From NCBI GenBank assembly GCA_964234715.1, contig OZ174275.1: a DNA stretch of 64,000 nucleotides. The stretch is one strand, 5' to 3'. Shown piece by piece: positions 1-64,000 of this stretch. The number at the start of each line of letters is the position of its first letter. The stretch's first letter is position 1. This DNA comes from Podarcis melisellensis (lineage: Eukaryota). Both the position numbers and the translations under genes were made by a program. The notes under the pieces are model-generated. The model was given only the letters and a program-made list of their open reading frames with translations. It had not been told where the DNA came from and made no database searches.

Positions 1-59
1 TCCTGTAGGAAACATTATGTGATCCACTTTCTGTCGGCTGGGCTGCTTTCTTATCAACT
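1..59 (-). CDS. NCKAP5: NCKAP5 next coding exon, truncated by window edge ((R)VDKKAAQPTESGSHNVSYR...)
   Basis: cactttccacctacag|A GTT GAT AAG; completes the phase-2 codon AG+A; matches recalled VDKKAAPQTESGS. Confidence 0.93.
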
Positions 60-1632
60 CTGTAGGTGGAAAGTGATTCCTCTGATAAATTACATTGCCC
101 TTCTTCAATCACTCTACTTTCACCATTCCTTTAATGTTTAACGTAACCTCCCTGCATCTTTCTCCCTGTAGACCTGTGAGTGATAAATGTTTCTAACTAG
201 CCTTGATCAAATCTGTCACTTGCAATTTCAGGTACTATATCAATTTAGTCTTTCAACATATAATGATTTATTTTAAATTTTCTATGACTGGGAGGCAAAT
301 TGGAAAACACACTGAACCATTATTGCCAAATGTCTTTGTGGTCTAAGGTAGCCTAATGTACTTAATTCTGGTTGGTTGCTGTATGTATTTACTAACAATT
401 AACAATAGCAAATTTTTAGAAGACCTTAAAAACAAAACAAAACCAGGCAATGCATTTCCTCCCATACTGCTATGCCTACAGGGTTTTTTCCTAGGAAAAA
501 AATAACCTTCTATGGCTTAATATTTGTATTAGCTTTTATAAGTCTTTCTATTCTTTAATTTCAGAGCCCACTGACCTGGTTAACAAAGAGCAGATACAAA
601 TGATCGGAGCAGCCATGTGGTATAGTTTTTACTGGGCTATGCTATTCTAGGAGGCAGGTGGTAGTAGAGGGGTTTCAATTCTGAATGCATGGCCATATGC
701 TTTTAAAAAGCTCTCTTGCTATAAAAATAGTATGCCACGGAAAAGTCTAGGCTCCTTGACATCCTACTCTCTGACATCCTAATATTGCCTGATTTTTCAC
801 AAAAGGAATGATCATTTTACAGGTATGGTGTATCCAGTTATCCAGAATCTTGAAATGGTTTATTCATTTTATGTTCTATATCCTAATTTTCTACCTCACG
901 GGCGTCAGCACAAGTAGCTGCAATGGAAAACAGACAGACAGAATAACTAAAGCAAATAATAATAAACAAAGTGGACTAAATAACAGAAGAAACCACGAGA
1001 AAAGAGACAAATTAAACAAACCATTTGTCTGCTGAAATCCTGTGGAGCTGGGTGGTAGTACTGAGGTGGTATAAAAATGCTGCTAAAGTGGGAGTTGAGC
1101 TAATCTCACTAAGAAAGGAACTTCATATCCCAAGTGCTACCAGAAAGAAAGCTCTCCCTTGTGTCATCACCAGTCAAATCCCTGGGATTGACGAGACATG
1201 GAGAAGGCTGTGCAGATGCTAGGCCATATAGGGTGTTACAGGGCTCCTCATCTACAGCTGGAATCTAGAGATAAATGAGAGTCAATTTGTGGAAAGTTTG
1301 TGGGGTCGTGTTTTTTGGGGGATGAACAGCTTACATGCTCATTGCAAGGTGCTTCCAGCTACTCGGTGCTCCTTGCAAGTTACTTTTTAATGTCAGCAGG
1401 ATTTTATATAGCAGCTTGTGATGTGCCATAGTAAAAGGGATGAAAAGGGATGCTGTTTGGAAAGAGAAAACAGCCACACTGTACATATTGTGAGGGCATG
1501 CTTGATCGTGGCATAGTAAAGTGTGTTCTTTGTGCTTTCCTACTAAAGAAACTAAGATGGGAGTTTGAATGAAATGAAATCTACATGCCTTCACAATATC
1601 TATATCTCAATCTACATTTCCAAAAACCTTAC

Positions 1633-4600
1633 CTGTGTAAAAGCTCTTTCATAAAGCTGTCTTTTCCCGAGTGTGTGGTGGCAGAGCTGTTCTTTTGTTC
1701 GCACCCAGTTTGGCTGAGGTTATTGTGTGTGGCTTTTGTCATTTTTTTCCCTTTTGGAACACTGTCTAAAATACCACAATTCAGAGTTTTCTTATTTATC
1801 TCGTTTTCTGCTTCACAGTGCTGTTCAGTCTTCTTTTTGTCTTTTCTTTTTTCCGATTTTGTTTGCTTGCTTCCAAAAGCTAAACCCTTCGGCTCTTTCT
1901 TTTCTATTTTTACTTTAGAAACATCAGCTTTTCTACCACTCAAGGCTGGGAGCTTACTCTTTCGAAAACCAAACCAGCTAGCAATAGAAGGCCCCCCACT
2001 CTTTTGTTTAGGCTCAGTGGTAGGGCATTTGCTCTGCCCTTGTTCCTTCTGCATATTTTCCTGGATGCACAACATGACTTTTTCTTCTATCGTGGGCTGT
2101 AAAACAGATGAAGCTGAAACCTTCTCCAAGGCTTCAGATGCCTTTATGCAGGCTTCTTGCAATACTACCTTGGCTGCTTCGTGTTTATGAGGAGATTGTG
2201 TGCTGTCCAGATTTTTCTGAAGTGGCAAAATTTGTTCTGATGAAATACTAGTTGATGACTCCAATGCCATTTCTGCTTGTGTAACACTTTTTCTGCTTAC
2301 TGGTTGATGCTTTGAAATTCCGCTGGCCTTTTCATCATGGAAAGATTTACTTTGGACATCTCTCTGAGATGGTGATTTGTTGTCCTCAGTTTTTGAAATG
2401 CTGCAGAATAAATCCCCCTTTGGAGACATATGGAATGGTAGTTTGCTTGGGCTACCAACTTGACTGCTGGAACTACTCATGCTTGCAGAAGAACCCTGTC
2501 TAGAATAAGAAGTTTCTGGAACTTTTGTCGTGTTTGAAACCGTATCTGACATCACTGCTGAACCAGGAACAGCTCTGATTTGTAATCCTTCCACAGCAGA
2601 GTTTTGCCTCGTTAAAGAATTCCCTCTTTCAGATGTGTTTGTTATGATCTGGGTCCGAACTTTTCCTAACCCTTCTGTGGAAGGTATAGGTGACTTTTCC
2701 CCTGTGTGAATACTGAAACTTTGACTTCGGGCCTTTGCTCCATTCATACCAAGAGCAGGCTTCAAGTATGCCTTACTACTAGAAGAAATGGATCTCTTAA
2801 CTAACCTGTTTTCCAACCCATCTCCTCGTTCTATTAAGCAGCAAGTCTCAGGTGAAACAGAGGAAGCTGGATTCATACCAAGATCCCCAGCAAAACTTTC
2901 TTTTATTCCATTCTCAGCACTCCTTAATTCAGTGTCAGCTACGTCTATGGTGGTTTGAGCTAAAGATTCACCCTGCCTCCGTTTGGATGAATTCACACAG
3001 CTTTTGGAGGCTGCATTCATACTGTCTTTTTCCTGCTTCCCTGGTATAGTGGAACTCTTTCTTAGGAGCTGAGGAGATTTTATGAGTAATTTAAGTCCTA
3101 CAGGCAGATGTGGTTTCAGACTCTTTTCTGGTATATTTCCAGCATCACTTCCCTGAGACAACAGTGATAATGGGGAGTGATTAATCTGAGGCAGAAAAGG
3201 TTTCCCAATCATTGCTGGCTGACAATCTGGTGATGTGGAGAATCTGTTTGGAAATTTATTTTTCTGAGGTACTTCAGTGTCCTTAGGCAGTAGTCCATTT
3301 TGCATTAGATCTGTATCTTGTGACGTGCAGTCTGGGGACACATCCTTGGAATTACGTTCTATATTATTGCAGGATACTGATTGGTTTGAGGTTTTAGGAG
3401 GAACTTTCTTTGTAAACACTTTGGGAATGACTTGGCACATTGTGGAGGGTTGCTCTGATATGCATTTGCTTTGTGTAAACACCTCTCCTTTCTCATTGAA
3501 GTGATTTAATTTGACTTTATGTGTTGAAGGGAGCTTGTTAGTTGGCATTCTATGCACATTATGAAAAATGGACATTGAGGCCGTTTTCAGTGGTGACATG
3601 ACTGGACTTTTTACTGTCTCACTGGGAATGCTTGCTCCTGGCTTATTGGGTACAGGTGGTGAATAGTCATAGTTTGGTCTTATCAATAGTGACGTTGACC
3701 TGCCTGGAGGAGGTGGTGGTGATGGAGATCTAGCTTCTACAGCAGGCAAATCACAATGGATATCTCTAGTAGGTGGTTCTTCACAGTCAATTGACTCAAT
3801 AAGATGTTGATGCAATGAAGCTGATTCTGGGACCTGATTCTTGGGCCAATCTGTTCTGTCAAGCATTTTAGAATTTTGCAGAGGGTGCACCCTTGAAATA
3901 AACAAATCTACTTTTGAATCAGTATTCTTAGTGGGACTCTGCACTTTTTTGAATCTTGAACATTTTACAGATTTCTCCAGTGTCATAGGACAGTGTGATG
4001 AGGTGCTAGTGGAATATTCATTCACTGTGATATTTGTTTTTTGTGGCGAGAACTTATCTCTGCTCGGAATTTTTGTCAATTTTTGGTTTTGGTTACTGCC
4101 TGCCTGCATACAAGATGGAGACCTAGGCTTGGAAGAAATACTGCAAACTGGCTTCATTAGCTTTTGCTGTGGGATGTTGTGAAACAGGGGTCTTTTGGGG
4201 AGTAAAGGAGACTGACTGTTGCATGTAGTAGGGTCAACTGCATGCTCATTCTCTAAGTTATTTGGGAGAGTCTTTCTCTCAATTTCATTATCAGGTGCTT
4301 GCAAAATGCTGTAGTTCTTAGCTTCCATTGCTTTTTGGAAATTAACTATTCCCTGAGGTAAACATTCAGTGTATTCTGCATTGGGCCCAGTACATGAGTG
4401 GTTGATTGAAATTTCATTTCTAGTTACAGTGACAACTCCAGATTGATGTGAACTGAATTCGATAGGTTTGCCATCTTCAGCATCAAATATAACAGTAATG
4501 CATTCTTCTGAAGAAGTCTTCTTTATAACTTTTTGTTGCTTAATGAAATTACATGCCTTTGGCCTAATGCCCGAGTGAGTGAGTACCTGACTTGCTTCTT

Positions 4601-5399
4601 TTTCTGAAGATACATGCTGGCAATTTTCCTTCTTTACACGCACATCAGAATTCTCTGTGTGCTTGTCAACAAAAGGAGTTAATGACAAATCTGATGGGCT
4701 TTTTTCATCACTGCTTTCTATATGTAATTCGTCCAGGATTTCATTGTCATCAGTATCTGAAAGGTGTAAATTAAGGTCTCTCCAGCTTATGCTAGCAAGA
4801 CTTTTATCTATTTGCAACACAGGCAGCTTCACATTTGTGCAAGATTTTCCTTTTGACTGAAATTCATTGACAAAACTAGTCAGTTTTTCAGGTCTCTCTT
4901 TTGAATTAAAATAAGAACCTCTTTCTGGCAAGTGCTTTCTATCAGGCTCCCAACCAAATAGGCTGTCAGAAACGCTGTGAGTTAATTTATTACAATAGTG
5001 CCTACAGTCTTTGCTCGGTACTTCATACAGTAATGCTAAAGATGAAGACTCATCATCCGCATCCTCATGTGAATCTGAATCATACACAAAGTTTTTCTGG
5101 TGATCAATGCAAATGGCCCCCATTTCCTCTGGTGTGCAATGTACCTCTTCTTTATGACTGCTGCACTTAATGCCAGGGGAGTATATTCCTTCATTAGAGT
5201 CCATGCAATCTTTGTATCCCCATTTGGATATAACAGAAGAAGGCGGTTCAAGTAATATTTTGCGTTTCTGTAACTTCTTTAGCCCTTCCAAAATGTGGTT
5301 TTCCTTGATACGAGTTGGAGGTAGATCATCAGCAGGACTGGAAAGGTTGCTGGGGAGCGAAGAACCAATGCTTATTCTTTTATCCCAGCTCACTGACGA
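1633..5399 (-). CDS. NCKAP5: NCKAP5 giant internal exon (3767 nt; SSVSWDKRIS...FMKELLHR), phase 0-2, Ser/Pro-rich
   Basis: Corresponds to ORF 1629..5393; acceptor cttttaaaatcag|TCG and donor CACAG|gtaagg; conserved blocks KWGYKDCMDSNEGIYSPGIK, KTSSEECITVIFDAEDG, SPSPPPPPGRS, KVRTQIITNT, PTIEEKVMLCIQEN, ASWFGFRKS. Confidence 0.97.
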
Positions 5400-5631
5400 C
5401 TGATTTTAAAAGAAGTAAGAAAGAGTTATTACCACAGAAATTAACAAACATTACTAAAAAAAGGACAATGTTGAGCTACTGACTTCTCTCTCATTGCTAT
5501 GGTTGTACATTGTACAACCATGCTAAAATGGCCACACTGTGGAGCTTGAGAAGGCCTATGGTTTTTATAGTATTTTTTTCCTACAGATAGTTCTGTTACA
5601 ATGCTATAATAAAAAGAGGACCTGGCATACA

Positions 5632-5768
5632 AGGGATCAAGGTCTGCAGCCCTCCAGATGTTGTGGGACTACATCTTCCATCAGCTAAAACCACTGGCTA
5701 TGCTGGTTGGGGCTGAAGGGAGTTGGTAGTCCAACAACATCTGGAGAGCACCGTGTTGGCTTCCCTTG
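5632..5768. mobile_element. hAT-type palindromic MITE (ccctccagatgtt...ggactaca family)
   Basis: Inverted ctccagatgttgt / acaacatctggag arms; same family as 18187-18323. Confidence 0.7.
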
Positions 5769-5972
5769 TTGCTCTCGTCAATTTTGTGTTCAAATTATGT
5801 GGCATCACATACAAATATCTTAAAATATTATAAGCTACTAAACTCATCCTGTGCGCCTCCATCTGGCCCATTTCAATGAGGCCTAGGAATGTAGACTCTA
5901 GCTAAAAGATTGCTTCTGTTGCTGGAGGTGCCTACAGTGTATTTCATATTTCAGTAAATATTAATAAGAACA

Positions 5973-6166
5973 GGTGTGGGGAGTGTTAACAAGAGGGGTA
6001 GTACCTCTGGTGGGGGACATGCTGTGCTCCTAATGGGCTGGTACCTCCACCTTTGGTCCCCACCCTGTACTCAGCTCTCACCTGTAGCTCCTAGAAGCTG
6101 TCTGCATGCAACAGTGGCCACACCCCGGGAAATTGCTTAGATTGGCCAGCTAAACCAGGTGAGGGT
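5973..6166 (+). ncRNA. Candidate HDV-like ribozyme at the 5' end of the retroelement (partly degenerate)
   Basis: P1 GGTGT 5973-5977 / ACACC(CC) 6120-6126; P2 6074-6084 / 6156-6166; L3 starting TCC 6089-6091 able to pair with GG 6127-6128; GCTAA 6149-6153 just before the P2 3' strand. Confidence 0.6.
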
Positions 6167-6697
6167 AGCAAATGGGTCTCAAACCCTCAGTGAGTTAGGG
6201 ACTTCCCCTGCATGTAAAGGCAGGCTCTGGTGGATTGAGTGGACAAGACCAATAGTGGGTCCAGTGGTCAAGAAGGCGGTTTCTGCACATATTGTAGAGG
6301 CAAGTGAGGGGGCTCAGGTAACTTGGAAAGAGAAGGAAAACTCTGATCCTAAACCTCTGCTGTTTGTGGGATATATTCGGGCAAAGAAAAGGCAAAGGAG
6401 TAAACCCTACACAAGTCTGGAGTGGAGTCCCTAAGATGGTTGGATGGCGCCTTGTACGCCTCCTTCTGGCAACTCCTGCAGCTAAGCTGGTGCCAAACGT
6501 ATTGCTCTGCTTCCCTCTGGACCACATCAGCAAGGCTGAGAGAAGGGTCTTGTTGTCTGGGCAGCCCAAGACCTCCCTACACACTGCCCAGGCTTGTGCC
6601 CCGAGGAGGTCAATTTGGTGCTGCTGATGCAGTGGTTCAACTTTATCCCCAGAGGTGCACTCCATTGCCTCTTGAGACAGACTGATGCCAACAACAA
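5973..6697 (+). mobile_element. Non-autonomous non-LTR retroelement, probably RTE-clade 5'UTR plus 3' end
   Basis: Perfect 10-bp TSD AATAAGAACA (5963-5972 / 6698-6707); short (CAA)n tail after GATGC; no RT ORF and no tRNA head. Confidence 0.75.
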
Positions 6698-6929
6698 AAT
6701 AAGAACAAAATAGCATAAAGGCTTGCTGGATCAGATCAAAGATCTATCTTGCCTAGCATCCTGTCACACAGATGCCTATTTGCAACTGTTAATGTAAATA
6801 TATATTTATGAAGTGTGTTTTTGATATTTATTTGCTGGTGTTGTGAGCTGCTTTGAACTGTTATTTGGAAAAGTGTCACATAAATAAACTTGATGATGAC
6901 AATGACAATAAATGAACCTATTTCATTAC

Positions 6930-7121
6930 CCTTTTACTGCATGCCTTCCCATCATTCCAAGTGTAGGAGGAGCCACTGGAATATTCACTGCAGGCACTTG
7001 ACAGAGAGAGCTCACTGCTGCTGCAGCTGCTTCGAGGATAAACTCGGTGAGGCCCTGTCATATTTAACTGGCTCTGGCACTTCAAGGCAGGTACTCCAGA
7101 TCTGATATTCTGCTGACATTC
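6930..7121 (-). CDS. NCKAP5: NCKAP5 coding exon (ECQQNIRSG...SSSELSLSSACSEYSSGSSYTWNDGKACSKR), phase 0-0
   Basis: tctttttctttttttag|GAATGT...AAAAGG|gtaatg; 192 nt open; conserved SELSLSSxCSEYSSGSSYTW motif. Confidence 0.95.
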
Positions 7122-7314
7122 CTAAAAAAAGAAAAAGAGAGAGATTGCTTTGTTTTATGGGTTAAAAAATTCCATACCACATTCTTATAAGAAAACAAAA
7201 CAGAAGCCCACATTTGCTGTTCATGCTGATATAAATAATTATTGAATGAATATTAAAACCACAGTGCTCATATTTCTTACCTATTATGAGATTAAAATAT
7301 CTAGAAACTTGCCA

Positions 7315-7353
7315 GTTGTTGTTGTTGTTGTTGTTATTATTATTATTATTATT
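7315..7353. repeat. (GTT)n(ATT)n microsatellite
   Basis: Read directly. Confidence 0.95.
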
Positions 7354-8399
7354 AAAATACATGCACATCCTAGTATTCAAGCTGGCCTTTCAATGACAAT
7401 CTGTTTGAAGTATGCTGTGTTTATTAGCAATGTGCTCCAGAAAGATACTGGAAACAAAGTTAAGCCAGTACAAGAACATCTTGACAAGTGCATTATATCC
7501 CCACAACGTAACAGATGAGGCCCTACAAAGTGGACAAGGTAAATTAATTTAGTGTCCCAACCAGAATGTCCACGGAGAATGGAATCTCTCCATTACAGTC
7601 TAATTTTGGTTTCCTATCTAGTTCAAAGCTTTGTCTAAGAAAGTCTCTGATGCAGGACAATCCATCTTTGTGTCACCGTCCGACAGCTGAAGCCTCCTGC
7701 TTATGCTATTTATTGACACTTTATGGCTGCCTTTAGTACTTGTGTAGTTATCGGCCCTCTCCAAATGCAATCTCAGCTGCTGTGACTAAATACCAGCTTC
7801 AAGGAAGAGAATAATGAAGAAAGAGAGTGGTGCTTTAGTAAAAACATTAAACCTTTGCTGGAGTTTGTGGAAGCATTTAATTTCTTTCCAGGCAAATCTT
7901 CTGCTTCCTAATATGGCAAAATATTATTGAAAATTCAGAATCTTCATGAATATGCGGCTATGAAATTCTTTCAACTTATGCAGAGGCACTGCATAACTTA
8001 TAAGTTATCAATAACAACAAGACTACATTTCCTTGACATTTTGCAACAAATTTCATTAATCTCAAAACCAGTTTTTCTCAACAACAAGAACTGAAAGCTG
8101 TGGAGGTGGATGCTTATACTTCTCTATCCCATTAAGAGTAGACACAAACCACCTAAATCCAGAGTCCCAAATGGATCTTCTGCATAATTAGGATTCCCTT
8201 CTTCATTAAAATGTTTTTCTTTCCCTTTCCTTAGAGGTGCCATTCTGAGTTGATGGGGTGAATGCTCACAATCCTGAAAAATCACTCAGGTTTGTCATGG
8301 ACTAAAATACTCAAGGTGCCTTGTGTGTAAATATGAATCTCAATCTTCATAGGCAACTTTGGGAAAATGTTGGACATGAAGTCCTCAGGATTGTAGGTT

Positions 8400-9100
8400 T
8401 TGCATGAAATTGGCTTCACTGTTCCATGCCTATTGAGCAATGGAGGAAATATGCATGGGTGATGACAGTGACACTTGACCTAAAGGCTACAGTGCTCAGC
8501 CTCTGTCTAATCAAGGGTTTAAAATCAGTTTATTGATGCTCATTTAGCTCACCACTGTAGCCAGACAATGGTCTAGAGCCTGCACAACCACTCCTGATTC
8601 AGATGTTACGGAGAAATAAAGCTATGCGTTATCAGCATGCTCCAGATTCTCTGATTCTCAACGGCTTCATATAGATGATAAAAAGCACTGAGGGAAAAAT
8701 AGTGCCCTGCAGCATCCCATAACATAGATGCCAAGGGACTGAGGAGCATTTTCCCAATGCTACTCTCTGGAGCCAAACCCGCAGGAAGGATCAGAACCAC
8801 CACAAACTGTGCCTGACTGTCACCCCACAGAACTGGTCTAGGAGAACACTATGGTCAATGGTATCAAAAGCTTTTCCCTTGTCCTGATCACTCTGGCTAA
8901 GGCAAATTCAGTCTCAAAACCAGGTCTAAATTTGACTGTAATGGATCTAGATAATCAGTGCCATTCAAGACTGTCTGCAGTTGCTCTGCCACAGCCTCTT
9001 CAATCACATTCTGAAGAAATGGCATATTAGCAATCAACCAGTCAATAACCATCACAGACTACGAGATCCGAGATGGGCTTTCTGAGATGGGCTTTCTAAG
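8400..9100 (-). mobile_element. Old L2/CR1-clade LINE reverse-transcriptase fragment; boundaries approximate
   Basis: Degenerate RT motifs in correct order: DYLDPLQS (~8930-8960), AFDTIDH (8851-8871), YGMLQGT (8701-8721), HADN for YADD (8628-8639). Confidence 0.8.
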
Positions 9101-10935
9101 GGCGGCATCTGAATGCTCCAACACACTTTCAGAATCATTCTGAGATCACAACTGACCACATCTTGGCAAATCACAAAAATACTGGTTGAGTTAGGAATTG
9201 ATAAGTAATGAGCCCAGTTCCCACAAGCAGTATTTCTGGATTGTAGTACTTCAGACTTTAAATCAGAGATGTTATCACATGGCTGAATGCTTTTCCATAA
9301 AAAAATATTTTCTAAATATGAAAAACTAGATATCAGGGAGGAGGTTAGGCTCGAACCTTTGCCCCTGACTTTCTGTTTGAAGGCATAGATCTGCTTCAGT
9401 GGAACATTCAACCTGCAGGGATAGTGAGCAGAACATGAAGACAGAAGTCATGTAGAGTCCAGTCCAATCTGCCAAGGTCTCCAATGTCATGTAAACTATC
9501 AACAAGAGAATATTTCTTCACTCAATTATGGGAGGAGCTGGGCTGAAATCCTATCCACACTTGTGTGAGAAAAAGACCCATAGAACACAGAAGGATTTGC
9601 TTGTGGATAAAAATGGAAAGGATTATGGTACCAGATAACTCTTATTTTTAAATTGGATCCCAACTTCTCTTTATGACCTCCCCCAGATTCTTCTAGTAGA
9701 GGGAATATTTTCATCCTTTCTATAGACATTAAATAGATATATAACAGATGGGATACAAAACAGCACCTAGCTTTTCTTATCTCAGAAAAAGAAAGAGAAT
9801 GACTAAGCAAGATAATATAATACACACACATTAAAGACAAGTCCGGAACATTGGAACAATATTCCATGCAACAGTGGATGTCTTCTTAAACTGCAGATTT
9901 AAAATGGCAGCAGCTTTTTTTTTTTTTACAGAGGGTGAATTTTCCTCCTAACAGCATCCTAATCATTTTCTTACATTTCCTTTAAAAGATCTCAAAGATC
10001 ACCCTTGTGGGGCATTAATTACATATATTTAACTTGTTCATTGGTTTATTAATTTGCTTTTCATGAGTGCACTCCCCCTCCCCTAATCATGGGTTTTAAA
10101 CCATCAACTTTCATAAAATCTGAGTACAAAAGCTGGCGCGGGATTATATTTTAAACACATAATTGTTAGTAGGAAGAAAAGACAATTGTCTAAATCAAGC
10201 TATTGCCAAGATGAAACTGGGTAGTTAGAATAATCTAACCTGAAGTCTAAATTACATATTGCATGGTAGGTCATTAACATCTTTCTGAACTTTTGGAACA
10301 ATTGCTTCTCTCCCCATCCCACCCCATTTAGAAACACTTTATCATACTTCAGCAAATTGCATTTTTGTTGAATTTTTATATTTAAACATAAAATGAATGC
10401 TTCCATTCTCATTTGCTTTAATTCTGCCTATATGCAACTTTTGTTTTTGAGTTACATTTTTCTTTTTCAATGAAAATGAAAGGCATACTAGTTAAAGTTT
10501 TGCCAAATAAGCACAAAAACTAAGCCCATCTGAAAAGGTGGTGTTTTTTTCCAGAGCCCATGAATTTTTAACAGTTCATACATAATATATCATAAAACAA
10601 GGATGAATGATACAGTGCACCGGCTTTAATAAAAAGCTCCTTGACCATTTCTCAGAAACTTTGAGATGTAATCAATACCCCAAAAAGGTATCTTGGGGAC
10701 ACTGCCAAGATTTATGCCTTTTTGCAAAAAGGGCACTTTTTTATTTCCTATATAGCCTGGGAAATTATAGTGAACTTCAGAGAAGAGAAGAAAATGCTGT
10801 TATCTCTACTTCCACTCTGTTTTAGGTTCAAGGATGAGTGTTATTTGTTCCTGCTTTCTCTCCCCTCCATTAAATCATACTTCATGGAGAGATAAGAATG
10901 TGCTAAATGAAGAAATCAAATTCAAGAAAACTCAC

Positions 10936-11040
10936 ATGAACCTGAACATCAGCACTTTGCAGCGGTATCAAACTTCTGTTCTTCTCTACCTCTAAAAGGA
11001 AATCCCCAGACGACAGATCTAAGATGCGCGAATGAAGCTT
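10936..11040 (-). CDS. NCKAP5: NCKAP5 coding exon (KLHSRILDLSSGDFLLEVEKNRSLIPLQSADVQVH), phase 0-0
   Basis: ttattttccccag|AAGCTT...GTTCAT|gtgagt; 105 nt; lies within ORF 10903..11118. Confidence 0.94.
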
Positions 11041-13333
11041 CTGGGGAAAAATAACAGAATGACCAAAGCATAACCATTTGACAAGCATGCAGAAGATCAG
11101 CGATTTTGAAAATCCCAACCGCTGCAGTTAAATTCAAGGGGAAAACAGACCCTAAGGTAAAAGAGCTTTGTCCTAATTTCTCTGTTCATTGAGTCCAGAA
11201 CTTAACAGTATAAAATGGAGTTGGTAATGCACGAACAAGTAAGGGCATTTTTAGCTTACAATGTTTGATTACTTATCACAGCTTTGTACATAACGATGAT
11301 GCATTCATAGGAATAAAATGCATTTATCTATAGCCACTGATGCCTAATATAATAAGGCTTGATATTAAACATTTACTGAGCAATCAACAGGTTAACTTTA
11401 TTTTATTTAGCAGTTGCTATAGCTCGGGTAAATGATTATAAAAGTGACTCTACTTCAAACAACATTGATCTTGCAAAGCCCTCCCTTGCACACATTTAAA
11501 CTCAAAGTCATTAATGTCATCTGTTAGGAACAATTAATGTGAATAGAAAATAATTGCATCGGGGAGGTAGGGACTCAAAGGATTTTGTGCATTAAAATTC
11601 ACATGCTGTTCGATTACATACTCAATTCTTTCAGTTTTGCTTGGAAGGAGTGCTAAACTGGTGTTATTTCCCCATATTAATCTGTATACTAATTACTAAG
11701 GTTTTTATGTCAGTGCTAAGCCTGGTCTGTTTTAATTGCAAATACAATAAGTTTTGCAATTTATGTAAACATGGCTCCTGGCTGGATAACTTCAAAAGAT
11801 TCCAAACCTGGTAATATATATTCTCTTGCCAGTCATATAATCAGGGCTGTGTGAATTCTATATTTAACAAAAATTAAAAATTTCACATCAAATTCTGCAT
11901 AAATAATTACTGAATTGCGCAGCCTGGAAAAAAATGCAAAACAAACAAATTTGAGTACTGTGCTCAAGTTACACCATGTATTTTGCTTCTGCTAGTAACT
12001 ACGAAAGGGCCAAGGGGTGAGTCCCACCATCTAATCCCTGGAGAGGCTGGGCTAGCCTAGACTGGTGATCTTCCACCAGCAGGCAAAAACATTTTTTTAT
12101 TTGGACAGGCTTTTGCTTAATAAGCTGGCTTGTAAAAATGTTAAAATTGGGTTTAACTGGTTGTTTTTAATGATGTTCACTTGTCTTGCTTTTCTTTTCG
12201 AGTTTTTTTTACTTGTATTTTATTCAGAACTACACAGAGCCATCTAAATTTGAATACAACATTCCACTTTTCACATTTAGCTGGGGGTCTGGAAGATAAG
12301 GTGAGTTCAGTTTAGAAGACAAAACTCAAGCCTAATGTTACGCTGTTTTGCACTTGCACTATTGTTTATAGCTGTCTTGAGCAACAAGAAATAAGGAATG
12401 CACATTCAACAAACAAATGCTATGTAGGTTGTAAACCTACACACACTTGTTTGGAAAGGATTATTGAGAATTTTGGGGGAAAGTTCATATTCACTTGCAT
12501 TACTACTTTCTGTCATTTTTCCTGCATTGCGGTGAAATCACAGAATGTACAAATTGCTACAGATACTGTACAGTTTCCAGAGACATTGTGTTAAGCATTT
12601 TGTCCAAACTCTAAGAAGAAAGTGGAACTATCAAGCACATGTTCCACTAAGACTATTTCCTTGCATAGTGACAAGCTGTTAGTGAGTGACCAGTTTAGAT
12701 CTATTGGCAGAAACACTCACTCATCTTCAAATCACCCGCCACTGCTATGTGTGAGGACCCTCACTGAGCACAGCCTTTATGGCTCATATTCAGTGCCTCT
12801 CCTTGAAGAGGGACAAGGACTACAAATACATTTATAGGAAAACAGAAAGAGTTTTCTCTACAAAAGCATCTGAAGTACTAACAGGAGTGCAATCTGGAGA
12901 GGCTATAGTGAAGCAGGTTGTTGTTGTTTTTATATAAAAATGTTGCACAACCACTGTTCCTTTCTAAGAAAAGCAGATAAAATAATTATAAATACAACTG
13001 TCAGCTATATTGTTCACTCATCTTCTCACCCCTGCTAGAGGAAATCTTTCTAAATATGCAGTCCTTTAGTTCATATTCTACATTGGTCATCGCTAACTGG
13101 CTTCAGTTCAAGGCCAATTAAAGACTTAAATACCACTAGATATTAATTGGGGGCTTATTTCACTGTTCATATTCCATTCCATTATTTAGTCTCTGTCACC
13201 TGACACCACCCTTGTTCCAGCAAAAATGATATAGCTGTTTGAGGGATACATACAACCCTAAATTTGTTTTCCATGAAAATTTTTCATTCAATATGATTTC
13301 ACTCTAAATATTTACCTTCTTTTATAATGTAAC

Positions 13334-13384
<51 letters not shown>
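13334..13384. repeat. (TATC)n microsatellite
   Basis: Read directly. Confidence 0.97.
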
Positions 13385-13386
<2 letters not shown>

Positions 13387-13480
13387 GTATCCCCCACTTT
13401 TCTCCAAAGAGCTCAAAGTAGCTTACATAGTTCTCCCCTTCCTCATCCAAACCCCACAGCAACCCTGTGAGGTAGGTTAT
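13385..13480 (-). mobile_element. 3' fragment of a MIR-like/L2-tailed SINE adjoining a (TATC)n tract
   Basis: ...ccccacagcaaccctgtgaggtagg core-like sequence with a microsatellite at its tail. Confidence 0.55.
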
Positions 13481-14219
13481 TTTAAAACTTATTTTTTTAA
13501 AAGCATCTGTTCTTCAGTTATTCAGTAGGTGTTGAGCCCATATACACAGTCATTTTCCCACACACTCTGTCTCAACATTCTACTGTAGGGTTTCTTACCT
13601 CTAGATGTAAAAGTTGTTGAGCTTGTTTTTTGTGCCCCTGGCCTGAGCCTGAGCTGCCTGTGCCTGAAACAGAGCCAAAGCCACCCACGCCACAGCCAGA
13701 AACAGATCCCAGGTCATCCGAGACAGAGGTAGCCTGAACCCAAGGCGCCCATGCACACACATTTCTTTTTAACCTCCCCCCCCCGCAAAAAAATCCCAGA
13801 CATTTGCTTAAAATTGTAAAAATCCCCCCAGGAGGGCATATGGGCCCCCCAAGAAAGGACATGTCTGGGATTTCCCAGACATCTGCACCCAATCATATCT
13901 GCATTTTATGTGTAGTTAAACCACCTTATTACTTATCAGAATCATTGGACTATTAAGTTAGAAGTAGCTCCAGGAAGTCTGGTTCTTTGCCTGGACTCAC
14001 TATTTTCAATGTATTTAATGTGTTTTCCAAATATTTTATAAAGCTTAAACATGAGTGTTCTGAAAATTTATCCTCTCTTTTCTGGGGATGGGGGGGGGAG
14101 AGTCTTTTCACCCTGAGACAATCTGGGGGGCATGGAGCAGGGGAAAGCCTCATATTATCAATGGAAGTCCTTGTGCAGGATTTCTGTTGACAGGACTCAT
14201 GAGTTGAATCCTGCCCCAA

Positions 14220-14625
14220 GGGTGGTATTCACTGCTAGTCCTACTCAAGAGTAGACCACTGAAATTAATGGACATGAATCACAGTGCCTGGAGACAGACA
14301 GACAGACAGACAGACAGGTCATGTATCCACCGCAGTGGCCAGAGGAGGAATGGCCATTGGGAAGGGTGCGGAGAGAAGAAACGCAATAGTGCATCAGCAG
14401 CAGCAGAACCGGACACTTTTATCTGCTTACCTGAAATAAAACATGTTTCTCCTGTATCGGTATCTACAGCCACAGCAGGTGCTATAATTCTCCAATGGTT
14501 TGACTTTACCCATCAAAGCACACTTTTCCATTGTCTCCCAAGACTGACAGATGCCAACACGACTAGCTTATGTACATTAATTTCAGTGGGTCTGCTCTGA
14601 GTAAGACTTATCTAAATACACACCC
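14220..14625. mobile_element. MITE with ~55-bp imperfect terminal inverted repeats
   Basis: gagtagaccactgaaattaatg is inverted relative to cattaatttcagtgggtctgctc; ends gggtg / caccc. Confidence 0.6.
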
Positions 14626-17426
14626 ATCACTGGACCTTCCAACCTCCTTACCTTTGCTTAAAAACTGTTTGGAGAGGGGCATTTTGGATTGGGTTTGCGG
14701 TGCTGGAGAGCAGGGGTTTAAATCTTTCCCTTGGCACCATTTCCCCACTTGAAATACTATCCTTGAAATTGGTATGGGGCACAATGTGATGGAGTTGTAG
14801 GATAGATGAAGTGGTATTTCAAATCATGGAAAAGATGGAGGGGGAAGGGGTTAACTGCTTTCCCACATCATTACTACCCTGATCCAAATTCACCCCTCCT
14901 GCACCTGCTTTTAAGAGGAGAAAAAGAATTTGAGAGATCAGATCATGGTTTTCCCATATTACCATTGGAAGAAAGTCCCCTGTGTACTAGGGCCTATCAT
15001 GCCCCCTTCCTATTTTTCACCAAAGTTCTGTTGTATAATGTAAACAACTATGACTTAGTCACCCACATTTTACAAATGTGTACACTAGCAGAGAAGTCAC
15101 AGTGAGACATAGGACTGGACGTTTTGTGACAAAACATTGCTAATTATGTTAAAATTGTTTCAAAAACATCTTAGGAATCAACTAGAGACTGCTTTGCCTC
15201 ATTCACAGTTGAGTTGGTAGATCAAATATGGAGCCTTATGCTTTCTTCTGAAGGGTTTTCTTTGAGAAAATAAATGACTTGCTAACTTCACGCCAACACT
15301 ACTGGTCCTGCTCAGAGTCTAGATAAAGTGGAAAGGTCACAGCGACACTAGGCATTGCAGTAAGATGGGAAAGAGAACAGTGATACAGAGTGGGTAAGCT
15401 CTGAGGAGAAGTTTAAAAATGAGACTGTGTTCATGTGGGAGGATAAAGGAAAAGCTTACTTAGTCACAAGGACAATTTGGCAAAAAGCCCAAACTTTTAA
15501 GTGAATAAAACTAACAGCTCAATTGAATACATGTCTACTCAGAAGTAATGTCATTTAGTTCAGTAGGACTTACAGTACTGTAGCCTAAGGAGTTAGCAGG
15601 GATGAGGCACACATTTCACATTGCAATAAAGATTTGGCGTTGGCCAGTATTGACATTTTCTATGGTTTCTTTAAAAATAATATACACCTTTTTATGTTAT
15701 ACACAGACACATGTACTCCAAGTTACAATGATTATTGAGCAATAATTCAGGAGAATAAAGGAGGCTTTAGGCCAAGCACAATAAACGAGTTTAAAACATT
15801 TCTAATTCTATTCTTTTGTACACACTGTGTATGAAGCCATATATAGTATAGAACTGACATTTAAGTGAGAACTCAATACCTTGTAACTTATATCATGCAT
15901 TAGCAATACTCGTAAGTGGCAAAAGCCCAAACAAAAGGTGCATAGTTGGCCCAAGGCTTTTGCCGCCCAGAAGGACAAGATGGTGTGCCTATTCTATTTA
16001 CAGATGCCAACTGGACTGGCAACTTTAACCTTACTTCAGCAATGGTGATGGGACAGCATCCCCTACCACACCCGAGGGCAGCAGGGTAGTCTGGAGTAGG
16101 GACAGCACAGGCCATTGGGCACACACAGGTGTATAATCTTTACCATTGCTTCCTCCCACCACCACCTCACTATGCCTAATGTCATTAGCTTCCCCTATTA
16201 AAATTCCCTTGTGATTCTCAAGCATGGTAACTAGCTTCCCTGTGGAAATGTAGGCAATCAGCAATAAAAGAGGTCACACCTCTGCTGCCTCTTCAGGTTA
16301 ATTCAAGTGAATTGGACCAGAGTACACAGTACTCTTAAGGCAGTGGTTATCCAAGCACCACACTGGTGTAGCTTGAGAGGATGGCAAGTGCTGTGGGAAG
16401 ATTCAAGGACAATCAATATTATATTCTGGGAATGATTCATGTTCTTATGTAGCTCCATTGTTTTATTCTTTCTGGATAGTCCACTATCATATTAATTAGT
16501 AGTTGTGCTTTACGTTATAAGTCAAGCACTTGCTAGAGGTTTCTTTTTGTTTTCCAATGTATTTATTATCAATTTTAAAAAATGGTGTGCCATTTTTTTT
16601 GTTCTGAAAGTGTGGCTCAGAGAAAAAAAATTGAGAGCCACTGTCTTAAGATTAAAAAGAAGACTTTGACATTGACAATTAAAGGGCAAGTCTGTCTATC
16701 TACTGTGAAATTTCCTATCTATGGGGTATCATTCCATCTCAAATTCCTTTTTAAACGTATCATGGACCGAACAATTTTCCATTGAGTTTCCAGCTATTTA
16801 TTCATTCCAAAGACAACACAACTCTCCAAGTACTGATTGTATTAAATATCAATTGTTTTAATTGCCTTGATTCTCCCCCTACCCACCCAGGATCTTTAAA
16901 TTTGGGCACTAGCTTAGCTTAGTATCCAGAAAAGAGATATGCTTCCCTTCACACATTGTGAAGGAATACCTTCATGTATTTGTCAGAAGTGTGGGAACAA
17001 CAGATCTTCTGCTATCTCTTTTGTGTGTCAGTTATCCAAGTAGAAACTGCAAAGCAGACAAAAGCTACTGTGGATGTCTTCTACCTAGAAGAGTAACACA
17101 CAAGGTGGAAATCTGGTGTCTTTTTTGTGGTCCTTGCCTCAGATCCTTTGAACAGTTTCCTTGTCTATCTGTAATATTATTTTTGTCTTAGCCAACTGTA
17201 TCCTGCACAGTATGAAAAAAGCGAAGACCTCTCCCCTTTGCTTTCTGTAGCTGAAATCAAGGCAGAAGTCTAGATGCAACAAGGGAATAAATTGGTAATA
17301 GTTTTCAAATGACCACTGGAATAATTATAAATGTCTAAATTTAACATGATTAGCACCACTACCTGTATTATAATATAAACAGGAATAACTGTCATATCAG
17401 AGACTGTCTCTTTTCCCTTTTAAAAT

Positions 17427-17540
17427 CAGTACTGGGGAACTTCTGCCCTCTAACTCCTATCAGCCCCAGCCAGCCTGGCAAAAGGTTAGGTATGGTGTGA
17501 GTTGAAAAACAACTGGAGGGTCACAGGTTTCCCATCCCTG
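17427..17540. mobile_element. Degenerate hAT-type MITE
   Basis: CAG...CCCTG ends; family-typical aactcctatcagccccagcc; flanks tttaaaat / ctttaaat. Confidence 0.6.
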
Positions 17541-18186
17541 CTTTAAATGTACACATGTCTGTAATATCAACCTTGAATATTGTGAATAGTGCACAATAGT
17601 ATTATGAGCCAAAGCACAGAAACACTAATGTAGACTATTGTAGTCCAAAATGGTTCTAAAGGAGCATGCTACAATACCACTTGCTACATGTGGTTTACCC
17701 ATCACATTAAAGATTAGTTTCCACAAATCAATTCTGGTGGTTCCCACAACCTTTCAAAGCCTATTTAGGGAGCACAGGAAGGGGGAGATGAGAAGAAATC
17801 CAGTTGCACAAGCACACACTGTTTCACACACACAACCTTCATTGAATCTTGTCCAATATGCTTAGGAGATTTATTTGGGAACCAAATTGCTTTATCTCTC
17901 AATCGGAGAGTCAAATGACCTAATCTCTACCAATATTACTGAGGGGAGCCAGTGTGGCAGAGTTCAAGCATCAGGCTAGGAGTTCCCATCTTGATGAATG
18001 ACCTTGGACTAGTCACAATGTCTCAGATTAACAAACCTCCCCAGTGTTTCATTTGTGGCGATAAATATCATTTTAAAATGCTTGCAGCTTAAGTTTAAGG
18101 AAGTTTAAGGAAATTCCCACAACAGAACATGGAACAGAATACATGTTAGATTTAAGGGGGAAGTTTAAACACATGAAGCCCTAGAC

Positions 18187-18323
18187 CAGGTATAGGCAAA
18201 GTCAGGCCCTCCAGATGTTTTGAGACTACAATTCCCATCATCCCTGACCACTAGTCCTGTTAGCTAGGGATGATGGGAGTTGTAGTCCTAAAACATCTAG
18301 GGGGTCGAGTTTGCCTGTGCCTG
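18187..18323. mobile_element. hAT-type near-palindromic MITE
   Basis: TIR caggtataggcaaa / tttgcctgtgcctg; 8-bp TSD CCCTAGAC / CTCTAGAC; arms gactacaattcccatcatccct / agggatgatgggagttgtagtc. Confidence 0.88.
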
Positions 18324-18331
18324 CTCTAGAC

Positions 18332-18935
18332 TGAGGTGGAGAACAGTTTCCAGCTGGTGGGCCAGATTATTATTTTCCCAGCCCTTGGTGGATCAAATCT
18401 GATGGGGAGGCTGGGCCAGCCACCTGTCAATCACCTGATGTCATAGTGATGTCAGGTGATGCTGCACTTTGAAGTCCCAATTGTTAGGACTTCAGAGGGC
18501 AGAACTGGGATGTTTGAAAGTCTTTGAAAGCATGTTTGCACCTCCCACATTGTGCTCTTCCTTAAACCTCCAATTTCTGAGGTTTAAAGGAGTAGCAGAA
18601 GTGGTTTCCAAATGACTTTGCAAGCAGCCCCACACTGATCCTTTAAAGCTCTGGGACCAGAGGTTTAAGGAGTAGCATAGGAGGGGGGGACAATTTCCAC
18701 TGAATGGAAATAGTTTGTTATTCCTTAAGCAAGGTTGGGAACATGCCTTGCTCCTGCAAAGAAACAAATGGGGGCCCGGTGTAAGTTCCTGGTTATTATT
18801 TTGAAGTCCCACCCTTACCTGAGCCACACCTGAAGTCATTTATGAAATCAAGTGTGAGATGGGCATGACTAGCAGGCCAAATGGGAAGGTCCAGTGGACC
18901 AGGTTTGGCCCACAAACTGGAAATTCCCCTTCCCT
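18332..18935. mobile_element. Older, longer hAT-type non-autonomous element; ends approximate
   Basis: Subterminal ccagctggtgggcca / tggcccacaaactgg inverted; internal palindrome atcacctgatgtca...tgatgtcaggtgat. Confidence 0.5.
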
Positions 18936-19183
18936 CTCCTAGATAAACAAGAGCAGATATGGAAGATATTGGCGTTATTTGAATAGGAGGCCAAAGAAAT
19001 ATTTACAAATTTATTTACAAATTTAAATTTTTGATCCAGGTTTATCCAAACACTGATCACCTTCCTTATCGCCATTCTCTTCCTTCTGCATTTTTTCATC
19101 CTATGTCTCTCTGTTTCAAAAGGCATTGGGTTGGATTAAATTGCTGATAATCAATGAGCTGGCTAAAAGTAGAATGGTTAAGA

Positions 19184-19399
19184 ACCTCGGGTTAAGTACT
19201 TAATTCGTTCCGGAGGTATGTACTTAACCTGAAACTGTTCTCAACCTGAAGCACCACTTTAGCTAATGGGGCCTCCTGCTGCTGCCGTGCCGCCGGAGCA
19301 CGATTTCTGTTCTTAACCTGAAGCACTATTTCTGGGTTGGCGGAGTCTGTAACCTGAAGCGTATGTAACCTGAAGCGTATGTAACCCGAGGTACCACTG
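19184..19399. mobile_element. Tc1/mariner (Tigger-like) MITE with truncated left TIR
   Basis: Right TIR taacccgaggtaccactg followed by TA; reverse-orientation homolog of 46451-46692. Confidence 0.85.
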
Positions 19400-19815
19400 T
19401 AAAGCAAAAGGCCCAAAGTGCAGGCAACAAACTTTTAAAAGAAAGAAGTCTCCAGATATGCTTGGTCAATATCCTGTACCAAACATTAATCACTCAAATG
19501 ACCTTGATCTGAAAGAAGCAACGTAGGGAATAAAATAAAAATGGTATTGCGATAAAGATTTCAATCACTGAAAGTGTTCAGACAGACAGACCATTACAAA
19601 TATTAGACTTCTGCTGCCACACATGTATTTGGCATAAGAAGTAGTCTGCATTTCTGAACTGCAGGACACACACACATTGTGAATTGGACTTTCTTAAGAT
19701 GTTATAAATTACTTCCCTAACAGTTACTGCTTTTGAGAGCTCTTATTGTGAACCCACTGCAGAATGTTGAGCCTTGTACTTAAAGAATACTCTGTTAGAG
19801 CTCAAGAATGTTATA

Positions 19816-19960
19816 ATCATAGAATTGTAGAGTTGGAAGAGATCATGAGGATCATCTAGTCTGACCCTCTGCAATGCATGAATCTTTCGCCTAACATGGG
19901 GTTAGGCGAAACCCACAACCCTGAGATTAAGAGTCTCATGCTCTACTGACTCAGCTATCC
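19816..19960 (-). mobile_element. SINE with tRNA-Lys(CTT)-derived head and CR1-like 3' tail
   Basis: Minus strand GGATAGCTGAGTCAGTAGAGCATGAGACTCTTAATCTCAGGGTTGTGGG...TTCCAACTCTACAATTCTATGAT. Confidence 0.85.
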
Positions 19961-20182
19961 CTCAGTAGGATCATTCCTTCTATCCCCCCTCTTTTGCCAT
20001 GAGTGTTAATACTTATAGGGCTAAAACAGCACCAGATAGGCACAACAGGGAGGAATCAGCAGGTTTGTCGTGGCCTTGAGATTTTCAGATGTACAAAACA
20101 ATCTTCTGGGGAGTAAGTTCTTCCCAAATGGATCAAGGGCAAGTGAAGTTGCTCAGTGGCCATGGGGTACTGACTGGCAAAG

Positions 20183-20226
20183 TGATTGATTGATTGATTG
20201 ATTGACTGATTGATTGACTGACTGAC
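20183..20226. repeat. (GATT)n/(GACT)n microsatellite
   Basis: Read directly. Confidence 0.9.
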
Positions 20227-21220
20227 CAACTGGGGAGGAGGCAAGTCTCCTTTGCAGATCTTAGTGATTTGGCAGATCTATACAGGAGAAGGTATGGCTT
20301 CAAATTCCAGAGGTTCCAGAGGGCCCCACGATATACTCTAAAGGTACATTAAATTGCCACCTTGCTTAACCTAATTGGGTCGATGGTTGAATATTTGAGA
20401 ACCACATATACACTGCCTTGGGTTCTATGGTGGAAGGCAGGTAAGAAATTAATCGCATCATGTCCTAATAACATCTGTGTCCCTGCAGTAAGGTACAATT
20501 CCTCAGCTCTGAAATCTTTTTCAAAGCAAACATGCAAGAGATGCCCCATCTCTGGATCAAGAAGGTAATTTTCTAACAATGAAAGCAATTTTCCTGTGTC
20601 AAAAACCAAACTTCATCCAGTCATTGGTTTACAGTAAAACCACAATAATATGCCCATTTACAGCAACCAGATAGTAGGACTACAGCAGTACCTACAGCCA
20701 TCTGTAAGCACATCTTACAACAGATACTTGGCTCAGATTTGCCTAGTAATACTGGATTAAGAGAGTGCCAGTCCTGGAGATCTCAGTGGGCTCTCATGCT
20801 CCATTGTCATTTGTTTTCATTTTTGCCTAAGAGTCCTATTCCCACACCGATCAGCCTGGCATTGAAAGATGAAACAGAGAATTATATAAAGCTCTTGTTA
20901 CTAGTAGCCCCATGTCCTGGGGAATAATATATAGACTTGTTTTATTGGCTGTACAGAAAAGGTTCAAATGAGATTTGTATCCCACTGAATTTTTATACGA
21001 TTTTGTTAATGGTAACACAAGTGAAAAAGAAAGGAGAAAAGCAAAACTAAAACCTTAGCACTATTCAAAGTTGCACTATGAAAGATCCGAGGACATCAAT
21101 AAGAATAAACCACATTATGGGGGAATGAATACTGTGATAAAAAGCTACCTTTTCATTTTCTGTTTTATGGTAACTCTCTGTATCACAATATAGTCATCAG
21201 CATCAGCATCAAAAATGGAC

Positions 21221-21600
21221 ACCTTTATTGGGACCTACCCAAATGCCACAAAAGCATGGCAAGCTTTTGAGTTCTCCAGAACTCTTCATGACACAACATA
21301 TTACACAAACCACCTTAAAGAAACAGAATGGGTTGCAAGCCAGACTTTTAATTTCTCAGAAATGAGGAGCAGCCATTGCTTCTTTATTTCACTATCCTGG
21401 GTGACATCTGTAGCACCCGGGAGGGGCTTTTTCAGCTTGCAATCTCTATCTTGGAACTATATTTACAATATGACCTTATAGCTACAACAGCCAGCCAATT
21501 CCTCCCCCACCCGAAATATTTATTTATTACTGTTGAAGAGTTCTGAAGAACTCAAAGGCTTTCCACACATCTGTAACATTTTGGTTGATCCCAATAAGGT
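21221..21600. mobile_element. Penelope-like remnant with inverted terminal arms
   Basis: acctttattggga...aagcttttgagttctccagaactcttca is inverted relative to tgaagagttctgaagaactcaaaggctt...tcccaataaggt. Confidence 0.7.
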
Positions 21601-24600
21601 ATTTCACAACTGTGGATTTTGGTATTTTTTCTTATGGCAAAATTTTTTCCTCATAGTTATATACATGGCTATATTTGCTTTTTCTGTGCCTTGAATAATG
21701 ACAATATAGCTTTTGGGTCAAGATGACAAGATACAGCAAGATCTTGAGCTTCATACAATATTTTGCAATCTTCTGAATCTAAGGCAATTTTCCACACTGT
21801 AGTTTATTCAGTACAAGAGGAGTTAAGATCTTTCTTAAGAGAAAGATGAAAAGATCAAGTACCATAGATGAGATGAGAATCAAGCTCCCTAGTCAGAATC
21901 TTTAACATGCTGAAGGACACAAATGTCTGTTGTGCAGGCAAATTCAATCAGTACCTGCAGAAGCCTTCCCCTTTTGCATTTACTTGTTTTCTATCCATTT
22001 CAGAACAGCAGCAGAAACAGATGGAAAACCAAGGATTGGCTTCAAATGAGTGTACAGAAAGTCTATTTTTGTGAGACACACATTCAGTACAATGACAGCA
22101 TGTTAGGCAGGAGTAGCCAACCTTTATGGCCTGTAGGTATGTGCCTTATTAGCTTGTAAGCATCATATGACTTAGCTGGGTGATTATGGCAGCCACACCC
22201 TTAGAATTGAGAATGCTATTTTGCTACTACGAAGTTTTGTACAATGCTGGTGTTGTTCCAGTCAGCAGATGCTGCTGGTAGAGCAGTCCCAACTACAAGC
22301 TGGATTAGAGCATGTCCTGGATCAGATCATGACACTTGTATGGCAGTGTTGTTATATTCTGTTCCTTCAACAGCCGCTATATTAGACAGCATCCTAAACC
22401 CCTGATTACTGCTGTAGAGGATCGCATTAACTAGGCTATTAGCTTTCCTGCTTGATAGTTTTGATACTATTAATTTACTTCCTACGCAGGAACATTCTTT
22501 CATTTATGCTCCTTTTTTATACCACGAAGGTCCTTTGAAAATATCTGCTGCATGAGATTCAGTGATTAGAGGGTTAAAAAAAACAGTAGGAAACTTATTT
22601 ATTAGTGTTTCCAAAAACTGTTTAACATTTGGGGCAGGAAACCTGAAACATATCATTTTGCCCAGTGTTAACAGCAGGAAGAAATATGCATAAAACAAAT
22701 ATTAAAGGATTAACTGCAAGCATACATTCAAGTAAGCCTCATCATTTCCAAAAAGCATCATCCAGCTATTAGGTAAAATTTATCAAGCCCAATGGATTCA
22801 ATTCTCTCCCACCCCCACTTTCTATTACAGCAACAAAAATACTCTTCAGCATGAGTTTTACTTTGTTTTATAATTTCCACTCACTCTACATACTGTTATC
22901 AGAATAAAAAATGTAAAGGCTAAACTTGTAAGTGCCTTCCAAGTGGGAGTGGGGGAGGGAGAGAAAGGAAAGGGGTGGGAATCCACCAAAATCCAAACTT
23001 CAGCATTTAAATTTAAACTTTGCATTAAGAGATACTTGCCAGTTTTATTGGCAAATCCTCAGGCGGATTTACTGAGACTTAACTGACAACATCCAAGACA
23101 AAGAACAAGGAGATGATATTACAAACATTGGTATGGAAGATTAGCAAGTTACAACTACATCAGAAAATCCTGTTAACAAGGCAAATCCGCCACAAAATAT
23201 TAAACAATGACTTAGAGAGCCTGCTTCAGTTTCCACAGGCTTGTTATATTTGGTATAATCAAGCCACTTCAAGATATGAACAGTGAATGAAAATTCAAAG
23301 TGTTTGGGAGGTTGCAGTACAGAAATTCATAAATGTCCTAGGGTGCAAATTGTGCAGTTTTAAGCAGATATTCAGAGCATAAACATAAATGGCATAATCT
23401 TCTTCTACTATTCTAATGTTTCCCGGCAAACAGCATAAGCCTAAAATTATTCCTTTTCCAATCCCTCCCTCCAAGTTTTATTAATGTTTATAAACCGCTT
23501 TACATAAAAGATACACAGAAAAAGCAAAGTAATCCTCTCTGATCCTTAGTTTTCATTTTATAACTCTGTCAGTGTTTGTTTTTAAGAAATGCAGAATGTT
23601 CGTTCTTATTTTAACAGCAGTAAATTGTGTAACTGTTTAAAAACTGACGAAGGGATAGAACTTACTTGGTACAGACAACCTACTTAATAATTTGGCATAT
23701 ATTCACAGAAGAATCCAAGCCTAGAAGCTGCACTCTCTGGGGCAAGTGCTTCTGAGATCAGGTGACTACTCTGGAAGCTGAAATTTTGGAGGAGTATAGT
23801 AATGAACTATTCCATTAAACAAAGACAACAGGCCAGGTTTCTATAGCTGGTCAATCATATCCCTCTACCGCTGCAGATGTTCATGTAAAAATATATAGGC
23901 TAAGCAATTGCAGCAAGATTTACTCTTGAGCAATTGCCAGTAGGCAATTCTGTGTATTTTTGATACACAGAAAGCACTTGAAACTGATGCATCGAGCAGC
24001 TGATTCAATGCACTGAACCATTCATGTGCTTTTTGCAAACAAACAAAATAACCTCACACCCACAAATGGGGTTTTGGACATTTTTACCCAGCCTAAATAA
24101 AACTGTCTAATTTATGTTGTGTGCAAACAGCTCACTGCGTAGAGAAAACTGTCACACAGCACTTAAAGTACTCTTACTATCTGTGAAGTGCTCTGACTCT
24201 ACACATCCTTTGCAGAAGATATACCGTACTCAGCGTGCTGTTCACCAATGCAGGGCCAGGATTGGGAAGCAATTCTGCTTCTCATACATATCTTTATCCA
24301 CCCTATGCGTAGGCAGCAATGTCAGAATATGACACAAGATTTTAGGATATTTGGAATTTCCATTTATCCTTGTTTTTGGAAATGTCCTCCTAAAATGCCC
24401 CTTAGCAGATGGAACACTGCATAGCAGGTCCTTCTCCGAGCAGATGCCTATCTAACCTGGAAGAAAGACAAAGAAAAATGTTCTGTCTTTCTCTGCTTCC
24501 TTTACTGGCTCACTGCATCTTTTTATATCAACAGCATCTTTATTCAAATCAAAAGTACTTTTGAAATATAAATATTGAATTTGTTCAGTCATTTTATTAT

Positions 24601-26125
24601 GTATGAAGATGAGACCTTCTCCCTAGAAATTGCTTCTCTACTGATCAAATGATGGCCAAAATAAGATAAAATGTCCCTCATACCAGCACAACCTAAGAGA
24701 AATTAGCATCAGGAAGTCAGGCAGTGCAACAACACAGGATTCTACACATTATGGCACCTTATCTTTTTGCATTACTCACACGGTTTCACAGCCCTCACCT
24801 TTAGATTTCAGGGCGGTTAGAATCATTTCCAAATTCCATTTTATATTTCAAACTTTTGTGACAAGGGAGAATGCCATCATTAATCTTTTATGACCTATCT
24901 CACACAAAATATTTGCACTTTAACACTGTAAGGCATGGCTATCTTTTCTAACCCTGACGTGCCAAGAGACATAACCCAAAGGCTTCTAAAGGAATGCCAC
25001 ACTAATGTTTTCAAGTGCCACCAGCAAAATCCATTCCTTGTCATTTTCTTTTGATTACACACAATTCATTGTGCCGATATAGATGTATACCTAGTGTCCA
25101 GAAATATATCACTCAGACCACAATATATCTTTGGCCCTCATGGCTTTGAGTGCCTTATAGTTCCAAACTTTTCACATCTGCTTCTTGAGTCTGTCACTAG
25201 AACCAAAAAAATCATCTAAAGGAATTAGGCAGACCTCAATACGATCCTGTTATTGACATTTATGTTGATCGATGTTGGCTCTTACAGAATTGGAATCTGC
25301 AGATCAATTCCCTTATTAGATTCTTTCTCACTGCTGCCATGATCATTTTATCACACAAGCTGTTGCTATCAAATGCTGCTTTATCACTTTATAATGGGAG
25401 AAGCGAAAGGTTTCCTCCAGCACTGAGACAGAAATAAAAATGGTCACAGATCTAAACAGAATTTCTTCAAGCCGTGAAAAGTAAACTAGTAATTACACAT
25501 AATATGTATTTTATACATCTTCACAAGTATGTGAAATATTTAGATGACATCACTTAAATAACATTTCAAACTCTTTCAATAAAATTATAGCCAGTCCTAA
25601 GATGAGGTTAAAAAAATTAGATTGCGATAAGATCATCGACTAGTGAGGTCAACTGCACATGACCTTTAACATGTCAAGAAGAATTTGAAAATGTTTTTCA
25701 AAAAGATAAATAGGTGTGGGGACTCCAATCAGAATCATAGTGTACTAGGAAGGCAGTTTAATCTTTTACTTCCCTACAATCATCTTGATGAAAATTGTTG
25801 CTTTTGGAGCTGCTATTAGACCAGGGATGACCGTTCCTGTAGGCATCAGCAGCTGGAGTTAACAGTAGTGGGCTGGGGGCATTTCACTTGGCCTTGCAGT
25901 GAGAAAGGAAGGGTTAACCTTCCATCACAGCACACCATAGTCCTGGTTGAGCCCCCTGCACTTGCTATTTACAGTTCGAGAAACAACCATATGACACTTC
26001 TAACATCACTACAGTTTGGCCCTCCAGCTGAAGACAATAAGGAATAGCACTGAGATAACATAAATATACTCACAAGAATGCCTTGTACCTACATCATCTG
26101 AATGGCAGATTTTTTATTTTATTAA

Positions 26126-26177
<52 letters not shown>
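26126..26177. repeat. (TTA)n microsatellite
   Basis: Read directly. Confidence 0.97.
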
Positions 26178-29100
26178 TCCTACATTTTCCCCTGACAAGA
26201 ATCAAGGTAGCTTACAGCTAAAACAGAAACAGATAAAAACATGTAAAAAAGCAACCATCACAAAAATTAACAATAATAGAATACACACACACACACACAC
26301 ACACAGTTCATAACAATAAAAACAGCACAGCACAGAACAGTCAGTTCCCAAAAGCCTAGTGGAATACGAAATTCTTCACCTACCAGCAAAGGACAACAAA
26401 GAAGAACCCATTTAATTTCTCTAGGAACACTACTGTAACATGAAGACCAGCATGTTTTATTTTGATGAGAGAAGGTCCTAAAAGAAGGTGTTCTAACACA
26501 GTATTCCTGATGTTCTCTTGATGAATCCCATCCTACCTACAAGCCTCCAAAGTCTGAGCCAGTTCCTAACTAGATCTTTTCATCCACCTACTGTCATTCC
26601 TAACGAACCCAAGACCTACTCATCACTTCTTTCCCCCTTACATTACTGGGGCAGGGGGTTGATTTCAGTTCAAGGACTCTAAACATTAGGTGTTGCAGAA
26701 CTTACAATGTTGCAGTGAGCAAGCACAGCCATTTCCATACAATCTGGCAATAAGAAGAAACGCGTTTCCATGGTTCCTACTGTCTGTGGACACTTGTGTT
26801 GAAGTTTGCAGCAGAACAACTCAAGCCTAACATGAGTTGTCCCTGCCTCCCTGGTAAGTTAGGGATTTGGCAGGGAGGGGCTCACATACAAAGCTGTCTC
26901 CTACTTTACAGAGGAGAGTCCTCTGTTTGAAGGTGTCCACTATGTGTCTGGTTCAAGTGAAAGACCCCTAAGGAAGTACAGGGGCTTAGAAGTTGCCCGC
27001 CAGCTGTTAGTACCTGGACTGCAGACTGAGAAGAGACATGTCACCTGATCACAGTCTTCTCCACTATGGTGAGATATATTCTAACTCTATTTGAATTGTA
27101 GTTATTTTTTATGGATTGCTGCAATTGTGCTTCCACAACATACTTCCTCCTTCAATCCTCTACCCTGCAGCCCCCAACACACCCTCAAAATTTGCTCCAG
27201 ATGGTTGCAGGGCCCTTTGGACCAGATTTTTTTGGGGGAGGTGTGGGCATACAGGAGAAGAAGGGGAAAGGGGAAGTCCTGTTGTGTTAGCTGAATGCTG
27301 CTTGTACAGCACCGGATACAACCCCTCTATGTTTGGGGAAGTGTGAGATCGTCCACTTGTGATAAAATCTTAGTAAAAGCCCACAACTGTAAACCTCTGT
27401 TTCTCCAGAGATTCACCAAAGTCTGAGCCTGAACATGATTTTAAAGTACTATGACATATTTTTATTTGGCCTGCCTGTTAATGACTGTGTTTAATTAGTC
27501 ATTAGTAAAATCTGCCTCTGGTATTGTACTTCAGTGTTTACTTATTCCTGATTTTGATATTGTTTTCTCATCATGGGAAGGTGCTGGGCCTTTGGAGCCT
27601 AGACATTCAAATAAATATGAATGCACTTCTATATGAACGTGGATAAATACGTCCACGGTGTGAGTTCTGTTGCAGTTATTATGCCTTATATAAAGAAGAT
27701 ATTGCACATGCAGGAGATTTACTTTTGCAAGGATGGCATGCGGGTTCCTGCTGAGAGAGAAGTTCATCACATTAATTTAAACTTCCAATAAAATAAATTA
27801 GTTTTTCATTGCCAGGTTGAACTATGTGGCTGTGATTGTAATGTATTGCTACAATCCAGGCCTTAACGGCATTTTAGCCCTGTGGTGGTCAAACAGAAAC
27901 CATTTGAAGCCTTCTAAAGGCTATTAAAACATGTGCAGATGTCTGGAAAATTAATACTATTATCTGACTTTAACCTCTTGCCTGTAGGAGAGTCAAGGCT
28001 AGAAGAAGATAGATCAATATGTTACAATGGAAGAAAGTAACAAAGCTCTCTCCTGGCAAGTTCAGTAGCGATAAAACAGTGTCCCAAGAACATGCTATAT
28101 TCGCTCTTCTAAAAGAGAATCCTTCTTGCTTGTTTTTTTTTACCTGAAATCAGTCATTTACCTCTATTAAAAATCAAGGGAGATAAGCTCCATTTTCTAC
28201 AATCTTTGCTTATTGCTGTTTCTCAAGGTTCAAAATGCCAGACACTAGAAAGGTTCATTCATTTACATGACAAGAACATGAATTTGCCAAGGTTAATGTT
28301 GAACAAGCCATATTTCGTTTTTCCCTTCTGATCTTTTGCATTTTGAAAGGCTCTTTTTGTATATCACTAAAATATCAGGTATGGAAGTAGAGGCGCAATA
28401 AGATCAAGATTACGGCAAAATGCCTTCATTACTACTTTCAAAGCCAGCATAACTTTCCAATATATAAAGAAATGTGCTTTCTCTGGGACTGCACAGATGT
28501 AATGAGTCTTGGACTAGTAAAATAGTTTTTACACTATTCAATTTTTGTAAAGGTTCCAGTGAAAAATCTGAAAAGGAAAAGTGCAATAATGAAAACGTGT
28601 TCAAAAATAATTTATTTTTGAGAGACTAGAATCCTCCTTCTCTCTAAAAATTCCAATATACGAGGGTGGGAGCAATTTATGGCAATGAATGGGTATCTTT
28701 CAGATTTGCAGGAATATGGAATAAATGTTTTAATAAATAATCAGGATGAAAAGTAAGCTGCATTTTGAGTTCAGTTATGCAAAGGTTTTGCATTTAGAGT
28801 TGGAAGAGAGAGAATAGCAATCAGCAATGAATGATCAAGCTACAGATTTATTAGCAGGTGTTTCAAATATGCAGTGGTTATGAGTGGTATTACTAACCTG
28901 GAAAACAATAGCCCCTTTCATATATTACTGGAACTGTGTGGTGTTTCCATTTTATAAAGCAGTAGCCCTCCCGATGTTTTTGGACTACAACTCTCGAGAC
29001 TGCTGGCCATGCTGATATAATTTATGAATCACAAATCGTGCATGGCATCATTCTGGCTAACCCCCCCCCCCCCCGAAGGAGCTCAGAACCCTGGTTAAAA

Positions 29101-29935
29101 CAAACTATGGTCCTAATGTGAGACAGCTCTCTATCACCTGGTGGCCACACTGCTTTGAACACCAACCCCCCTTGGATTATTAACATTTCTGTCCACCAGT
29201 TGGCCACATCACCCAAATGTGGGTTCACTACACCATTTATTTAGGAACCAAACAAAAACATTCCTCTTCTCCAAGGCCCTTGGTTAGTTAAACAATCTAT
29301 TGCATTCTAAACTGTATTATTTTTGCTTGTTAGTATGTTATGTATTCTTGTGTTTTTATACTGTAAACCACCCTGTGATCCTTGGATGAAAGGCAGTTTA
29401 GAAATTTAATATGTGTTTATGTCTGGTTTAGAGAAGTGTATTTTGTTTAACTCTCTATGTTAGATTTATTATATTTGGACTTACATTTTAAGGAACCTAT
29501 ATTTTGTGGTGTGTTACATTAGAAATCTGTATCAAACTCTTGAAAATCTATTTTGTGATTATGTTTCTTGGGTCAACTAAGAAATGTCCATTGTTTCTTG
29601 GGCTATTTAAAAGAGCTCTATATAGAGCAAAACCTGTCTGGCCAACACTGTTATCTAAAATTTACCAGACATTTCACCATAGAGAGGAGAATATTTACCA
29701 TTTGTCCCTCAAGACATCCAGATTCTATGTAGCTGCAGTAAAAACAAAATACTCTTCAATAACAAGGCTCACACATTTTGCTGTGGTAATATGAGCTCTC
29801 ATTGGAAAGATGGAAAATGCTGGCTAATAGTCGTGAGGCTGTTGTCAACAATGCCAACATTATCTGGCTAATATTGGGGTAAAACCTCCACAAACAGGAA
29901 GTAAGGGAGAAATTTAAACTGGAATAAAAAATTTA

Positions 29936-30307
29936 CCGTAGAGTCCGGCGTATTAGGCGGCTGGGGGTATAAGACGACCCCCAACTTTTGCTGTTCAATT
30001 TTAGAGTTTTAGAGTTATAGAATTTGAGCGCTGCCAGGGGCAGAGCGCGCACTCCTCTGCTGCCTCTGCCGTTGCAGCAGCAGCAGCCCGAGGTGAGGCG
30101 TTTGGCGGGCGGGGTGGTGAGCGCTGCTCTCAGAAGGACTTTCCTCATCCCTTTCTGTGGGGAAGGAGGAGGCGCGACGGCAGACACCTCTGCTCACTGG
30201 CTCCCTCTCCTCCTTCCCAACGCGTATACCAGGCGTATAAGACGACCCCCGACTTTTGAGGTGATTTTCGAGGGATAAAAAGTTGTCTTGTACACTGGAA
30301 CATACGG
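29936..30307. mobile_element. Tc1/mariner (pogo/Tc2-like) non-autonomous element with GC-rich interior
   Basis: TA|CCGTA...TACGG|TA ends; internal direct repeat gtataagacgacccc. Confidence 0.8.
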
Positions 30308-30451
30308 TATGTAAAACTATATGCAAGCTTTCCAGTCACAGATAACTTTATCAGAATTAAGAAAGGGTGGCTATACACAGTGTAAGATGTCCAAAAAGTT
30401 GTGGAACAATATTTGCTTGGGTGATTTGAGTGGATTCTAGCTGCCAAGTGT

Positions 30452-30593
30452 TCATAGAATCATAGATTGCAGAGTTGGAAGGGACCATCTAGTCCAATCC
30501 ACTGCAATGGAGGAATATGCAGCTGTCCCATACAGGGATCAAAGCTGCAACCTCAATGTTATCAGCACCAAACTCTAACCAACTGAGCTATCC
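30452..30593 (-). mobile_element. SINE with tRNA-Ile-derived head and the same CR1-like tail
   Basis: Minus strand GGATAGCTCAGTTGGTTAGAGTTTGGTGCTGATAAC...TTCCAACTCTGCAATCTATGATTCTATG. Confidence 0.8.
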
Positions 30594-31026
30594 ACTTGGG
30601 TCTACCTTTAGTGCTCTGTTTACACAATTTGATATTTCTTTCCCCTAGCAACTATCTCTCTACTTGAATGACTGCAACTGAGAAAGAGCACATTAAGAAA
30701 AAAAGGGGGGAGCAGCAAGAGGAGTGAGCATGTGGGAAGGCTATCAGGGAGTAGGGGGAATTTGGAACAAAAGAAATGGTGGTGGGGGGAGTTAAGTGAT
30801 CCCTTTACTCTCTGCCACTTCTTCACTGTAAATGCTTGCTTTGGAGGGTATTTCCATTAACACGCCCCCCCCCCCATTTTAGGTCCTAAATTATATTACA
30901 TTGCATAGAATGTGTACCTAGTTTGTCCATAACCTTACCTGTTGCCTAATCCCAACCTCTTGTCACCTCAATCATTTTTATCTCCCTACCCCCTTCCTAA
31001 ACTCCTTCCTTCCTTCCTTCTCTCTC

Positions 31027-31029
<3 letters not shown>

Positions 31030-31063
<34 letters not shown>
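31030..31063. repeat. (GT)n microsatellite
   Basis: Read directly. Confidence 0.97.
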
Positions 31064-31065
<2 letters not shown>

Positions 31066-32249
31066 GGAGAAAATAATCAAATTATTTAGATGCTAAACTC
31101 TGAATCTGAAAGTAAAGCAAGTTCACACATACCAACTGCTGCTGAGGCTATATATAAACCAAATCAAATATAATCTAATTCCAAACAACTTTAAAAGTTC
31201 AGAACAGATGTAACCTCTTGGCAAAGAAAACACAAATGAGAGTAGAAATGTGTTTGTGACTCATTAAGTACTGTTGTTATTAATGCGAGACATTATTGCC
31301 CTGGCCCTCAGGATTCCATACTTCAAGATCCAGGGAGCTTAATTCATAATGTTCATCATGCCCTTGTACTCCCATGCAAGACACAGACAAATCACCACTT
31401 CTCCTTGTGTCCTGACATAGGTGAGTGACTAATGAAACATGGCTTGCTCAAGTTCAGAGACAGAAAATGAATATGAATGCCCAAACACTGTCCTGCTAAA
31501 AATATTCTCAGTTAAGTCTGTCAATATCATGTTGCCAAGGTTTAACAATGAAGGTTAATGCTGTCCTCCTGCTCAGGCTCATCAAGTATGAAGGCCCAGT
31601 AGAAATGTACGAGTTAAAGCACTGATGGCCTATTTGGTTACACAGAGCATTTGTGTGTTGATTTTATCTTGCCGTACAGCATTTCACATCCTCAGCAAAG
31701 TCAGCAGAGATTTCAGTCAATAGTATCAGAGCTTTTAGCACTGGACCCAAATTCTACCAAACAACAAAAGAGGTAAGCTCACATGAAGGGAGTGAGGAAA
31801 CCCATGGGTAGAATTCAATGCAAAAAAAGAAGTGATGCAGAAATTATCCAACAGCTCCCACCCTGCCTGTTGGGACACTTAATGCAATTTGTCTGCCAAG
31901 GCATATTATAATTTGTAACCTCTAGCAAATTACAGAGTTGATAAAAATCTAAATGCCTCAGAATGCAATGTGTTGTGGTATATATTGGACATTTCAGATA
32001 GTATAGGAATAGTTTAATGCTGCTTTATGTCCCAAATTCTGCCACTTCATGATGTAAAAATGGCTCCAGAACAGCGAAACACGCATAGCTGTACAGTAAG
32101 CAAACGTATTAGCGATTAACTTTGTATCATTCTCTGTAATGATGCTACAAGCAATTAAAGCAATTAGCACTAAACCTATATATCACGTGTGTGTGACAGT
32201 GATACAAGATGGTTCCAATAGATGGGCCAACATCTGGTTACAGATGTGA

Positions 32250-32340
32250 TAAGACTGAAGAGCTTGAAAGCTTGTTTCAGCTACCAACAGATGTTGGGTC
32301 CATAAAATATATTAACTGACCCACACCGTAGCTCTCATCT
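32250..32340 (+). mobile_element. Penelope-like pseudo-LTR fragment
   Basis: ctgaaga...gaaagcttgt...accaacagatgttgggtccataaaatatatta resembles reptile Penelope termini (recall). Confidence 0.6.
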
Positions 32341-33496
32341 CTTGGAACAAAGACAGCTGCAACTACTGCAGCCTCATACAAACTCAGCTGCCTATAATCA
32401 TAGAGCTGTCATCCTACATTTAAATGTTAGGCTAAACATTAGCCTAAATGTTAATAGAAATGGCTGAAGTTCTAGCCTTCCTCAAATTTCAGCTTTATCA
32501 CAAAGAGCAGAAAACCTCTAAATCTTTGAATCATTTAATTTTATGCATTCTTTTTGGTATTTCATTTGGGAGTTATGGAGTGTGTAATATGCACCATGAT
32601 GAGAAAACAATTATCTCACACACCTGCTGTTTATGCATATTATATTTAAGAAGAGTCCTGCAGTGGCTATTACTTTACCTACTGCAAAATTTCAACCAAG
32701 GGAATGAAACTGATCCAAAGAGATAGAATCACACTTTTACATGTTATCCGCAGTCAGTATTTTACCTGCCATGATTATGGTGAAATGATTTCTGTTTTCA
32801 AACCAAACTCATTTTTACAACCCTGAACCTGAACAACAACAACAACAGCAACAACATACTAATAATAACAATAATGAAAAAGGTCTGGGACTAAATATAG
32901 ACTACAGATGTTGTATAATGAAAAAGAGGGATAACTGCACATAGACCATGGGAGCAGAGGGAAGGCATCAACTGTGATATATTTACTACCTCTATTAAAT
33001 CTTTGGTTCTGTCCTTACCATAAAACCAATGATGATAAATCATTTCACTTTCTAGGTTACATTTATTATATAAAAAAAGGTTTCAATGCAACTGTTTCTG
33101 TGAACCTTCTGTGAACCTGAACAAAGCAAAAGCAAAAGAGAACGAAAGGTAAATACTCTGCTTTTCATTTCATTAAAATATTTCACTCTAGCTATAAAGA
33201 GCTAAGTCAGCAGCATCCTCTCAAGGGATGAGGAAAGGGTTTGGAGCTGGCTATGAAAACAACAGAAAAACAAACAGAGCTCAAATACTTTTTATGAAAT
33301 TTAGAGCCGAAAATACAGACTCCCTTTAGACAACTTCAGCTTACTTCTTGACCATTTGCACAGGGATTTAGATGAGAAGGTGACATCTTACTCCTGTGTT
33401 CTGTAAACATAGCAGGTTGAAATACCAAACAGCCCTCTTGTCAAAAAGACAATTCTCTTTCAGTACAACATACTTTTTAAACTTTTGTATATTGCA

Positions 33497-33511
33497 TATT
33501 ATTATTATTAT

Positions 33512-33546
<35 letters not shown>
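33497..33546. repeat. (ATT)n(AGT)n microsatellite
   Basis: Read directly. Confidence 0.95.
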
Positions 33547-35686
33547 TTTTGGTATATTTTAATGTAAAGACATGTTTTGGTTGACACTATTCCTCAGTAT
33601 TGTATTACTATGTATATTTTCTTTTCTGTGGTTGACATGATCATGACTGTCAAAACAACAACAATAAGCGAAGTATGAGTAGTCAGGCACAACAATAAAA
33701 AGTTTTTTGTATTTATTTAGACGCACACTCTTTCTCATATACACATATAGTGATAAGAATTTGTTGTAAGTTGTATGGAAAGTGACTTTGAGAGTACCAT
33801 TATTTTTTATCCCACTCCTAAGGGAATCTCCATACATAAGCAGAATTCTACCCATGTATCACATGGCAAAATAGACAATGCAAGTATAAATTGGATCCAC
33901 TGGATTGTTTCCGATGTAATCATTATTAATACATTTATTGCCCACCCTTCACCATCAGGCCCATCCATATTCTGCTATAACCAATACTTCACAAATACTG
34001 TTATAAACTCAAAGAACTAGATTGAACCTATCAAACTTTAGCTTGAAAATGGTTTTTAAAAAATACTATTAATGGTTAACTTTGCTGACATTTTACACTG
34101 TTATTCATAGACAGGCAAATGATTCTATGAAATCTATCTGGATGCCTTGAACTTGCTAAGAGGCATACCAAAGTTTTAGAAACCATCCACATAATCCAAA
34201 AGCCTGAAGTTGGGAACATACAATTACATTCTAGTTTCCTTCATATGTTACACACATGCAAAAGGCATGTACAAAAGGTCCATGTGCTTACTAGCACTGC
34301 CTCAAAGCAGCATTCCTCCACTCCGTACTGTTGCCAAGCTGAGCATCATTTCCACAGTGGGCAGTCCTCCTTACAGGTGGAGGCTCTGTGGGTTCCAAAA
34401 TGCACTGGAGCCTCAACACCTAAAGAAGTATTCCCACTGCAGTGTGATCAACATGGTGATGGTAGGGGCAGGAGGAGCAACTCATGTTTGAGGTACAGCA
34501 AAATTCACAGCCCCACAACCCTTTTTCACCACACTCTCCCTTTACAGAGAAGGAACATGTGAAGAGGGCTTCTTGCTACTATAAAAGTATCTTGCTCATG
34601 CTTTCTGAGTTCTATAAAATGCAAAACCCGAAAGACATAATGTGCCCACATCTCTTTCTTAAAATACCACCCCAACCTCTGAGTGGTGTGAGATTCCAGG
34701 GGTCCAGGTGCTTATGCAGCGTTTGTGTTTCCTTTAGGATATATGGTTTATGTACACATATATACAACCTAAGCCTATGATGGAGGGGTTCAAAGCATTA
34801 CACTCCAAGAGGGCTCTGTTTCTCCCATTGCGGCTGCCTCCGATTTAGAAAGTCAGCCCACCTTGTTCTCTGATGCCGCCTCTCCAGTTTGCTGCTGCTT
34901 GCAAACAGCCACTATTCTTCCTCCCAGCTTACAACATTGCCAACTCCGATCCTGAAACTCCCTCCTACCCCCCCCCCCCAGCATTGTCTTCTGACTAATG
35001 ATATCAGAGCTCAGGGTGGAGCTGTCCCCATTTGTTGTCTGGCACAGTCTTTACTTTGCTGATAGCTTATATTCCTGTCTTTGTTTTCGGCTAGTGACCC
35101 ATATTTTGGGTGGTCACTTGAACACAGGGAGCTGAGTCTGATTTCCAGTTTAACTCTCCAACATTGATTCTAACACTTACAAAATCCAGGAATTGTAGAT
35201 GACTTGCACCCACAAAATCTGGCGCCCAAACTCCTAACAATACACAAAACCCTTCTTTCACACTTGGTGCTCTCCTTTCCTCACAAAGCTGCCAGGCAAG
35301 TGGTTTCTCACTACCTTTTTGTTTGCAAACAGCCACTGAATGGAACAGAGGACATTAAACAGTTTCACTATGAGAGTATGTTTCCCAATAGTGTTTGGGT
35401 GGTGAAACGGCTCTGTGAAAGCACTTATTTGTAGGTAAGGGTCTTTTTAAAATACTAGGCAAGCTTGCATGTGAAAATGTGTATATTATTCATACTAAAA
35501 TACTGAAAAAAATCATGAAGCATTTTTTAAAAAATGCAAATTGATGTTGAAATGTAAAGAACCGAAGACTGGGGGTAAAACCCAGAGAGAAACCAAAATG
35601 AACATATTCACTCATCCTGTTCACAAATTATCTGACCTATGGTGGCAAATCAATTAATGCCATGCCAGGTATTGTTTACAAATGGT

Positions 35687-36314
35687 CAGGGCCAGCACAA
35701 GACATTCTGTCATCTGAAGCAGACCTGCTGCCTTTGCACTGATAATCACTCTCATTTTCCTCCTTTTGCTTTTGCCACTGCACTAGTGGCAGCCGTGCAA
35801 GTGTGCTGAGGCTCTCTAAAGCCACCCACCTTGCAATCCCCTGCTCCGAGTGGAAGGACCCAAGGGAACATACAATCACTCCAGAGTAAGGCATCATGAG
35901 CAAGCTGAACAGAGCCTGGACCACTGTGGCTTTACCACAGCAGCACCAAATATTATTAAATTTGTAAGTGGAATAGACAAACTTCCAAGTTTAACAATTT
36001 ACTGCTGCTAATAAAGTATTTGCTACAGCAAAGTAGCAGTGACACAGGGGAGCTCCAAGGAAAAGTAGGCCAGAATTCCTCCCTCCCCTTGCTCTCCAGA
36101 GCAAGATATTCTGGTGTGTGCAGCATGGAGAGTCATATAGGAGGCACTGCCAAGTGTTTGACTGCTTTGCTGCAGCCGTAATGTGGCTATAGCACTCCCA
36201 GAACATTCAATGGCGGTGGGTGGGTGGCCAGGTGAGGCCATGCAAATCCATCTTCCTTCCCGTCCCTCAATCTGAGACAAGACCTCAGAGTGACTAATGG
36301 ACAGGCCAGTCTTG
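35687..36314. mobile_element. hAT-type non-autonomous element
   Basis: Starts CAGGGCCAGC, degenerate right end; 8-bp TSD CAAATGGT / CAAATGAT. Confidence 0.65.
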
Positions 36315-37802
36315 CAAATGATTACAGACCAGAATTTAGTATATGGCCCTGGTGATAAATACAAGAATGGATTCTATGGCTATGTCAATTTTAGGGATAT
36401 AAAAATGATTGTGTAGAAAAGCAATGCAATCACACCACTGTCACTAAGGAACATGTGGAGAGCTTTGGTTTCCTGGAGTCAACATTGAGCTATATCTATC
36501 TTCATTCTTCAAACCAAGCTCATACCCTTCTTTCTTCCAGCTGTCACAATAGATGGCAACTCCCGTTTCAAAATTATTCATAAATATTTCACTAAAGACC
36601 ATTTATGTTTTGCCTCAAGACAGTTTCTCGATTTGATTTATTGCCGGTGGCCTTTTCCCCAGCACTGTACTGTCATTTGGGTAGCAGACTACCAGCTTGT
36701 GAAAAGTGACACCCTTAAAATATCAAAGGCTCTTGGTCATGATAAGGACCAAACTGTTTTTTCTTCCCTTTGGCATACAAGGAGCCCTCAGTTCCCTTCC
36801 TCCATCTCTGGCAAACAGCCATGCCTCCTGCTCTTAACAAATAGCAATTGGCAGTAACTATTCTTCCCTTCAACTTCACCCCAAACTTCTTCCCTAATCC
36901 TTTTACCCCACCCCTAAAAGCTGCTCGAGCACCTTGAAGCAGTCCCTGAAGTCTAGGTAGCAATGCAGTATTACAGCTGCTAGAAGCTGTAACACATGTG
37001 CATTTGTTATTGCGTGTATTTAACTGATTAAATACAAAGGAGAATGTAATTAAGAGAGTAAGAAAGCTTTTAAAGCAAATCCAAAGTGTGCTCTTCAGAT
37101 GTGTTGTCAGACCACCTCCACGGTGGGAGAGACAAGCATAGTGGCAAATAAAATGTGGATGTCAAGCTTTCATTCTTCCTATTCCCTGCAACTCCTGCCC
37201 TTCCTCAGTTAGCTTCTTCCTTTTTTATTATCTAGGGAAACCAAATGCCTGAAACAAGAAGTTCATAGCACATCAGGTTCTCTTTGCAGGTTGTGTGTGC
37301 ATCTTCTTGCTCAGAAGCTGAAGGGTACAGGTGTCAACACCTTTGGCACGAGCTCAACGGGGAGAATATGCCAGCAATGTATATTATCTGTAATTTTTCC
37401 CTGCCTTTCAAATGTTTCAAAAGCATGGTGAGAACTGGAAAAATTCTCACAAAAACAAGGTGAGAGCTTGGGGGGGGGGACCCATCCAGTCTCAACACAG
37501 CCCATCAGTCATAGTGCCAGATGCCCTTCAGCAGGTGTATTGTGTCCCTAGGAAACTGAATATAACCCCGCAGTTGTATAAGTGGGTCACAAGATCCACA
37601 GGGATAGTATATATTGTCTACTCTGAGAACATTATCTTTTATGAGAAATTAAGTTCACAAAATTGATAATTGTCCTATTCAACTGTTTGCCTAACAACCA
37701 TTTTAAAGAAAAAGGCAAAAGCATGTTCTTTTTTTTTGTAATATAAAATGACAACTGTAGTAAGCAAAAATGCTAACACCAGAAGGCTGGAAACATTAAA
37801 AG

Positions 37803-38065
37803 CAGGGGTGCCCTCCAGATGTTTGAAACTAACTTCCACCTAGCTATTGGCCATCCTGGCTAAGACTGATGGCACTTATAACCAGCGCCAGCCCAAGACA
37901 TTATGGCACCTAAGGTCGACCCCAAAAAGGAGGGGTGAGGGAAGATCTGATGCCTTAATGGATTTTGATGCCTGAGGTGGTGGCCTCACCTTGCCTCAAG
38001 GGTTGGGGGCTGGCCCTGCTAATAATCCAATATATGTAGAGGGTACCATATAGGCTATCCCTTCC
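37803..38065. mobile_element. hAT MITE containing a nested hAT MITE (37883-38018)
   Basis: Outer caggggtgccctccagatg...; inner TIR cagcgccagccc / gggctggccctg with flanks CTTATAAC / CTAATAAT. Confidence 0.65.
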
Positions 38066-38527
38066 TTAAATAATGAAAATATAGAAGAACTACTCTAAAT
38101 GTTGCTTTAAATGTTGCTCATCTAGGTCCCTCAGCACTGGCCATACTGTAAGTGTTAACAAAGCCTGGCTACCTTTTCTTTCTGTCAAGGGCCATATTCT
38201 CAGGGGAAATCTGCTGGGGCTACATGTTGGCAGTGGGTGGAGCCAGTGCAGATGACAGGAAAATTCAGAAACAAGTGGTCTCTGGATTAAATGATCCAGA
38301 ATAAATACCAACCTGCTACTTCAGGTTAAATTCCCAATCCTACGTCGCTCTAATCAGAAGTAAAACCACTGGGCTTGATAGGTCTATAGGATTACCTTCC
38401 AATGAGTATACAGATGATTCATTTAATATTATTATTTTACTACAAGAGACCAATGAAGAAACTGTTTTGGATATGAAGTGTAATTCTTTCCTGACATAAG
38501 TTGTCACAACACACGGAGGGAGGGGGG

Positions 38528-38529
<2 letters not shown>

Positions 38530-38583
<54 letters not shown>
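38530..38583. repeat. (GA)n microsatellite
   Basis: Read directly. Confidence 0.97.
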
Positions 38584-38586
<3 letters not shown>

Positions 38587-39379
38587 GGGAGGGGGCAGGG
38601 AGAAGAAAAACATACCACACCTATTTATTTCTATCAAAAAAAATCAGTGCTCTCAAAAGTTCTGAAAGGACACAGAGGGAAAAACACTTTGAAAATCCAA
38701 AAAACTAAGGAGGATAGTGAGGAACTTTGATGGGATGGAATAAGGGAGCAGCTTCAAGAGGCATGTGGAGCTACATGTGATGAGGTGGGTGGGCTGCACG
38801 TGGCTCACACCCTATACATCCATGTGCCAAGCCACTCATATAATTTGCTGATATTTGAATACAATTGTTTAAAATATTCCTATTGAATTCATACCACACA
38901 ATGTCCCCATCCTATTTGACTAAAGTTTCAAATGCAGCGCTGTGTTCAAATGACCCACTTCTTACAAGCGTGAGGCTGGTTCCCAGAAGACTGCACTGTT
39001 TGAAGGGTCCCACTACAGAATGGACTTTCAGAAAGCTAGAGTTTTGCAGACTGACAAAGGCATAGTCTCAAGGTGACACATTCCCATGGGAATTTCATGT
39101 CACATAGAAAACTACTATAGAGTGGGGGGGGGGGGCTGGCTCATAAAAGTCTCATTTCCCAAGCATTCTCCTGTAATACGTTTTCAGCTGCTATAAGAAT
39201 ACATTCGCAGCATTGATTCTGACTGCTGGGCAAGCACAATCTCCCTTCCACCTTTCTTGCGACGATAATCTCATTTATTCAAAATTATCTAAAAGGGGAA
39301 ACGGGACAGCATATATAGGCAGCTGTTGGCATTCTCCAGGCTACTGCAAGCTAATTTCCTTAAAACTAGGACCTTTCCA

Positions 39380-39742
39380 GGACACAGGTGGCGCTGTGGG
39401 TTAAAGCCTCAGCGCCTAGGACTTGCTGATCGAAAGGTCGGCGGTTCGAATCCCTGCGGCGGGGTGCGCTCCCGCTGCTCAGTCCCAGCGCCTGCCAACC
39501 TAGCAGTTCGAAAGCACCTCCGGGTGCAAGTAGATAAATAGGGACCGCTTACCAGCGGGAAGGTAAACGGCGTTTCCGTGTGCAGCTCTGGCTCGCCAGA
39601 GCAGCAATGTCACACTGGCCATGTGACCCGGAAGTGTCTCCGGACAGCGCTGGCCCCTGGCCTCTTAAGTGAGATGGGCGCACAACCCCAGAGTCTGTCA
39701 AGACTGGCCCGTACGGGCAGGGGTACCTTTACCTTTACCTTT
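39380..39742 (+). mobile_element. Sauria SINE, full length
   Basis: Head ggtggcgctgtgggttaaa with B box ggttcgaatcc; body gtgcaagtagataaatagg; (ACCTTT)n tail; TSD TAGGACCTTTCCAG (39367-39380 / 39742-39755). Confidence 0.93.
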
Positions 39743-41938
39743 AGGACCTTTCCAGTTTTGCCTCTGCTGCAATCATGGAAATTGCTCTTGACTTTATCCA
39801 TGATGTGTTCTCCACATTAGGTGTGTCTGGGGAAGCCTAGGACTGCTTGCATTAATTAAAAATATATAGTATGGCAAACCAACCATTATTTATTTATTAT
39901 ATCTATGCTATGCCTCAAAACGTACATTCTCTGGGCATAGTACAAATAAAAAGTGAATAACAACTAACAATAAGCCATGCTACAACCAAAGCACAAAAAG
40001 TTTGAAAGCCAATCAGCACAAGAACCCAAACAGAAAACCACAATGAAATATTGCAGACAGCACAGAACTAAGGCTACATTCAGGCATGGGGTTTAAATGC
40101 ATCAGTTTTAGGGGTTATAATGCCAGCACTTTATAAAATTCCTTTTAAACTGCAGTACCTGTTGCATTATGGAACAGTAGGGTTTTTTTCTATTGATACA
40201 TCGCCATGTCAGGCTAAACTTTAAAGCCCAATTTTGGTCACATGAGCAGTGGTGGTGTGATCATGAAAACTATGAGAAAATTACAACAGAAAACTTTTGT
40301 GATTTTCTGAGTTTTAAATGGATTTTTCTGGAAGCAATTAACATGGAAATGAGTGCTAAATGTCCACTAGATTCCTAGAAGTGGCTTTTATGTCATGTGA
40401 AAATGAGAGAACAGCCATCAAATGCATACTTTCAAACCACCATCTATACCACAAGGACGTTTGACCATATCTTAAAAAGTCCTGGGAGAACAACGAAGTC
40501 TTAACATGGCACCAATGTGCCCACAACATGGGCAATAAGCAAGTTTCCTGGGGGACACCATAGCCGACAGGAGAGTGTCTGTAATACAGGCATGTACTTA
40601 CCCACTTCTGAATATTTTATCTCCACTACAAAGACATATTTGGGAGGGGGGAGATGTCAACATGTTCGTGCTGATAGAAGCCAACATAATTCTTTATCTT
40701 TCAACCTCTTGTAATGTTTAATGATATTTGAATCAGAGGTCAGACTCTAGGGTGACCTACTCCATCTTATTCTGTCAGGTACTGAACAATTAATTGCCTA
40801 GAAGTGTTGCCATATATAATAATGTCATGGAGGCAATTTACCCCTTCCTGCTACACTGTTAACTGCTTCCATCTAAACACAGCCCCTTTAAACATATCTC
40901 TCAAAATTGCTTCCAAAGATAATGCCAGAATATATAGGTTAACCTTTGTGGATTCCTAAAAATGGTAACCTGGCAGCAGAAGACCATGCAAAATGCAGAT
41001 TAAAATGAAATGAAGTGAGACATCCAAGGGAAGCATTCACTGAACAAGTCAATTAATGAATTGAACCTATCAAGCCAGATACATACTATTAATAACTGGA
41101 ATGGTGTTTGATCTTCATCAGTTTTATTCAGAATGCAATAAAAACATATGAGACTGGCAAGCATGAAAATAGCTACTTAGGCTCAATCAGGATTCAGCAG
41201 ATTTCATTTTTTTGAATTGTTGACCAGTGTTGGGGACCACAGGATCAAATAGGGCCAAAATTTGTCACTGGATGGGGATGATGCAATGTGATAATGTAGT
41301 GTTACTTTTACATGGGGAATTGAACAGGCAAAAGTTTGGGAAAGCTGAATGACAGGTTCCACTGACATCCCTCAGCCACTCAGCTCAAGAATATCAGTCA
41401 GCACATCATAAAGTGCTTTTGAAACACACCTCAGTTTCAAAACGGTATGTCATGAACCACAGGGGGAACAGTCATTCAGAGAAAACAGTTGTAAAACTTC
41501 ATTAGGCTTTCAGGACTAGTTCCATAGCTTTTTGGATACAGGCCAACATGCTCGGAGAATGGTCTAAAATACAGGCCAATTTCAACGCTCCAGAGGAAAG
41601 AACAGCAATCTATAAGCCATAAGGCTACATAATAGCTTTTCACATTCACATATTGCAAAATGTTTTTCAAATGTCAGTATATGTGGGGGAAAGATAGAAT
41701 ATCACATTAACATGAAGTATTTCAGAACAACAGTTCTAAAATATTTTCATCATAGGACTCATTAAGAGGTTTTAAATTTTAGTTCTGAGTTGGTTCTACC
41801 TTTCGTCCTATTCTAGAAAAGAAAGAAGTCCATAACTCATTGTAATCATGTTGACTGGGTTCACACATCACATTAGCTGATTTGAGTTACTGCTTTGTGT
41901 ACAGTATAAATTTCAATCAAGTATGTTTGTATGTAAAC

Positions 41939-42342
41939 CAGAGGTGGGAAACCTAAGGCCTGGGGGCAAATTGCATCACTTCAACCAGGTTTGTGTGACT
42001 GCTGGGACCTGTTGAGGCTGTGCCTCCATAGGCCACACTCTTCACATGCCCTGATCCATGCTCTCTCTGAGTACTTTTGCCGGACTGGAATATGATCATG
42101 TCTCTTTCTTCCCTGGCTGGAGAGTGGTATGTGTGTGCGTGTGCATGCACGTATATGAACACGTGTGTGTGGAAACCTCTGTCTTTTGTGTGACTGGAAT
42201 GTAGGCCATTGTGCCAAGATAAGAGTTACATACATTGCCCTACCCAACTTTTGCCTCTCATCTCACGCACCCCTTCCCAACTCCCAGAAGGTCACCCATG
42301 AGCAAATGCTGCCCTCAGGCTGAAAAAGATCCCCCACTCCTG
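41939..42342. mobile_element. hAT-type non-autonomous element
   Basis: Ends cagaggtggg / cccactcctg with subterminal ggcctgggggca / tgccctcaggct inverted. Confidence 0.6.
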
Positions 42343-43750
42343 CATTAAGCTGTAGTTGAAATAAAACAATGCAGCAACCAATACCTACTATGATGTCCAC
42401 AGATGGTCTCAGTAACCAATCCCTTTAAAAATCCACAATGCACAACAGACTTTTGGCTCTTTCTGATCTGTTCTTGTTGGCACTTGCCTGACCTCTCCTA
42501 CGCTGAAATAGTCCACATTTCATTGAATTCCAGCATTGGACACCCATCCTCCCTTCCTACTGCTGGGAAATAAACAATGGTCTGACTTGTAAAGTAGTCT
42601 AAATTAGGGCTCGTGTTGTATTTTCTCCTAAACAAAATATGGATGATAAAACAAGAACAAACTTGGGGGAAATTCCTTTGCCAAATCAGATCTCAAAAAC
42701 ACCAGAAAAAGAACGTTAAAAGTAGATCTATGCACATTCATATGCACATGTGACCCTTCTGAATGCAAACGTTTCCATTAAATTCAAAGAGTGAGACATT
42801 AATTAGCAAATAATATAAATACAATCATTTATCAGCAACCTCTCTGCTCAAAGGTCACATGCAATATTAGGGAAGCATCTAAAAATGGTGACATAAAAGT
42901 ACACTAAAAAATACCAAACAGCAAATCAAAACAGCAGCAATAACTATGAACAAAAATATCAAAAGTAGGAAAAACCGAATCTGAGTGAGGCATCTCCTTG
43001 TGGTCACTGCAGTTTCTATACTCAGATCAGATTACCAGATTGAATCCAATGTATTTTGCTGTGGAAGAACGTAGTGTTTCAGAGACTGAAACTCTAGTTA
43101 TTTTCAGAAAGATTGGCTCTTCTGGGTCAGAGTTTGGTTTACTTAATCTTCTCATGATGGGAATTAGATTTCCCTTGTGGTGACATCCACTGCCAGAAAT
43201 GGATGCATCAAATTTCGAGTGCCAAGGAATTAATGTACCAATCTGCATAATCAAATCCCTGAGATAAACAGCAGCATTTCTTTTTCAATATTACCAGGCT
43301 CTAGGTTATTGCAACTACTTTGTATATATGTAAATATACATATATATATACTTGTCCAAAATTCATGACACTGTAATTTTTAATAATAGTTTTATTGTTT
43401 GAACATAGTTATAGAAAATTTCCACTACATGAAATTGACTAAATCTGGAGTAATCATTTTTTCTTTTGATCTGTGAGGAATGTGTATGGGAGGGAGCTGA
43501 ACAGAAAAAAATGTATCTATATAAAACATGGAATGAGTTATGTACTGAAATTTTTCATGTCACACTTTTCAAAAAAGCAATTTAAATTATGTTTTAACTT
43601 CTTTGTTGTAGAATAACTAAATGATTTTGAGTTTTGCTCTGAAGCTGAAATGTGATAAAAATTAGTTATAAGAATAACTAATTTTCAAAAGTTTACTTCT
43701 GTGTCCATACACAGAAAACAGAGGAAGAAGAATGGAGGATGGAAGAATGG

Positions 43751-44340
43751 TACAGAGTGGTACATGCACTGGTTATCTTCTGTTTGGACTACTGCAATGC
43801 ACTCTATGTGGGGCTACCTTTGAAGGTGACTTGGAAACTACAATTAATCCAGAATGCGGCGGCTAGACTGGTGACTGGGAGCAGCCACTGTGACCATGGT
43901 AACAGCAGTCCTGAAAGATCTATATTGGCTCCCAGTACATTTCTGAGCACAATTCAAAGTGTTGGTACTGACCTTTAAAGCCCTAAACGGCCTTGGCCCT
44001 GTATACCTGAAGGAGCATCTCCACCCCATTGTTCAGCCTGGACACTGAGATCCAAGGGGCTCCTGGCAGGTCCCACACTATGAAAAGTGAAGTTACAAGG
44101 AACCAGGCAGAGGGCCTTCTCAGTAGTAGTGCCCACCCTGTGGAATGCCCTCCCATCAGATGTTAAGGTGATAAGTAATTATATAACATTTTGGAAACAT
44201 CTGAAGGCAGCCCTGTATAGCGAAGCTTTTTAGGGTTTAATGTTTTTCTATGTTTTTATATATGCTGGAAGCTGCCTAGAGTGGCTGGGGCAACCCAGTC
44301 AGATGGGCAGGGTACAAATAATAAGTAGTAGTAGTAGTTA
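43751..44340 (+). mobile_element. L2 LINE 3' fragment (end of ORF2 plus 3'UTR)
   Basis: Translates VVHALVIFCLDYCNALYVGLPLKVTWKLQLIQNAAARLVTG, a classic L2 ORF2 C-terminus; ends gatgggcagggtacaaataataa plus (TAG)n. Confidence 0.92.
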
Positions 44341-44448
44341 TATTGTTATGGGTTTGTGGGTACCCTGGCTCCTCCAGATTCCTGGTGCTGGGGTTTAATC
44401 AGTGCTTTGAGAATTAAGATGGGCCGACAGACATCCTCCTTTCTGTTT

Positions 44449-44449
<1 letters not shown>

Positions 44450-44483
<34 letters not shown>
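44450..44483. repeat. (CA)n microsatellite
   Basis: Read directly. Confidence 0.97.
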
Positions 44484-44487
<4 letters not shown>

Positions 44488-45959
44488 AAGGAAATGATTA
44501 AACAGTTGATTTCCAAATGGGTGCCAATGCCTAAATGAAAACATTTGTTCCTCTTCTTCTGGAGTGTTATCTACTGAAGTTCTCACCCTGGGCCAGCAGG
44601 GGGATACTGTAAATAGTTATGCAAATAAGGGATCAAAAGTGACGTTCAGTGATTGGATAGTTTTAGAAAATTGTTACAGTCACGTTGTACTGGAGCTCTA
44701 TATAAGCAGGCTGACTGAACCCTTCAGTTCAATTCTGTTCTGGCCTGCGAATAAACAAGAGCTTTTTGAAGAATCACTGTGTCGTCTGATATGTTCACCC
44801 ACAACTTAACATGGAGATGGCAGAGAGCGGTAGCAGTTAAAGTTTTCAAGGAACAAGTATTATAGGGCATTTTCATACCCTCACCTATTTTTAAAGTAGG
44901 CTCCAGGGGCAATTAAACAGCACTGCAACTGAAATATGTGTATGTCAGGGGCCACATCATTGTAACAGACACTAAAGACCAAATTGCTTTCACTAGAAGG
45001 AGTATACATGATTGGAGTGACTATCAGATAGGAAAGCTATATTGAACAATAAACCAACTTCTTTACCTGAACAATAGAACACTTTATTTTTTGCTCTCCC
45101 TCAACCTCAAATTGTCAAAACCAATTCAATTACATGCATATTGTACATCTATTGAACCATGAAGGCTGCAGAGAAGACACACTCAAGATCTCATCATACT
45201 TGCTCTAGTATCTATGACCTGCTATAATACTTACTGTACCTAATATGCCTCCCATATAACAAGCCTTAGTTTGAAAATTCCAAATTTTTTTGCTTTTAGA
45301 TTTCATTGTCATGACACTATATGGAAATTTCCAATGCACTTTTAAGTTTGCTGAGTTCTGTTTGTTTGAGAAGTACACTTAAATCTAAAGAGCCACATTG
45401 TATACATATTATATCTGTAAAAATATTCTGTTACTCACATACCATTATATTTATTTTTTAGTCAAAGGGTTGTTTTGATATCCAGATCCTTTTTAATTGT
45501 GGTTGTATTATATAGTCTCATCATAAAAAACTTTCTTCTATATAACTGCATCTCTCTAATTTACCTTTTATACTGAATATGCTCCATGTATGGTCCTGTA
45601 ATGGTTTACATGACTATGAGTTAGTGTGTACATATCTTTATGACAAATCAATAGGAAATGTAAGAAAAAAATGATGTAAGGTCTGCCAACCAAGTAAATA
45701 CTAAACTGTGTAAGAATATGCTTATAGAAGGAAAAGTTAAAATGTGGAAGGCAGGTAAACACAACTTTGGTTTGTTGTGATACAATAAATTAAGTTCTTT
45801 GGCATACTTGCATGGAACATCATTTCATATTTAATTTTTTATGGGATTTCATTTTCAGTACTAATTGGTTACTGAATAATGTAGTTTTTAGATATTTTAT
45901 TGATAGAATTATTGATAGAAGGGGAAAGGTCAAGTGCAACAACTTCAGCTTATGGACAG

Positions 45960-46138
45960 AGGCCATTGCTCAGTGGCTGAGCACCTGCTTTGCATGCAGA
46001 AGGTCCCAGGTTTAATTCATGGAACCTCCATTTAAAAGGGATCTGATGATGTTAAGGTCTTTCTGCCTTAGACCTGGATAGACAATACATGTTAGGTAGA
46101 TGCTGGATAAAAATCCTGATCTGGTAAAACACAGCTTT
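45960..46138 (+). mobile_element. tRNA-derived SINE (Squam3-like), diverged
   Basis: ggccattgctcagtggctgagcacctgctttgcatgcagaaggtcccaggttt; homologous to the head at 58305. Confidence 0.7.
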
Positions 46139-46450
46139 AGAATATTATTTAAAATTCTGCTGTGCATTTCCTTCTTGATCCCCTGTCTGAATTTGATTGT
46201 TTTACTACTTAGTAGATTCAACATTACATTAGTTTTACTTTATTTACTTTTGTTTTCATTTAGCATTACCCAGCTTCTAAAATATTTTATCCATTTTAAT
46301 CATTCTGTCTCATATATATTTAGATTGGGAGGCTGTGAGCAGAAACTATTAATTTATATTTCTGCAGAACACTCTATACATTTAATGTGGTGTTTTTTTT
46401 AGAAAAAATAAACAAATATAATGTCTGCTAGCTGATGGTATTACTACTTA

Positions 46451-46692
46451 CAGTGGTACCTCAGGTTACATACACTTCAGGTTTCATACGCTTCAGGTTA
46501 CAGACTCCGCTAACCCAGAAATATTGCTTCAGGTTAAGAATTTTGCTTCAGGATGAGAACAGAAATTGTGCTCCGGCGGCGCGGCAGCAGCAGGAGGCCC
46601 TATTAGCTAAAGTGGTGCTTTAGGTTAAGAACAGTTTCAGGTTAAGTACAGAGCTCCGGAACGAATTAAGTACTTAACCTGAGGTACCACTG
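46451..46692. mobile_element. Complete Tc1/mariner (Tigger-like) MITE
   Basis: 18-bp TIR CAGTGGTACCTCAGGTTA / TAACCTGAGGTACCACTG flanked by TA on both sides; internal cttcaggtt repeats. Confidence 0.9.
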
Positions 46693-48685
46693 TATTTAGA
46701 AGCACAGTTTCCAGGACAATATGTAGATTAAAATAATAAATATGATGAACTTGTATAAAGCCACAGAAAACTAACCGCAAAAAGGACAAAATCTAGCAAA
46801 GCCATAAAAACAAAACTAAAAAAATAAAGAAAACCTGCTGAAATGTCTGACACTGATAAACTATGAAAGCTGGCACCAGGCGGGCTTATTTGAGGAAGGG
46901 GTTCCTGAGGTGGGGTGCCAGTCCTCTAGTTAGCCGCCACCCACCACAGTTACTTTCAAAAATACTGTCACTTCAGGTTAAATACCTGACCACTGAGATA
47001 TTAAAATAATGCCAGATGAAGGACAAGGAATGGCTCGGAGAGCAAGGTAGGCAAGGCAAGTCTCAAAGCTGTGACAAAACACTGAAGTGATATACTCTGG
47101 TGGCAAATTAAACATGATTTACTGAAGATGGAAAGGTGGTTCTACTTCCATTTGGATCTTTCCAATTTTGTCATTATTATGTATCATCACACAGAGATAT
47201 TGTATATATGTTCTACTCTGTAGAATCCTGGGTTTTAATTGATTAATCTGTATCTTTACATGTATGAAGACTAACAGTGAGCATTGCTCATCAATATTCT
47301 CAGGTGGTACTAATTCTAAGGTACTGATTTCCATATTTTTCAGGATATATCTGCATCCGCATCATAAGCATACTGGACTAAGTACTTTACCTGCAGGCAG
47401 ATGCATAGCAGAGTATTCCCTTTTCTGGGCATATGTGCAAAAGTATTGAATTTAACATGTCACCCTTCACAGAAAATGTGAGATCTGAGCACTCATATTG
47501 CCATCCAGGGCTCCCCATTCTATTGGGCAAGTAGGAGGAAAGGGCATGTTCAGCTGGCATATGGGATAAACATAAACCATGTTCAGGATTTGCCTGAACA
47601 CATGACAGCTTAAACTATGGTTGGGGTAGGAATGCACACACACAAGCTCAGCCTGCAATATTCCCGGGCTGCTGTTCATATCTTCATGTGATTTTTGCAA
47701 AGGTCTGAAGATGGTTTTTAAGCATGTTCAATTGAATGTGCTCTCCATAAGCAGAGGTCTGAGGATGAGGTGTGTGCTGCTGCCCTGTCCATAGTTTGAT
47801 CATTCCCATGTTCAAGCAAATGTCACCCAAAATTGTCTGATGGGATTTCCAAGTGAGTTTCCATGCCTGCACACCATAGAAGGAACTCTGCTGCGTCCTA
47901 CAGGGATCCCTCTATGCAAAAATACACAATAGACTGGGTTACGACCATCTTGTTTGATTAAAAAAAAAAAGATTGCTTTCTCTTTTTTAACCCTTTATTC
48001 ATTTCATGTACTATGTTGATTTCAACAGGCCTTACTTTCACCCCTCCAACAACAGCCTTTGTTATAACAGAAGTATACTGTAACAACTAAAATAATGCTT
48101 TAGATCAGGCTGCAGTTGTCAGTGCAATGTGGCTGATTTTTCATAATTTGAGAAGAATTGTGCAGAAAAAAACAGATGTAAAAGAGACCAAATCCATTAG
48201 CCCATTAAACATTTCCCCCCATAAAAAGTATAAATTGACATGTGCAGACTTATCCAAAAGATAGTGAGTATTCTGTAAATTTATATAAATTAATTGGTTA
48301 GACTAGAAATCTCTACTTCATCCAATAAGATCCAATAAGTTACATGACTGAAATTATCCTATTACAACATGGCCTATACTTCTTGTTGCTTTGTTTACTG
48401 ATTATTCCAAAGTGACTTAGATTTCGTAGTGTTTTTTTAGAAAGCATACTGAGCTCTCTCTCTTCTCTATCTTATTCAGCTTCAATGTACCTCCAGAATT
48501 TGTACATTTTCAATTTCAACAGTATCAGATGGCAGAGAGCCAATGTCCCTCTAATAAACTGTGCCTATCAACTGTCATACTTTGCTTGTTGAAATTGCCA
48601 TAAGCTGTCTAATGTTATGTAATTTCAGTAAGTATAACATGCCACATATTTAAACTGCAAAGATGTTTTCATGAATTAAGTCTAC

Positions 48686-48805
48686 CTGAAGCAGCAAGCC
48701 AGATGTTGGTTTCATTCTTTGATGGAATAGCACACTAAGCGTTCGGTTCTGTTGTTCCAGGTCAAAAACTCTTGTCTTTAACTTTAAACACTCCTCCCTC
48801 AGGTC
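48686..48805 (-). CDS. NCKAP5: NCKAP5 coding exon (DLREECLKLKTRVFDLEQQNRTLSVLFHQRMKPTSGLLLQ), phase 0-0
   Basis: ccttccctgttctag|GACCTG...CTTCAG|gtagac; 120 nt; matches recalled NCKAP5 DLREECVKLKTRVFDLEQQNRTL. Confidence 0.96.
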
Positions 48806-49210
48806 CTAGAACAGGGAAGGAAATCTGAATTAGAAAAAAACCCCCCACATAATTCAAATATTAACTGAAAAGTCAATGAATATTATAATGCATGTGACAG
48901 AACACCATCCTTCTGTTAATGCCTGTGACAGAACACTACCCTATTCTGTTAATAGGAGGAATCCTATTTGCTAAAGGCTACTTGATCTTATGGAGGCCTC
49001 TGCTGACAGAAGGATGCAAAGTGCTTTTCACTTATCTCCTGCCCTCCTGTACCTTCCACAACAACTTCCACACAGCACAGTAGCATCCCTCAACCACCTG
49101 GAGCAGATTTTCAGGTTAGAAGAAGCAACAAAGAAGAGGTGAAATTGGCAACACCATATCCCTCCTTCCATCACTAGAAGTGTTGGCCAGATTAAAAGCC
49201 CTCCTGCCTG

Positions 49211-49559
49211 TAAAGGTAAAGGGACCCCTGACCGTGAGGTCCGGTCGTGGATGACTCTGGGGCTGCAGTGCTCATCTTGCTTTATTGGTCAAGGGAGCTG
49301 GCATACAGCTTCCGGGTCATGTGGCCAGCATGATTAAGCCGCCTCTGGCGAACCAGAGCAGTGCACGGAAACGCCATTTACCTTCCCGCTGGAGTGGTAC
49401 CTATTTATCTACTTGCACTGCATGCTTTGGAACTGCTAGGTTGGCGGGAGCAGGGACCGAGCAACAGAAGCTCACCCCATTGCGAGGATTCGAACTGCTG
49501 ACCTTCTGATCGGCAAGCCCTAGGCTCTGTGGTTTAACCCACAGCGTCACCCGCGTCCC
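49211..49559 (-). mobile_element. Sauria SINE, full length
   Basis: taaaggtaaagggacccctgacc...ggtttaacccacagcgtcacccgcgtccc; imperfect TSD around tcctgcct. Confidence 0.93.
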
Positions 49560-51885
49560 TTCTTCCTGCCTTTAGGATGAAACAAATGGATTCCTCCCCA
49601 GCTTTTAAAATTAAGAAGATTTTTAAAAGTGAAATTTCAGCACTAGCATGTCATAAGAAATTAAAAGGTAGTATTTCTAAATACCTAGTATATTTGTTTA
49701 GACTGGCAGTTTTCAAGTATTTATTAGCTTAAGAAAAGTTTTAATTAGTTTCATTTTGTCTGGATACATAATAATAAATAGAAAACATGAAAAGCAATGC
49801 ACTTTCAGAAAGCTGCATTTTCATTTCTCCAACCAAGAGGAATAACCAACAGCACTCTAGAAACAATGCTATGTGGTACTGTGTGTCAGAGAAAGATGAA
49901 CCAAGCAAGACCATATTTCATCGCAATCACAAGCTAACAGTGGGAAAGGCAAACATAACCTATGCCAGGTGAAAACTGATAAACACTATATGCAGCCACA
50001 GGAATAGCTATGTTTGACATGAGTATATTACATTCATCTCAATTGCTTCATTATAAATCAAGTAGCATTGACAGCATATACATCCCCTCTATTGATATGT
50101 TCCTTCCCAACAGCAGTTGGATGCATTGGTTGTGATGATACTCCAATGAGACTTACCAGACACAAAATTATATCTCAAGTATCATCTGGGTACACAGACA
50201 CTGAGGTATTAAATCACCACACAAATATGTTTGTGCTATATGAGCAAGATACTGAATCTGCTTTCCTATCCATTTCTTCCTTTTCACAGTAGGCATGCAT
50301 GTGTTGATGCAGGCCCATTCATCTGTTGTATTAAGGAATGGTGAGCTTCTGAATTCTTGAAGGCCACTCCATTCTCCAGGTAGTTGTCTAGGAGTTGTAA
50401 CAATTCATCCCTCCCTTGGGCAGTCAGGTTCTTTACTAAATCTAGCATCCCACATGCCTATCCATAAGGGGATTTCATTTTGTTGGGAAGTGAGGGAAGA
50501 AAGGGTTAACACTCCCTTCCCAATGTCTGTGCTCCTGGCAAAACACACCCTGCACTTCAAAGGGGAAGGGGGGAGGACTAGTGGGAAGCTGTGGAAACAA
50601 TTTTGTGCCACTTCCCACAGACCAAACTTCCAAGAATACCCTGGAAGCAATGCAATGGGACACAGTTTGGCATCACTCCAAAGACATTCCAGGAAATGCA
50701 GCCAGTACATAGCTGTAGAGACCTAGGCATCATCCACACTTCCTCTTGTCCTGCTGCTTTCCCCCAAGGAAAGCTGCTCTTTAGCACTCAGTTGGAGCAA
50801 ATGACAATTCAGGTTTTCTCTGAATTGATGTTTGCTCTGATTGAGCACTAAAGAGCAGGGAAAGGGGAAAACCACTTGGACGAGTCCCTAGAAACTAGGG
50901 TTCCAACAGGATTTTCTGGGCCCAGTACACTGTATATATGTTCAGCTCAGCGCTCCATCATGCCTACAATCTAATGTTAAGAATTGCTGCTTACATGCAC
51001 ATTGCAACTAAAACAAGAACATATGGGCAAAGTAAGAAGGTGGGTGGGTTGTGGTCTCAATGGCATTGTGCTTTAGTGTATGCTCAGTCATTCCATGGGC
51101 AAATGAAAAAAAAAAATTAAGTTTAAGGAGATCTGCAGCTTGGGTTCCTTGGCAACCCACCTACAATCCCCCTGAAACTAAGTAAAGACGTTTCTTCTGC
51201 CCATATTATGGGCAGGAGCCATCATTTTGCCCTCATTCATCCAATTGTCAATTTCAGTTTCAGGCCTACAATGGAAACTGTTGAGATGGCTCAGTAGCAT
51301 GGAATTTCCATTTCCATTATATGCTGCATTAATAATAAAATAAAATAAAAACATCACTTTGCTTCTCCTAAACATGAGAACAGCTGCACTAACTACCTAC
51401 ATTCCTGTATTTTATTTTTGAAGGTCGCAAAGCACAATGAAAAGTCTTGCAGCTTCCCACATATTTACTTGTTAACAGAATTAACAATAAATTGAGTTAT
51501 ATGAACCTATTGAAGTAGCAGGCCAGAATGTTCACAAAAATAAGTCTTTTTTTGTCTGTTCTTGGTCTGCTGTGCCTAAGCCAGCACGGTGAACAGAGAA
51601 GAAGAGGTAACACAATGAGACACTTTTGTTAGATGAAAGCTGTAAAAAATGTGGGTTAGCTTTAATTCAAAGGTAAGGCTGGATGAATTAAGAAGTCATT
51701 TTGCCTGAGCACATTACAAGTGGAGTGCTTATTTAAAGTACCCCTAAGGCGAACCAAGTTATACATTCTCTGCCTTCCAAAGTGACAAGGAGGCAATGCT
51801 ATCTTTTATTTGAAGTGTAGCAAAATTCTAAATCCTCTAATTCTGCAAACAGAAATCCCTGTATAACTGCATCATCTAAGACCTT

Positions 51886-52035
51886 NNNNNNNNNNNNNNN
51901 NNNNNNNNNNNNNNNNNNNNNNNNNNNNNNNNNNNNNNNNNNNNNNNNNNNNNNNNNNNNNNNNNNNNNNNNNNNNNNNNNNNNNNNNNNNNNNNNNNNN
52001 NNNNNNNNNNNNNNNNNNNNNNNNNNNNNNNNNNN
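51886..52035. other. Assembly gap (150 N)
   Basis: Run of N. Confidence 1.
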
Positions 52036-52396
52036 AAGGACAGTCCTTATGAGGTTCTAACAGATAACAAATTCACTGTAAGACTAGCTGCTCCAATTGA
52101 GACTGAACCCCACAGTCAAAAGAAGAAGCAGCGCTTCACGAGAACTAGCAATTCAAACTAACCACAGGCCAAGTAACACCTTCTCCGCACCATTCCTTTC
52201 AAAAGCTAAACTCTCCTCTCCCTCATTTATTCTAAAATAAAGAATAAAATGCATGTTGTTAGATTGCCCAACTACTGGAAAAAGGTGCTTTAGCAGTACA
52301 GTTGTTCATAGGAAGATTTTTATTTTTTTTTAGGCAAAAGTAGATGTAAAATGATTCCCCTCACATTATGAGACAGACTCTTCCTAGGCTCTAGAA

Positions 52397-52530
52397 TAGA
52401 AGTGGGGGACCTGTAACCTCCAGACAATGCTGGACTACAACTCCTATTTCTGACTACTGATCATGTGGGTTGGGGCTTATTAAAGACAGAGTTCAACAAC
52501 ATATGGAGGTCAAAGGGTTTCCTATAACTT
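52397..52530. mobile_element. Degenerate hAT-type MITE
   Basis: cctccagacaatgctggactacaactcc core; TSD CTCTAGAA / TTCTAGAA. Confidence 0.65.
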
Positions 52531-55500
52531 TTCTAGAACATCCAATCTCCTCATAGGAATAGTTTCTCTTTTAAGGCCACATAGTTTCTAGCTGCAGATG
52601 TTACTACTAAGGTGTTGAGTACTGGAAGTTCTTAAAAGAAGTGAGTATGATCTGGGGCAGGTTATCATCTGGCTGGACTTACTAGGAAGAGTTCAAAATA
52701 TCTGAACTCAATATGAATATATATTTCATCTCCCTCCATGCCAATCCTCTGCTATGAAGAGCTTTCAATATTCATTTCTACTGTTTCCCACAATCCAGAA
52801 GGAGCAGGAACCTGTATAGCATAGCACTTCATCTTAGTCAGTACTGTATTCCTATTACATGTTTCCTCCTCCTCCACCACAGTCAATATATTGTTTTTCT
52901 TGGGTGTTAAAACAACTCCACATTTACCATCCTATTAGGCCATAAAACAGCCCCCTAAGATATACATGGCAGGGCTCCTTGCTACAACAGTCGTGAATAT
53001 AATCAGCAGCCACATGGGTTATGTGGATCAGATGGAATCAGTTTAGATTATGTGGTTAGGCCTACCTGGCAAAATACATGGAGCCAGCAAGGGTATGCTG
53101 GTCTTCACTGGTCCTCCACATGGGGCTGGTAAAGGTAGGGCTGGTGAACTGTGTGGGCAGGTAAGAGCTGGAGTGTTTTAGTTCTGTTTGCAGAATGGGG
53201 CCAATTTTGGCTTGAAGGTAGCATCTGAACCAACTCACAATCACTTCTAATGTCACAATGTTGATTTTACTAGGAGAAATGGTGCTAGCATGGGTACTTC
53301 CACACAATCCATCTTCCACTGATTGTTGCTGCTGAGGTATGACGCCTACATGGAAACAGCAACTACATTACCAGGCTTCAGGCCTTAAACTGAATCTTAA
53401 ACTACCATGACAATGGACCAATCTGATCTCCTGAATATGGACATTCAGGTTCAAGTAGCATGCCTCTAAGAACCAGTTGCCTGCAAGGAAAAATGGGAGG
53501 TTTTTTTGCCTTCCTGTCTTACTTGTGGTCTACTCAGAGGTGTCTATGAGAAACACAATGGTGAATTGGATGGTCTTTTGGTTTGGTCCAGCACTGTTCT
53601 AATGTTTCTGTTTCAGTGTGAGAGGAAACTAAAGAGTGAACGTTGTTAAGACAGGCAAGTCCAGCTTTAATTTCCCCTCAAAATTATCTGCAATGTGAAA
53701 TAACATGGCAAGAGGACTCCAGCCAAAGAAGCTCCTGGCTAGAGGCTGAATGAAATAAGTTAGAAGCTAGTCTTAAAACTTAAGACATTAAATATTTTCT
53801 GGAAATGTTTATGATTGTTTGCTGGTCTGTTATTCCCCTATCGGTTTTTAGATGCCTCTTAAGTAAAACCGTAACTTGTGGAAATGATGGAAACAAAACA
53901 ACAACAAAATGCAGTGCTCTGAGGCAGAACTCCCAATTTAATATATTTTCCTTCATATTTTCACTCAAAAACTAGGCTCACTGGAGGAGTTCCATATGTC
54001 TTATAAGGAACGATCTCCTCCAAAAGTACCCACTTCAAACTATAAATTTGATCTCAAGGATTCAGTGACATTGATAAATCACTCAAGGTTTTGCTCTCTC
54101 AGTTGGTGTCACCATGATCTCTCAGCGGAACAGAAGCTTCTCATATACTTCTGGGTATGCAGTACTTCATCCCTTACATTATTATAGTATGTATTTAATT
54201 TAAACAAAAAATTAGTCCTTGAGGGGTATTTCCAAATTCACAGTGTAATATACATAGTTTGTGTTACTGCACAGTATTACTCTTCTGGAGTCTTTGAGAG
54301 CTTTTCAGATTCCCTCTGTATCTCATGATGCCCCTGAGGTGTGTTATCTCTTGGTGACATTACTTGTTCCATCTTGCTGCAGTGTGGTAGAAGACTTATC
54401 TGTTTACCAGTTATTACTTAGATTTGTATAGGAGCCATTTGTGATTGACCCGAAGAGCCTAATTTCCTTTTTACTGTACAGTATTGTCTTCCTGTCCTTT
54501 CTTATAAATAGTCTCAGTCCAAATGGCATTAGGAGGGCTGTAACAGTTAACATTCATTAACATTTAGAGTGCTGCCTTGTGTTTCCCCTTCAGGATATTA
54601 AATTAAGCAGCATTACTCAGCAGTAGGCTAGCGTCTGTTAAATTTCATCAATACTAAGCAAATCACATTATTAAATACATTTTAATCTATATCCTTAGTT
54701 CGTTCATAAGGAGTCCTTAGTACCTGTGTCTTCCAATATTGACAAAAGGGGTTGTCATGGAAAAAAATTGTCCTAAAGGAGTTATAAATAACTCACGAGA
54801 CTCTCTGCACTTCAACTCCATTTTGTATTTGTTTTGTTTTTTAAAAAGAAAACATGTTGTTTTCTAAATAAGGTATAAATATATTGAGATCAATATACCA
54901 GCGAATATGCCACAACATATGGGCTTTTATATTGCAGAATGCTAATCTGGTTTGTGCATGCACTTGTATTCATGGCCTGTTAAATTGCATAACAAGAGAA
55001 AATGAATACATTTATGATTTGTTTCTAGGTTTGGCTAGTCTGTTTTAATTCTCAATTGAGAATTTAGAAAAACAACACTGAAATGACAATTTCAGCAACA
55101 GATCCCCCCCGCCAGCTATATTATACAGTACAACAGTCAGCAACAATCCTGATTGCCAGGATTTCCTGTCCTAGTTGGTTAGAACTTCTCCTGGGATTAA
55201 GTGGCTATTGGGACTGCTCAGCATGCACTTAGATTTACAGTCACAATACATGGATATCAGTGTGAAGCGGGGCAGAGCTTGTCTCCTGTTACCAATATCA
55301 CTGCTGTTTATGGGGTGGGGTTGGGGCCATAGCACTGCACTCACAGGACTACTGCCACCAATTCAGCATTCCCACCAGTGCAGCAAAACACCAATCTTGT
55401 TGCTCCCATGCACCATCCTCACCCAGCTGTAACATTCTGCCCCACCCACATATGCTGGTACTGATGGATGTGAAAAGAATCTGCAACTTATAACAATGTG

Positions 55501-55575
55501 TATTTCTCTGCACTTGAAGATATTTAAACCTTACCCAGTGTTGATGCCTGCAGAAAATAACTCACAATACTGCTA

Positions 55576-55600
<25 letters not shown>
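55576..55600. repeat. (TC)n microsatellite
   Basis: Read directly. Confidence 0.95.
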
Positions 55601-55607
<7 letters not shown>

Positions 55608-56014
55608 CCCCCCATCCTTGCAATACACGCTCACACCCAAAGGCATCTCCTCACTCCTTCTAAGATGCCTCTCATGTGTTACATTTTATGGAGATGAAAA
55701 CAAAGCGGGACGAGGCGTGTTAGTTCACAATCTCGTCCCACCACCACAATGGACACACAGTCGCAGACTGCAGCTCTGGAAAGAATGCATACTTTGCACA
55801 CAGAAGGCCCTAGGTTCAAACTCACACATCTCCCACTAAAAAAACACCAAACGGAAAACCTGGCAGAGGATGGTGGGAAAGATCTCTTTCTCTGACAAGG
55901 TACTGTACAGGGAGGCCTTTTATGTTTCATATGAGATTAAAGGTTGTGTGTAATAGCCCTCATCTGAAGAAATGTAAGAACAACTGCAGGCTGTATGTCT
56001 GCTACTGCACGAAC

Positions 56015-56595
56015 ACAGGGAAGGTTCTCTTGGACCAGGCCAATGGTCCATGTAGCCCAGCACCCTGTGATGGCAGCCAACAAGATGCCTTTGGGAGTAT
56101 TTGAGAGGAAAAATAGTCTCCACAGCTGTGATACTCAGAAACAGGTATCCAAAGGCATGCAGTCTCCAACAATGGGGATAGACCATAGCTATGGTGACAA
56201 GCAATCATTAATTGCAGGTGGCACTGTGGTCTAAACCACAGAGCCTAGGGCTTGCCGATCTGAAGGTCGGTGGTTTGAATCCCCGCAACGGGGTGAGCTC
56301 CCATTGCTCGGTCCCTGCTCCTGCCAACCTAGCAGTTTGAAAGCATGTCAAAGTGCAAGTAGATAAATAGGTACCAATCCGGCAAGAAGGTAAACGGCGT
56401 ATCCGTGCGCTGCTCTGGTTCACCAGAAGCGGCTTAGTCATGCTGGCCACATGACCCGGAAGCTGTACGCCGGCTCCCTCGGCCAATAAAGCGAGATGAG
56501 CGCTGCAACCCCAGAGTCATCCACAATTGGACCTAACAGTCAGGGGCCCCTTTACCTTTACCCTTATGGTGACAAGCAACCATTAATAGCCCCCA
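56015..56595 (-). mobile_element. Old SINE/CR1-tail fragment that hosts the 56213 Sauria SINE
   Basis: tggaccaggccaatggtccatgtagcccagcaccctg...gccaacaagatgcct; related fragments at ~6715-6780 (-) and ~53440-53610 (+). Confidence 0.6.
56213..56564 (+). mobile_element. Sauria SINE inserted in an older SINE
   Basis: Typical head, body and (ACCTTT) tail; 23-bp TSD 56190-56212 / 56565-56587 with one mismatch. Confidence 0.93.
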
Positions 56596-57754
56596 CAAAG
56601 TGATTGGGACTAGAATCTCTTTGATTAGCTTTTTAAAAACTGTTTTTACTGATAGTTTTAATATTTTTTTGTAACCCACTTCAAGCTTTTATTACAATCA
56701 AGCAGTATATAAATTTTGTTTGAATAAACTTTTAGATAGGCAGTAGATCCACCTCTTTCCTGTCACTCTTGTGTTAAATACAATAACCCCCACCTCCAGA
56801 ACACCAGTTTGCTCTTGCTTGGGCTTGTGCATAGAGTCATCAGACTGTGCACTGCTGAGAAAGTTGTGCTGGCATTTCCCCCGTGCAGTAGGAGGGTAAC
56901 TGGATGCCGATGTCCCAGTGTTATACTACCTATTAGACACACATGCACACTCTGCAGACAATACTTTTAAGTAGAAACTGGAGCCACAGAGAGTTAATTG
57001 CTGATCAAGAAATGAAGCCAGATAGCTTTGCAGAAAAAAAATATTGAGGCAGAAGCACCACTCAAAAAGCTTAACAGCAACAAATACAGCAAAGTTTACA
57101 GCAAAAAAAGAAAAGGGAAAAAAGCCTAATATTGGCAATTGGAAATAGAGGGATATGTAACTCCCACCCTCCCAATAGCAAAAATGATGTGAGACCAGGA
57201 AAGACAATCTGTACAAATGGCAATCTGTACAAAGTTTTATCTTTGCCAAATACATATTAGTGGGATCTGCAAGGAAATGCTGCAATGTGGAGTGCTTCTG
57301 TTCAGGTTTTCAGTTACTCACTTCCCTTTCCCTATCCAAATGTTGCATGTCTGTCAGTATGCTCAGTTCTCACTCTGCTCTTTTTGGATTCCACACCCCT
57401 GGGATTTTTCCTAAAGTATTTTGTTTGTATTTCAAACCTTGACATTGCCCCTGAACATGCTAATCTCTCTCTTTCTTGTGTATAACAGGAGTGGGGATAC
57501 AATTTTGGCATAAGGACAGGCACTTATAGAATGAGTTCATTAGGAACATGTCAACTGCTGGACTTTGACAAGGAAGATCTAGCTTCAAATCCAAAGTTGG
57601 TGACTTTGGGCCTCTCTTCCAGCTCAAACCATTGCAGGGATAAAAAGGGATTGTGCTTTAATCCCCCTGGAGGAAGAGTAGTATACAATTCTGATAGAGA
57701 AAATAAATATAGAATAAAGTCATCTAGTAATAAATGCACTTACTATAAAAGATG

Positions 57755-57780
57755 ACAACAACAACAACAACAACAACAAC
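57755..57780. repeat. (CAA)n microsatellite
   Basis: Read directly. Confidence 0.95.
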
Positions 57781-58202
57781 TCTGCCTTTTCCCCTGATGG
57801 GACTCAAGGTAGCTTACAGATAAAAACAAGAACCATTAAAATCATAGAAAAATCAAGCATTAAAATACAATTAAACATTGATAAGAAAACATGCCAGTAT
57901 ACAGTATATCGAATACATGTCACAGTATATGTGCATGTTTTAAATTTCAAATTATATTAGCTGAATATACATGTATGTGCTAATAATTAATGGGATCAGA
58001 GAAGGCATGGAAAGGGAATTTATCCATTTTCTCCCATGTTACAGTCCTAAGGAAAATCCTCTGGTTAAGCTGATATTTCATTACAGAGTAAATCTCTAAT
58101 TAGCACCAATTTTATTGAATAAAGATCTTTGATAACTCTAATTAAGTATCCTTGGTAACTATAACATTTAACAGTGTCTCACGAAAAGGAGAAATTACTT
58201 AC

Positions 58203-58241
58203 CTTCTGAGTAAGTAGTGCTTGTACAACTTGGTTGGCTAC
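58203..58241 (-). CDS. NCKAP5: NCKAP5 39-nt coding micro-exon (VANQVVQALLTQK), phase 0-0
   Basis: ttattcttacag|GTAGCC...CAGAAG|gtaagt; in frame with flanking exons; matches recalled NCKAP5 peptide; absent from the ORF track. Confidence 0.96.
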
Positions 58242-58419
58242 CTGTAAGAATAAATAAAGGACATTTGAGCCGTGCATCAGATTGTGTTTGTGTGTGCTTT
58301 CTAAGGGTCATAGCTGAGTAATACAGCATCTGCTTTGAATGCAGAAAGTCCTGGTTCAATCTGTGGCATCTCCAGGTAGACCTGGAAACCCTGAATAGCC
58401 ACTTCTACTTAGTATAGAC

Positions 58420-58510
58420 CAGTATTTATCAAACTTGTATATTCAGCTGCTAGCTAGGGATGATGCGAGTTGTAGTCCAACAGCTGGCAATGCAAGTTTG
58501 AGTAACACTG
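58420..58510. mobile_element. Short hAT-type MITE
   Basis: TIR cagtatttatcaaactt / aagtttgagtaacactg; family core gctagggatgatgcgagttgtagtcc; left flank GTATAGAC. Confidence 0.75.
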
Positions 58511-58519
58511 AAGTTCGAA

Positions 58520-59050
58520 CATTTGCAGTTTGAATCTGTGCGACGGGGTAAGCTCCCGTTGCTCTGTCCCAGCTTCTGACAACCTAGGAGTTCGAAAGCA
58601 TACCAGTGGAAGTAGATAAACTGGTACCACTGTGGCAGGAAGCTAAACTGCATTTCCGTGCATTACGGCTTCCATCACGGTGTCCTGTTGCACCATAAGC
58701 GGTTTAGTCATGCTGGCCACATGACCTGGAAAGCAGTCAGTGGACAAACGCCGGCTCCCTCAGCCTGACGTGAGATGAGCGCCGCACCCCATAGTCCCCT
58801 TTGACTGGACTTAACCATCCAGGGGCAGCAGAGTAGCACAGGGGAGGTGCTAGCCACCATAGGGCGATGCTAGCTGTCCATGGGGGTGGGGCAAGCCACC
58901 CACTGGGCAGGGGCCAGCTGCCTCCCTGTCTGGAGGACAGCCATGACTGGGATGGAGGTGGCGGCTAGGGCGCCCTACAGGCCACGCGCCACACACGTCC
59001 CATGCTGCATCCCTTCCTCCACTACTGTCCCTTTACCTTTTACCTTTACC
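58520..59050 (+). mobile_element. 5'-truncated Sauria SINE interrupted by a 202-bp GC-rich insert (58826-59027)
   Basis: Body motifs agtagataaa and tagtcatgctggccacatgacc; the tail tccctttaccttt resumes after the insert. Confidence 0.85.
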
Positions 59051-60171
59051 TATAGACAGTGCAGAACCAGATGGATCAATGGTCTGATTGGGTAAAAAGC
59101 AGCTTCCTGCGTTTGTACAGATAATTTCCTTTAGGCACACCTGGAGGTTTTTTAAAAAAACTTTTCTTATCTTCACTAGTGTTTCAGATTCTACCACTTC
59201 CCTTGAAAACCTCATTTTGTCCCAAATTCTGGAGTAGTATAAGACACAGGACTGGAAAAAACCAGTACCATTCAACCGATTTTGAAAGAGATATCATCAA
59301 TTTTGTTCAAGCAGAAGGCCGGGCCCTGGATGTTTTCATGAGGTCTAATTGTTTCTTGATTCAATATTGACAAAACAGAACATCTGTCATGACAGCAAGA
59401 TACTGTTAAGTGCCACTAAAAATTAAAATGCCTACAGTCATCAAATGTGCTTGGATGGCACTCACGCCACACTTTATATTTATTTGCATCAGATTACAAA
59501 ACATTGATTAGTAGAATTGTGTATACAACTAGATTTTTTTAAAATCCACCCCCACCAGATATTAACATTTGTATCACACATTTAATTATCTAATACCTTA
59601 TTTTGTTCAAAAATGACCTATTTTTGTACACACTAAAAAACCTTACATTGTCAAAGCAGAGCCCTATCATATCTGAAGCTTATTCATTTGAAAATAAGCA
59701 TACCTAGCAGTTAAAAACAAAATTCCACTTTCTTCTCAACAACTTCACTGAAAAAAATGTAACCTACTCATATGAACTGAAGCAAAAGCAGAAATTCTGC
59801 TCCTGTATGATCCAAGAGTTTGATTTGATTCATACACTTATAACATGACCCATTACCACTTCTCCCTTTCCAGAACTGGTCTCTAACCTAAGGCAACTAG
59901 GGAATAAACCGTCACATAAAATAGTTCTGTACATGATTTAATACAAGACACAGACTAATACTGCAGCCATAATAACCCACAGCAGTAAATATATTGCATC
60001 TCTGAAATCCATGTGTGTTGCCCTATAGGCTTTAAGAACTGACATCCAACAGCATTCCTTCTAGCATGTATTTTTAGTTGTAACATTGTTTGGTGTACCT
60101 AAAAATTGAACAAACCCATCCAATACATTACTTCTTTACGAAATGACATAACATGAAGCTACTTATTAGTA

Positions 60172-60217
60172 AAATAAATAAATAAATAAACAAATAAGCA
60201 AGCAAGCAAGCAAGCAA
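60172..60217. repeat. Compound (AAAT)n to (AAGC)n microsatellite
   Basis: Read directly. Confidence 0.9.
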
Positions 60218-63200
60218 ACAGCTATGTTCAAAACCCTACAAGGTTCTGCAGACTGTGTCCAAGTCATTTGCAGCAGTTCTGCCTGCATAGTCACTGAGAG
60301 CTGTGCCGAGTGGCATAAGCAGAAGAGGGAGCAATGCAAGCACTTCTGATCTGAGTAGCTGAAGGTAAGGCAACCTAGTGGCAAGGGATGTTGGAGAATT
60401 CTGATGAAAGTGGAAACAGGAAAAGGAAATTGCTGATGTTCGCTTTTTCGTCCCATGCCCAGAATGGAAATAAATCTAGCAAATACCATTAGTATTCATG
60501 TCATTGCTGATTTCAGTCCATCAACAACATGTTAATTGATCATGGCTCCCCTCCCTACTCCATTTACAATGCATTTCCTTCTTAATGAAATGAATGGGGT
60601 AGAATAACAATAATCCCTTTACCATCATGCAGAAATCCAAGATCTTTATACTTGGAAAAGCTGAAGTAGTATCCCCATCATCTTAATTTAAAGAAACTCA
60701 CCATAACAGATTTGGAGGATTTCTGGCCAATCTAAGAAAGAATAGCAACAGAGCTAAAATAATCCAGGATATATTTCCAGTGACCTTGTCATGTTTTCGA
60801 ATGACGAAGAATAAGAATAAGCTTTTATTATCTTATTTGCATGGCATGTTAATGACAGCTTTTAGTTAAACATTGGTGGAATCTTTATATTTTGTCTGAC
60901 TAACTGCAAATGCTAGTGTAGTAATTTTAAGATGTTATAGTGTGATGTATCACATTGCCCTGATAGAATACAGCTGTGTCTGACATAAATCTTTACTGGC
61001 ATAATAACATGAATAAATATTATACCACCTCTTGACAAAAAACTGACAATCAATTTCCAGAATAGGAAACTAGGATTAAGCATTTAAACCTCAGGCCCCT
61101 GAGGTAGAAGAAGGTAATCCTGTTTCTTGCATTAGGTTTCCTAGAGACAAGGAGATGGGTTTAGAATTTATAGATATATGTATTGAATTTTAAATAAATG
61201 AAGCTCATCCTTATATAATGCATTGCAGTGCTATTTACTTTCAAGTTCAATCCAAATGATTGATCTATCTACTTTAGAGGAAATAGCAGAGATAGACAAC
61301 TAATTTCAAAACAATTGTTTGTTAGGATTACTATCAGAATTTATAAGCGACTGTAATTGTCTCACATTCTGATAACCCCCCACCCCACCCTTTACAATGA
61401 CTGAATTTTATGGGTAGATACACTCACAGAATATTAAATTGTATTTCAGGGCAAGAATTTGTAATGCAGTTATGAAGGTTAGGTTTATAATAAACAGAGA
61501 AGAAAGAATATGAACAAAAGGGACATTAAGATTTTTAGAAAATAATAATGAGGGCCTGAATCCAGCAATTTTGCACCTCAGCTCTGTCTATAAGTTTATT
61601 TGATGAGGTTTTGTGCCTATATACAAAGTTTGAAACAGCTGAGTAATCCCCATGCCATCAAATCAAATTAAAGTTTATACAGCTGATATTACTGAGATGG
61701 GGAGTGCCACTTTTGTGATCATCTACAACTGCTCAACTCTCCAATCTATGTTGTCTGCCCAGCAGCAAACCCTTGTGCTATTAATCTGCCCATAAACCTA
61801 TTCCAAAATTCATACCGTAAACTTGGCATCAATATGGGCTGATCAGAAGCCTTAAAGTTTTATGCCACAGCCACTGGAAAAAATAAAACAGCCCGCTTGT
61901 GCATGCCCACATGCGATCAGAAGATTTGTGTGTCACTTCTAAGTATGCGGTAGCATAGTGCTGGGAACACTTTCACCTCAAACTACATAGAATATAACTC
62001 TTGTGTGAGCAAAAGAATTGAATTTTGTAGTTGTGGCTATATTTTCCCCTGCTTGATAAACCCCCGAATCCATATAATCAGAAGCAGCAGTTTATTAAAT
62101 AGGTATATATCCTAGCTGAAAAGTTTCTGTAGAAACGTGCTCCAAAACAGCAAGTAACCTCAACCTATGTGTGGTACTTAATGGTAGTAGGTTTCTTGGC
62201 AGAAGGGATAGTGTGCATAGTCTCCCAGCTGGGGGAAATGGTATAGCTGGACCTGGTTTTATAGCCTTTGACATAGGAAGTTCCCAAGAAAATGAATGTC
62301 TAAACCTTCGGACAAATATTGTAAAAAATGGGGGGAGGATCCCTACAATCTCTATTTCAATTTTCAAGATTTGCTCTTAGAAGAACAGGATGAGAATGTC
62401 TTAAACTCAGGTGGTTAAGCAGGGTCTTGTGAGACAGAGACCCACTAACTTTCAGTATCAACAGTTTCCCAGCTGATCTGGGAAATACAAACTTGCAGAC
62501 TGAACTTAGGTGATTTAGAGGGGGAGAATAGAACTAGACATGGGTCACAATCCAAGTTGGTATTATTCTGGGATGTAAGATCTCCAAGTTGTCTGGAATG
62601 CCTTAGATTGTTCATGCATAATTAAGGCCAACAAAAGAAGAAAATTGTTTGGAAAATCCTCTTTTATTTGGGATGCAGAATATTTCATGGGTAAAAAGGA
62701 TTATTACTATTACCATAATCTATTGCTGTACTTCTCAAAATGTAAGTCAATGGCATCACAGAGTTGGTTTGTTCAAAGTGAGCATGGGTCTTGAAGATAA
62801 ATGCAAAGATCCAATGACTTTTCAGTGTTGCATTATTGATTTAAATTAACCAACCCATATTAAAGACAAACTTCGTCGGGTAGATCCACTCAGTAAAAGA
62901 ACAGGAGCACCACTGGACCATAATACATGGGAATCAAATCTATCATTCCATCCAGGATTTGTAGGTGAAGCTAATAACAGTATTTAACTTTGGACCTTTA
63001 AAACCCCCAAAAAACCTCTTTTGTCTCAAAGGGAGCTAATTCCACTGCTTCTATTCTACTTCTGAATTTATTTATTTTTTAATCCTGTGTATGTCCCAAG
63101 GGAAATCTAGAATCCTAAACAAAACTACAAAAATTGTTCATAGTTAGTATATTCGGAATTATTTTATTATAAACTGATTAACAAATAAAAATGTAACCCA

Positions 63201-63256
63201 ATAAGAAAGGGAAGGGTTGCTTATTGGAAAAGTGACAAAACACTGATCCACCTTAC

Positions 63257-63325
63257 TTCATCAAGGCAACGTTCATACTGTTCTCTCTGATTTTCATTTT
63301 CCATAGCCAGTGCGGAATTCTCTGC
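63257..63325 (-). CDS. NCKAP5: NCKAP5 coding exon (AENSALAMENENQREQYERCLDE), coiled-coil region, phase 0-0
   Basis: Minus strand ttttctgtcttgcag|GCAGAG...GATGAA|gtaagg; 69 nt; peptide nearly identical to recalled vertebrate NCKAP5 AENSALALENENQREQYERCLDE. Confidence 0.96.
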
Positions 63326-64000
63326 CTGCAAGACAGAAAAGTAATGCAAATTAATCAGTGGGCATGGTGTGAAACATGACAATCCAATCAATACATTTAC
63401 CCTATACACCTCCTCAGGATCCAAAATAAACTCAGGGTGGGGGGGAGTGCGGATAAATAAATAAACAATAAACTAAATCTATGTGCTCTCATTTGCTGTT
63501 ACAAATAACAGAAATTCTATTAGCTTTATGAAATTACCACAAAATACATTACAATTTAGAGAACGGCAGACATTGCTATTCTACACATCTCTGTAATCTA
63601 TTCTTGGCAGATGCAGAAAACAGCCTTTAGTATAAACACTGCAGTGGATATTTTGCACATCAATTTTCTTTTATTCAAGCTTGCCAAGCTCGAATGCTTG
63701 AAAATCATGAGTCAGGGGCATTTTCTTCCCTTTCCAAACCACAAAGCTTAGCTTAATATTAAGAGATTTAGAGATACAATAATAAAATGCAATTTCTTTT
63801 TATCATCTGAACATTGCAGCATTGATGGATAGCACAGCCATATTTTAGGAGTGGTTTTTCTTTCTGATATCATAAAATCTAGAAATGCAGCACACACTTT
63901 TCTCTTACACTGGGTGCAATGGCTCAAGCCTATTTTGTCCAGTGTAATAGGTGGACAGTATATAAGCTCACCTCCAATTATCATAAATATATATGAATAG

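Follow-up and report, generated by a model that had tools for sequence, protein, structure and literature searches.

The 64,000-nt stretch of Podarcis melisellensis DNA analysed here (the window) contains a 1254-aa minus-strand open exon at 1629-5393 that carries an NCKAP5 domain (E 2e-51) and is the sole ORF of more than 200 aa. About 580 bp from this exon, on the plus strand and within an NCKAP5 intron, lies a 726-bp copy of a non-autonomous retroelement (5973-6698), which is therefore antisense to NCKAP5, as the original prediction had it. The copy is bounded by two identical 10-bp TSD copies (AATAAGAACA) at 5963-5972 and 6699-6708, which define the insert as 5973-6698 and its first base as G5973; a tail of CAA repeats and a high copy number are the further hallmarks of insertion. 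A domain scan of all ORFs in 5973-6698 returned no endonuclease, reverse transcriptase (RT) or any other Pfam domain, in line with the predicted non-coding nature of the element, and no autonomous LINE partner was found within the window. The assignment is based on the TSD, the read depth, the lack of Pfam domains and the match to a coral LINE (L010, see below).

The order of parts within the insert is a candidate ribozyme head, a lizard-specific stretch, a conserved module (6390-6635) and a LINE 3' tail that ends in CAA repeats (6659-6698), all on the plus strand. The 3' tail is common to the coral LINE and to a window fragment at 14493-14559, the sole piece related to the retroelement in the rest of the window, where no other copy of 5973-6698 was found. 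The second fragment as a whole (14320-14559), in which the same LINE 3' tail (..GACAGATGCCAACA) is 70% identical to 6630-6693, adjoins a (CAGA)n run, and a short look-alike of the tail is present at 16000-16039.

The family to which the copy had been assigned is highly repeated in these animals. Reads from two low-coverage DNA runs and from two RNA runs were placed on 5850-6800 at a likeness of 80%. Each DNA run contributed about 17,000 contigs to the retroelement stretch. Depth is single-copy up to 5977, lies 100- to 10,000-fold higher until about 6697 and then falls, and the loose read ends behind about 6697 disagree among themselves. RNA reads at least 99% alike numbered only 1 and 11 in the two runs, indicating that the locus itself (5973-6698) is nearly silent. 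The RNA reads, which come from libraries ill-suited to 5'-OH ends and, here, from an almost silent locus, showed no pile-up of 5' ends at 5973.

Fold of the 5' head

Direct reading and a scripted helix check located every string of the originally predicted HDV-like fold, and the nested double-pseudoknot strand order, P1-P2-P3-P3'-P1'-P4-P4'-P2', is present both in the window copy and in its coral relatives. The 5' strand of P1 (GGTGT, 5973-5977) makes five of five pairs with ACACC at 6120-6124; it corresponds to 5 of the 7 nt of the relatives (GGGGTGT), which bears out the suggested loss of about two G from P1. It is followed by a J1/2 of 96 nt (5978-6073; 95-97 nt in the relatives), structured according to RNAalifold, which for five sequences gave a consensus fold of 33 pairs, nine of them with changes on both sides. 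The hairpin previously placed in J1/2 (6009-6018 with 6056-6064) can pair, but the comparative fold gives its arms other partners. In P2 the two strands (6074-6084 and 6156-6166) form 11 of 11 pairs, two of which are G.U. The 5' strand of P3 (AGC, 6086-6088) forms two of three pairs with its 3' strand (GCC, 6117-6119, the same in all five sequences), as A6086 is mismatched with C6119, the relatives having GGC; the alternative AGC/GCT pairing for P3 has three of three.

L3 spans 28 nt (6089-6116) and starts with TCC, as noted originally. Its first six nucleotides, TCCTAG, are those of L010, and C6090-C6091 are the partners in P1.1. The extra hairpin occupies 6097-6115, with five of five pairs between 6097-6101 and 6111-6115, and a covariance model puts a 22-nt insertion directly after TCCTAG. 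The 3' strand of P1 (ACACCCC, 6120-6126) is again the same in all five sequences, as is the CC/GG combination of P1.1, for which the GG lies at 6127-6128. The weak P4 was correctly located at 6133-6148, while the gapless alignment to the relatives corrects its pairing to four of five, with a U.C mismatch at 6134/6147. J4/2 (GCTAAAC, 6149-6155), which contains the candidate catalytic C6150, is invariant in the five sequences.

HDV-like ribozymes have a P1 of 6-7 bp that runs from G1 at the cleavage site, and an unpaired catalytic C in J4/2. A candidate for such a C, C6150, is present in the window copy just before the 3' strand of P2. L3, at 28 nt and with an internal hairpin, lies outside the 7-8 nt of a short L3.

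A pattern of this kind could arise by chance in an ordinary repeat when a loose descriptor is applied to many sequences. Indeed, a loose HDV descriptor returned about four cores in 128 kb (both strands), that is about one per 30-40 kb, the plain MFE of 5973-6166 is ordinary when compared with shuffles (z -0.58), and HDV-type Rfam models gave no match in window 4000-9000 at E values up to 10 and none at the gathering threshold in the whole window or the relative loci. An MFE no better than that of shuffles is, however, expected for a pseudoknot, and the blindness of the Rfam models is explained by the 96-nt J1/2 together with the pseudoknot. A P2 of at least 10 bp occurs in just one of the roughly four descriptor cores, the head at 5973-6166. 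Chance is further contradicted by the homology of the head to the canonical fold with which an intact LINE from another phylum begins, by the match of the window to a model built without it and by the presence of compensatory pairs, each described below; we regard this explanation as highly improbable.

An intact coral LINE with the same head, module and tail

A scan of metagenome contigs by alignment of the module peptide yielded six loci, among them L010, which contains an intact LINE of ~4 kb (1856-5878) with a 1048-aa ORF bearing Exo_endo_phos and RVT_1 domains. The 90% cluster of this ORF has 129 members, two of which are proteins of Pocillopora verrucosa. L010 matches the window retroelement three times by blastn, in the head (window 5994-6165; 62% identity, E 1e-6), in the module (73-77% identity) and in the 3' tail (L010 5842-5872; 87% over 31 nt). 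Alignment thus shows the first ~190 bases of the lizard element to be homologous to the 5' end of the intact coral LINE. With a single ~1000-aa ORF, a 3' UTR of ~50 nt and a length of ~4 kb, the clade of the coral LINE is RTE-like by build. The ORF of L010 lies between the module and the tail and has about 50 nt 3' of it. As head, module and tail are shared and an intact ORF separates the latter two in L010, the window retroelement is, by this comparison, an internally deleted derivative of an endonuclease- and RT-encoding LINE of RTE-like build. The coding region would have been lost from the LINE, and the 5' leader (head plus module) and the ~40-nt 3' tail, the part that such reverse transcriptases recognise, would have been kept.

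Further copies of the Pocillopora-type LINE were found at L016 and L026, and a more distant lineage at L027. These three and L010 share no relation in their upstream flanks, their homology setting in exactly at GGGGTGT. All four copies thus begin with the same seven bases, which supports the original placement of the fold at the exact 5' end of the element. The first ~175 nt of the four non-lizard copies form a textbook HDV-like double pseudoknot, consisting of a P1 with seven of seven pairs (GGGGTGT/ACACCCC), a J1/2 of 95-97 nt, an 11-bp P2, a GGC/GCC P3, an L3 of 7 nt (TCCTAGC, TCCAAGC or TCCATGT), a CC/GG P1.1, a 5-bp P4 and GCTAAAC as J4/2. These data show that the 5' end of the coral LINE is a canonical HDV-like double pseudoknot of which G1 is the first base of the element, and it is through these homologues, with their 7-nt L3, that the proposed HDV type of the lizard head is upheld.

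Several observations were made on the non-lizard loci. A T directly precedes G1 in four of four copies (L010 1855, L016 86, L026 3494, L027 2203), and in otherwise unrelated flanks this may reflect a preference at the target site or for the -1 nucleotide. The long ORF of L010 has its first ATG downstream of the endonuclease motif (..LATWNVRT.., L010 2640-2700); the coral LINE is probably translated from a start other than a conventional AUG, or in coupling with the leader. At L006 2400-2523 an L027-type LINE copy has lost its 5' part exactly up to the start of the 3' strand of P2, an example of how the ribozyme is removed by ordinary 5' truncation. The squamate-like contigs L005 and L007, which have the module, are 5'-truncated or differ upstream; at L009, L012, L013, L008 and L001 the module is present and neither blastn nor the covariance model R1 (see below) found the head. 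L028 and L029 repeat the L027 locus, and the head was not found in L030. Viral contigs scanned with the coral ORF gave no match, and none was obtained for the head when metagenome, viral and prokaryote-genome collections were scanned for its exact pattern. In protein-word searches a minus-strand 173-aa ORF had one match, in a Tara Oceans metagenome, and a 91-aa ORF beside the head had none.

The conserved module

The module (6390-6635) has its homologue in the coral LINE in the segment that follows the ribozyme and precedes the ORF. It is widespread in animal and metagenome contigs, with blastn identities of 70-77% to L001, L005, L006 and L008-L014. The frame 6364-6627 matches 65 short predicted proteins (P0002-P0066), some of which are the tails of unrelated gene models, identifying 6390-6635 as a widespread repeat module; in the protein-word search the 87-aa module frame retrieved P0002 only. 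In many taxa one frame of the module (..LVPNVLLCFPLD..) stays open over about 90 codons. A conventional ORF1 was considered and rejected, as the coral copies lack an ATG in this conserved frame. The module is also found as a tail at the C-terminus of predicted proteins that have a PiggyBac-type transposase or F5/8 type C domain, and these are probably gene-model artefacts or exonised repeats.

Comparison of the lizard and coral folds

From the 3' strand of P3 through the 3' strand of P2 the window aligns to the relatives without gaps, and a single insertion of about 21-22 nt, after TCCTAG in L3, sets its core apart and constitutes the extra hairpin. As MAFFT misplaces this insertion, the pair tables were drawn from a structure-guided alignment. 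In the first six nucleotides of L3, the 3' strand of P1, the GG and J4/2, the window is identical to L010 at 22 of 22 positions, compared with 5 of 10 in L4 and the rest of J1/4. A covariance model (R1) of P2, P3 and P4 was built from the three Pocillopora-type cores only, with the window excluded. It has one significant match in the window (128 kb searched), at 6076-6164, which covers the full model span with 37.9 bits and an E value of 5.5e-8; the next-best match has an E value of 0.68.

Compensatory change is most evident in P2, where the lizard has C-G at position 9 (6082-6158), the Pocillopora-type copies have G-C and L027 has A-U, and position 1 is G.U versus U.G. Position 1 of P4 is U-A in the lizard and C-G in the corals. 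P1, P3 and P1.1 are invariant across the sequences and are hence neutral with respect to covariation, in a comparison that comprises only three lineages, fewer than a statistical test of covariation requires.

The nested MFE structure of the coral core (z -3.16) differs from the pseudoknot. In this structure the P3/L3 strand pairs with the 3' strand of P4 and J4/2, extending P2 through an 11-bp helix (L010 1972-2018, core columns 13-59) that competes with P3, P1.1 and P4. It could thus be argued that the head is no ribozyme at all and that a plain nested stem serves the LINE leader as a protein-binding or translation element, its HDV likeness being coincidental. The low energy of the coral core agrees with such a role, as does the retention of 11, 10, 10, 8 and 9 of the 11 pairs in the five sequences, and the one strong covariation, that in P2, is common to both models. 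Changes in the alternative helix are, however, never compensated, its 5' strand is split by the lizard insertion, and the covariation at P4 position 1 is predicted by the HDV fold only. Nor would a nested stem account for the invariance of ACACCCC-GG or for the AAC of J4/2, and it ignores the perfect 7-bp complementarity between ACACCCC and the first seven bases in four of four non-lizard copies. We therefore consider the nested-stem explanation improbable; the alternative helix is possibly a misfolded or alternative state. The HDV-like fold remains the preferred reading of the head, and it is likely, judging from the comparisons above, that 5973-6698 is an old copy of a ribozyme-headed non-autonomous family derived from an RTE-like LINE. 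Against this interpretation stand the lack of an HDV-type Rfam match, even to the canonical coral head, the small number of lineages behind the covariation, the largely preserved nested helix, the absence of a pile-up of RNA 5' ends at 5973 and the 28-nt L3, which is perhaps incompatible with catalysis.

Activity of the window copy and of the family

The window copy itself is almost certainly inactive, as read from its 5-bp P1, the A.C mismatch in P3 and the U.C mismatch in P4, in keeping with the inactivity that these same defects had led the original prediction to envisage. Several further changes, private to this copy, are located in 6126-6142. The lizard family letters given here are single majority letters from the reads rather than a family consensus. 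By this measure 6086 is G in 95% of family reads, which pairs with C6119 in P3, and the family majority also differs from the window copy at 6103, in the loop of the inserted hairpin, and at 6142, in the P4 loop. A consensus of the loose read ends has C at 6115 and T at 6126, with an agreement of only 0.58; with C at 6115 the inserted hairpin would be closed by a G-C pair. Position 6103 is covered about half as deeply as 6086, indicating that a large share of the family has the L3 insertion.

Whether lizard master copies with the hairpin in L3 still cleaved is about an even question on present evidence; cleavage by the version with a stem in L3 is favoured by the intactness of the core and by the high copy number, and disfavoured by the size of L3. 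It is conceivable that the head was active in the ancestral LINE, that the L3 hairpin abolished catalysis in the lizard lineage and that the family then spread without self-cleavage, the fossil head being kept as a part of the leader used by the proteins of the partner or by the ribosome, or by mere descent. Support for this explanation is provided by the length of L3, which is 28 nt in the window compared with 7 nt in the coral LINE and 7-8 nt in the HDV and CPEB3 ribozymes (bioRxiv 10.1101/2022.09.22.508989). L3 is, in addition, the most conserved part of R2 ribozymes, and a G within it matters for cleavage (PMC3774820; PMC6765202). As target-primed reverse transcription begins at the 3' end, a defined 5' end would also be unnecessary. 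Conversely, all 22 core positions outside the insertion are still identical to the coral LINE, and the insertion, at the 3' end of L3, folds into a stem of its own, which is improved by the C that the family has at 6115. Moreover, the 5' end of the window copy is at most 2 nt away from the predicted cut site, and very high copy number was reached with the insertion present. The fossil-head explanation is, on balance, rather unlikely.

Under the preferred interpretation, of a ribozyme-headed family, the life cycle can be modelled on R2, RTE and L1Tc. The element, with no promoter of its own, would be transcribed within longer host transcripts; the ribozyme would cut just 5' of G1, so that the RNA begins at the first base of the element, and target-primed reverse transcription, starting from the 3' tail, would turn the freed RNA back into DNA. 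By analogy, the lizard master copies may have been released from read-through transcripts at G1, and their RNA copied by the RT of the partner via the shared 3' tail. With its 5' end no more than 2 nt away from the predicted cut, the window copy agrees with a template RNA begun at G1. We propose, tentatively and as a combination that may well not hold, that the lizard ribozyme is active with a helix of ~20 nt in L3 and that the lineage possibly passed between cnidarians and squamates by horizontal transfer. The sharing of head, module and tail between lizard and coral suggests either horizontal transfer or unusually strong constraint on the leader.

Relation to known HDV-like ribozymes

HDV-like ribozymes are the known route by which promoter-less LINEs leave host transcripts. 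To our knowledge, the HDV-like examples described so far all have an L3 of 7-8 nt, and few have been reported in vertebrates besides CPEB3 and R2. As in both HDV ribozymes, genomic and antigenomic, and in CPEB3, L3 of the lizard element begins with UCCU and has G at the sixth position, and GG follows P1; the C-U-A-A of J4/2 is that of the antigenomic HDV ribozyme. In contrast to HDV and CPEB3, where L3 measures 7-8 nt and J1/2 is short, these parts measure 28 nt and 96 nt, respectively, in the window copy.

In the R2, R4, L1 and RTE clades, non-LTR elements cut co-transcripts at the 5' junction by means of HDV-like ribozymes, and the fold tolerates long J1/2 loops (216-498 nt in R2 of silkmoths) and the absence of P4 stems (PMC3774820; PMC6765202). 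The lizard element resembles the retroelement ribozymes reported in 2011, as these are cited in PMC3774820 and PMC6765202, in its double-pseudoknot order, in having G1 as its first base, in the lack of a promoter of its own, in its intronic insertion and in the single endonuclease and RT ORF of its autonomous relative; it differs from them in the hairpin within L3. With R2 (PMC3774820) it shares a long structured J1/2, here of 96 nt, a variable or weak P4, the predicted processing of a co-transcript, and P1.1, P3 and L3 nucleotides near-identical to those of HDV. R2, however, inserts site-specifically into 28S rDNA and its cut often lies upstream of the junction, whereas the lizard family is dispersed and is predicted to be cut at the junction itself. 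Trypanosomatids provide known examples of non-autonomous derivatives with a retained ribozyme (NARTc and other L1Tc/ingi derivatives, PMC4035085), and these, like the lizard element, are short and non-coding and retain the 5' HDV-like head of an autonomous LINE. They belong, however, to trypanosomatids and to another clade, and the lizard derivative also keeps the leader module and a 3' tail of the stringent type.

The literature search returned no paper on such ribozymes in squamates and none that describes a stem inside L3. The kind of system itself is known. The family is a very abundant one in a vertebrate, with a head clearly derived from an HDV-like ribozyme, and the stem in its catalytic loop constitutes a natural test of the tolerance of the HDV fold; even the canonical coral relative goes undetected by standard Rfam models. 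How this LINE lineage spread across phyla can be approached through the catalytic core, which is nearly identical in the coral LINE and the lizard element. If the ribozyme is active with the helix in L3, the catalytic loop of the HDV fold would tolerate a whole extra stem, current descriptor and Rfam searches would systematically miss variants with a stem in L3, and such variants would amount to tens of thousands of copies in one vertebrate genome. The consequence for the annotation of the window is modest: an apparently dead copy of a repeat, lying antisense within an NCKAP5 intron.

Other repeats in the window

Two further types of repeat were observed in the window. A palindromic MITE-like hairpin is located at 5632-5765, with a second copy, 74% identical, at 18206-18282; the hairpin at 5632-5765 has weak, sub-threshold matches to microRNA precursors (mir-5408, 34.6 bits compared with a 90-bit cut-off). 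A tRNA-related SINE-like repeat is present in four copies (39399-39743, 49210-49554, 56214-56566 and 58525-58731), which occur in both orientations and are 79-92% alike.
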